Source: the human T2T-CHM13v2.0 reference genome, Homo sapiens. Taken from it: a stretch of 64,000 nt of DNA. Below the pieces are notes generated by a model that searched no databases, was not told the origin of the DNA, and saw only the letters and a list, made by a program, of their open reading frames with translations. The position numbers and the translations under genes are program-made. The stretch lies in assembly GCF_009914755.1 (NCBI RefSeq), contig NC_060925.1; one strand, written 5' to 3'. This document shows, piece after piece, positions 1-64,000 of the stretch; positions within the stretch are counted from its first letter, which is position 1; the number at the start of each line of letters is the position of its first letter.

Positions 1-150
1 CCTAGCCTCCCTATAACTCCCCTTCCTATTAATGATAAGCCTCCTCTATTATCCCTGCCTAGAAGGAAACAAGGAAAGAAATCTCCAAGGGACCACAAAA
101 ACCCCCGGGCTATGGGTTATGTCCCCTTTAAGCTGTAGGGGGAGGGGAAT

Positions 151-1106
151 TTGGCCCAACCTGGGTACATGTCCCCTTCTCCCTCTGATTTAAAGCAGAT
201 CAAGGCACACCTGGGGAAGTTTTCAGATGATCCTGATAGGTATATAGATGTCCTACAGGGTCTAGGGCAAATCTTTGATCTCACTTGGAGAGATGTCATG
301 CTATTAGATCAAACCCTGGCCTTTAATGAAAAGAATGTGGCTTTAGCTGCAGCCTGAGAGTTTGGAGATACCTGGTATCTTAGTCAAGAAAATGATAGAA
401 TAACAGCTGAATAAAGGGACAAGTTCTCTACCAGTCAGCAAGCCATCCCCAGTATGGATCCTCACTGGGACCTAGACTCAGATCATGGGAACTGGAGTCA
501 CAAACATCTGTTGATCTGTGTTCTAGAAGGACTAAGGAGAATTAGGAAAAAGCCCATGAATTATTCAATGATGTCCACCATAACTCAGGGAAAAGAAGAA
601 AATCCTGACTTCCTCGAGAGGCTACAGGGGACCCTAAGAAAATATACTCCCCTGTCACCTGACTCCTTCAAGGATCAATTGATCCTAAAAGATAAGTTTA
701 TTACCCAATCAGCCACAGACATCGGGAGAAAGCCCAAAAGCGAGCCCTGAGCCCTAAACAAAATCTGGAGGCATTATTAAACCTGGCAACCTTAGTGTTC
801 TATAATCAGGACCAAGAGGAACAGGCTGAAAAGGAAAAGTGAAATCAGAGAAAGGCCACAGCCTTAGTCATGGCCCTCAGAAAAACAAACCTTGGTGGTT
901 CAGACAGGACAGAGAATGGAGCAGGCCAATCACCCAGTAGGGCTTGTTATCAGTGTGGTTTGCAAGGATATTTTAAAAAAGATTGTCCAATGAGAAACAA
1001 GCCGCCCCCTCGCCCATGTCCATTATGCCTATGCAATCATTGCCCCAGAGGACAAAGGTTCTCTGTGTCAGAAATCCCCAACCAGATGATGCAACAACAG
1101 GATTGA
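151..1106 (+). pseudogene. Endogenous retroviral gag remnant (capsid, major homology region, nucleocapsid) broken by stops and frameshifts
   Basis: ORF segments 151-357 (DLKQIKAHLGKFSDDPDRYIDVLQGL), 454-750 (TQGKEENPDFLERL, MHR-like) and 870-1106 (degenerate zinc knuckle). Confidence 0.85.
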
Positions 1107-2478
1107 GGGTGCCCAGGGCAAGCGCCAGCTCATGTCATCACCCTCACTGAGCCCCGGGTACATTTAACTATTGAGTGCCACGAAATTAACTTCCTCCTGG
1201 ACACTGGTGCATCTTTCTCAGTGTTAATCTCCTGTCCCAGACAGCTGTCCTCAAGGTCCGTTACCATCTGAGGAATCCTGGGACAGCCAGTAAACAGGTA
1301 CTTCTCCCACCTCCTCAGTTCTAACTGGGAGACTTTGCTACAGATGGTAAGTATGCTTATCTAATCCTACATGCCTATGCTGCAATATGGAAAGAAAGGG
1401 AGTTCCTAACCTCTGGGGAAGCCCCATTAAATACCACAAGGAAATCATGGAGTTATTGCATGCAGTGCAAAAACCCAAGGAGGTGGCAGTCTTACACTGC
1501 TGAAGCCATCAAAAAGGGGAAGGAGAGGGGAGAGCAGCAGCATAAGCAGCTGGCAGAGGCAGGCAAAGACCAGCAGAAATGAAAGAGAGAAAGAGACAGA
1601 AAGTCAGAGAGAGAGAGAGAGAGAGGAGGAGACAGAGACAAAGAGGGAGTCAGAGAGAGAGAGAAAGAGAGAGATAGAAAGCCAAAGAGAGAGAGGAAGA
1701 GACAAAGAGGGAGTCAGAAAGAGAGAAAGAGAGAGACAAAGAAGAAGTCAAAGAGAAAGAGAGATGGAAGTAGTAAAGAAAAAACAGTGTATGCTATTCC
1801 TTTAAAAGCCAGGGTAAATTTTAAACCTATAATTGATAATTGAAGGTCTTCTCCATAACCCTATAACACTCCTAACCACCGTGTTGTCAGTGTAAACAAG
1901 GGTGTAGCCCAAAAACACTGAGGCCACTGACAACCCATAGCCTTCCTATCAAAACCGTAGCCTTCCTATCAAAAATCCTTAACCCAGCAGGTTTCCTAAC
2001 AGGGGATCTAAATCTTAATTACTATACAAAGGTCCTATCAGACCTAGGAAGTACTCCCTTCAGAAGTGGATGATAGATGGTTCCTCCCAGGTGATTAAGG
2101 GAAAAAGACACAATGGGTATTCAGCAAGTGATAAAGAAACTCTTGTAGAAGCAGATTTAGGAAAATTGCCTAATAACTGGTCTGCTCAAACGTGCCAGTT
2201 GTTTGCACTCAGCCAAACCTTAAAGTACTTACAGAATCAGGAAGGAGCCATCTATACCAATTCTAAGTTAATATGGACTGAACGAGGTCTTATTAATAGC
2301 AAAGAATAATTGAAATCCCAAACTTACAAGGTTTTCAACAATAGTAAAGTTTGCTAAAAGTTAACAGTGTAACATGTATTATCCTACTACCACATGCTCT
2401 CAAAGGATTTCTCAGACAGTTCGCAAAAAATAACAAAATCTATCCTTACTCTACAATCCCAAATAGACTCTGGTAGCA

Positions 2479-2830
2479 GTGACTCTCCAAAACCGCCAAG
2501 GCCTAGACCTCCTCACTGCTGAGAAAGGAGGACTCTGCACTTTCTTAGGGGAAGACTGTTGTTTTTACAATAACCAGCCAGGGATAGAAGAAGATGCTGC
2601 CTGGCATTTACAGGAAAAGGCTTCTGAAATCAGACAACGCCTTTCAAACTCATACCAACCTCTGGAGTTGGGCAACATGGCTTCTCCCATTTCTAGGTCC
2701 TGTTTCAGCCATCTTGCTATTACCTTTGGGCCCTGTGTTTTTAACCTCCTTGTCAAATTTGTTACCTCCAGGATGGATGCCATCAAGCTATAGAGGTCTT
2801 ACAAATGGAACCCTAAATGAGGTCAACTAA
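2479..2830 (+). pseudogene. Endogenous retroviral env transmembrane-subunit fragment, frameshifted
   Basis: LQNRQGLDLLTAEKGGLCTFLGEDCC (immunosuppressive domain plus CX6CC), then WSWATWLLPFLGP membrane anchor in the next frame. Confidence 0.85.
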
Positions 2831-3008
2831 CAACTTCTACTGAGGCCCCTGGATCAACTCACTGGCCCTTTGTCTGGCCTAGAGAGTTCTCCTCTGGAGG
2901 ACGCTACCACTGCAGGCCCCCTTCTTCACCCCTATCCAGCAGGAAGTAGCTAAAGTAGTCATCGCCCAATTCCCACAGCAGTTGAGGTGTCCTATTTGGA
3001 GGGGGGAT

Positions 3009-3551
3009 TGACAGGTGAAGCCAGCTGGGCTTCTGGGTCAGGTGGGGACTTGGAGAACTTTTCTGTCTAGCTAGAGGATTGTAAACGCACCAAAGCTCTG
3101 TGTCTAGCTAGAGGATTGTAAACACACCAGTCAGCATTCTGTAAAAATGAACCAATCAGCACTCTGTAAAATGGACCAATCAGCACTCTGTAAAATGGAC
3201 CAATCAGCAGGACATGGGTGGGGCCAAATAAGGGAATAAAAGCTGGCCACCAGAGCCAGTAGTGGCAACCTGCTTGGGTCCCCTTCCATGCTGTGGAAGC
3301 GTTATTCTTTCATTCTTCATAATAAATCTTGCTGCTGCTCACTCTTTGGGTCTACACTACCTTTATGAGCTGTAACACCATGAGGGTCTGTGGCTTCATT
3401 CCTGAAGTCAGTGAGACCATGAACCCACCAGAAGGAACAAACTCCGTATGTGCCACCTTTAAGGGCTGTAACACTCACCACGAGGTCTGCAGCTTCATTC
3501 TTGAAGTCAGCGAGACCAAGAGCCCACCAGAAGGAATAAATTCCGGACACA
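3009..3551 (+). mobile_element. 3' LTR of the LTR12 (ERV9) family
   Basis: TG...CA ends. Starts TGACAGGTGAAGCCAGCTGG. Repeated CTAGCTAGAGGATTGTAAA and (GG)ACCAATCAGC(ACTCTGTAAAAT) CCAAT-box units at 3068-3210. AATAAA at 3235 and 3321. Ends TCCGGACACA. Confidence 0.9.
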
Positions 3552-5577
3552 AACTCAGAATACTCTAATACTATAATTGTAGTGTGCAATCCACTTATAA
3601 ATCAAATATGAAGCCTCAAAAAGCAAATCTATCAAAAACAATCATAGCTACAGAAACTTGTTAAGAGATAGGTAATATAAAGATATGTAAAGTCAATTAA
3701 AATTCAAAATGAGAGAGAAATGAAGTTAAAATGTGGAAGTTTTGTTTTTTCTTTGTTTGTTTCTATTCTTTGTGATCTAAGATAAGTTGTCATCTCTTTA
3801 AAATAACTTGTTATATCTACAAGACGTTTTTTGTAAACCTCATAGTAACCATAATGCAAAAACCTATAATAGATTCACAAAAATTAAAAAGCAGCAAATT
3901 AAAACATACTACCACAGAAAATCACTTAACCACAAAAGGAGAGTCAGAAAAGAAGAAAGGAAGAGAGGAGTTTCAAAATACCAGAAAACAAGCAACATAA
4001 CGGCAGTAGCAATTCCCTACTTATCAATAATAACACTGGATTTACATGGACTTGATTCTCCAATTAAAAGGCATAGGGTGGCTGAATGGATAAAGAAACA
4101 ATACCTAACTACATGCTGCCTATAAGAAACCCACTTCACCTCTAAACATATAGATAGACTGAAAGTGAAGGGGTGAAAAAAGATATTGCATGCAACTGGA
4201 AACTAAAAAAGAGTGGGAGTAACTATACTTATATTAGAGGAAATAGACTACAAATCAAAGATTGTAAAAAGGGATAAAGAAGTTTACTACATAATGATTA
4301 AAAGGTCAATTCAGTAAGAAAATGTAACCATTATATACATCTATGAACCAACACTGATAGGTCTATACAAATATAAGTATAAAAAACTGATTAAAGTAAT
4401 TGAACGAAACATTTAAATAAGGATATTCTATGTCATGGATTGGAAGAATTAATATTGCTAAAATAACAATACTATCCAAAGCAATTTACAGATTTAATGC
4501 AATCCTTATTAAAAAACCAATGCCATTCTTCACAGAAATAGGACAAATGCTAAAATTTATATGAAACCACAAAGACCCTGAAGACCCAAAGCAATTCGGA
4601 GCAAAAAAAGAAAAAAAAAAAAAAAAGGCTGGAGGCATCACATTACCTGGCTTCAAAATTTACTGCAAAGATATAATAACCAACTATTCACAATAGTAAA
4701 GACATGGAATCTATCCAAATGCCCATCAATGGTAGACTGGATAAAGAAAATGTTGTACATATACACCATGGAATACTATGCAGCCATAAAAAGGAACAAG
4801 ATCATATCCTTTGTAGGGACATAGACGGAGCTGGAAGCTGTTATCCTCAGCAAACTAATGCAGGGACAGAAAACCAAACACCACATATTCTCAGCTGAAT
4901 GAGCTTAATGATGAGACCGCATGGACACATACTGGGCCTGTTGGGGGTGGGGTGTTGCAGGAAGGAGAGCATCAGGAAGAATAGCTAATGCATGCTGGGC
5001 TTAATACCTAGGTGATGGGATGATCTGTGAAGCAAACCACCATGGCACATACTTACCTACGTAAGAAACCTGCATATTCTGCACATGTACCCTGGAACTT
5101 AAAACAAAAATTAAACATTAAAAAAAAAGCTATAGTAACCCAATTAGCCTAGAACTGGCAAGAAAACAGACACATAGACCAATGAAACAGAATAGAGAAC
5201 CCAGAAATAAACCGATGCATTGACAGCCAACTCATCTTCAACAACAGCACCAAGAGCATACAACAGGAAAAGGAGTGTCTGTTTAATAAATGGTGCTGGG
5301 AAAACTAGGTAATTACATGTAGAAGGATGAAACCAGACCCCTATATCTCACCATACACAAAAATAAAATTAAAATGGATTAAAGGTTTAAATCTAAGACC
5401 TAGAACTATGACTATGAAACAATTAGATGAAAACTTTGGGGAAGTGTTCCAGGACATTAGTCTGAGCAATGATACTTTGTGTAAGACCTCTAAAGCACAG
5501 GCAACCAAGAAAGAATAGACAAATGGGATTGAATCAGGCTAAAAAGCTTCTGCACAGCAAAAGAAACAATCAACAAT
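3552..5577 (+). mobile_element. Old L1 (L1MA/L1PB-like) ORF2 fragments, internally deleted and interrupted by a younger L1 3' end
   Basis: Endonuclease N-terminus (YLSIITLDLHGLDSPIKRHRVAEWIKKQ in 3808-4125) and ORF2 C-terminal similarity (5327-5518, KPDPYISPYTKIKLKWIKGLNLRP). Confidence 0.75.
4684..5128 (+). mobile_element. L1PA 3' end fragment with poly(A), nested in the older L1
   Basis: ORF2 end and 3'UTR (GCACATGTACCCTGGAACTTAAAA), A tail, degenerate TSD AAAGATATAATAACC / AAAGCTATAGTAACC. Confidence 0.75.
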
Positions 5578-6180
5578 GATTTAAGGTCCTGTATGGGGGA
5601 TTTGTTAAAGTATAATCAAAATGGAGGCCACAGTATATCCTTAGGTTAACCACTCATAGCCACATGACCAAAATTTAAGCTATCCTGACTTCCCTGAAAT
5701 GCAATTTCTAACCATTAACAAAAGTTAAGCTTTCCTTTCTTGTTAGTATGATGAAATTGAACCAATTTGTTACAGACAAATAAGCTTATACAGCTCTACT
5801 TGCCCAAAAAGGAATATAAGTTTTTAACAGCCAGTCACAATAGAGGTCAATGCACTTCCTCATTGATGCTTTATAAGCTGCACTGTAACTCTCATGTCAA
5901 GTTTCTTACTACTTTTGATTTGAAGTCTTCCGGTTTGTGAACTATTCTTTTGTATGTATGATAACCTGCATATTCCTTTTTTACTTGATCTGACTTTATT
6001 TTTACGCGGTCCTCCATGGTGTTTGGGTTTCTCACAGTGTGGCAGTCTCAGGATAATACCGTAGTACTTTTCACCAGGCAGCTGTCTTCTATGAGCAAGG
6101 TCTCCAAGAGAAAGGAAGTGGAAGCTCTTGTGGTCTGGAACAGAAAGCCCACACAATCTTTCTCTCTTGCTCTCTCTCTC

Positions 6181-6488
6181 TTTTTTTTTTTGAGACAGAG
6201 TTTTGCTCTGTTGCCCTGGCTGGAGTGCAGTGGCGCAATCTTGGCTTACCGCAAGCTCTGCCTCCTGGGTTCAAGCAATTCTCCTGCCTTAGCTTCCCAA
6301 GTAGCTGGGATTATAGGCATGTGCCACCACGCCCAGTTAATTTTTTTTTTTTTTTTTTTTTGCATTTTTAGTAGAGATGGGGTTTCACCATATTGGCCAG
6401 GCTGGTTTCGAGCTCCTGACCTTGTCATCTGCCTGCCTCAGCCTCCCAAAGTGCTGGAATTACAGGCGCGAGCCACCAGGCCTGGCCA
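6181..6488 (-). repeat. Alu (AluS-like)
   Basis: Reverse-complement Alu consensus with poly(T) and expanded middle T-run; GCCCACACAAT duplicated on both sides. Confidence 0.9.
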
Positions 6489-8369
6489 GCCCACACAATA
6501 TCTCTTCAGCAATATTCAGTAGGTTAGGGGAGTCACAGAGCCCACCCAACTCAAGGGGAGAAAACAAAGGACCCTTATTCCCCCTTTATACACTTCATGA
6601 TGATGAGAGTATCAAAGTGCTTGTTGCAATATTTATTTCACCAAGGAGGAAAAGGTCAGTTTGGACCAGAAAGGTCAGAAAAAGTTATATAGGGAAGGCA
6701 GTTGATAAGCTGGTTTTAAAGGATATGGAGCATTTGAAAAAGTGGAATGTGCATAAGGCTGGAAATATCAAATATCTAAATATAGAACAGGAACAATGAT
6801 GAAAAGACTTTCAAAATGCTTAGCAAAATGAGAATTATATTTCTTTCTCAACTTTTTTGTTCTAACAGCAAAAGCAACAGTGGGGATCAGCATCAACTTG
6901 GGCAAGTAAGTTTTTCTTGTCATAAATAGGCTGATTCAACTGAAAAAAAAATGTTTAAGTAAGTTCAGCTCATTTGAAGACGGGTGAATACTGTGTCTAA
7001 GGATTTTATGAGACTAACTGGGAAAAGTCAGTCAGAGTTTAGTTTGAGGTGAGAAGTGCTTAGTGTTGACACTCTACCTAATTATAGGGAAACGTGTGCA
7101 GTTAGTCCTGAGACCAGATGCAGGGTAGAAAGAAAGAGGCGTGATGTAGCAGCCATTGATTAGGCAATTTGGGTTTAGCAAGCCCAGTCAATGCCCTCAG
7201 AGGGTCAACAGTGTATACAATTTAGTCCTTGAAGGCATCTTTTAAAGTTTCATTCAAAAGATTTTAATCATTGTGACCATAATTTTCTGAGAAGAGGCTT
7301 TTCTAAGATTTGTTATTCACAGATAAATAGTTGTCTAATTTGTGTGTGTGTGTGTGTACATGTGTGCATGCGTGCATTCGTGCATGCGTGCCTATCTAGC
7401 CTTTTTTGAACACAATGACTGGCACCTGGTAGATAATATGGTTGAATGAATTGTATTATTCATATTCTCTCACTGCCAACTTGAAGAATCTACATCTGTT
7501 TCCAAAGTTTTGCGCATATAATACTAAAACAAAAACGGACATGTTTTAGTAATACGTACCAATTACAAATTAACCATTCCTGCCTGGAATAAGCATAGGT
7601 TTTGTTAAATAGTTCAATTTTCAAAATTTGTCTCTTATGTTATTTCCAATCCTTTTTTTTTTTTTTAACGCTGATATATTTTGAATTTACGAATGTGAAA
7701 GCTGAACTTCAAAAAATAAAGGGAGAGGAAACAAAGCTCGTGAAAAATATTTAAAATATCTTTTAATGCGTTATAACATCCTGGAGAGAAATCAAATCAA
7801 TGTGTTTCAATGTTACAACATAGATTTCTCCTCCCCTCCCGGATAAAGCACTAATTTATTTAATTTGGTTCAGAGCACTGAATATTCCAAGCTACAGCCT
7901 CGTGGGTAAGAGATAGCATTATCTTAAACAGTGTTCGGATTTAACAAAGGTCAACGTCTTGTGCAGTTTACATAGCATCTACTCTCAGTAGCTTTTGCTT
8001 CTTGAGCTCTACGTGGCTCCTCAGAAGCTGTTAGGCTTAACAAACAAAAATAAAGTAAAATCAGATACGGTATGGGGCCTTGGGACACTGAAACCTTCAT
8101 CCGTAGAAAATCAGTTAAGTCTTCACAGGCTAGAAGAGAGGGTGTGTGTGATTAGTAGGCAAAGCAAAGAAAGATCAGTACAAGTTGTCTGGCAGCTGGA
8201 TAAAACCTTACACCTGCGCAAAAATAAGCCTCCCTCATAAGAAAGCCCAAAGATGTCCGGGGTCGGGGAGGAGGAAAGTGTCTCTCATCTGTCCCATCAA
8301 CGAAAATTAGTGAAATCTGCCTCAGATGAAGTGCAAAGGCCAGTCTGCAGGGATAGTTTCAACCTCTCC

Positions 8370-9110
8370 CCACGCGATGGGCTACACATCACCTGCCCAA
8401 GCTCTCTCCCGACCTGCTAGAGCCTAGAGGGCGGAGGCCGGAGAGGCTGCAGCCGGGAGTAGCACCGCACATCCGGGAACGCCAGCAGCGGGCTGAGGGC
8501 TGCATAACTGATGGAAGGCCGGGCGCGGTAAGAGCGTCTCGGGGAGTAGGGCAAGGCGGCCGGGCCCCTCCCATTCCGCCTTTTCTTCAGCGTCCTGCCC
8601 GCGGCACTGGCTGCGGGTGCCGGGCCACCTGCGAGTGTGCGGAGGGATTCCGGACACCCGCGGCGGCGAGCTGAGGGAGCAGTCTCCACGAGAACTGAGG
8701 CGGACCCTCTGGCGCCATGCGCGCCCTCCCCGGCCTGCTGGGGGCGAGGGCGCCTACGCCCCGGCTGCTTCTCCTCCTCCAGTGCCTTCTCGCCGCCGCG
8801 CGCCCAAGCTCGGCGGACGGCAGTGCCCCAGGTGTGATGGGTACAGGGGCCAGGGTAGGGAGGGCGGAGGGCGCGCGAGGCTCGGGTCCCCGCGGGCAGA
8901 GGGCATCGCTGGCGCTCCGGGCAGGGTTGGCGGGGAGAGGCGCGGGGATGCTGGTGAGGGCGGGTGGCGAGAGTCGGCGGCAGCCTCCCATTGGCTACGT
9001 TTGTGTCACCTGAGCTGAACCCTGGAACTGGTGCCGCTCGCGCTCCCGCGCTCTTTGGGGGCGAGTCTTAAACAAACAGCGCCCCGCGAGTCGGGCGCGT
9101 AGGTATCAGG
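8370..9110 (+). promoter_or_regulatory. CpG island / GC-rich promoter spanning exon 1 of the embigin copy
   Basis: Abrupt rise in GC and CpG density, GC box GGGCGG at 8429-8434, strong Kozak context GCGCCATGC at the ATG (8717). Confidence 0.85.
8717..8831 (+). pseudogene. EMBP1: Embigin exon 1 coding part (signal peptide MRALPGLLGARAPTPRLLLLLQCLLAAARPSSADGSAP), ends phase 1
   Basis: ATG at 8717, hydrophobic leader, donor CAG|GTGTGA at 8831/8832. Confidence 0.9.
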
Positions 9111-9258
9111 GCAGAGTCTGGTGTTTCCTAGGAAGACGGCAGTGGGGTGTGTGGGTGGATGCAGGGACCAGATAGCGATTTGGCTTGTGCAAATGTGGCA
9201 TGAATTTTGAAAGCCACATTTCCCCAAGGCCTACTCCCTTTTCTTGATTCGAGAGTGA

Positions 9259-9617
<359 letters not shown>

Positions 9618-10252
9618 GAGGATGTTTTTTTAGAGCTGAGCGGGGGAAAAAACATCATAACCAACTAGCCAACCAAAGATCCACAACTTAAAGGATAACG
9701 TGTGTGTATCTTCATTTTACACCGTGGTCTTTGAAAACAAAATGTGTGTGTGCGTGTGTGTGTGTGATTTTTGCTTGTTTTATTATTTAAGACACTTTGA
9801 CAGAGGGATTATATGCAAAACATTACCAAAGCCAACACGAAATTTGCCATTGTACCTTCACCTGTTTATAATTACTTTTCATATTGAAAGGATTCCATCC
9901 AACCTATTGCAAGTTTCTGTGTCATAACTGTTAACAGCCAGTAAGGGTAATAAAACACCACCTCTCAAGTTGGTAAATATTGGCCACCAGTAACTAAAAT
10001 TGGGACATTATTCTGCAAAAAGTTTTCAAACTCTCATGGGAATTTATTTTCATGGGCTTGTAATATGTGGAATTTTTGTAACACACCATAGAGAAAGAAG
10101 GATAATCAAAAGGTAAGACTATTAATTTTTATAAATGCCTTTTAAAAGGTCTAGTTGTTAACAACTTGGACAGAACATCTTGGGTTGCTTCAGTTCTAAA
10201 TTTCCTTGTGCCATATCTCTTTTCCATAATACCACTTATAAAGAATGGTCCA

Positions 10253-10560
10253 GGCCTGTAATCCCAGCACTTTGGGGTGCTGAGGTGGGAGGATGGCTGG
10301 AATCCAGGAGTTCAAGACCACCCTGGGCAAAATAGCAAGGTCCCTTATTTATTTAAAAAAAATTTTTAAAGTGCGGTTGTGGTGATGTACACCTGTAGTC
10401 CCAGGTGCTTGGGACGCCAAGGCAGAAAGATTGCTTCAGCCCAAAGTTTGAGGCTGCAGTGAGCTATGATGATGATGGTGCCAGTAAGCTCCAGCCTGGG
10501 TGACAGCGCAAAACTGTCTCAAAAAAAAAAAAAAAAAAAAGAAAAAAAAAAGAAAAAGAA
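10253..10560 (+). repeat. Alu (AluJ-like), slightly 5'-truncated
   Basis: Diverged Alu consensus, long A tail, degenerate TSD AGAATGGTCCAG / AGAATTGCCCAG. Confidence 0.85.
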
Positions 10561-12534
10561 ACAGAATTGCCCAGTTCATTTTTCCCCCTTCTGGGTATCT
10601 CCAATTCTTCTATCCCTGGTTCATCTCAGAGTATTGCGGTTCTGAGAACCAGTGCATTCTGGATTCATTGTAGAACTTTGATTCTCTACTTGACTGTATG
10701 TCAGAATCACCAGAGAGCTTGAAAAATCCTGATACCTGGATCTTTCCCTACAAAACTCTGGTTCGTTTGGCTTGGGATTCAGTGTGGGCATTAAGAAGTT
10801 TTATCAGCTCCCCATGTAGCTTTAAATGTGATTTTGAGCTGGTTAAAAACCACAGCTTTAAAATGATATGGCCTAGAGAGTGCACTGTTAGATAAATACT
10901 TATTCCATAGGCATCACGGTTAAGTTGATATGCAGAGAAGATCTCTAAAGAGAGAGAGAAAAAAAGGTAGGAAACAAATGAAAGTGGAATAAATGAAGGT
11001 GTATATCAATAAGATGAATGGGGGAGGGGATGTCCCTCTATGTATATGGTATAAGTTCTGTCCTTTTAGCTCCACTTAAGCTAAAATTGTGGAACAATGT
11101 ACAAGACAAAAGTTATGAAGTTAGCATCGAATTTAAGCCAGAATTAAAAATTGTCAGGCACTCTCAGCTTGTTTTCTAGATTCGGTATTGATCTCTGCAA
11201 AATTCAGTTTTCTCTTTGCAAAAGGATATTGTGAGGTTTACTGGATATTTTTTACCTAGATGTATAGACCTACACACTTGGACATAGGTTTTCTGTTAAC
11301 CTAAGACTTTGAGTCAAATTTTAATAATAAGAATAGTTATAAATGTATAGCCCTACGAGTTAGCATTTTTTTTAGTTCCAGCTGAAAAAAAATAGAATTG
11401 TCCAGGACATTTTTCTCCGTTCTGGGTATCCCCAATTCTTCTATCCCTGATTCACCTTTCAAAATTCATCTCAGAGTATTGCAGTTCTGAGAACCTCTGC
11501 ACTCCTGGGGAATTCTCACTCTTTTGCTCAGGCTGGAGGGCAGAGGCACATTCACAGCTCACTGCAGCCTTGACCTTCTGGGCTCAAGATGAAGAAATCG
11601 GGGCTTAGTTTAATAATTGCCCAAGTACACATACTTAGTTAAGCAGCAGAGCGGGAAATTTGGCATTGGTCCATCCAGTACCTGTTTGCTTAAACACAGT
11701 GCTTAAACACAATATCCAGTTGTCTCTCTGAGTTAATTGGAAATGTCTGTGAAAGTTCAGAACTACTGACAGCATAGCCTACGCATTTAAATGTCTGATT
11801 TGCACTGAATGACATGCTGACACGGTTTGAGTCCTGGAATAAAATTAGGTACAGGGACTCTTCTAAGGTTTTTTGATTAAATAAGACATGTAATATATCT
11901 TTGTAAAGGATACATCAGTGGGAATTTTTAAATATCATTATTATTACTATTACATGGCACAAATTGGAGAAATGGGTCATGTTTATCTTTTGAAAAATGT
12001 TTGCAGTAGAATCATTTTAAATGATCCTTTTAACTTCCATAGGACGTGGCTTTTGCATTCCCTTTATGAACCCCCTTCCCTACTAAACCCTCACCCCAAA
12101 CACAGTAGCTTTCTAGTAATAAATATTTTTGAAGCAAATATTATTCTAGCACCCACATATGTCTGACATTGTTAGCCCATATCTCAGTAGAACATGCTAG
12201 CAGTTTTTTACCTTTAAGGACATTTAAAGGGGTTCCCACTGGACAAATCTGGGACAAATTGAGCATCAAATAAATAATAATATTAGTGGATTGCAACTCA
12301 TTTAATAATATGGGAATTCATGAGTACCAACTGATGTAAACTAAAAAAGGAGTCAATGAAAAGTTTGATGGGATACAAAGTACTGAAGATTCAAAGTAAC
12401 TCTTCAGAATGTGCTTATTAGTATCAAGGGCAAAAGAGTAACTTTATGGTGGAGAAGCTTGGCAGACAACACTTTGATCAAATGATCAAAGACCAAAATC
12501 TGTTTAAAGGGAACAGATTAACCATAAGCCTACC

Positions 12535-12858
12535 TTTATTTATTTATTTATTCATTCATTCATTCATTTAATTTTTGAGACAGGGTCTCACTCTGTCATT
12601 CAGGCTGGAGTACCAAGGCACACTCATGGCTCACTACAGCCTTGACCTTCTGGACTCAAGGGATCCTCCCACTTCAGCCTCCCACATGGCTGGGACTACA
12701 GGCATATGCCACCACACCCGGATAATTTTTGTATTTTTTGTAGAGATGGGGTTTCACTACGTTGCCTAGGCTGGCCTTGAACTCCTAGGCACAAGCGATC
12801 TTCCTGCCTTGGCCTCCCAAAGTGTTGGGATTATAGGCAAGAGCTACTGTGCCCAGCC
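12535..12858 (-). repeat. Alu (AluJ-like) with (TTTA)n(TTCA)n tail
   Basis: Reverse-complement Alu consensus; TAAGCCTAC on both flanks. Confidence 0.85.
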
Positions 12859-13399
12859 TAAGCCTACGTTTAATAGTGATGTTTGTGATGCATGAACATC
12901 TTTACCCTAAATTTATCATCACAAAAAAATCATATGTTTAAAACATTTGTTAAGAATTAGGGCAACTGACTCTTCCTCATCTTCTGTCACCCTCATTCTC
13001 TTCCCTCCTCCCTCTCATCTTTCCCTCGATAGATCCTATAGTTATTTGGTGGGGAAGAGCAAGGAGACATCCTCACTAAGTGGGTGGAGCCCAAGGGGCC
13101 CAGATCAGGATATCTGAGGCTGACCTTGGTAAGGATGGCATCCAGGCAAGAGGGCAGCCTGGTATGGAGTATTAGGGCCTGAGCACAGTGAATGGGTGCT
13201 CCTGCAGCGGGCAGCTTGACACAGGGTCCCAGAGTTCAGCAAGTTAACAAGGCTTTTGTGCAGGAGCAGCAGATGGGTGATGTTTGATCCCAAACACGAT
13301 GTGGAGGAAAGCATGTAGGAGGGTCAGACCAGCGATGGAGGTTGGAGCCTGAGTGGGTAAGGAGACATCTCTGTGGGGACAGGTGTGGCAGTGGCAATG

Positions 13400-14720
13400 A
13401 GAGTTTAGCAATATACAGGGTGACTGATCAAATAATTAAATCTAGGAAAGATAATAGGATCTAGGTTTTTCACTAGAGAAGAATGAAATAAAGATAGAGA
13501 AAAAGTAGAATGAACCCTGTGGTGTTGGATTGCAGTTGGCAGTATCCATGGGAATCCATGACATTAAATCCCTATCTCTTTACCTATGTCTATATAGGTA
13601 TATAGATTTAAACAAGTATATGTGTAAATATATGTATCATGAATACATATCATGCATATCATATACATAAATATATATGATATACATTATAAGTTGTATG
13701 TGTATATGAATATGTGCACATGTATTCTTAGCAGTGATTTCCAGTAGTGATGAGTATACTTAGCACCCAGATCTTGGATTCTAAATACCATTCTTTACTA
13801 ACAGTAACCAAGGCTTCTTGGAGAAATGGCTGATTTCAGGGCTAGTGTGGGAAAGTAGCAGATAAGCCTAGAACATCTTGTGCCAGAAAGCAATGGAGTG
13901 CTCAAAGGATAATGAGTCATGTCAAAAAGATACAGAGGCCAACATGAAGGGGTTCCCACTGGACAAATCTGGGACAAAACTGAGCATCAAAATAAATAAT
14001 AATATTAGTGGATTGTAACCCATTTAATAATATGGGGATTCATGAGTACCAACTGATGCAAATTAAAAAATGAATCAATGAAAACTTTGATGGGGTACAA
14101 TGTACTAAAGATTCAAAGTAACTCTTCAGAATATGCTTATTAATATCAAGGGGAAAAGAGTAACTTTATAGTGGAGAAGCTTGGCAGATAGCACTTTGAT
14201 CAGATGATCAAAGACCAAAAAAATGGTGTGCCATCTGAGACGATATGGTGAGAAGAGCACAGCATCACTTCTATGATGTTCCTGCCAAAGGTGCCTGCCT
14301 CAAATATAATCATATTACAGCAGAACTGTCTTGGAATTTTAAAAAGTGTCAAGGTTATGGAAAAGTCAGAAGAGACTGTTGCAGTTCCAGAGTGAAGCCA
14401 CATTAGAGAGAAGTGACAGCCAATGGCAATGGGTGATTCTGAGCTGGAACATTTTGCTACCAAGTCCATTGTAGGGACTTTTTTTCTGAAACTTAGATGG
14501 GGTATGGGGACCAGATGGTGCTTCGTATATATTCATTTCTTGATTTTAATGGCTGTATTGGGATGGTATGGGGAATGTCCTTTGTAGGAAATAGATGGTA
14601 ATGTTTAAGTGGGGCATGAAGCATCAGGTCAGAAACTTACTCTCACATGGTTCAGAGGAGAAAATGTTCTGTTCTTGAAATGTTTCTGCTACTTTGAGAT
14701 TGTTTGAAAAGAAACAAAAA
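13400..14720 (+). mobile_element. Ancient L1 3'UTR fragment (L1MC/L1MD-like); boundaries approximate
   Basis: Motifs typical of old L1M 3'UTRs (AAGGGGAAAAGAGTAACTTTATAGTGGAGAA, AGCATCACTTCTATGATGTTCCTGCCAAA, GAAACTTACTCTCACATGGTTCAG). Confidence 0.6.
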
Positions 14721-15566
14721 GAATTAGTTTACCTGAGAAAGCTTCAGTTTACATAGGCATTAAACTAAAACAATAGTTGAGAAATCTGTTAAGGTTCTTA
14801 GGTATCATTTTCCAAAGGTGTATATGCCCTCCAACAGAAACAAATCACATGTGTTGAGGCTATTTGTTCTAAAGTGTAATCTTTTGACATTAACTTTGTA
14901 TAGCTGGTCTCACATATTGCGCAATATAAGGTGAACGTTAGAAATTAACAACTTATCACATACATGCTGATGTAAGATAACAAACCTCACAACACTTTGC
15001 TAAAAATAAGCTCTATTCCTAATAAAAATTGCCGCTATTTAAACATAGAATATCTCAAATAATGTTAGAATCGAAATAAAGAATGTTACCTTTAAAGAGT
15101 TGTTATTCTTTTCTTTGAAAATAGCATTTTTCCTGGCATTTTTGAAGTTATTGAGGTTATTGTACTAATGTGTCCCTAATCCCAAGCCAGAAGCTTTTAA
15201 TAGCCTTACAATTATATACTTCTGAGAACCTGAAAGGGAATTTAGATACCTCGTTTGATTGATCTTGAAGCCCAAAGTGCTTTTGTAACTTAGCCAAAAA
15301 CAATGAGATAGCTAACAGCTATAACTGTTTTCCTGGGTTGTATTTCAGCGTCCATCCAGCATGTGGTTTTTCTTCATAAAAAGTCCTCAAAATAGGCCCC
15401 TGGCAGGAGGGTGTTCTTGGGAGGGAAGGGTGGCAAAAAATGTTCACACTTTAAAAATGTCTGCACCTAAACTATGCAGAACAGGAATTTAGGGCCACAG
15501 GGCCATTGGAAGATTATTAAGAATCATCACATTGAAGAATCAGGGTTGCCGATGTATCTGTTCAAA

Positions 15567-16285
15567 ATCAAGGTTTTCAACTTTGGTACTATTGGCATTT
15601 TCCACTGGATAATTCTTTTTCGTGGAAAGTTGTTATCCTAAAACATTTAACAGTATCCCTGGCCTCTATATATGTGGTGGGTGAATTGTACACCCCCAAA
15701 AGATATGTTTAATCCCTGATCTTTGGTACCTGTGAAAGTGACCTTATTTGGGAGTAGGGTCTTTGCAGATGTAATGAACTAAAATAAGGTCATACTAAAT
15801 TAGAGTAAGCCCTAAACCTAATGACTGTGGTCTTTATAAAAAAAAAAAGGGGGGGGGAGGGAGATTTGAACATAGAGACAGAGACATATACAGAGGGAAG
15901 ATCATCATGTGAAGACAGAGGCAGGTGTTGGACTAATGCAGCTACCACCAGCCGAGGAATGCCAAGGTTGCCAGCAACTCCCAGATGCTAGGCAGAGGCA
16001 AGGAAGGATTCTTCACTGGAGAGTTCAGAGGAGGAAGGCCCTGCCAACACCTTGATTTCAGACTCCTGGCCTCCAGAACTGTGAAAGATTACACTTCTGT
16101 TGTTTTTGCCACCAAATTTGTAGTCATTTGTTATGACACCTAATTTGTGGTAATTTGTTATGGAAACTTATATAACCTACTAAATAAATGTAGTAATCAT
16201 CCCCCAATTGTGACAAGCAAAATGCTTTCAGACATTGCCAAATGTCTCCTGTGGGGCAAAACTACCCTTAGTTGAGAGCCACTGA
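15567..16285. mobile_element. MER20-like hAT DNA transposon split by an MLT1 LTR
   Basis: Left part GGTTTTCAACTTTGGTACTATTGGCATTTT and right part CAGACATTGCCAAATGTCTCCTG...GTTGAGAGCCACTG resemble MER20. Confidence 0.65.
15673..16175 (+). mobile_element. MaLR solo LTR (MLT1B/C-like)
   Basis: GTGACCTTATTTGG...AGGGTCTTTGCAGATGTAAT and GGCCCTGCCAACACCTTGATTTCAGACTCCTGGCCTCCAGAACTGTGA, typical of MLT1. Confidence 0.75.
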
Positions 16286-16758
16286 ACAAAATCCCAACTC
16301 TTATCGAATAGACTAACAATTGAAACATTTAACAAATCTATAGTCTTTAGAAAGAATAGAAATCTTAGTTATTAACTTTTGGGGTTTTATTTCTTAATAA
16401 GTTTTTATTTGGCATAAGTTACTGTTAAAGTATCTTAGTGACCCATGTAGAGGTGATTTGAAACAGAATTTTTATGCTGCCCTTTGAAATGTATATTATT
16501 GCCAAAATTATATATTTTTAAAAAGATCAATTTATTTCCATTCCTATACCATCTGGTTTTTAAAATAGTTTTACAAGACTGGTAAAAGTGTACATTGTAC
16601 TTGTCAGTAAGCCTTAAAAAACCTTGTCTATAAAGGCTTCTTGTCCAATAGCTTCCATACTATGCAGAAAATATCAAGAGCTCAAGAGTTCTCTATGTGG
16701 AGTATTATCTGTCCCTGACTTAGAAAGTCTGACTTATAAATGTCTACATCAGGATTAC

Positions 16759-17074
<316 letters not shown>

Positions 17075-19777
17075 CCGATAACTAGAATTTTTTGACAAGC
17101 TTTTTTTTTTTTTCCCTTGTTTATCTTGTTTTTTGGATGAATCGCTCTGGAGTATAATTTCCAGGACTCAGAGATGCCTTATTTCCTTTTTCCTCCTTCT
17201 GCTGCATTTATGGACAGGGGATAAGGCTACTCTGTTCCTAAAACTCATAATTCTCCATGTGTTGTGTATAATCAGTATTCTACTTAGTAATTAGGTATTT
17301 TAAAGATAAGGTTTAACTATATCATGGCTTAAGTGGCCTTTACAATGTGGCATGGGATCACATGGTTATATATAATATTGCTTCCATGAAGAAATATATT
17401 CTTATTTCCAAATCTCTATTTTATGAATAATATATAATATTCATTCCTATCAGTGTTTCTGTAATTGGGTTGCACATTTATAATGCTGTATATCAGAATG
17501 TTAAAATTAAGATTTATTAAGTACTGCATGTTGATAGCAATCAGTATAGAGATGAGAAAGATAAAGAATAATATTTATTTTAATAGTAGTTCCTTCTTAC
17601 ACTTTTTTCTTAATGAAGTTCAGACCCTTCCAAGATTTTAACATATAATAAAGGGATTTTGGGGGCTTTAGAGAGAATGTTTATTCTTAATCAGAGATGT
17701 AGTTGCATTTATTTCCTGATTTAAAAAAGCAAATCATAAGACCCAATGCAGTTTTCTAGTGTTACTTATTTTTCTTCCCAACTTCAATTAAATGAAGCCC
17801 TCAAAATGAAATATGTGAAAATGTTACCTTAATACCTTTAAGTAGAATTATAGCATGTTTATTTCACTTGAAAGTGTTAATAGAATAAATTATAAGCCCT
17901 TCTAGAAACACATATTTTAAAATATAATATGTGAAAAACATTTAAGTAGAGGCCATTTTGCTATTTCACAGAAAATTATAACAGGTGAAAATTAAGATGT
18001 TACTCAATTCTTTGATGCAGTAGTCTCATGCTTCATCTGCCCTGCAAAGAGAGAAAAAAGTCTTTTAATCTCTTGAGCAACTATTTGATGTTACTCTTTC
18101 ATGTTGATATTTTTGTCTCTTCCATATAGCATATAGAATGCTATATGGAAATTTTCTAGCAATGATTAAGAAAGGGTGAGTTTGATAACTTGAGAAATGC
18201 ATGTTATGATCTTGGCATCATCACTCATATTTATACAACTTTTCTGATCCTCATTTTTTTCCCTATCAGATGAGGTTTACAGTGGAGGCATATTTTCAAA
18301 GCACTGAGCTGGGCATATGGCGTTTGGAAACCCTAAGTAACAGTCAGTGACAGAATTTGGATTAAGACCCCAAATTCCTTCATCTTCATTTTATACTTCT
18401 TTTTGTGACTCAGCCTAATCCTTTTAGGGAAGTATTCAAACCACATCTGCCTGAGTCTCCTGCCAATTTCCTTTAAACCCCAATGTTAGCTGAATCAGCC
18501 TCCTGCCAGCTGTCCTCCAACTAAAAGCAATAAGGTTTACATTCTCACTTTTTTTGGTTAAAAAATAGCTTGCCTAAACAAAGAACTTCTTTTACTGTCC
18601 TAATACCTTCTGTAGGCTGTCCTGCTTTTCCACTTAAGGCATTTCTGTATATTGCCTCTTTAAGGGACTTTTCCCAAGGCAGAAGCCACACAGCAGTTAT
18701 ATGTGTTCTTTTGCACTTGGGGCTTTTTCAGTGGAACCTGAAGCTTGATCAAGATTAATGCCTTAAAGGGAATATGAAGTTAAGGTACTGGTGGTGTTTG
18801 GTTTATGGATGTCTGATTGTATTTTTAATATGTGAGCCAGCAATTGGAAATGGCCTCAACAGCTAGTATATTCTGGAAATACCCAGACTTCCCTACCTCT
18901 GGAAACTTGGTGTTTCCTTCCTTTCCTATCCTTCAACTGTCATCAGCTTAGATTCTGCCAAAGCCAAACTTAGACTCATTTTCTCTCCTTATTCTGACAC
19001 AGGTCCCTGTTGAGCCCATCCAAGACAAGTCCTAGTGATCGGTAAGGGAGAATAGCCCCAGCATTGGAGCTCATCTTCCTGGAATTATCTTCACCCTCCT
19101 TCCACCTCCAGGCTCAGGCTTCACACTCTATCTCATGTGCCAATTTGTATAAAATATACTGGCTAGTTTTAGTCAATACTATGCATTAATGGGTGCTGCT
19201 CAAAATTTTAATGACTCTCAATTTCAAATTGTGGGCCCAAATCCCTACTATTATGATCCATATAACCCCTTAAGGACCAAGCTTGCCCAGCTTCATATTC
19301 CCCAACAGTACCAAGTGTGCATCAGATACTGTGTATATTCATTTACTTAAGTGGAATAGGAATAAGAATGACAGCAATTTTTTCATTAGTTTATGTCACT
19401 CTTATTGTTACTGATACTGTGAACCATAATAATAAATGATGCTGGAAATCTCAAAAAGGTTATGGGCTTGTTTCAGGGATAAAGAGTATAATAAGAACCC
19501 TTAAGATTGTATTCTGCTGTACAGTGGGGTATCCCTGGAGAGGAAAGCAAAGATATCAAAGCTTACGTTTTGCAGGCTTCACAGAACAGATGATATAGTA
19601 GAATAGCTGTTTCCTTCTCATCCACCCCCGCCTGGCTTCCTGTCCATAAGTGAATAGCATCTGCCTTGATCTTCCTGAAATATTTTGTCTTTAACCTCTA
19701 AGTATGCTAGCCCCAAGAATAGAAACAAGGATTTTTCATTAGGAAAATAACATTTATGGGAGCTTTTCTTTTAAGCA

Positions 19778-19961
19778 GTGTGTATATGTGTGTTTGTGTG
19801 TGTGTGTGTGTGTGAGAGAGAGAAAGAGAGAGTTGGGGAGGGTGGGAGGGAAGAGGAAGAGAGAAAAGGGGGAAAAGACAGAGAAGGAGGGTGATGGGAG
19901 GAGAGGGAGAATGGGAGAATATGGGTATGAATATGAATGAATGAGTGAATGAATGAATGAA
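19778..19961. repeat. Compound simple repeat: (TG)n(AG)n, purine-rich tract, (GAAT)n
   Basis: Directly visible. Confidence 0.85.
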
Positions 19962-20060
19962 TACTAGATGTGACTGGAGGAAAGGTTTTGTATACTTGAT
20001 AGCCCAGTGAGAAACTCAGGACATATTTTCCTATATAATCATTGTGAGAGGGTAGTCTGA

Positions 20061-20370
<310 letters not shown>

Positions 20371-20889
20371 ACTTTTTTTCTTTTTTTAGAAATTATTATA
20401 AGTTCTGAGATACATGTGCAGAATGTGCAGGTTTGTTACATAGATATACATGTGCCCTGGTCGTTTAGAAAGTGCATTAAACTTCGAAAGCTGTTTTAGA
20501 AGTGATTAAACCTTTGGAACACAGCCTATTGGAGAGTTAGGTTCTGCTAGGTACGTTATTTTATTAGGCAATATTGTAAAAGCAATGTTCTAAAGCTAAA
20601 GTAACAAAAGTGATCACTATGATAACATTTTTCATACATATAAGAAAATGAACTGGAAATCTAATCTTGTACTAGAAATAACTTTCTGAGCAGATTATTT
20701 TTAAAAAGTGTAATAAAAATGGCTCAGGTTTCATTTAAATTGAATGGGATTTAATTTAAATCATGCAGCCAAGTTTACAATAATAAGCCTTTTTTCCCCC
20801 TTCTCTGACTTTTTTGATATATTTGAGTAGTTTCCTGGAAGGTAAGGTCTGGTACTCTAAAATAAAAGGAACAGTAGGCCATGTCGTCT

Positions 20890-21266
<377 letters not shown>

Positions 21267-21399
21267 TCAAAAGGAGAGAGAAGTGACAGAGGCAGAGGAA
21301 ACTGAAAGTCAGGTGATAGAGGGCATGCCTCTTGGTAACCGTAGCTGGAAAACAAATAGCAACCCAAAGTGGCCCGTCAGCCATTTTTTTTTTTTTTTC

Positions 21400-21557
21400 T
21401 TTTTTAAATTTTCATTTATTTATTTATTTATTTGTAAATAGAGATGAGGTCCCACTATGTCACCCAGGCTGCTCTTGAACTTCTGGGCTCAAGTGATCCT
21501 CCTGCCTCGGACTCCCAAAATGCTGGGATTACAGGTGTGAGCCACTACACTTAGCCT
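21400..21557 (-). repeat. Free left Alu monomer (FLAM-like) with (TAAA)n tail; lies inside the composite insertion
   Basis: Single-arm Alu sequence; on the - strand its tail has overlapping AATAAA hexamers followed by an A-run. Confidence 0.8.
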
Positions 21558-21824
21558 GGTCTTTTCAACTCAACCTGTTTTTTTTGTTTGTTTGTTTTTT
21601 GTTTTTAATTTTTTTTTTTATTATACTCTAAGTTTTAGGGTACATGTGCACATTGTGCAGGTTAGTTACATATGTATACATGTGCCATGCTGGTGCGCTG
21701 CACCCACTAACGTGTCATCTAGCATTAGGTATATCTCCCAATGCTATCCCTCCCCCCTCCCCCGAACCCACCACAGTCCCCAGAGTGTGATATTCCCCTT
21801 CCTGTGTCCATGTGATCTCATTGT

Positions 21825-25677
<3,853 letters not shown>

Positions 25678-25716
25678 TCATTAGTTGATGCAGTTTCTTC
25701 CTAGTCTCGATGGTCT

Positions 25717-26733
25717 TTACATTTTGGCATGATTTTGCAGCGGCTGGTACCGGTTGTTCCTTTCCATGTTTAGCGCTTCCTTCAGGAGCTCTTTTAGGGC
25801 AGGCCTGGTGGTGACAAAATCTCTCAGCATTTGCTTGTCTATAAAGTATTTTATTTCTCCTTCACTTATGAAGCTTAGTTTGGCTGGATATGAAATTCTG
25901 GGTTGAAAATTCTTTTCTTTAAGAATGTTGAATATTGGCCCCCACTCTCTTCTGGCTTGTAGGGTTTCTGCCGAGAGATCCGCTGTTAGTCTGATGGGCT
26001 TTCCTTTGAGGGTAACCCGACCTTTCTCTCTGGCTGCCCTTAACATTTTTTCCTTCATTTCAACTTTGGTGAATCTGACAATTATGTGTCTTGGAGTTGC
26101 TCTTCTCGAGGAGTATCTTTGTGGCGTTCTCTGTATTTCCTGAATCTGAACGTTGGCCTGCCTTGCTAGATTGGGGAAGTTCTCCTGGATAATATCCTGC
26201 AGAGTGTTTTCCAACTTGGTTCCATTCTCCACATCACTTTCAGGTACACCAATCAGACGTAGATTTGGTCTTTTCACATAGTCCCATATTTCTTGGAGGC
26301 TTTGCTCATTTCTTTTTATTCTTTTTCCTCTAAACTTCCCTTCTCGCTTCATTTCATTCATTTCATCTTCCATCGCTGATACCCTTTCTTCCAGTTGATC
26401 GCATCGGCTCCTGAGGCTTCTGCATTCTTCACGTAGTTCTCGAGCCTTGGTTTTCAGCTCCATCAGCTCCTTTAAGCACTTCTCTGTATTGGTTATTCTA
26501 GTTATACATTCTTCTAAATTTTTTTCAAAGTTTTCAACTTCTTTGCCTTTGGTTTGAATGTCCTCCCGTAGCTCAGAGTAATTTGATCGTCTGAAGCCTT
26601 CTTCTCTCAGCTCGTCAAAATCATTCTCCATCCAGCTTTGTTCTGTTGCTGGTGAGGAACTGCGTTCCTTTGGAGGAGGAGAGGCGCTCTGCGTTTTAGA
26701 GTTTCCAGTTTTTCTGTTCTGTTTTTTCCCCAT
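25717..26733 (-). CDS. L1 ORF1p, intact 338 aa RNA-binding protein
   Basis: MGKKQNRKTGNSKTQSASPPPKERSSSP...ARR...YPAKLS...NHAKM, full length with no stops. Confidence 0.95.
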   Translation of the reverse strand: MGKKQNRKTGNSKTQSASPPPKERSSSPATEQSWMENDFDELREEGFRRSNYSELREDIQTKGKEVENFEKNLEECITRITNTEKCLKELMELKTKARELREECRSLRSRCDQLEERVSAMEDEMNEMKREGKFRGKRIKRNEQSLQEIWDYVKRPNLRLIGVPESDVENGTKLENTLQDIIQENFPNLARQANVQIQEIQRTPQRYSSRRATPRHIIVRFTKVEMKEKMLRAAREKGRVTLKGKPIRLTADLSAETLQARREWGPIFNILKEKNFQPRISYPAKLSFISEGEIKYFIDKQMLRDFVTTRPALKELLKEALNMERNNRYQPLQNHAKM

Positions 26734-27188
26734 CTTTGTGGTTTTCTCTACTTTTGGTCTTTGATGATGGTGATGTACAGATGGGTTTTCGGTGTAGATG
26801 TCCTTTCTGGTTGTTAGTTTTCCTTCTAACAGACAGGACCCTCAGCTGCAGGTCTGTTGGAATACCCTGCCATGTGAGGTGTCAGTGTGCCCCTGCTGGG
26901 GGGTGCCTCCCAGTTAGGCTGCTCGGGGGTCAGGGGTCAGGGACCCACTTGAGGAGGCAGTCTGCCCGTTCTCAGATCTCCAGCTGCTTGCTGGGAGAAC
27001 CACTGCTCTCTTCAAAGCTGTCAGACAGGGACATTTAAGTCTGCAGAGGTTACTGCTGTCTTTTTGTTTGTCTGTGCCCTGCCCCCAGAGGTGGAGCCTA
27101 CAGAGGCAGGCAGGCCTCCTTGAGCTGTGGTGGGCTCCACCCAGTTCGAGCTTCCTGGCTCCTTTGTTTACCTAAGCAAGCCTGGGCA

Positions 27189-27404
27189 ATGGCGGGCGCC
27201 CCTCCCCCAGCCTCGTTGCCGCCTTGCAGTTTGATCTCAGACTGCTGTGCTAGCAATCAGCGAGATTCCGTGGGCGTAGGACCCTCTGAGCCAGGTGTGG
27301 GATATAGTCTCGTGGTGCGCCGTTTCTTAAGCCGGTCTGAAAAGCGCAATATTCGGGTGGGAGTGACCCGATTTTCCAGGTGCGTCTGTCACCCCTTTCT
27401 TTGA
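27189..27404 (+). CDS. L1 ORF0 (71 aa, antisense ORF of the primate L1 5'UTR), intact, with splice donors after 27294 and 27379
   Basis: MAGAPPPASLPPCSLISDCCASNQRDSVGVGPSEPGVGYSLVVRRFLSRSEKRNIRVGVTRFSRCVCHPFL*; donors CAG|GTGTGG and CAG|GTGCGT. Confidence 0.85.
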   Translation: MAGAPPPASLPPCSLISDCCASNQRDSVGVGPSEPGVGYSLVVRRFLSRSEKRNIRVGVTRFSRCVCHPFL

Positions 27405-27700
27405 CTCGGAAAGGGAACTCCCTGACCCCTTGCGCTTCCCAGGTGAGGCAATGCCTCGCCCTGCTTCGGCTTGCGCACGGTGCGCACACACACTGGCCTG
27501 CGCCCACTGTCTGGCACTCCCTAGTGAGATGAACCCGGTACCTCAGATGGAAATGCAGAAATCACCCGTCTTCTGCGTCGCTCACGCTGGGAGCTGTAGA
27601 CCGGAGCTGTTCCTATTCGGCCATCTTGGCTCCTCCCTCGGAATCTATTTCTTAAACACAGACATCAGAAGCTTAACCAACTCAACCTACTTCCTTGCAG

Positions 27701-27798
27701 GAGTGAGTCCGTGCTGCTGCACATGCCCCAGCCTGTGAATCCAGAGCTCACTACAGGGCGCATCACAGGACTGGTGGACAGGCTCAACCACTTCCGAG
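27701..27798 (+). pseudogene. Isolated 98-nt internal exon of a TRIM43/TRIM49/TRIM51-family gene (linker preceding the B30.2/SPRY domain)
   Basis: Acceptor CTACTTCCTTGCAG|G and donor GAG|GTGAGT. Translates (phase 2 to 1) as (R)[32 protein letters not shown], closely matching recalled TRIM43/49 sequence [11 protein letters not shown](V/L)NPEL(T/S)AGPITGL..RLN.FR. Confidence 0.85.
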
Positions 27799-28447
27799 GT
27801 GAGTGTCACAATTTTTCTTAAACAAAGCTACTGCTCTTTGCTTTGTGAAGTGGTAATCCCTGTTCCTGGCCCGGTGGGAAAACATACCAGTAGCGTGCTG
27901 GGAATCTAATGTGGTGAGAACGTTTTACTGGGGGCGCACAAAGGAGGAAAATATTCCAGACATGCTAAGGCTAAGAATGGCTCCCCAGAAAACGGATACC
28001 TGAGAAAAGGGAGAATCAATTTTGATTTGCAGATACTCTTATGTTTTCATTAATTCCTGCTGGTACATCCATTACATAACTCTAGGTCAAGAAGAGAATT
28101 TGTATATCTGTTGGAAAACCTTTAGCCAGAGAAATTAAAGATGATATCAAATGAGTCACTGTGCTAAGGAGAAGCAACCAAGGAACTCCAAAATTAAACC
28201 CAGCCCTGCTTTCTCTGCTTTTTCTTTCACAGTTTTGGATTCCATGTTTCCAAAGTAATCTTAGTCTTTTAAATTCCTAAGAGTCATTAATCTGTTTTAG
28301 GAACAATATTAAAATTGTATAATTAGAATTTAAAACATCACAAACTATTATTAAATCAATAGTTAGGTTTTTCCAAATACACATCTAGTGTTTAACTGTC
28401 CTCTAGTCTTATGAACTGTTTCTCTATTTCTGTTTAATATGAATAGA

Positions 28448-28449
<2 letters not shown>

Positions 28450-28480
<31 letters not shown>
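28450..28480. repeat. (GT)n microsatellite
   Basis: Directly visible. Confidence 0.9.
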
Positions 28481-28483
<3 letters not shown>

Positions 28484-29297
28484 CTGTGTGTTTCCCAATC
28501 TGATAACAATGGAATGTTTGCATTGAGCTTTTTGGGGGAGCATTTTTGTGACTTTGTGCAGCTTTTGTTTGTTCCCAAATGTCCCCATTCCAATGTATGG
28601 AGTTCATTCTTGTAAAAAATAATTATTATAACTTTCCTGTGTTCTTTTACTTTTTGCAAGTTGTAGTTGTTGGTTGCCTCTGTTAAGATGAAATGTTTCT
28701 TTAAGAGACTCATGTGAGAAAGCAATCTACACATTCTTTAACCAGCCTGGCAATGTTGGCAGCAGGGCACCGCTTACTCAACCAGTACAGCTGGGGCCTG
28801 GAAACGAAACAGTCAATGCTCAGGGCAGGAGCAAAAAATGGACTTTTTAATTGTTATTAGGCTGGTTATTTAATTAACCTGTTTGGAGGGTTTAACTCCT
28901 ATTCTTTTATTCTAAATAGTGCTATTTAAAGCCATATTCCCACTGTTATAAAGAGACTAATTGTTTGCAATTATCCATTACTTACCTCTGCCTTGGCTTG
29001 ATTAAACTTTAGTCTGTCTTTTTTCTTCCTTACAGACCCCTGAAACGTGGCTTGCCCTAAGACTGAGCAAGCATTAAAATGAAGAACATCTTGATAATTG
29101 GCTGACTGCAGCCCGATCATGCTGTCTGTGTACACTCCTTCATTTGCCCAGTTTCCCTAAAAAAGTTCCTGCTTTACTGCTTATCCCTCTTCATATTAAA
29201 AAATAGCCTTTTCTGTTTACTTTTGGGATGCTTGAAGATCTTAAGTTTGGAGGTTTTTCCTCTATTGCAATAGTCTTTTTAAAAATAATGTCTTCAT

Positions 29298-29573
29298 TCT
29301 GGGCAGGGTGGCTCACATCTGTAATCCCAGCAATTTGAGAGGCCAAGGTGGGTGGATCACTTGAGGTCAGGAGTTCAAGACCGGCCTGGCCAACATGGCA
29401 AAACTCTGTCTCTACTACAAATACAAAAATTAGCTGGGCATGGTGGCGGACACCTGTAGTCCCAGCTACTTGGGAGGCTGAGGCAGGAGAATCGCTTGAA
29501 CCCAGGAGTTGGAGGTTTCAGTGAGCCACTGCACTCCAGCCTGGGGGACAGAGTGAGACTCTGTCAAATAATA

Positions 29574-29603
<30 letters not shown>
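29298..29603 (+). repeat. Alu (AluS-like) with (AAT)n tail
   Basis: Alu consensus; AATAATGTCTTCATT duplicated on both sides. Confidence 0.9.
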
Positions 29604-29604
<1 letters not shown>

Positions 29605-30180
29605 TGTCTTCATTTAACTTTGGATTTGTTTTTGACGAAAAGATTTGACATTAATTTAGAAACATTAGATATCAGAGTTGGGCTCTGAATGGTTACATTT
29701 CCATATAGGTTGTTGCTCTAGTTCCTTCCCATCGAAAAGTTTGGTCTTAGAAACTACCTTTACTGAACTACAGAATTTAAATTTGAAGATATATTTATAA
29801 TTTTTAGTGTCAATGTAAAATAAGAATATCAAGATGAATCTCTAAACAAAATGCTTTATTTGGTAGAACAGAATTGGAGTTCAGGGCATACACAGAGAGT
29901 GGAATGGTCTTCAGTATGACTGAAAAACAAGGAGAAGCTTAGAGGTTTTATTAGAGAGAAATGTTATATATTGTTTTGGAAGAAAACTCATTAGCACTAG
30001 CAAAGTTTTTAGGAGCTGACGAGCTCTGAATGGTGAGTGATGGTGGTGGGTAAATTAGTCTTAGAGTCATGGCGGTTTGTTTCAGAAGCTGCTAGGTAAA
30101 ACTGGTCTTAAAGTTATACCAGGTCATTTCAGCAGCTAGCTTGCATTATTAGCCCCGGGCAGGTGCTTTGTGTCCCAAGT

Positions 30181-30181
<1 letters not shown>

Positions 30182-30234
<53 letters not shown>
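30182..30234. repeat. Poly(T) homopolymer, ~53 nt
   Basis: Directly visible. Confidence 0.9.
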
Positions 30235-30237
<3 letters not shown>

Positions 30238-31168
30238 GGGTCTCTGGACTGTAATTTAGTTGAATATGACAAGATAACTCCAATTCCTGATTATCAATTT
30301 TTACCTTATGAACCATAGACTTTCTTCTTACTGCTGTTAAGATTTTTAACCTACTATTTGTAAATGGAGTGTTTTCATATTTTCATAACATTGATATGTA
30401 TCAATATTGATTTTATCATTATTCATTCATTGTTGTCTATAAACAATACTTATAACATTTCTATGTTGTTACTTATTATTTTCTCTTTCCCTCTGGCCAT
30501 TGTTGAAGTTAATCTGTCTGTTAGGATAAAATGTGTCTTGTAGAGAGATTCAAATACAATACGTTAATTGTAAATTTTGGACCAGAAAGATTTTGGTCTG
30601 GCTCTTGACATACATACTTATCCAAAGATTCTTGAGACTGGAAAACATATGGATTCTTGTGCCTGGGAGAATGAAAACATGGCCTTTGATTCATAAAAGC
30701 TTATTTATTTAATATTTTTAAAATATTGCTAATTATTTACTTAACAAACTCGATGTTGACTATGTACCATGTTTGTATTTCTAAATAACTTAATTCTTGT
30801 AACAGCTCAATGAGGTGGGTACTGTTACTATTTGTAATTTGCAGGTGAGGAAAGAGAGGCACAAAGAGACTAAGTGAACTGACCAGGATCACAGTTCCTG
30901 AGTTGGAGCTTATGGTTTTAAATTCAGGCAGCTTGGTGCCCAGTCTGTGCTATTAACCATTATGCTTTGCAGCCTTTCTTTCTGGGCATAATGCCCAGTT
31001 ACTTGTTTCTTTTAACAGCATTACTAAGTCAATTATATTTATTTTAAGAAGAATGACATTAGTTTTGAAATGATGTAGTAAACTATGAAAATAAAGCTGT
31101 TTTCTAGGTTTATTGCTATTTCTAGGTTTATTTAGTAATAAAGCTATTGTTTTAGAAGTTGCATTTGC

Positions 31169-31469
<301 letters not shown>

Positions 31470-32304
31470 TCATAAATTTGTGAAAGTAATTGACTTGACT
31501 GAAACTAAAAGTATTTTTTCTGCTCTCAGGGGTTTTAAAACAGATTTTTTGATAATGGACTATTTTTATATCACTGTACTTAGTTTTCCAATGCCCATGG
31601 TATTTGGAATTCATTATATTGTTTGTATTGCCACAATATATTTTTATTTTTGTTTTTTCCTCTCTGCATATTAGTGTTTAGTTTCTCAATCAGTGTGTTA
31701 TAGTTTAATGGAAGAGACTGAAATAAAAATAAACAGCTGAGAGTTCCCTTGACCAACTTGTTAACACTGGAATCAGCTCTCCTGTGTTGACCCAATGGCA
31801 CATTTTATTTACATGTTGAGATGTGATCAGCTGTCCCACAAGGTCCTTGTGAGCTAAGGAGATAATATAAGTAGACATTAGAGGTGCAGATGTGCAAATT
31901 AAGGCACAATGTAAGATTCGGGAAGATTAGTCAAGATAAGGAAAACCAACCACATTGTCTAAATCTCGTCCAGCAAGAGGTCTAGGTTAGGACCACTCAG
32001 ATTCTAGGGGCAGGTGATTGAGAAGATTGAGAAGAAGAAAAGAAGTGAAAATACTTTGTTGCAGAAAAGATTCTAGCATGACTCCAATGCTGCAAATGTT
32101 ATGATATTTTTCAGAGGCACTCATCAAACTTGATATGTACACTGTTGATGTACAGAGAAAAAAATTGAGACCTAACATTCATAGAGAGTCAGAGAAAGCG
32201 AAGATGGAAGAGGGATCTACCCATAGCACCACAAGTGGCAGTGGCTGTGATCAACTTTTGTTCTATATCAGTTTTTTTTTGTTTTTGTTTTTGTGTTTAT
32301 TAAC

Positions 32305-32510
32305 AGAGGTATTGATGTTTGGGGCTGGAAGATTCTTGGTTGTAGGAGGTTGTCTTCAGAATTGTAGGTTGTTTAACAGCATTCCTAGCCATTACCCACT
32401 AGATGTGAGTAACACCTGCTAAGTTATGACAGCTGGATATGTCTCCAGATATTGTCTAAACATTCCCTGGGGGACAAAATTTTCCCCATTTGAAAATTAT
32501 CCCAACTGTT
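32305..32510. mobile_element. MER20-like DNA transposon fragment
   Basis: GTTTAACAGCATTCCTAGCC..TACCCACTAGATG and ATGTCTCCAGATATTG...CCCTGGGGGACAAAAT. Confidence 0.55.
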
Positions 32511-35125
32511 CTATACATTAAAAATGAGAGTCCTGCACATGTTTCCCATCCCCTTATCGTGGGAATACACATGATTTAATGATCCTGTGATTAACATTTA
32601 GTAAAGAATCTCACCATAAAGTTAGGTAATGGTGCTGAATCACAGGCATAGGACCTCACACTCTGTAAGTGGGACCTGTCTCTTCCCTCCCTCCTACTGG
32701 TGTTCAAATCCTTCCTCTCTTTAAGAATGGAGCCAAGATCCCATCTTCAATAAAGCACGTATCAGAGAAGCACATATGTTCCTGCTTCTCTGATATGTAT
32801 TTACTGTATTTTTGTTAATTTTTAATTCTGTAAGTAAAAATGAGTTCCATTTTGAAAATATTAAAACATTATTTTCAGCATTAGAGTAAATTAGAAAATC
32901 TGAAAACCCTCCTGCCACACCTACGAATATCTAAAATACAGTAAACATTCTTTTAAATATATAGCTATGTACACAAAAGTAAAGAAGTTTCTACTGATCA
33001 AAATTGGTGATCAGGGCATGAAACCCGTTAACTGATATTGTGTTAGGTTTCCTGTGTTTGTTGCCAATATATTTGAGTTTTAAGAGCTACAAAAATATAA
33101 AAAAGAAAGCCTTGAGTTCATGCAAGGAGGAGAGTTGGAACTGAAAACCTGCAGGAAACTATCCTTCCTAGGCTGTAAATGTAGGGAAAGGTTTGATTTA
33201 GGGAAGAAAATCAGCCGACAGCACAAGATGACAAGTTGGCTTCTTTCTTTTAAAGTTTTGTTAGGCATTTAAACCAAAAGATTCCCAGTGTTATCTGCCA
33301 ATTAAAAATAATATGAATAAAAATAATTTTTTAAGAAAACCTCCAAACCCCCAAAGATTTCCCTTATTATTTAAAGACGTGGGCCTGTCCTCAACACAGT
33401 TTAAATTGCAAATTTACATTACCTGCATTATACTGTACAGGAGCCTCCGAGCTGAGAAATAACACAAAAATGACCCTGGCAGGTAGTACTTCCGCAGGAA
33501 AACAATGAAAAACCCTCTGTGGAAGAATGCATTGTCCATCCTGGTGACATAATCCCTGCTGTTACATGTCTCAACATGTCACAAAACAAAAATATAAAAA
33601 ACAAACACACAGTCCCTAACAGAGCTAAGGAGCAGTAGGATTAGACATTCCAGAGCTTCAGATTATAGAAATACTAGGTAGAGAAATAAAAGAAATATTA
33701 AAAACATGAGAATGAATATTATACTGTTTTTTAAAAAGACCAAAGCAGGTTCGAAAAATATCCAAATAGAACTTCAGGAGGTGAAGTAAAAAACTTGACT
33801 GATGAGGTTCAAGTCTCATTGAATTACCCACCATTTCTATCTCTCTTCTCTCTCCTCTTTTCCAGTGGTATACTCTATTCAATGTGTTTTTTCCCATGCT
33901 CTGTGTGTGTGTGTGTGTGTGTGTATGTGTGCATCCATAAAAACTATGTAGTATTGTTTGTATTCTTTAGTTTTAGTGGTATTAGTCCATATGTATTGTT
34001 CTGAAATTTTTTTTTTTTGTCATTCAACATTAGCTTTTGGCGATCTAGTCATATTGCATATGAATCTAGCTTGTTTTTTTTAAAACTTGTATGCACAGTA
34101 TAAATACACCAGCTTACTTACACATTTTTTTCCTAACGGACCCTAGTTGGCTAATATATTTTTTGTTATAAACCATGTAGCAAGGGACACCCTACATATA
34201 TCTCTCTGGGCATAATTGTGAATGTTTCTCTGTGATAAATACCACAAAGTAGAATTGCTCAGTTAGAAATTATGCACATCTTTATTTTAATATATACTTC
34301 CAGATTGGTCTTCAAAACATCTTGACAGTTGGCCCCTTCCCCTGACCCACATACTAGGCTTATATTTTATTTTTTGAATTAATTTAAATGAGGTAGGCAG
34401 AAATTTTGGATACTGAATTTTTACTTTTTATAGAAGTTGCAAATATTTTTTCCCACTTTAAACTTTTAGGTGGTTTTTTTAATAGTGAAGAAGTTTCATT
34501 ATATGTTTCCTATTATTTGCATACTTTTCCACCTTTCACTTTTTAACCCATTTATGATATAGTTTTGTTTTGCATGTGAGAAGGAACTAATTTTATGGTT
34601 ATTATTTTGTACTGTTAGCCAGCGTCTCAATGCTCTTAACTGAATCGTTCTCCTTTTCCTGATAGCTTTGAAATAGCACTCTAATCATATTTCAGTTCCT
34701 AAACTCTGTTCTGTTTCTCTACTGTTACATTGTTTTACAAAGTGATTAAAGTACTCCCCAAAGTAAGAAGTACATTTTACTTTGTAACCTGATGCACCAA
34801 CTGCATGTTCACACACATATGAAACAAAATATTCATCCAATAACACCTACACCTACACCTAATAGGCTTGTTATACTCTGATAATTTCTCTTTTACTCCA
34901 ATCTATTAAAAAACAAATCTGGTGATAACTATTAAATTGATTTCCTGATCCACTAATAGATTTTTGCTTGCAGTCTGAAAAGTTCTGCCTATTTTATTTC
35001 ATTAATTTCTTGGTATTTTATGGCATAATTAACACGTTAGTATTATTTTTAAAAACATCTTTTTATCTCTGTTCTTTTTAGAAAAACAGATTTTCTTTCT
35101 TGGACTTTCATTCTTTCACATGCAT

Positions 35126-35968
35126 TTCTTTTTTTTATTATACTTTAAGTTTTAGGGTACATGTGCACAACGTGCAGGTTTGTTACATATGTACACATGT
35201 GCCATGTTGGTGTGCTGCACCCATTAACTTGTCATTTAACATTAGGTATATCTCCTAATGCTATCCCTCCCCCCTCCCCCCACCCCACAACAGGCCCCGG
35301 TGTGTGATGTTTCCCTTCCTGTGTCCATGTGTTCTCATTGTTCAATTCCCACCTATGAGTGAGAACATGCGGTGTTTGGTTTTTTGTCCTTGCCATAGTT
35401 TGCTGAGAATGATGGTTTCCAGCTTCATCCATGTCCCTACAAAGGACGTGAACTCATCCTTTTTTATGGCTGCATAGTATTCCATGGTGTATATGTGCCA
35501 CATTTTCTTAATCCAGTCTGTCATTGATGGACATTTGGGTTGGTTCCAAGTCTTTGCTATTGTGAATAGTGCCACAGTAAACATATGTGTGCATGTGTCT
35601 TTATAGCAGCATGATTTATAGTCTTTTGGGTATATACCCAGTAATGGGATGGCTGGGTCAAATGGTATTTCTAGTTCTAGATCCCTGAGGAATCGCCACA
35701 CTGACTTCCACAATGGTTGAACTAGTTTACAGTCCCACCAACAGTGTAAAAGTGTTCCTATTTCTCCACATCTTCTCTAGCACCTGTTGTTTCCTGACTT
35801 TTTAATGATCGCCTTTCTAACTGATGTGAGATGGTATCTCACTGTGGTTTTGATTTTCATTTCTCTGATGGCCAGTGATGATGAGCATTTTTTCATGTGT
35901 CTTTTGGCTGCATAAATGTTTTCTTTTGAGAAGTGTCTGTTCGTATCCTTCGCCCACTTTTTGATGGC
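35126..35968 (-). mobile_element. 5'-truncated L1PA (~840 bp: ORF2 end, 3'UTR, poly(A))
   Basis: ORF 35342-35713 matches the ORF2 C-terminus; TSD-like TGCATTTCTT / TGCACTTCTT followed by AA. Confidence 0.9.
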
Positions 35969-36979
35969 TGCACTTCTTAAAATTGGGTTCTGTAAAAAGT
36001 ACTTTTGGAATTTGACTGATTCTTCACTGACTCTGTAGATTTATTTTGGGGAAAATTAATGTTTTTATACTATTGTATTGCCATCTGTGATTTAGATCTC
36101 ATTTGATTTAGATTATCTGTTGTAGTTAATTGTAGTTATTTATGTTCGAGTTATATGTCCCCTGCTAGATTAGTAATTTTTAAATCCCCTCCGTATCACA
36201 TACAGCATATAAAAGTACTAAACACATTTGTTTTGGCCAATTGATGAGTCAACTGTGTGAGACAAGAACTTCTCATGCATTTCTTGCATATCCCGTAAAG
36301 TACTTTCCGCCTAGAATTCCTCATATAAATCATGAGGCAGAACTTTAATATGCTTCAACTTTCAGTCTAAGGCAAGGTGCCTTATCTGTCTAAAGAAGTG
36401 ATTCATGTTTTAAGTACTATATTCCAGGAGCTACAACCACTTCAACAAAAATTTATTGAAAGCCTGGTTTACAGTGTTGAACGTGGCAGACTTCCCTTTC
36501 TGCCCTCCTTCTCCCATGTCATACAGTATATGTTTCAGTGGGAAAGGCAATGAATAAGTAAGTAAACAAATTAATATGAAAGGCAAAACTGGACAGTGCC
36601 AAATGCTAGGAAGTATATAAAGGAAGTGTGATAGAGAGAGTCTGTTGTTAGCAGTGTTGTAAGGTTAGAGGAGCCCTTTCTGCAAAGGAGGCATGTGACC
36701 CGAGACAGTCAGTCACTTGGGGTGTGTACAAAATGTATGTACTGCCTCCCTGAGTGTCTGCATGGCTAGCACCTTAGAAGTTGATACCATGAGACATAAA
36801 CCATTGTAAGACTAAATGTCAAGGACTGGCATCAGGGTGTAAACACCTGCAGTTTAGAGAAATTCATTACCAAGGTAGCAGGCCATGCTTTTCAGTTTAC
36901 ATTAGGTATTTATGAGCCCTTATCTTGATCTGGTGTGTACTGAGGCTTGTGTTTACCTCTCCTTTGATGAAATCCAGTT

Positions 36980-37465
36980 ACTTTTATTGTATTTTATTTT
37001 TTAAATTCTGGGGTACATGTGCAGGATGTGCAGGTTTGTTACATAGAGAAACATGTGCCATGGTGGTTTGCTGTACCTATCAAACCATCACTTAGGCAGT
37101 AAGCCCAGCATGCATTAGCTCTTTTCCCTAATGCTCTGCACCCCCTGCCCTCCCTCAACAGGCCCCAATGTGTTTGTTCCCCTCCCTGTGTCCATGTGTT
37201 CTTATTGTTCAGCTCTCACTTATAAGTGGGAACATGTGGTGTTTGGTTTTCTGTTCCTGTGTTAGTTTGCTGAGGATAATGGCTTCCAGCTTTGTCCATG
37301 TCCTTGCAAAGGACATGATCTTGTTCCTTTTTGTGGCTGCATAGTATTCCATGGTGTATATGCACCACATTTTCTTTATCCAGTCTATCATTGATGGACA
37401 TTTGGGTTAATTCTGTGTCTTTGCTGTTGTGAATAGTGCTGCAATGAACATACGTGTGCATGTGT
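36980..37465 (-). mobile_element. 5'-truncated older L1PA 3' end
   Basis: ORF 37209-37391 (DWIKKMWCIYTMEYYAA) plus 3'UTR. Confidence 0.85.
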
Positions 37466-37609
37466 CACTTTTAAATCCTTTGTTCCATGCGATGTAACCA
37501 TGATGGGGAAAGAAGATGAAGGGATGAGGAGGCCAATCTTGAATGCTTTCCACACCCTCTCCAGTCTTCACTAATTGTAGCAACATTTTTTATCAGTTTT
37601 ATACAGTTA

Positions 37610-37612
<3 letters not shown>

Positions 37613-37642
<30 letters not shown>
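37613..37642. repeat. (TG)n microsatellite
   Basis: Directly visible. Confidence 0.9.
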
Positions 37643-37644
<2 letters not shown>

Positions 37645-40031
37645 GTGGTGTAGGTGGGGGTTCTGCTTACGTTTTCCTCTGATTTATTTCTGAAACAATT
37701 CTGCTACTAAAATAATTTTGAAATCCATTAGAATAATCCATTTCAAAATTTAAATGGTTCTTGTACTGGGGAATCAAATGATATGACATTGTCATTTGCT
37801 GTTCCTTTCTTCCATTGTGTTGAAGTGGATATGTGCAAAATGGTTCAGAATAAATGAAAGCTTTTTATTGGGGTAGAGAAGGCAGAAATTAGATATAAGG
37901 ATTGGAGGCAAGTTGTTATGGCTTGAGATGATTTTGATTTGTAAATGTAGAAGAGATGGAAAAAATACTAAAGTGTGATTTATAGCTACAAGAACAAAAG
38001 GGCAGGACTTGCCATGGAGGGGAGCATACAGGGCCAGGGACTGGCTGATCTGAGTCCTGAACTGCTACCTCAGCCTGGATCTTGTCCCCTGTGTAACCTC
38101 AGGTATTGTCTTTCAGATGTGCTGAACTGGTACTATGATTACCACTTCGCAGAATTTATTCTGGGGACCAAATATTATCATATGTTCTAGATATTTGTGA
38201 GCTGACAAGTGACATCAGTGCTATGTAATTTTAATCGAATGGAAGGAGTGCATAGATGAAGTATCTAGTGTAAATCTTGATAGGTGTATATGGATTAGGT
38301 TAATGATCTCAAGCCCAGACACAGTCTATAGCCAGTTAAGCAGGAAATAATTTGTTGAATAAAGGATTTTGGCTAGCAGAATTGATGAGAAAACTGGAAA
38401 TCAAGTTCTGGCAATGCCAAGGACCTCAGGATGACAGACAGCAAGGATTACTGGAAGAGTCTGCTTAAGATATTTCTGCGGGCACTGGACTCTTGTTACT
38501 AGGGCCTAGAATAAAGGCACGGAATATATTTTTAGTAAAATTGTTGAACGAGTGGATAAATGAAAAGCATGTGGTAGGTGTTCAGTAAATAAGTGTTAAA
38601 TGAGTGAGTGAAAGAATAATGAGGCACAATCACTGCTAGACACTTGCCATTGCTGTTGTGATTAATTTTCAGTTCTGCCTAGGTCCCTAACTCCCTCCCT
38701 CTAACTTTAAAGCCATGAGTAGAAGGTTATAATTACAGTGGCCAAACCCTAGTGCTCAGCTGGGCAGAGAGAAGAAATATCTGTTCTTAGGTTTCCGAAG
38801 TGAGTGAGTACTTTGCCTATCACCAAACCTTACACGGATGGGAAGGGTGTTCGGATTCTGGTTGTCCAAAAATATGATCAGTGGTCCCCGCTATAGTGTT
38901 GGATTAACTTCATGTTAATTATTTGGAAACAGTGGCAACAAATGTATTTGGTTACTAAAGCAATGTAACCATTTACTATAGTTTTCCTGTAACTGATGTA
39001 CGCAATAGTTGCAGTGTTGTTCTCTGTGCTGTAGAAAAATATATTTAATTATTGGATTATTACCCAATGTTATTGTCTCAAATTAAATACTACATTGTTG
39101 AAACAAGAGACATGCAATTCTGGAATTCAAATAGAATTGTTTTTGTTTTTCTTTGAAATGATGTTAAATCAGTTTAGAAAGTAGAGAAATAACCATTACA
39201 TGCCTTAATTTCTGTTACTAATTGAAGTGGAGGAAAACAGTGACTGATAGAAGCTTTGTTTAGTGAAATTCAACTAGCATCTCCTCTTAAATAATTTTAA
39301 CACATTTTCCAAAATATTGCCAAATCTTTGATGAATTATTTTGGAAAACCTGGCTTCATTTGTGTAGAAACCATTCACGTTTTCTGGTATTTCTCTTTCT
39401 TTTGAGGATGTATGTGTAAAAAAAAAATTCTAAAAGTTTGAAAATAGGCTCAGCTCATATAACACCAGCCACATAGTTCATAGGTCTTGAGGGAGTCTCC
39501 AGGGATTACTTCGAGATTTTATATACATATAAAAACGTGTATCAAAGTGTATAAGTACTACATTTTACTCAAGTTGGGTTTATATAATTTCAGGTTTCTC
39601 TGTGCACATTGGTGATTTCACATTTTAAGTGTATGGGATTCAGGAAGCACATGTGTTTTAGGCTGTATCACATTGGTGTGGCACTAATCAGATGGCATGT
39701 AAATAACTTGTTGATAGGATCACTTAATAAACTATCATGATTCTTCAATCAATATGAGACTTATTTGGGAGAGAAGTGAAATTACAAGAATCAAGGGAAT
39801 AGTATTATGTTTTATAAATTTTGGATATAAACTTTGATAATTCTTATTCATAAGTTAACCCCATATGTTTAAGACGCACAACATTAATGATAAAAATAAG
39901 ATCCATTGTATCCTTTTTATATAGGGGTGTTGGCCTCATGTTAGTGTGGCCTTCTGTTTCTGTAAGGATTCTGGATGTTTAATAGACATTTTGGGTTGCA
40001 TCATGAAGCTTTATTGACTTTTATGGTGAAA

Positions 40032-40476
40032 TTGTTACAGGGCAGGTGAATCCCAACAGTGGGGTTTAGCCTGAGAAGGTTGGCTCAGGAAAGAATTCAA
40101 GAGCGAGCTGGTGGTAGAAAAATCAGCTTTATTGAGGCAGGGGTGTTACAGCTCTGTGACTTCTCCTTCAGAGCAGGGGTACCCCCTGGGCAGTGTGTCA
40201 AGAGTAGCAGCTCAGGGGCAGTTCTGCAGCCATGTTTATACTACTTTTAATTATGTGCAAATTAAGGGGCAGGCTATTCAGAAATTTCTAGAAAACAGAA
40301 GGTAACTTCTGGATCATTGCCATGGAAAGGGATGGTAACTTCTGGGTATAGCCATGGCAATGGTAAAATGTCATGGTGCTGGTGGGCGTGTCTTATGGGG
40401 AGGAGCTTTCGTTTCCTCTTCCTTGTTTCTGTCAGTCTTCAATCTGGTCCAGAGTCACATTCCACCTCCTACCTCA
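40032..40476 (-). mobile_element. Probable ERV1 (MER4-group) solo LTR; family not determined
   Basis: TGTTAC...CCTACCTCA ends, TTTATT (reverse poly(A) signal) near 40127, TTGCCATGG...GTAACTTC repeats seen in MER4-group LTRs. Confidence 0.5.
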
Positions 40477-42594
40477 TTATGAATAATGAAAAGTCAGGCT
40501 GATAGGGCTCTGTATTTTCTATCTTGGCTTCTATCAGAGTTGTCCCACCTGATCCGTCCTGTATGTCACAGTTCACTTAACTGTTTTTAGTAAGACTTTC
40601 TGTCTTTAAAGCATGTTTGGAAACACTGTCCTATGCAATAAATTTTAATTGGCTTCTTCCATATTTTCTTTTTCTTAATAAAGAACAAAACAGATTTTTA
40701 TTTCTAGTGAAATGGTTTACAAGATTGGGTCCTGAATAGACCCAAGAAAATCTAAATGTCATTTCTCTGAAGACTGCAAATTGCTGAAAGGCCCATATAC
40801 TTTAAAAATGTTATCTATGAAAATAAGAAATTATTTAGACAGGTATAAATTACTACATGGTTTTAAGAACAGTCTTAAATATATGTTTCAGAAACAACAA
40901 ATTGTTATCGTTTTAGAAATGCAGATGTCATATATGTTTTTGCAGCACTCTAAAGCAGCAAAAATGCATTGCAGTTGTGCAGTATTAAGGAAGTTGAAAC
41001 ATTGTTGACTGAGCTCACATTAGTTTGTTGGCTAACCACAAAATATGTAAAAAGATAGAGCTTTTTGCATGTTTTTGATGCTGTGATTTCTAGACAGGAA
41101 GGAAAGCAAACTGCAGAAGCACCTGCAAAGTGTTATAGGAAACAGTGAGACAACGATTAGGGCTTGGAGGATGGCACCATTAAGAAAAACTGTGTTGCAT
41201 TTTAAGTTATGTAAAACTATGTTTAGTTGAAAATGTGTATTTTTAAAATATTTTGATTGCACTGTTCATTTATCATTACATTCACATTGGTATATAGCTA
41301 CACTGTACATTTCTTTAATCTTCTATTAATAGTTTCTTTTATTTAAAATCTTGGTTCAACAGTTTGAAGGTAATGAAGTTAATTCCATTGTAATGAGAAT
41401 TTAATATGTTTCAGAGTTGGTATATTCTGTTGGTTATCACCATCTGGACTCAGGCATACCTAATCTGAGATTCAGTGTTGCCTTTGTCTTGATGTGTGAT
41501 CTTAGACAAGATAGTCAGCTTCTCTTTGCCCCATCTCTAAAGTTGGAATTGTAACATTGATACTTACTTCATAAAGCTGTTGTGAAGATTAAATGATTTA
41601 ATCAACATATAACCCTTAGCACCATATATGATAGTTTTTATAATATTCCCCAGTGAGATAATGGTGAGAAGAAGTAAGCGGGCTTTTATTAATTGCTATA
41701 TTATATTACTGTTGGCGTTTCTTATGATAAGAACTTTTTACAATCTCATGAAATATTATTGTCCCACCTTACAAATAAGGAAACTGATGTCTAATACAAA
41801 GATACTTTGATTTGGAAATGCAAGGTATAGAATCAAGGCAGTTAAACAATTTGAGTTTTGCTTTGGTTGGAGCAAGAGAAGCTGGCCAAGAGAAATTAGG
41901 TAATTTGCCTGGTCTTGGTGAAAGATAATGAAGGCCAATAATAGGAGGGTTGGATAAAACTGGGCAAATTTTTTTGACATTTTAGCAGTAGAATCAACTA
42001 AATACTACTGCATGTGATTCGGTGTTACAGGTCAGCGCAAGGGAATATTAATGGATCTCTCTTGGATATTTTGAGTTTGAAGTTCCCATGGGATATCCAG
42101 ATTTAGATGCTCCGTAGACACCTGGAGCTGTAAAATAAAAAAAAAAGACTTCAGTGGAGATTCTAATTTTGTAAGTAAAGAGCATTAGAGTTAATAGTTG
42201 AATCCAACAAAGGAGTGCCAAATTGAGAAGTAAAGAGACCAGAGAGCAAAATCCTGATGGGCACCCAACATTTAAAAGGTAGTTGGAATTATTTGGTGTG
42301 GCTAGCAGAATGTTTAAAATATGCTATGATAGTGAAATAGAGCACAGTAAAGGGAACTGCAAGGAATAAGGTAGTCTCTGGTAATATATGTATTCTAGAG
42401 ACATCAAATGTTATTTTTCTTTTTGAGCATTAAATTCAATTCAGCAATTTTGCAATTATACCAGCAGTTATTTCAAGCATGTGCTCACAAAGCACTTTGC
42501 ACGAGCTGTACTTCACTATCTGCAAACCTTGCATCTGGTCCTTGCTTATGGAAGCATTTTGTAAAGTTTCAAATGTAGTTAAAAGTGATAGAAT

Positions 42595-42906
42595 TTTTTT
42601 TTTTTTTTTTTTCCTGAGACAGGGCCCTGCTTTATCACCCTGCCTGGAGTGCAGTGGTGCCACCTTAGCTCACTGCAGCCTCAACTCTCGGGCTCAAGAG
42701 ATCCTCCCATCTCTGCCTACGACTAGATGGGACCACAGGCATGCACTACCAAGCCTGGCTAACTTTTTCATTTTTTTTTTTTTTTTGTAGAGACGAGGTC
42801 TCACCATGTTGCCCAGGCTGGTCTGGAATGCCTGTGCTCAAGCAATCCCACACACCTCAGCCTCCCAAATTACTGGGATTACAGGCATGAACCACTGCAC
42901 CTGACC
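42595..42906 (-). repeat. Alu (AluJ-like)
   Basis: Diverged reverse-complement Alu with T-runs. Confidence 0.85.
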
Positions 42907-43268
42907 ATTTTATTTGAGTTATATTATTTTTCTTTCTACATTTTAGCTCTGCATTCTACATTTAATCATACTATTCCATTATTGAGAATGAGAAGAGCTT
43001 GAGAAATTTGTTTATATGATGCACTGCCATCTTCCAAACACAACTCCTTCTCTTCCCCTTAAGAGTAATTACCACTATTCTGATTTTTATGCAGTCACTT
43101 TCTGGCTTTTCTATATTGTTTTATTACCCAGATATGCATCCCTAAATGTTACAGTTCAGTTTTGCTTTTCTTTTAATGGTGTTTTTTGAGTATCTTATAA
43201 TCTTCAGGTGCCCCAAACATAGCACCTGACGTCCAATACAAAGACATCTCTCTCCCTTTTAAAATTTA

Positions 43269-43601
<333 letters not shown>

Positions 43602-45890
43602 TCATTTATTTTGTAGAATTTTCCCAGAATCTGGATTTTGTTGATTACTTTCATGAAATGTAGGTTAATGTGTTCCTCCATAATCTGTATTTCCTGTAAA
43701 CTGGGAATTGGATCCAGAGACTTAACCAGTTTCAAGAACCTCCTCCAGCACCCTTTTTGACAAGACTATATCTTAGGTAGTGGGGTATTCTTCCTCAAGA
43801 GAGACATAATTCTGTTTTTGAAATTATTGCAGCAGTTGATGCAAAATGCCTAGATCCATGATTCACTAGGGGTTGCAGCATCATTATGGTATATTTGTAT
43901 GATTTCTTTTTTATTCATTTGCTGGAATTTTTCTATAAAGAGAACGTTTACTTTCTCTACTGTTTGGTTAGCCAGTGATACAGTTAGTGTAGGACAAACA
44001 AGGTACGTGCTTAATATTTTTTCTTTATTTGCCACTGTTCAAAATTAAAGTTAACTTTTTTGTATTTTCCCTAAGTATGTATGTGTGTGTGTGTGTGTGT
44101 ATTGTTAGAGAGTTAGTGGTTGGGAACCTGAGGGTTAAACTGAAGAAAGAAAAGACAAGTAGAGACTCTTACTGCTCTTGCTCTAGTGCACCCTTGCACA
44201 AACCTGCACGTTGTGCACATGTACCCTAAAACTTAAAGTATAATAATAAAAAGAAGTGCATGTGAAAGAATGAAAGTCCAAGAAAGAAAATCTGTTTTTT
44301 TAAAAAGAACAGAGATAAAAAGATATAGAGTTTTTAAAAATAATACTAACATGTTAATTATGCCATAAAATACCAAGAAATTAATGAAATAAAATAGGCA
44401 AAACTTTTCAGACTGCAAGCAAAAAAAGCTTGTACTTACCTGCTGGGTCAGAGGTCCTGAAATCTCAGGCTTTGGAAGTGGGGTTGGAGTGGAAGGGTGG
44501 GGAGTCCTTAACCATTCCATATTCCTTGCCAAACTGTCAGGGAGGAACCTTTTCTCTATAATTCTCGGCAATTTCAGGCTCAGTGAATTAAACTGACAAA
44601 AGATAGATTAGCAAAACAAAAAGCTTATTTAATCACATATGGACAAAAGTTAGAAAAACATGTAGCTCAAAGGGGCAGTTAAAAGTGGGGGCTTATATAC
44701 CATCTTAGTAGGGTAAGGAGAGGAGGAGAAAGGCCACTTATGGAAAAGTGAAATGAGTTTTAGGAAAGATAAATGAGCCCTTTAGATAACAGGTGGAAGA
44801 TATGATAGTTTTGTGACAGTGTCTGTTTAGGTATGGTGTGAAGACTTCTCATCTTCAGTGTCCATTCTCCCTATTGCTCCTAGGGAGGGGATTTATGACA
44901 GTGGAGGTTTTTTGGAGTTCCTTTGAAAGGCTCTGCTTTTAGTCAGAGTAGCTATTTTGGGAACTCGAATGCCTTCTGCTCAAAATAATTTGTATGCTAT
45001 CCTGGCATATTCTGGACCCCTTCAGTGTGTGTGTGTGTGTGCGTGTGTGTGTTTGGTGTGTGTGTGTGTGTATTGTTTTCAAGATAAACACCTCAACTTC
45101 CCTAAAGCTTCTCTAAGGGTTAGCTCCTTCTCTTCCCACCTGTAGATGGGAAGAGAAATTGAGGACCTTTCAGACTACTTTTTAGGTACAAGTTTAAAAA
45201 ATTTGCTAAGAGGGAAGATCTAATGTTAAGTGTTCTTATGATAATCAATTAATCAATCCAAAATAAATATCTATTTTGAAAGTCAGAAAAAAAGATAAAC
45301 ACCTCATGAATTCATACTGATACTGAAATTCAGTTAAAATTCAGAACTACTGGATGCTTATTTAAATTCTCTGTCCTGTACCTATGTCTATATCCAGTCC
45401 CTACAGGTTCTGAAGAAGACTAGGAATGGTTAGAATATAATATATCACTCAAATCCATGTTACACACAAAACATTCTCATAATAACTACCAACAACATGA
45501 TTACTCAAAATTATTGAAACAGGCATTCCATTCTCACCCATGAGTGTGTGTTTGTATTTACAGTTATGCTGTTTTTACATTGTCAGAGCATATGGCACAT
45601 GTTATAGGGTACTCTCTACCCTATATTCTGCTCAGTACAGAGCTTAAGGAGATAACTATCACAGCTTTAGGTTTTTTTTAAATTGTGTTAATGTTGGATC
45701 AAAACTTTAGGTGTGCATATAAAAGGGAATAAGAAAGGGAACCAACTATGTTGATAGAGGAATAATTCTTCAAATGAATGTTACATTAAGAAATTGTCAA
45801 TAAAACACTACTGTTAATAATTTAAAAGGTTTTATATATTAGATCCCTCTGAATATAACTTTCACATTTTGTCCTCTTTTGTGCTAATAG

Positions 45891-46077
45891 AACATTCTAG
45901 TATGCCAGTAGAAAAAAACATCACTTTAGAAAGGCCTTCTGATGTAAATCTCACATGCCAGTTCACAACATCCGGGGATTTGAATGCAGTAAATGTGACT
46001 TGGAAAAAAGATAGTGAACAACTTGAGAATAATTATCTTGTCAGTGCAACAGGAAGCACCTTATATACCCAATACAG
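45891..46077 (+). pseudogene. EMBP1: Embigin exon 3 (187 nt; Ig-like domain 1, N-terminal part), phase 1 to 2
   Basis: TAATAG|AACAT acceptor; (E)HSSMPVEKNITLERPSDVNLTCQFTTSGDLNAVNVTWKKD...YTQY(R); donor CAG|GTGAGT. Confidence 0.92.
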
Positions 46078-46311
46078 GTGAGTATACAAATTTTAACCTA
46101 CCTTGCTCACCAAAAGTAGCTTAATTCTAAATACTTTTGCTGACTGAGCATTCTTTCCTCTGCAGCCACTTGAATGTTATGCTAATATTCTAATTTGCAT
46201 ATTTACAGAATTATTTCTCTTTTTAAATTTTGATTAATGGCTAAGTCTTTTCATTTTCATTAAGAAGGTTTTGAGAACTAAGCCTATATTAATAACTTGA
46301 ATTATCTTTAG

Positions 46312-46400
46312 GTTCACCATCATTAACAGCAAACAAATGGGAAGTTATTCTTGTTTCTTCTGAGAGGAAAAAGAACGAAGGGGAACATTTAATTTCAAAG
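46312..46400 (+). pseudogene. EMBP1: Embigin exon 4 (89 nt) containing a premature TGA
   Basis: TTTAG|GTTC acceptor; FTIINSKQMGSYSCFF*EEKERRGTFNFK; donor AAG|GTCAGT. Confidence 0.92.
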
Positions 46401-49400
46401 GTCAGTATTAATAACTTGAGGAATAGTTAATAACTTCAGCATTATGTTCTTAGATTTCTCAATCCTGTAATTTTTAAATTATTTTTACAATAGTAAACAT
46501 AATATAGCTGAAAGAAAGTCATATGCTTTCCAGAGCCACAAGAGGCAGCCTTGAAAATGGTCTTGTATCCCGCAAGTCCACTTCCTTCCTGCTTCTATTC
46601 CTCAATTTAAAGCACAGGTTTTAGTTCAAAAGGCCAGCCTACCACATTATTAGTGAATTATATCAGTCGCCTGAATTTCTTTATTTATCCCTCTAAATTC
46701 CTAGCTTTTATAATAGTCTTCCACATCTCTAAGTTATTGTGGTCCCAGCCTCTGAGAGTGTGGGTTGATGTTCTATATCCATAGCTCCAGGACATGGGAT
46801 TTTAGGATCCATAAAACTTAAAAATAATATGGAGATGCACAAAGGGTTGCCTACTTTTTATTTCACAAAGTAAGGAGGTTTAAAGATATATACAAGCCCC
46901 AGAATATCATCCACATTTCTTTTCCTTGGAAACAAACGAATTAAAATATTTTACTGTTACCATCATTAAACCAAAACTCAAGGAGGTCTCAATCTCATAA
47001 TAAAGACTAGTTGTTTGAGTTAGATAATTATCATTTTGAAAAACCCAGTATTTTGTGGTGATTAGTGAACCATAATATCATTCTGGTATTTGGGAAATGC
47101 AATCTGTTGCCCTATTAACTACGTTGGACTCTGCTTTGCACTAATTTCCCAGGAAACATGAAAATTGTAACTTTTCCTAAAACTCCTAAAGCCCGACTGT
47201 CTGCTGTGACAGAATGTGGATGCTATTCTCAAGGCTCCATCAACAGCAGAATGGCTTGCTTCACCATTGCCATGATCTAATGGTTCACTCCTTTGTCCCT
47301 CATTGCATCCCTTCTGCACTCACAGAGTCATTTTATTTTTATGGCTTTGTAATTGTTCCAGTGTGGTGAATATAATAAATTCTTGTATTTATATATCTTG
47401 GTCTCTCCAAAAGCAGAAACTAGTATCATTCTTTGATTATTTTAGTCATGTATATTCTTTCTTAACTTTTTTCCCTCCATTTGCCTTTAACTTAGTGAAG
47501 GACTGGATAACACCATATACATTTCCTTTCAGTTTCCTTTTCCTTTCGCATTTCATTTTTCCCTCCCCTGCCCCATCTGCCCTTCCCCTCCTCTTTCCTT
47601 AATCTCTCTTTTCCTTTCCTTTTTTCTGTCCTTTCTTCCCTCCCACCTTTTGAGTTCATTTCCTTCCTTTTTTCCTCCCTTTCTCTTTCTTTTTCTTCCC
47701 AGTGAGCAAAAAATATTAAACACACAAAATTTCAGTGAACATGTTTTATTGAGTTTTCAAAAAATATGTAAAGAAGGCCTACAAATTCTGAGGAAATGCT
47801 CACAGAATCTTGTGACTTAAAATGCTCCCAAGATATTCAACTTTAAACACTGTTTTCATTTTTTTTTTTTCTAAGACATTGTGCTCTGGAAATATATACT
47901 AGCAATACCTGCTTTCAATATTGAAGATAACACATTTTTCTCATTAGTTTTGATAATTACTTAAATTATTATGTGGAAGTGATCATTCTTGTGTCTAATG
48001 TGAAGATTAACAAGCATTTTACTTTTCAACATACCAATACACTGAATTGCAAGTATTCACACGGAAGGCCTCTTGATTCTCCAGCTGTTTTGAGATGACT
48101 AAGCTGATTTTGGCTGGTGTCAGCAGCATTGACTCAAGGCCTAGGATTTAAATCAAGGCTTTAAGGAAAGCAAAGAATCACTGAATACTTCCTTTTTTTT
48201 CTTTTCTAGTTGTCTTGAAGCAGTGTAGGTTAGCTAATTTGTTTTTAATGCCCATTTAACATTAACGTAACTTTTAAGTATGTATTATATCTTGAAGATA
48301 TTTATAAAATTAATAAGTTGGGTCCTTTCAAATCTTCCTTGGTAAAATAAAAATTCTCTATAATTCATCTAAATTGAATATTGCTTAGAGAAATAATTTT
48401 ACTTGAGTAGTATTTAAAGACATCTGTACATTATTCATATTATAGTTATTTAATAGTTCTGAAAGGCTTATAAAATGGTGTATATTTTTATAAATGTCCT
48501 ATTATATTATTTCTCCTTATGGTTTACTTAATGGTTTTTCCTAAGAAGAAGAATTATCTTTTCTTAGAATACTTACAACTGCATGTAGATGAAAAGGCTG
48601 TTTTATTCTCTATTTTAAATTGAGCCAAAGATAAATTTTTCTGCCATTGACTACATGAGCCACCTATAGTGCATGAGCCTGAGTCTTCAGAACAATTCAT
48701 CAGCAAAGTCCCTGCTGCTGTCTTTAAGGGTGCTGGTTGATTTACTACTACAAGGTTGTAAAAGGCCCTCAAGATTACTGATTAGTTCAATGCACAAAAA
48801 CCTGCTGACTTTATGTGTTTCACTGTTGATGCTAGGACAGAGGAGACAGCAAAAGTGTACACTGGAAGTTTGTGACTGCTAATATATTGCTGATAACTTG
48901 CCACCCGAGAAGGAGAAAGATGAGTGATGGTCTATAGTGTTTCTCAGTAGTGGATCAAACATTCTGAGTGGTTGCTGAAAGCTTCCATAATATTTATCAA
49001 TGTTAAAATATCTTAGTAGAAAGTATGAAGAAATTTAATTGGTAAAGAACAAGAACTTTTTGGAAGTCATGATGAGATTTTGATACTACCAAATGTAGTG
49101 AAGCCTGTCATAGCTCAACTATCTGTCTTCTCCTGGAAGTATCTAAAAATTCAAAGTATGGAAAGGTAGCATAGTAGAATCAGCTGGGACTTCAGCCCTG
49201 GATCCCAGTGTTGAAGTATAGTTAGCATTCTTTTACTACATGGAGTAATCTTTTTTCCTAATTTGGTGATACCTAAAAGTCTTTGAACCAGTATGACATT
49301 TAGGCCAATTTGTTCTAGTGCATGAATATACAAATATAGTCTCCAATTTTACAACTCCAGAGAGCTGTTACTTTCACTGGGTATATCCAAACCCCATCTT

Positions 49401-50060
49401 CCTAGAAACTAGCCTGAATCAGCAATTTCACCACCTTCAAACCTGGTTTATTCCAACCCTAGCACTCTTATGCATCCGACTTTATGCAAAGTCTTAAAAG
49501 GTCAACAGGGCACATTAGAATACTGTCTCACTGTCCTTATATTAATAAATATTTCAAAATATAAGCTGTGGCCCCAAACCCCAGAATAGTTCAAACAAAT
49601 GTCATGTTCCCTGAACATAGTGCATTTTATAATTTAAATCCACACTGCTGTTATTAGCCATATATAGCAGAACAAAAGCATGGTTTATGGTATTTTAGTC
49701 GTTAGTCTAGGGGATAATCAAGAAAACTGAAGAGATGGCAAGAAAACAGAATTTTGGTTTCAGCTTTTCCATGTTGTCACTCAGTCATTGTCAGCTACCT
49801 GCAATTTACAGCCTGATCTTAATATTTAGTTGGGATGGTTTAATAACATAGTCATGTGTTCCTCATCAAATCTCATAGAATACTCAACTTTCTTGAAAAG
49901 CCCCTTGCAGCTTCCAGTATGCTTCCCAAGCAGGTGGCTCTTCGAGGAATACTGAAAAGCAGTGTATATTCTGCCGGGTTTTCCCCCAAGAATTACCTTT
50001 CTTCCACATTTTATTCTTAGCCTGTGGCTAAATTTTGGTATTTTGAACCTATTTATCCTG

Positions 50061-51209
50061 GATAAAATTTCCAGGATAGGAAATCTTTAGTTGATACGAA
50101 TTTATGAAAGGCCAGCAAAGAGTTAGAGAAAGTGGGAACAAGGAACAAAGGAAAATTAACAGAAAGAGAACAGCGTAAGAAAGAAAATAAGATTTAAAAA
50201 TGCTTTCATGTGGTTTTGTAAAAAATATATATATACTAATATCCATTATGATAAATTTCCTAGTCAAGGAAGGATATTTTCCTGCTAAAGCGTGACCCAA
50301 TTGCCAGAACGAAACATGTAGAGATTGAGAAATGGGATATCTGAGAGATAAACAACCTGGGAAAGCGGAAACTGTGTCCTTAACTACTTAGTGTCTAATG
50401 CAAAACCTGCACTCCAAAGCAGCGTTTGTTTTAAGGTGAGCCTAACAGGGCTGTAGAGGTCATTGCCCTAGTAATGCACTAATGCATCTTGTGCCTCTTC
50501 AGATGGAACTCAGGAAGTGTGGCTGCTCTTCCTCTCGGGTTGTAGGGAACCTTGTGGCTTCAGCAAAGATTCCCTATTTTAGCCAAGCTCCAATCTCTGC
50601 TTATCTGCAGGTCTTTAGTTGACATGATTTCATCTATTCTTTCCCTACTGGCAAACTAAACATATAAATGAAAAAAGTAAACACACAAACACACGCATGT
50701 GCACACACACGGACACACAAAACCAAAAGAAGCATAAAACCTGCTAAAATTCCAAAAAGTAAAAGAAAAAATTAGCAAAATAATCTTAGTTGCTGAGTCT
50801 ACATCTTCAGTGTAAGTGTACCTTCTATAATACATCCTTCAAGGTCAATCAGAAGGAACTGATTGCACCTGTAGGCTTTTCATTGTACTGTTTATGCTCT
50901 TATCTTTTAATATACCAAGTTATTTACATCCTTAAAACATTTTTTTTCTAAATTCAGTGCCCATTTGTATTCTGTTTCTAATGGAATCTACTTCAAACTT
51001 CCTTGACTAGGAAATTTATCATAATGGATATTAGTATATATATATTTTTTACAAAACCACATGAAAGCATTTTTAAATCTTATTTTCTTTCTTACACTGT
51101 TCTCTTTCTGTTAATTTTCCTTTGTTCCTTGTTCCCACTTTCTCTAACTCTTTGCTGGCCTTTCATAAATTCGTATCAACTAAAGATTTCCTATCCTGGA
51201 AATTTTATC
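50061..51209. repeat. Near-perfect 212-bp inverted repeat (arms 50061-50272 and 50998-51209, 725-bp spacer)
   Basis: Arms are reverse complements with one mismatch seen; ORFs 50049-50300(-) and 51003-51245(+) share almost the same translation. Confidence 0.92.
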
Positions 51210-51608
51210 TTCTCACTCAAATGCTACCTGAGGTCAAAACTTTGAAGAAAGTAATTACTCTAAGGTAGCTTAGTAGGCGGGAAGAAAGAACAGGGGTTTG
51301 AAAATATGAAGCTTCTTTCTTACCCAAAACATGTAACTTATCCAAAAAGAAACAATACTTTTGTTGTTAGGCTCAATAATAGAAGACCTTCCATTTCTAT
51401 ACATTGGAGACAATTATATTGAATCTCTCTACTATTATTATTACTACTAACTACACCCTAACTACTATAAATTAGTTTCATTTATATATAACTGAAAGTA
51501 TGTAAAATAATGTAATGAAAAAATGAAAGGAGACAATATCTGCACATTTAATACATTTCCTTTACCTAAATTCTTTCAGTAACATACATTTCTCTATTTT
51601 ATTCTCAG

Positions 51609-51736
51609 TCCCTGAACTTCATGGGAAAAACAAGCCATTGATCTCTTACGTAGGGGATTCTACTGTCTTGACATGTAAATGTCAAAATTGTTTTCCTTTA
51701 AATTGGACCTGGTACAGTAGTAATGGGAGTGTAAAG
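51609..51736 (+). pseudogene. EMBP1: Embigin exon 5 (128 nt; Ig-like domain 2 start)
   Basis: CTCAG|TCCCT acceptor; (V)PELHGKNKPLISYVGDSTVLTCKCQNCFPLNWTWYSSNGSVK; donor AAG|GTAAGA. Confidence 0.92.
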
Positions 51737-54017
51737 GTAAGATATTTCCTTGATTTGAAGAAAACAACAACAACAAAAAACATTTATTTAATAAATAACA
51801 AGATTGTAACAGACTCAGCATTCCTAAGATGATTTATACTTTTGTTACCTTGTTGTTTAGCTTATGTTCATAAAGAAAGAGCAGTGACAAACGGAGTTGT
51901 CATTTGATGGTTTTTGGCATGTTTGCATTATACATATGAAGATACTCGTAACTTTTCATTAGCTTGTACTTTGTTTTTTAGGTTTAACAATTTAATTACA
52001 TTCTTTGAAAAGAAATTACATTTTGTGTATAGTTGCCTAGTTTAGGAATAACCCCATTAGAAAATACTCTTTTGAAAATCATTCCATGAAAGTAACTAGA
52101 AAAAATGCTAGACACCTTTTTTGGGCTTCTGTCTCCTGAAACATCTGTGATAGAATGCAAAATAATGGCACTATTTGAGAAAATAATGAAAACTTTGTAA
52201 CTTAATCTTACCTCTTAGGTTCTATCAGTAAGTGTTATTGGCCTTTTCAAGCTACCTGAGAGAAGCCTAATACTTTTAATTGCTTTTTTACTAAGATAAA
52301 TCGCTATTCAAAGAGCTGACATTAAGAAAAACATGAGTATTTTATAAATAATTCCTGGTTTCCTTTCTTCTCCCCAAATCGCCTCTAATGGCAGGAAAAT
52401 TTAGGACATTGTCCTTTAGGAGACACCCTTCCTCTGCCCTGGCACTAATAAGCATTACAATTAAAGTCCTGTTAAAGGCAAGCTATAATTGTAGAAGGAA
52501 CATATGAGACAGTGTAGATGTTACAATGAAATATTAAATTCCTTCTTAGACAAAATTGGCGTTATTATAGACTATTGAAGGATGATAGATGACTCAGAAG
52601 GGAGTGTGACTTACTCTGTGCTAACAGGTTTAGTTTTTCAATGAAATAGTTCCAACCAAATCCCACAGATGCAGACTGAAGCCATTCCTACTCCTGCTTG
52701 TCTTCTGATGGATGATGAGGAAAGGCAATCATTGTGTATATGTAATTTTTTTTCAAAAAGTATAATTTTGTAAAAACAAATGTCAACTGTGGTATTTGAA
52801 ATACACAGCTTTATTTATTGATGTGTATGTGGTACAACAATACGTGAAAAACATTAGCCTTCATCTAATTATATCAGATGTTGAAAATGTCATTTTAGAC
52901 ATACTGGTGCTTTTGTCCATTGCTATACTAGTCATTATCCTCTTAATTTAACTCTAAGCATGAGTCGTATTAGAGTGTGAGAAAAGTTTGGGGAACAGGG
53001 CGCAGGTCAAAACTTGAGCACAAATGCGTTTTCAAAATGTAGACCAACCAGGTGCATCAGAATCAGCTGGGTACTTATTAAAAATATGGTACTTTGATTG
53101 ATTAGCTCTGACCAATCGGTACCAAACATTCCAGGCAGTGTTGTGCACATGGTGCCAGGTTGCTGTAATTTTTTTGTTTTTTGCACAAATAATATACTCA
53201 CAGATAGTTCTTCCTTGGATAAGCTCTGAGAATATTTGTATGCAGATTAGCATTTATTGAATAGTACGGTTGAGTGATGGAGCAGGGAAAGCATCAAATG
53301 GCTTGGGAATAAAATTTAATTTAAATAGATTAAATAAAACAGCCCCAAATAGCTTAGTATGGCACCTTGTGAGTCTGTGGAAAACCCTGCAAATCTTAGA
53401 AGCCAGCTTATCTGAGAGAGAAAGAAATTCAGATATGAAAAGACAGAAGGTGTGCAGTTCACTTCAGACCCCAGGCTCACAGAGGGTCCCCTCCATTCTA
53501 TCTACATCAGCTCCAAAAGGCCTGAAAGTTTCATCTTCATTTCTAGCCTGGGGAAATCACATTGTCTGAGTGAGCGATTTTCCTGTATAGAAATGATCAG
53601 AAATAGTAGCTTCCAGGGTGGTAGTTGTTTGAATATGTGCCTGTGCTTGTGAAGGAAAAAGTACTTTGACTAAAGCACTAGGCAGGGATAGGAATGTGAG
53701 ACTCAGATGACTGGGATTTTTCTGTTTTTAATTCTTCTATAATACTTAGCCATGATGACCTATTTGCTTCTTTGTAGTTTTAAACATTCAGTGCTAAATC
53801 CTTATCGCAATGTATACATTTTTTCTTTGTTTGCTCCCTGGGAGATCAAACTCTGATAAGACTTAAGTGTGTTATAGATAACCTCTCACAAATTTTAATA
53901 TGCCTTTCTCTAGTAAGCAATGTTGTTGGCATTATCTTATAGCTTTCACTGAAAAACTATATCATGTATCTTTTATGTACTATGATAGGAATGGATTTTA
54001 ATGTCTCCTCACATTAG

Positions 54018-54294
54018 GTTCCTGTTGGTGTTCAAATGAATAAATATGTGATCAATGGAACATATGCTAATGAAACAAAGCTGAAGATAACACAACTTTT
54101 GGAGGAAGATGGGGGATTTTACTGGTGCCATGCACTATTCCAATTAGACGAGAGTGAAGAACACATTGAGCTTGTGGTGCTGAGCTATTTGGTGCCCCTC
54201 AAACCATTTCTTGCAATAGTGGCTGAGGTGATTCTTTTAGTGGCCACCATTCTGCTTTGTGAAAAGTACACACAAAAGAAAAAGAAGCACTCAG
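54018..54294 (+). pseudogene. EMBP1: Embigin exon 6 (277 nt; Ig2 end and transmembrane helix with intramembrane Glu)
   Basis: ATTAG|GTT acceptor; VPVGVQMNKY...LKPFLAIVAEVILLVATILLCEKYTQKKKKHS; donor CAG|GTGGGA. Confidence 0.92.
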
Positions 54295-55144
54295 GTGGGA
54301 TTTCTTTTTTTTTTGTTTTGTTTTTTTCGAAAGTATTATCAGTTAATTATAAGTATTATTTACTTATGATATGGATTATGATTTGATACATTGCAATGAC
54401 TTTAGGATTTTTGGGGAAAATCTTCATTTTCTTATTTGGAGCAGTATTTAGGTTTACAACAATGGTGACAGTGAGCTGGAAACATATCAATGGTCTTCCT
54501 GTTTCAATTCCTGAAAAAACTTAGTATTAAAAATGCCTTTTTTCTTTCTCTTCCCTGCCCCCTGCCCAACCCCCCACCTTTTTTTTTTGGTGCTACTGGT
54601 ACCTAAGTACCAATTAGGTGATATGTATTCTGGCACTGGAATATTCGGAAAATCTATGATAGCTTAATATAAAAAGTCTCAAAGAAACAATTTTTCTTTC
54701 ACTTAGATTATCATTTAAAAAATATTTTATTAACCATTCCAGAGTTCTCATTAAAGAGAGACCATCCTGTCATTTCCTATTTTTGCAGCCTGTGCCTGAT
54801 GGGTTACAGGTTGATAAAGCAGTAATCCTAGAGAAAATTGACCTTACATCCTGTGTTCTTTCCTGATTTTATACTAAATTTTTAATGATTTAAATAATGA
54901 CAAACTAAGCAGTCATGTTTTTGAAAATATCAGGCCACTAAACTATGTTTGATCAGAAATGCAGATAAGGTCTGTAGTGCAACTAAAGGAGGTGTAGGTG
55001 TTTAAGGTAGCATGTCTCTCCTTCATTCCAAACAAGAGAAACAGCATAGTACTTTCTTACTTAGGAAGGAGGTTTAATTGAGCATATACGTTCCATAAAA
55101 ATGACAAACCAACTTCATAGTCAAATTCTTCTTTTGTTACACAG

Positions 55145-55178
55145 ATGAGGGGAAAGAATTTGAGCAGATTGAACAGCT
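55145..55178 (+). pseudogene. EMBP1: Embigin exon 7 (34 nt)
   Basis: ACAG|ATGAG acceptor; (D)EGKEFEQIEQ(L); donor CT|GTAAGT. Confidence 0.9.
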
Positions 55179-56802
55179 GTAAGTATTATTTTTTACAGAT
55201 TAATTTTCGCTTGAGTAAAATACAGGGAAATATAAAATTGAATGAAATGTTTGCAGTTGGGGGAAAAAAGGCAGAGGAGTATTTTCTGTATATGCCCACG
55301 TGGTGGTGGAAAGTGGCATTCCAAGTCTGCCTGCCTGCGTGAGAATTCTTCTTCATCACTTACTACCTGCACTTCTCTGTACTTCAGCTTTCTTCTCTAC
55401 AAAATGGATTTAATAATAGTACTCACCATATGAGGTTGTTGGATGGAATGAATATTATATATGTGTAAATGCATAGCATAGGTTATGGTGCACAGGTGTG
55501 CAGTAACCATCAGGAAGTATTTAATATTATTTTTTTAAAGCAATAGTTCTCAAGCCTGGCAATTTTTGATCACTTAAGAGTCTCTTTAAAAATACAGTTG
55601 CTCAGACCTTGCTGAATCTCCTGGACCAGAACCTCTTGGGTTGGGTCTGTGGCATCTGTATTTCTTGAAGACATCTACAAATGGTTTTGATCCTCTGTCT
55701 GTTGAAAATCACTGGCCTAGAATTCTATTAGTTATTATTATTCAGAGAACACAAATTATGTCACAGGTTCTCTTACACAGCCTTTGTTTAGAGTTAAGCA
55801 TGAGTAGGTCTGGAAATAAAATCACCAGGGATGTAATTTAGTTTGGCAAAGATGGGAGTTCCAGATTCCTCCAAGCCAGAGAACTGAGTATGGAGGCTAG
55901 TGACAGAGGTGTCTAAGACTGGGATTAAAGCCTGAGCAATAGAGCCAAGGGCTGGGGGCCAGGAAAACGAGGCTAGATTAAAGTTGCTGCAAGAAACCTG
56001 AGACGTGGAAGGCCTGAGCAAGTATAACTAACACAAAATGGCACTTAGAGTTTATCAGCCAACAGGAGCTCTATGGAGTGAGTGTTATAGGCACGGATAG
56101 CAGGAGTGGAGCAGACAGTTGTCATTTAGATGTTTGTAGACATTATTCAAATAATCATGTTCACTCTGTTCACATAGGCTGGTAAAATAAACCAATATGA
56201 TATGAGCTTCCAAGTTAAGGGCACAAAATAACTACGTCAGAAATCCTATAACACCAGATAGAGAAAAGCAGTGTTGTCTTAGAATCATAGACTCGCATAG
56301 TTGGAAGGGAATTGTATCTCTCCCAAGGGAATCCCTTCTCTTTCTGGAGAATGTAGACATCTTATTTATGTTGATTTGAACTTCTAATCTTTCCTGTTTC
56401 CATGTATTGGCCTTTTTCTTGTTCTTAGCATCATATAACAAACGTGACAGTCATTGACATACCTTGCTCGGATTCCTCTATTCTCTGAGCTGTGCCTCCC
56501 ACTGTCTCTAACCATTCCTCTGAGCTCACATTTGGAAGTTGCATTCTGATTTAAAACACACTCTGAAAGGATGGTGCCAGAACAGTGTGGAATGGACCAT
56601 CACTTCTAAACAATGTAAAATGGATTCAATCTATAGTGTAAAAGATGAATTATTTTTCTGAAAATTGGGTTAATGTACATCATTTTGCTCATCTTGTACA
56701 GCACCATAAGGATCACTGAAGGTGTTTAGTTTTTCTTTAGGTTATTTCACTATCTTTAGATTGTATACAGATATCAAGGACACTTGAACTCATTCAGAAC
56801 AA

Positions 56803-56995
56803 TGAGCTTTTTGGTGCCCCTCAAACCATTTCTTGCAATAGTTGCTGAGGTGTTTTCTTAGTGGCCATTATTCTGCTTTTGAAGAGTACACACAAAAGAA
56901 AAAAGCACTCAGGTGGGATTTCTTTTTTTTAGAAAATATTATCAGTTAATTATAAGTAACACTGTCTTATGATATGCATTATGATGTGATAATTG
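56803..56995 (+). repeat. Diverged direct duplicate of the exon 6 3' part and intron 6 start (copy of 54181-~54393)
   Basis: TTGGTGCCCCTCAAACCATTTCTTGCAATAGT...AGCACTCAGGTGGGATTTC...TATTATCAGTTAATTATAAGTA occurs at both places. Confidence 0.9.
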
Positions 56996-57527
56996 AAGCC
57001 TGCCCCCAAGACCTTGAAGGGCAAGGTATTCATTATGCGTACTGGTTATTTAGTTTTCGTCAATCTTTAGAATCTGAGGCCCACATTTGTAGTCCTGCTC
57101 TGATAAACTTTGGGTGGAAAAAGAACCATTTTTAAAACCTCTATTTCAGTGTAATAAGCATACAAATGTATAGCACCAATATCACACATGTTGGTTGACC
57201 TCCTAATTGGCTATTAGCTTGCATGTTTCCAAAACCACACATAAGTTATGGTCTTTATGCCCAAGTCCTCACTTATGCTTGGGGAGAAGCAATTCTCCCT
57301 GTGCATAAAATCAACAAGCCTTTGTCACTATCATTTGTGGTAACAGCTCCTCTTCAAGCAATGCCATAAAAATAAATTCAACATTGTAAGTAAAACATTT
57401 TTAGGAAGAAAGAATTCTGTCTGTATTGACATTTTACATTTTAACCTGATAGCCATATCAGTGATGTACTGACTTAATTTTATATAATATAAGCATTTAG
57501 TAATTTTCTTTTTTGTTTTCTGTACAG

Positions 57528-57582
57528 GAAATCAGATGATAGCAATGGTATAGAAAATAATGTCCCCAGGCATAGAAAAAAT
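57528..57582 (+). pseudogene. EMBP1: Embigin exon 8 (55 nt)
   Basis: TACAG|GAAA acceptor; KSDDSNGIENNVPRHRKN; donor AAT|GTAAGT. Confidence 0.9.
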
Positions 57583-58156
57583 GTAAGTTACTTCTGAATG
57601 ATATTCCAAATAAAAGGTAAAATTCAATATACATAGGCTATCTATTAATCAATTACTTTTTTTAGTTCCATAAAAGATCTGGTCATTTATGATGTGCTCA
57701 AATATGCTTGTTTACACTATTATAGGGGAAAATATGCAGTATAGTTATACAAAAATAAATACTTTCCTTTTCCACCAGAGGACACATAGCAACCAATCTA
57801 GAAGTAAATCTTTTGCAGTGGCTACATATTTTATTTTATCACCATGGACTAGTTTCTTTTACAATTTTTCATGTAGCTTTATTTGTTTTCCTCCCAAATT
57901 TTCTGGATTTTCTGTTATTTTAGTTTCATGTATTCCCATGTATTTGGGGGTGTAAACTTATGCATATAAGCTAACTTTCTTTGCTGATTAGATTCAAAAT
58001 TTTTAGTTCATCAACATTACAGTAGGAGCTCTTTGTTTTGGTAGTAGATTGGATCCCTCACTTCCCAGTATTTTTTGCTTTGCTAAAGTGATAGTAAGTT
58101 ACTGTAAAATAACCAGAACATACTAATTATATTTGATTATGCTTTATTTAACTCAG

Positions 58157-61100
58157 GAGTCTCTGGGCCAGTGAATACAAAACATCATGTCGAGAATCAT
58201 TGGAAGATATACAGAGTTCGTATTTCAGCTTTGTTTATCCTTCCTATTAAGAGCCTCTGAGTTTTTAGTTTTAAAAGGATGAAAAGCTTATGCAACATGC
58301 TCAGCAGGAGCTTCATCAATGATATATGCTATCTCAGATCTAAAGGTATATTTTCATTCTATAATTATGTTACATAAAAGCAATGTAAATCAGAATAAAT
58401 ATGTTAGACCAGAATAAAATTAATTATATTCTGGTCTCCAAAGGACACACAGAACAGATATCAGCAGAATCACTTAATATTTCATAGAACAAAAATCACT
58501 CAAAACCTGTCTATAACCAAAGAATTCATGAAAAAGCCTTTGTCATTTGTCTTAGAAAGTTATTTTTTAAAAAAATCATGCTTACTATTAGTATCTATGG
58601 AAGTATATGTAACAATTTTTATGTAAAGGTCATCTTTCTGTGATAGTGAAAAAATATGTCTTTACTAAGTTGAAATGAATACTTTCTGCCTTTGCTAATG
58701 ATAGTTATTCTATAATCTCCACAAGAAAAACATACCTTTTATCCAGAAATATTGGTTTAAGGCAAATAAATAAAACTGTGCTTGCTCTAAAGCTCTGCAC
58801 TACAAAAGCAAATTTTCCAGTCTTTATTCCACTCATAACCACTGCTTTCCCCACCAGGCTAAAGTGCTTCTTAGTCTTTAGGTAGGGTTTTGAACTTCAT
58901 AAGGTACACCGTTGTTCATGTTTTAGGGTGCAGGTCTGTATAGTTGTAATACTTAAAATACTGCTATACTGATGCTTTTGTGGCTCATGGTTTCCTGCTG
59001 TCTTTGATTTAACACCTGGCTTCCTGGTATCTATGACTGGTTAAATATCTAAACCTGCATTATTAGTGCTTTACAATAATAATTCCCTTGACTGAAGTCC
59101 AGAAGTACTAAAGTACTTCTTTTTTATTGCTGTGAATGCCTTAGACTTACCTTCAAAAGTAGGATACTTCATTTCTATTGCATATATAACTGAAATATTT
59201 TATAAACTCACTGTAATCAAATCTTATAAAATCTGAATCGACACGAAAAGTTGTCAGTGCTTGAATGAAATACTAAAATCATGCCACAGGATACTAGATA
59301 ATGTAAATGACCATGATGTGTCCTTGGAGCTGATGGGTGTAGTGTCCCACTGCTCACAGGGCAACAACTTTAATAACAGAAGCAAAAAGTGGTGGTGTGG
59401 AACCCAAGATTCTTGGCGACTAGGGGATTTAAAGGTTGGGGAGGAGGAATTCAATGATTTGAAAAGAAATACTTTATAAAAATTTGCTCCATGTATTGGC
59501 TAAGAAAAATATAATAAAATTTTGGTAGTGAAAATTATATCGCTAATGTTTACCAGTATTACTAGTATGAATAATACACATAAGGTAGTGACTTGGAAGC
59601 TGCTCAATACTTCGTTGCTATAACAAAATGCAATATTTTGTTGTAAAGCATCTTAACTACACATATAAGTTTGCTGAACTTGAATACATCCCAGTAATGG
59701 CAAACTTTATTTTATTCTTGGTTTTCATTTTATTCTGGTCTCAGGGCCATACATTTATTTTAGTTTAATTAATTATTATTTTGACAACATTACTCGGGTG
59801 ATATCTATATAATGGTAGATAACCAATCAGTTAGCTTAATTAATCTAAACTATTTGAATTCAGGGAAATATTAGTCAAATCTGCTGTTTGACTAAATACA
59901 ATTCAAAGCAATATATTTGTGACTGGGAATATAGAACACAAGGAAACAAATGCGTAGCCCATCTGCAGTATGCATTCTTCCATTTTACAACCACTAACCA
60001 TTGAGGCTGATACAATTTTCAAGCAAGAAGCATTGCTTCCCAAAGGTAAAATAATCAGAAATATTTCTATAGTAAATTGAATTTTTAATTGGCAATACTG
60101 CTTATTTTTTTCTAGCAAAGACAATTTATTTCAGTAACCTTAAATAGGAAAAGTACTCAAAAATTAAAGTTGATTTTTTGGCTTTTTGTAGTCTCTCTAG
60201 AGGTCTTCTAGAAAATTACCACTGTTGGATTTTAATCTGCTTCCATTAACCAATCTTACAGAGATGATAAATGGATTAATACTGACCAACTATAAATTGA
60301 CTGCAAATAATAAGCCACATAAAAGCTGAAGTAGGAAAACTACTCCAAGTTTATATATTAGGCACCTTGGGGAATTCTCTTAGTCTTTCCAGCTAACAAG
60401 GATTTTCAGCATAATAAGTAGATTTAATGATGGCATAAAATTCCCAGATACTTTCATATACATTTTTTGCCAAAGTGTAAATCTTCTCCTTTTGCAGTCT
60501 TTTTATTATCCCAACATCTAGCTGCTCAGGCCCCAATCTAGAACTCATTCTGATATTTTCTTCTTCTGTATTAATTAATACTTATGGGTCATGAATCCCT
60601 GCTCCTTTGACCTTTTTAATAGCTCATGAATCCACCCCATTGCCTCCCCAACTCTGCCCACACCAGCTGCAACAGCTAATGCCTTGATTTTCCTACCTCA
60701 GTCTCCTTTTCTATTAATCCCTCTTTTGCATGGCTGCTTGAGTCCACTTTCTCAAACACAAACCTCACTATGCAACTTTGGAATCTCTGTAGGCTTACCT
60801 TTGCCATTTCTTAATATTGCATTCTCCAAATTGCTAATCTCTATCCAGTCTCTTGAACTAGACTTGGTACATGGAGATTCCGCTCAGAAAGTGCTCTTCA
60901 CACTTCTACCTGCTTGACTAACCCCAGATTATCTTTCAAGACTTTAATCTGATCTTGTGTCTTAGAGAAGCCCCCATACCTAGTAGAGCATGTACCATCT
61001 TACATGCTTAAGTAACTCCACATTTATTTGTGTTTATTACTCTGTGTTATAAATATACATTTGTTGGTCTCTCTCTTGGATTATTTTCTTTCTTTGTCCT

Positions 61101-61270
61101 GTAACTACCACTGAAAGGGTGCAATACAGATGTCTTGAAATGTGTGTTGAATGGATGAATATATAAATAAAAATGAAATTTTGTAAATTTCTACTTATTC
61201 TTAGAAAAACAATCTAAATTGTGACAAATCAGAATTGAAAAAAATATTCTAATAAAGAAAAACAAGCTTT
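58157..61270 (+). pseudogene. EMBP1: Embigin exon 9: ESLGQ* (stop 58172-58174) and long 3'UTR; end approximate
   Basis: CTCAG|GAG acceptor; GAG TCT CTG GGC CAG TGA; candidate AATAAA signals at 58765, 61166 and 61251. Confidence 0.8.
61166..61256 (+). terminator. Candidate distal polyadenylation signals (AATAAA at 61166-61171 and 61251-61256)
   Basis: Canonical hexamers followed by T-rich sequence; usage not demonstrable from sequence alone. Confidence 0.5.
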
Positions 61271-61525
61271 TATAGCTTCAGTATTTGCTTCTTTTACTTT
61301 GAAAAACACATAGAATAGTATAAAGGTCTAGTCATATTTTCTGTAATAATGAATTAGTGTCTTGTGAGCAAAACGAGTTCTAATTCTAAACTATTACTAA
61401 CTATTACACAGATTGTGTTGCTTTCAACTTATTTAAATTTCCTTTGTTCTTCATGTTTCATGGACAGTACAAATGCAAACCTTATTTTTATCCTTTATTC
61501 TAATAAGATAATGCATTGATTTTTA

Positions 61526-61822
<297 letters not shown>

Positions 61823-62419
61823 GTTCCCCCCGAAATTTAGCGATTGTATTCCTTTACATCATACAGTAGAGAGTTGATGTTTGTGTTCACTCCACTAACC
61901 TCATTCCACGTTCCCCTGCCAGTATACTTCAGAATATCTCAGATCCAATTCAAAATTTCATCTTAAAAGGTAGAATTATTTTCACAGTTTCACAGTTTAG
62001 TTTTGATTACTGAAAGCATTTCTTTCATTTTGTCTAATTGAACAAATTTATGCAAAGAATTGGGGACTTATTCCTCATTAGTATTGTTCATCTACAGGTG
62101 GAAATAAGTTCAAGTATGTGTTGCAGTATTAATTAAAGGCAAAGTGACCTACTTGTATTATATTCTGAATAAATAATGAATGAAAAATAGAAGAATGACT
62201 CAGTTATTTTAGACTCTTAAGTTATACAGATTTATGTAATGTCTATTTTGATTTTTATTAATTAACCATGAATTTATCCTACTCTAGTATTGAGAAAAAG
62301 AAAATGGAACTATGGGCCCTTCTTTCAAATGATACTTAGGAATGTATCTGCACTGTATCCAGAAGGTCAGTTACATGCCCTGTTACCAATTGAATTCTGC
62401 TTCACTAAGGATAATAATA

Positions 62420-62670
62420 ACTGACATTGAGTGCATGGCACATGATGGGCACTGTGCAAAATGCTTTGACATGTTGTGTTCATTTAATCCACACAATGGT
62501 CCTATGCTATAAAAACAGTTAATATCTACTTTTTTATAGATGAGGAAACTCCAGCTTAGAGAGATTAGGTAAGCTGTCTAAAGTCACCCTGCCTGTAAGT
62601 GTTTAGAGCTGAGATTCACATTCACGGAGTCCTCCTGAAGAACCTAGGATTAACCACTATGTTGAACAGC
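62420..62670. repeat. MIR SINE
   Basis: MIR core-like TTTTATAGATGAGGAAACT...AGAGAGATTAGGTAAGCTGTCTAAAGTCAC. Confidence 0.6.
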
Positions 62671-63094
62671 TTTGGCCTGCAAATTACATGCTTCTTAGAA
62701 AATGAGGCTATTATCTATAATCTGTATTTTTTAATATCAATTTTATTCCTTTCAACTGGTCAGTTATATCATAAATTCCACGGAATTTTTATAGAACCCA
62801 TGCTTTGCCACTCTTGTATCCCTATAGTGGTGCTGGGGAATAAAGACACATTTATTTGCCTTAGCACTCTTTCTTTCTTTTTTTTTTTTTTGTAATTTTA
62901 CTTATAAATTGGGAGGGTGGCCATAAAATTTATCATCCAACCACTGAAAGTGAAAGAAGGTGCTATTTATGATTTCCCCAGGACAACAGGCAGAAAATAC
63001 TCTCTGGTCATACATTTAGCCTGCAGAGAGAATTTAAGTACATTATGGATAGTCTGCCATAGACACAGCAGTAGCATCTGCAACAAGTGAATGA

Positions 63095-63178
63095 TAAATA
63101 TGTATACATATGTAACTAACCTGCACATTGTGCACATGTACCCTAAAACTTAAAGTATAATAATAATAAAAATAAAAC
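63095..63178 (+). mobile_element. Short L1PA 3' tip (~85 bp) with A-rich tail
   Basis: ATGTATACATATGTAACTAACCTGCACATTGTGCACATGTACCCTAAAACTTAAAGTATAATAA. Confidence 0.85.
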
Positions 63179-63671
63179 AATCAACTTTCAGGGAAATAGC
63201 CATTTTTAGAAAACATAGGGAAATAGCCATTTTAAGTAAATGTCAGGTGAGTCTCACTATAAACTGCCTATAATGAGACAGTTTAGTAAGCTTAAAGTTT
63301 TATTAATTCCCAAAAGCATCTAATAGGTTGAGATTTATTGGCATTCAAAAGTATGATTCACAAATTGTAAGAGAAGCTGGCAAAGTCATGTTTTTGCTGG
63401 CCTATGGAATGCACCGGAGAATTCTTTGGACTTGCATATCTTCTGATTCATGTGTCATAATAATAATGTCTGTGTGATTCTCAGTGAATCATGAATGCGT
63501 GATTATGCTTTTACAATAAAATTTGTTTATGAAGTCAGTGAAGATAATTCATGAATAACATTGTCAAAATTACTTTTAATCACATGATTAACCTGCAACA
63601 ACTATGTATATTATTTTTTATGTGTTGGCTTATTATGTTCAAAAACTTTGTTTATAAAAACTGATTTTGCA

Positions 63672-64000
63672 GAGGGAGGAGCCAAGATGGCCGAACAGGA
63701 ACAGCTCCGGTCTACAGCTCCCAGCGTGAGCAATGCAGAAGACGGGTGATTTCTGCATTTCCATCTGAGGTACCGGGTTCATCTCACTAGGGAGTGCCAG
63801 ACAGTGGGCGCAGGTCAGTGGGTGCAGTGCACTGTGCGTGAGCCAAAGCAGGGCGACACATTGCCTCACTCTGGAAGCGCAAGGGGTCAGGGAGTTCCCT
63901 TTCCTGGTCAAGGAAAGGGGTGACAGACGGCACCTGGAAAATCGGGTCACTCCCACCCGAATACTGCACTTTTCCAATGGGCTTAGGAAACGGCACACCA
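63672..64000 (+). mobile_element. 5'UTR of a second L1PA element, continuing beyond the window
   Basis: GAGGGAGGAGCCAAGATGGCCGAA start, preceded by a TAT|AAAAA endonuclease-like site. More CpG decay than the intronic L1HS, so an older subfamily. Confidence 0.9.

What the first reader, a model, noticed from the sequence alone, without database searches (positions are those of the whole stretch)
27689..27810. Orphan TRIM43/49-family exon with intact splice sites, in sense orientation inside embigin intron 1
Seen: a 98-nt exon (27701-27798) with a pyrimidine-rich acceptor and a consensus GTGAGT donor encodes [33 protein letters not shown] saw no other TRIM exon in the window. Known (from recall): this peptide matches the pre-SPRY linker of the TRIM43/48/49/51/53 group. 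Inference: this is retrotransposon-mediated exon shuffling caught at an early stage. Spliced to exon 1 (phase 1) it reads [12 protein letters not shown] (stop 27736-27738), so it would act as a poison exon for transcripts from the CpG-island promoter.
Basis: partly seen in the sequence, partly recalled or inferred. Interest (0 to 1): 0.8.

Follow-up and report, generated by a model that had tools for sequence, protein, structure and literature searches.

The report
TRIM exon delivered by young L1
A 167-base piece of a TRIM49-type gene, holding one complete exon with working-looking splice signals, was carried into the embigin pseudogene EMBP1 on the front end of a young L1 retrotransposon whose insertion also deleted an embigin exon; this is a clean natural case of retrotransposon-mediated exon transfer, but no function is shown.

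Summary
Window 27701-27798 is a 98-nt exon with an AG acceptor and a GTGAGT donor, and it encodes the stated peptide. It is 94-98% identical to the pre-SPRY exon of eight TRIM43/49-type loci on chr11 and chr2. No other TRIM exon lies in the window.

It is not a free-standing fragment. The TRIM-derived DNA is exactly 27640-27806 (167 nt). It abuts nucleotide 1 of a full-length minus-strand L1 (21578-27639) that is 99% identical to dozens of other copies and is called L1HS in three papers. The L1's other end carries a 183-nt 3' transduction from chr15:28.93 Mb, then a poly(A) tail at a TTTT/A target site.

The 6,421-nt composite replaced 592 bp of the parental embigin sequence. The lost stretch includes embigin coding exon 2 (residues 39-65, PDB 7yr5_B). 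So "intron 1" is a fusion of introns 1 and 2.

The "poison exon" reading is not, because EMBP1's frame already stops in its third exon and no inclusion data were reachable.

More relevant is that the exon sits 61 nt downstream of this L1's antisense promoter. Published data show that promoter drives EMBP1-chimeric RNAs in hundreds of tumours. Whether they use the exon is untested.

The parts
21384..21387 (+). TTTT of the target site. The parental chr5 sequence reads CATTTT/ATC, an L1-endonuclease-type TTTT/A site. This is the last stretch homologous to chr5 EMB on the left.
   Evidence: chr5 homology ends at window 21387 (chr5 51247844).
21388..21394 (-). Poly(A) tail of the retrotransposed RNA, seen as poly(T). 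It is 7-15 nt depending on how the flanking T's are assigned.
   Evidence: a T-run that is absent from both chr5 and chr15.
21395..21577 (-). 183-nt 3' transduction copied from chr15:28932651-28932843. It holds an Alu-monomer-like element with an AATAAA-rich tail plus 18 nt of unique flank. The copy ends about 20 nt after the last AATAAA of the chr15 sequence.
   Evidence: 96% over 193 aligned nt, made up of 2 substitutions and one 4-nt indel inside the piece. It is the only such match in the genome besides an 82% tandem relative.
21578..27639 (-). Full-length young L1 (called L1HS in print), including a 42-nt impure A-tail (21578-21619). ORF1 is intact (338 aa, 25717-26733). ORF2 is interrupted near 24550-24575. 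L1 nucleotide 1 is window 27639.
   Evidence: ORFs; 39 of 39 other listed copies are at 99% in both the 5'UTR and the 3' end; 98.9-99.1% to 5 copies, 2 of which begin with the same GAGGGAGGAGCC. PMC13184619, PMC10760525 and PMC10778729 call it L1HS.
27640..27700 (+). 61 nt of TRIM49-type intron carried with the exon. It includes a TTAAC branch-point-like motif (A at 27676), the pyrimidine tract and the AG.
   Evidence: contiguous with the exon in all 8 full-length-matching TRIM loci. The branch-point consensus is recalled.
27701..27798 (+). 98-nt TRIM49-type exon, the coding exone between the coiled-coil exons and the PRY-SPRY exon. It reads SESVLL...NHFR in frame 2.
27799..27806 (+). 8 nt of TRIM49-type downstream intron holding the GTGAGT donor. 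In the donor locus the last base (27806) lies on an Inr-like motif of the antisense strand.
   Evidence: The Inr consensus YYANWYY is recalled.
27807..27808 (+). CA, two bases found in neither the TRIM loci nor chr5. They are junction filler. The C would be an extra G on the L1-sense strand, as a cap-copied base would be.
27809..28194 (+). Resumption of homology to chr5 EMB (intron 2 of the parental gene) at chr5 51247251. The 592 bp between the two chr5 break points (51247252-51247843), including EMB exon 2 (51247301-51247384), have no counterpart in the window.
   Evidence: the exon-2 translation matches embigin residues 39-65 of PDB 7yr5_B at 27 of 27 positions, E 2.7e-12.
27159..27245 (+). 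Approximate position of two published antisense-strand TSSs in 'L1HS_5end' that give EMBP1-chimeric RNAs (about L1 nt 481 and 395). The mapping from hg38 uses an offset based on my recalled hg38 EMBP1 start, so it is good only to within a few bases.
   Evidence: TEITbase Table S3 rows TE_2868 and TE_2869; this is the only L1 5' end inside EMBP1 in the window.

Best explanation
The 'orphan exon' is cargo of a single L1 retrotransposition. A young full-length L1 was transcribed from a progenitor at chr15:28.93 Mb and read through into 183 nt of chr15 flank. That transcript was polyadenylated after an AATAAA. It integrated by target-primed reverse transcription at a TTTT/A site in EMBP1. At the far (5') end of the L1 cDNA, 167 nt copied from a TRIM49-type locus were attached directly to L1 nucleotide 1. 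This piece comprises 61 nt of intron, the 98-nt exon and 8 nt of intron.

The insertion resolved without target-site duplication and removed 592 bp of target, including the homologue of embigin exon 2. These steps are shown by sequence.

How the TRIM piece was attached is inferred. My preferred route (about 45%) is that the reverse transcriptase, after finishing the L1 RNA, continued on a short capped RNA antisense to a TRIM49-type gene, or that such a cDNA was captured during a messy 5' junction repair. A true 5' transduction through two generations (TRIM locus to chr15 to EMBP1) is the close second (about 35%).

The exon encodes nothing useful here. Its likely present-day effect, if any, is as the first splice-competent exon and strongest donor 61-160 nt downstream of the L1's active antisense promoter. 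That would shape L1HS-EMBP1 chimeric non-coding RNAs, and this is inferred, not shown.
For: Boundaries: TRIM homology is exactly 27640-27806, at 98.2% (3 of 167 differ, 2 of them CpG transitions) to chr11:89.807 and 89.877 Mb. L1 nucleotide 1 is at 27639, the same start as 2 of 5 closest copies.

3' side: 21395-21577 matches chr15:28932651-28932843 with 3 differences. That sequence ends about 20 nt after an AATAAA and is followed by a T-run absent from chr15 and chr5.

Target: the parental chr5 reads CATTTT/ATC at the left break. Homology resumes at 27809, there is no duplication, and 592 bp are missing, including a true embigin exon.

Youth: 39 of 39 listed relatives are at 99% for both ends.

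RNA-copy hints for the TRIM piece: its distal end falls on a YYANWYY-type initiator on the antisense strand of the donor loci, and the next base is an extra G in L1 sense (consensus recalled).

Promoter context: TEITbase lists + strand TSSs in this L1HS 5' end giving EMBP1 chimeras in 807 and 268 TCGA tumours, against 2 and 1 adjacent-normal samples and 1 and 0 GTEx samples. It also reports qPCR validation. A CRISPRa study proposes the antisense intronic L1HS as an alternative EMBP1 promoter. The donor at 27799 ranks first among GT sites downstream of those TSSs.
Against: No progenitor was found. The chr15 site is empty in this assembly, and 0 of 8 TRIM loci carrying the full 167 nt have an L1 beside the exon.

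There are no sibling insertions with either transduced piece.

The pieces differ from their best sources by 3 events each. That is slightly more than expected for an L1HS-age event, so the true sources may be alleles or paralogues absent from this assembly.

A template jump from a full-length L1 RNA onto an unrelated 167-nt RNA is rarely documented (recalled).

The Inr and extra-G arguments rest on one position each and were tested post hoc.

Exon use in RNA is unverified. The single RefSeq transcript skips it, and strong donors also exist inside the L1 (27443, 27380, 27295).
Confidence: 0.85

Rival explanations
1. Classical 5' transduction in two generations. An L1 sat antisense in a TRIM49-type intron 61 nt upstream of the exon. 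A transcript starting 167 nt upstream of it retrotransposed to chr15:28.93 Mb. That daughter was again transcribed from the same start, read through into the chr15 flank, and inserted in EMBP1.
For: The TRIM piece abuts L1 nucleotide 1 with no extra bases. Its distal end lies on an initiator-like motif in the donor loci, followed by an extra G in L1 sense. In L1 sense, a TT/AAGAAA endonuclease-like site lies 14 nt before the junction, as a target-site duplication of a progenitor would (by eye).
Against: It needs two progenitors that are both absent from this assembly (0 of 8 TRIM loci, and an empty chr15 site). It also needs re-use of exactly the same upstream start at chr15 without the TRIM-locus promoter. 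Only 2 bases lie between the TRIM piece and the target, so no chr15 5' flank was carried. The L1's YY1-box region is intact, which should favour initiation at +1 (recalled biology).
Confidence: 0.35
2. DNA-level filler. The TRIM fragment is a piece of chr11 or chr2 DNA captured by end joining or templated repair when the 5' junction of the L1 insertion was sealed, with no RNA intermediate.
For: The insertion resolved abnormally, with a 592-bp deletion, no duplication and a 2-nt filler, which points to end-joining repair. The fragment is unspliced genomic sequence.
Against: 167 nt from another chromosome is long for templated end-joining filler (recalled). The initiator-like position of one end and the exact fusion to L1 nucleotide 1 are not expected for a random DNA fragment.
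Confidence: 0.1
3. One reading: the exon is spliced into transcripts from the EMBP1 CpG-island promoter and acts as a poison exon.
For: The splice signals are intact and inherited from a working gene. Inclusion after exon 1 gives an in-frame stop at 27736-27738.
Against: The annotated EMBP1 splice form already terminates after 117 codons in its third exon, so there is no productive frame to poison. The only RefSeq transcript skips the exon (hub annotation). No junction data were reachable. The primer table (Table S10) of PMC13184619 is not in the held text.
Confidence: 0.08
4. The TRIM fragment was already in EMBP1 before the L1 arrived, or the whole block came by segmental duplication or gene conversion rather than retrotransposition.
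For: The region is pericentromeric and rich in duplications (hub annotation; recalled).
Against: The block's left end is a poly(A) tail placed after a polyadenylation signal at a TTTT/A site. The L1 has no target-site duplication of its own between the two foreign pieces. Neither foreign piece extends beyond the block. No other locus in the assembly holds the combination.
Confidence: 0.03

Closest known systems
L1 3' transduction and L1-mediated exon shuffling (shown in cultured cells by Moran, DeBerardinis and Kazazian 1999; recalled, not read here)
   Same: An L1 transcript carries non-L1 flanking DNA to a new locus. Here a 183-nt chr15 flank with its own poly(A) signal sits between the L1 tail and a second poly(A), and a complete exon with both splice sites lands in sense inside a transcribed gene.
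   Different: The exon is at the L1's 5' end, not in the 3' transduced part, and it comes from a different chromosome than the 3' flank. The recipient is a pseudogene.
5' transduction families, e.g. SVA elements carrying MAST2 exon 1 (Damert 2009, Hancks 2009; recalled)
   Same: Gene-derived sequence is fused to the 5' end of a retrotransposon and moved with it.
   Different: Those families have many members and a spliced, promoter-bearing 5' part. Here there is one copy, an unspliced intron-exon-intron piece antisense to the element, and no progenitor found.
Chimeric retrogenes made by L1 reverse-transcriptase template switching, e.g. U6-L1 (Buzdin and colleagues 2002-2003; recalled)
   Same: A foreign RNA copy is joined to the 5' end of an L1 copy within one set of insertion boundaries.
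   Different: Known cases mostly join abundant small RNAs to 5'-truncated L1s. Here the L1 is full length and the partner would be a rare antisense intronic RNA.
L1 insertion-mediated deletions (Gilbert 2002, Symer 2002, Han 2005; recalled)
   Same: An endonuclease-type first nick, no target-site duplication, and loss of target DNA (592 bp) at the insertion.
   Different: The deletion removed a coding exon homologue, and the insertion supplied a foreign exon in the same orientation about 0.4 kb from where it had been.
L1 antisense-promoter chimeric transcripts, including the published L1HS-EMBP1 transcript (PMC13184619, PMC10778729; passages and Table S3 read)
   Same: It is the same L1 and the same strand. 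Published TSSs lie about 400-480 nt inside the L1 and the RNAs join EMBP1 exons.
   Different: None of the passages or tables I could read mentions the TRIM-derived exon, the exon-2 deletion or the transductions.

Membership tests
Class-IV TRIM gene (RING, B-box, coiled coil, PRY/SPRY), TRIM43/49 subgroup | The exon is homologous to a coding exon of genes that carry RING, B-box and SPRY domains on the same strand | tested here: met
   At chr2:96.10 Mb, PF15227 scores 35.6 bits (cut-off 30), PF00643 scores 25.0 (24.1) and PF00622 scores 47.7 (26.3), flanking the homologous exon. At chr11:89.99 Mb SPRY scores 42.3. Gene names (TRIM43, TRIM49 and so on) are recalled from chromosomal position, not from a call.
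Class-IV TRIM gene (RING, B-box, coiled coil, PRY/SPRY), TRIM43/49 subgroup | The window itself holds a TRIM gene or pseudogene with other TRIM exons | tested here: not met
   tblastn of 4 other ORF segments of the chr2 locus found nothing below E 0.4 in the window, and blastn of 6 kb of the locus found only 27640-27806 plus repeat hits. The 32-aa peptide alone has no Pfam or PDB hit.
L1 target-primed reverse transcription insertion | Poly(A) at the 3' end, abutting a TTTT/A-type target site | tested here: met
L1 target-primed reverse transcription insertion | Target-site duplication flanking the insertion | tested here: not met
   There is no duplication. A 592-bp target deletion is present instead. 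This is a known variant outcome (recalled).
L1 3' transduction | Unique non-L1 DNA between the L1 tail and a second poly(A), matching one other locus and ending after a poly(A) signal | tested here: met
L1 3' transduction | A progenitor L1 is present at the source locus | tested here: not met
   chr15:28922000-28934343 holds no L1 adjoining the match in this assembly. Other human haplotypes could not be searched.
L1 5' transduction | Unique DNA directly abutting L1 nucleotide 1 and lying inside the insertion boundaries | tested here: met
L1 5' transduction | A progenitor L1 with the same 5' flank exists | tested here: not met
   0 of 8 loci holding the full 167 nt have an L1 within 1.5 kb of it.
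Cassette or poison exon | Functional-looking acceptor, branch point and donor, and a premature stop when included | tested here: met
   The scoring matrix and branch-point consensus are recalled.
Cassette or poison exon | Inclusion in RNA, and a productive host reading frame that inclusion would interrupt | tested here: not met
   The host frame already stops at window 46361. Inclusion in RNA is not testable with these tools.

The most novel reading that the evidence does not exclude
A recent, probably human-lineage L1HS insertion swapped an embigin exon for a TRIM49 exon taken from another chromosome. Together with its own antisense promoter, it created a new promoter plus first-exon module. 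Under this reading, the tumour-specific L1HS-EMBP1 RNAs seen in hundreds of TCGA samples are spliced through the transferred exon or its donor. That would be a natural case of L1 5'-end-mediated exon shuffling that is actually used in RNA.
Probability: 0.35. Interest if true: 0.65.

Novelty: new member of a known kind. Interest (0 to 1): 0.45.

Why it matters
Exon shuffling by L1 was demonstrated in cell culture, but clean natural examples are scarce in which a whole exon with both splice sites lands in sense inside a transcribed locus. This one has every junction readable:
- the endonuclease site;
- the poly(A) tail;
- a 3' transduction from chr15;
- a full-length L1;
- a 5'-attached exon from a chr11/chr2 gene family;
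- a 2-nt filler;
- a 592-bp deletion that removed the resident exon.

It also shows that one insertion can combine sequence from three chromosomes. In practical terms, it flags that published L1HS-EMBP1 tumour transcripts may contain TRIM49-like sequence. Such sequence could mis-map in RNA-seq to the DUX4-target TRIM49 genes, or the reverse. Because the recipient is a pseudogene, the biological consequence is probably small.

Tried and rejected
- **Peptide-only identification failed:** P0001 gave no Pfam family and no PDB sequence match at E up to 10. Identity had to come from DNA matches and gene context.
- **Closest TRIM locus is degenerate:** chr11:89.807 Mb gave only sub-threshold, fragmented SPRY hits (17.8 and 20.1 bits against a cut-off of 26.3). 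I therefore used chr2:96.10 and chr11:89.99 Mb for the membership test.
- **Progenitor next to the TRIM exon:** none at 8 of 8 loci.
- **Progenitor at chr15:** none.
- **Sibling insertions:** none.
- **Exon structure or primers of L1HS-EMBP1 RNAs:**
  - PMC10778729 supplement has no 'EMBP1'.
  - PMC10760525 supplement has neither 'EMBP1' nor the transcript id.
  - PMC4908685's 10 supplementary files have no 'EMBP1'.
  - Table S10 of PMC13184619 lies beyond the stored part of the file.
- **Literature searches that returned nothing:** EMBP1+TRIM49, TRIM49+L1HS, and phrases with '5 transduction'. The last probably failed because the prime sign cannot be searched, so those two say nothing about what is in print.
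- **Twin-priming-type model:** I considered a model in which the target's free 3' end primes on sense TRIM49 pre-mRNA. There is no complementarity at the junction, so it is not favoured.
- **Shared 11-mer as a target-site duplication:** I considered the 11-mer shared by the two foreign pieces. It is 38 nt from the L1 end, and the chr15 reference shares only 8 nt, so I rejected it.

Full report
**1. The observation**

Window 27701-27798 is a 98-nt open segment. It is preceded by a pyrimidine-rich tract and AG (27699-27700) and followed by GTGAGT (27799-27804). Frame 2 gives [32 protein letters not shown].

A search of the window's own assembly with 27642-27900 gave 40 scored rows of 42 candidates:
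- the window itself;
- 8 loci matching the whole of 27642-27806 at 94-98% (five at chr11:89.69-89.99 Mb, one at chr11:49.24 Mb, three at chr2:95.98-97.53 Mb);
- 30 loci on chr11 and chr2 matching only the exon and a few flanking bases at 73-91%;
- one chr5 locus matching only 27809-27900 at 95%.

The peptide alone is too short for Pfam or PDB searches. Gene context settles the family instead. At chr2:96.10 Mb the homologous exon lies on one strand between two coiled-coil-type ORFs and a SPRY ORF (47.7 bits). It lies downstream of an ORF with RING (35.6 bits) and B-box (25.0 bits), all above Pfam's cut-offs. The names TRIM43 and TRIM49 for these loci are my recall from chromosomal position.

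No other TRIM exon is in the window.

**2. What surrounds it**

The TRIM-derived DNA is exactly 27640-27806. On its left it meets the 5' end of a minus-strand L1. The L1's first bases, GAGGGAGGAGCC ending at 27639, are the same start seen in 2 of the 5 closest copies examined. So the L1 is complete, and the TRIM piece touches its nucleotide 1 with no extra base.

The L1 runs to 21578, including a 42-nt impure A-tail. ORF1 is open (338 aa). ORF2 is interrupted near 24550-24575.

It is young. For a 942-nt 5' query and a 781-nt 3' query, all 39 other listed copies were 99% identical (40 scored of 3678 and 2169 candidates). Five copies compared directly differ at 8-10 of about 940 positions. Three papers call it L1HS. 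Its 3'UTR reads ACG at the position I recall as distinguishing pre-Ta from Ta elements.

**3. The other end of the L1**

Between the L1's tail and the parental embigin sequence lie 183 nt (21395-21577) that are not in chr5. They match chr15:28932651-28932843 with two substitutions and one 4-nt indel. The only other comparable match is an 82% tandem relative 3.3 kb away. The remaining rows are Alu-type partial hits.

The piece consists of an Alu-monomer-like element with an AATAAA-rich tail and 18 nt of unique flank. The copy stops about 20 nt after the last AATAAA of the chr15 sequence. A run of T follows (A on the L1 strand) that neither chr15 nor chr5 has.

This is the signature of a 3' transduction. 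An L1 once sat at that chr15 site, its transcript ran on to the next poly(A) signal, and that RNA was inserted here. In this assembly the chr15 site holds no L1, so the progenitor is absent or lost.

**4. The target**

Alignment to the parental EMB locus on chr5 gives 93.0% over 1030 nt on the left and 96.4% over 386 nt on the right.
- Homology stops at window 21387 (chr5 51247844). There chr5 reads CATTTT/ATC, an L1-endonuclease-type site.
- Homology resumes at window 27809 (chr5 51247251), after two unassigned bases, CA.

There is no target-site duplication. The 592 chr5 bases in between are missing from the window. They contain an 84-nt segment with AG and GT borders that keeps the frame between exon 1 and the next exon. 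Its translation is identical at 27 of 27 positions to residues 39-65 of embigin in PDB 7yr5_B (E 2.7e-12).

So the 6,421-nt composite (21388-27808) replaced 592 bp including embigin exon 2. What RefSeq shows as EMBP1 intron 1 is the left part of intron 1 fused to the right part of intron 2. The TRIM exon lies in the same orientation, close to where exon 2 had been.

**5. How the TRIM piece got onto the L1**

Shown: it lies inside the insertion's boundaries, fused to L1 nucleotide 1, unspliced, and comes from a TRIM49-type locus. The best matches are chr11:89,807,567 (+) and its inverted twin at 89,876,633 (-). Three of 167 bases differ, at 27671, 27772 and 27796, and two of these are CpG transitions.

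Inferred: the + strand of the window is the strand extended from the target's TTTT 3' end. A continuous cDNA would therefore have copied an RNA antisense to the TRIM gene.

Two small features fit an RNA 5' end at 27806. In the donor loci that base is the A of a CCACACT motif on the antisense strand, which fits the initiator consensus YYANWYY (recalled; about 1 in 128 by chance). The next base in the window is an extra G in L1 sense, as seen when a cap is copied (recalled). Both are single-position, post hoc arguments.

I see two live routes.
- **(a) One step, about 45%.** The progenitor was an ordinary L1HS at chr15. After completing the L1 RNA, the reverse transcriptase continued on a short capped antisense RNA from a TRIM49-type locus, or such a cDNA was captured while the 5' junction was repaired. 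The abnormal resolution (large deletion, no duplication, 2-nt filler) fits a disorderly junction. This route needs only one missing progenitor.
- **(b) Two steps, about 35%.** An L1 in a TRIM49-type intron was transcribed from 167 nt upstream and inserted at chr15. That daughter was transcribed from the same start and read into the chr15 flank. The exact abutment to nucleotide 1 and an endonuclease-like TT/AAGAAA site 14 nt from the junction fit this. But it needs two missing progenitors (0 of 8 TRIM loci have an L1 there). It also needs the same upstream start to be used twice.

DNA filler capture (about 10%) and a pre-existing fragment or duplication (about 3%) fit the hallmarks less well.

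TRIM48 and TRIM49 are described as DUX4 target genes (PMC11735616, passage read). I recall that DUX4 acts at zygotic genome activation. This would put TRIM49-locus transcription in cells where heritable L1 insertions can arise. That link is speculation.

**6. What it does now**

As a coding element it does nothing. In the TRIM frame it is an isolated 32 codons. Joined to EMBP1 exon 1 it reads [12 protein letters not shown] and stops. The 'poison exon' idea has no productive frame to act on, because the annotated EMBP1 splice form already stops after 117 codons at window 46361. The one RefSeq transcript skips the exon.

The context that matters is the L1's antisense promoter.
- TEITbase Table S3 lists two + strand TSSs in 'L1HS_5end' for EMBP1-chimeric RNAs. 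One is hg38 chr1:121537873 (807 TCGA tumours, 2 adjacent-normal, 1 GTEx). The other is 121537787 (268, 1, 0). The authors report qPCR detection of L1HS-EMBP1 in NCI-H520 and BEAS-2B cells.
- A CRISPRa study proposes the antisense intronic L1HS as an alternative EMBP1 promoter.
- Only one L1 5' end lies inside EMBP1 in the window.
- With an hg38-to-T2T offset taken from my recalled hg38 EMBP1 start, the TSSs fall near window 27159 and 27245, about L1 nt 481 and 395.

Every such RNA must cross 27640-27806. Three L1-internal donors follow, at 27443, 27380 and 27295. The exon's acceptor is the first one outside the L1 that has a good tract.

I put about even odds on the exon or its donor being used in a visible share of these RNAs. 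No junction data were reachable.

**7. Novelty**

Each ingredient is known: 3' transduction, insertion-mediated deletion, 5'-attached foreign sequence, and antisense-promoter chimeras. The L1HS and its EMBP1 chimeras are in print.

I found no description of the TRIM-derived exon, the exon-2 deletion or the chr15 transduction. Searches for EMBP1+TRIM49 and TRIM49+L1HS returned 0 papers. Of the 8 papers holding both EMBP1 and LINE-1, I read EMBP1 passages in only three, and none mentions these features. Supplements I could not see may bear on this.

It is a new, unusually legible member of a known kind, sitting in a pseudogene. That makes it of moderate interest.

Noticed in passing
An unspliced antisense-promoter RNA could therefore encode a junction-spanning peptide of about 96 aa.
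   Followed up: no
window 21566-21576 and 27678-27688: The chr15-derived and TRIM-derived pieces share an exact 11-mer (CAACTCAACCT) in direct orientation. 13 of 2000 shuffles reach 11. But the chr15 reference shares only 8 nt, because the window copy lacks 4 A's there. It is probably chance, and remains unexplained.
   Followed up: partly
window 25717-26733 (-) and 21825-25653 (-): The L1 has an open 338-aa ORF1 and an ORF2 split into 367- and 916-aa pieces. PMC10760525 (passage read) reports a sense-strand cryptic-TSS transcript from 'an L1HS element in the intron of EMBP1' whose ORF1-like protein has mass-spectrometry support in H1299 cells.
   Followed up: partly
L028 (chr11:89800500-89810400), positions 8295-9254: The TRIM49-type locus closest in sequence to the transferred piece has its SPRY region broken into several frames, with only sub-threshold Pfam hits (17.8 and 20.1 bits). 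It is probably itself a pseudogene, and it has an inverted twin at chr11:89.877 Mb.
   Followed up: partly
window 46361: Apart from the in-frame loss of exon 2, EMBP1 keeps the embigin frame from ATG 8717 through 117 codons before a stop in its third annotated exon.
   Followed up: partly
window 63672-64000 (+): A second L1 5' end lies in sense orientation downstream of EMBP1 and runs off the window. It is 91% identical to the intronic L1's 5'UTR. It is possibly the 'sense L1PA3 downstream of EMBP1' of PMC10778729.
   Followed up: no
L013 (chr15:28936019-28936207): An 82% relative of the transduced chr15 segment lies 3.3 kb from the 96% match, so the source region is an old local duplication.
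   Followed up: no
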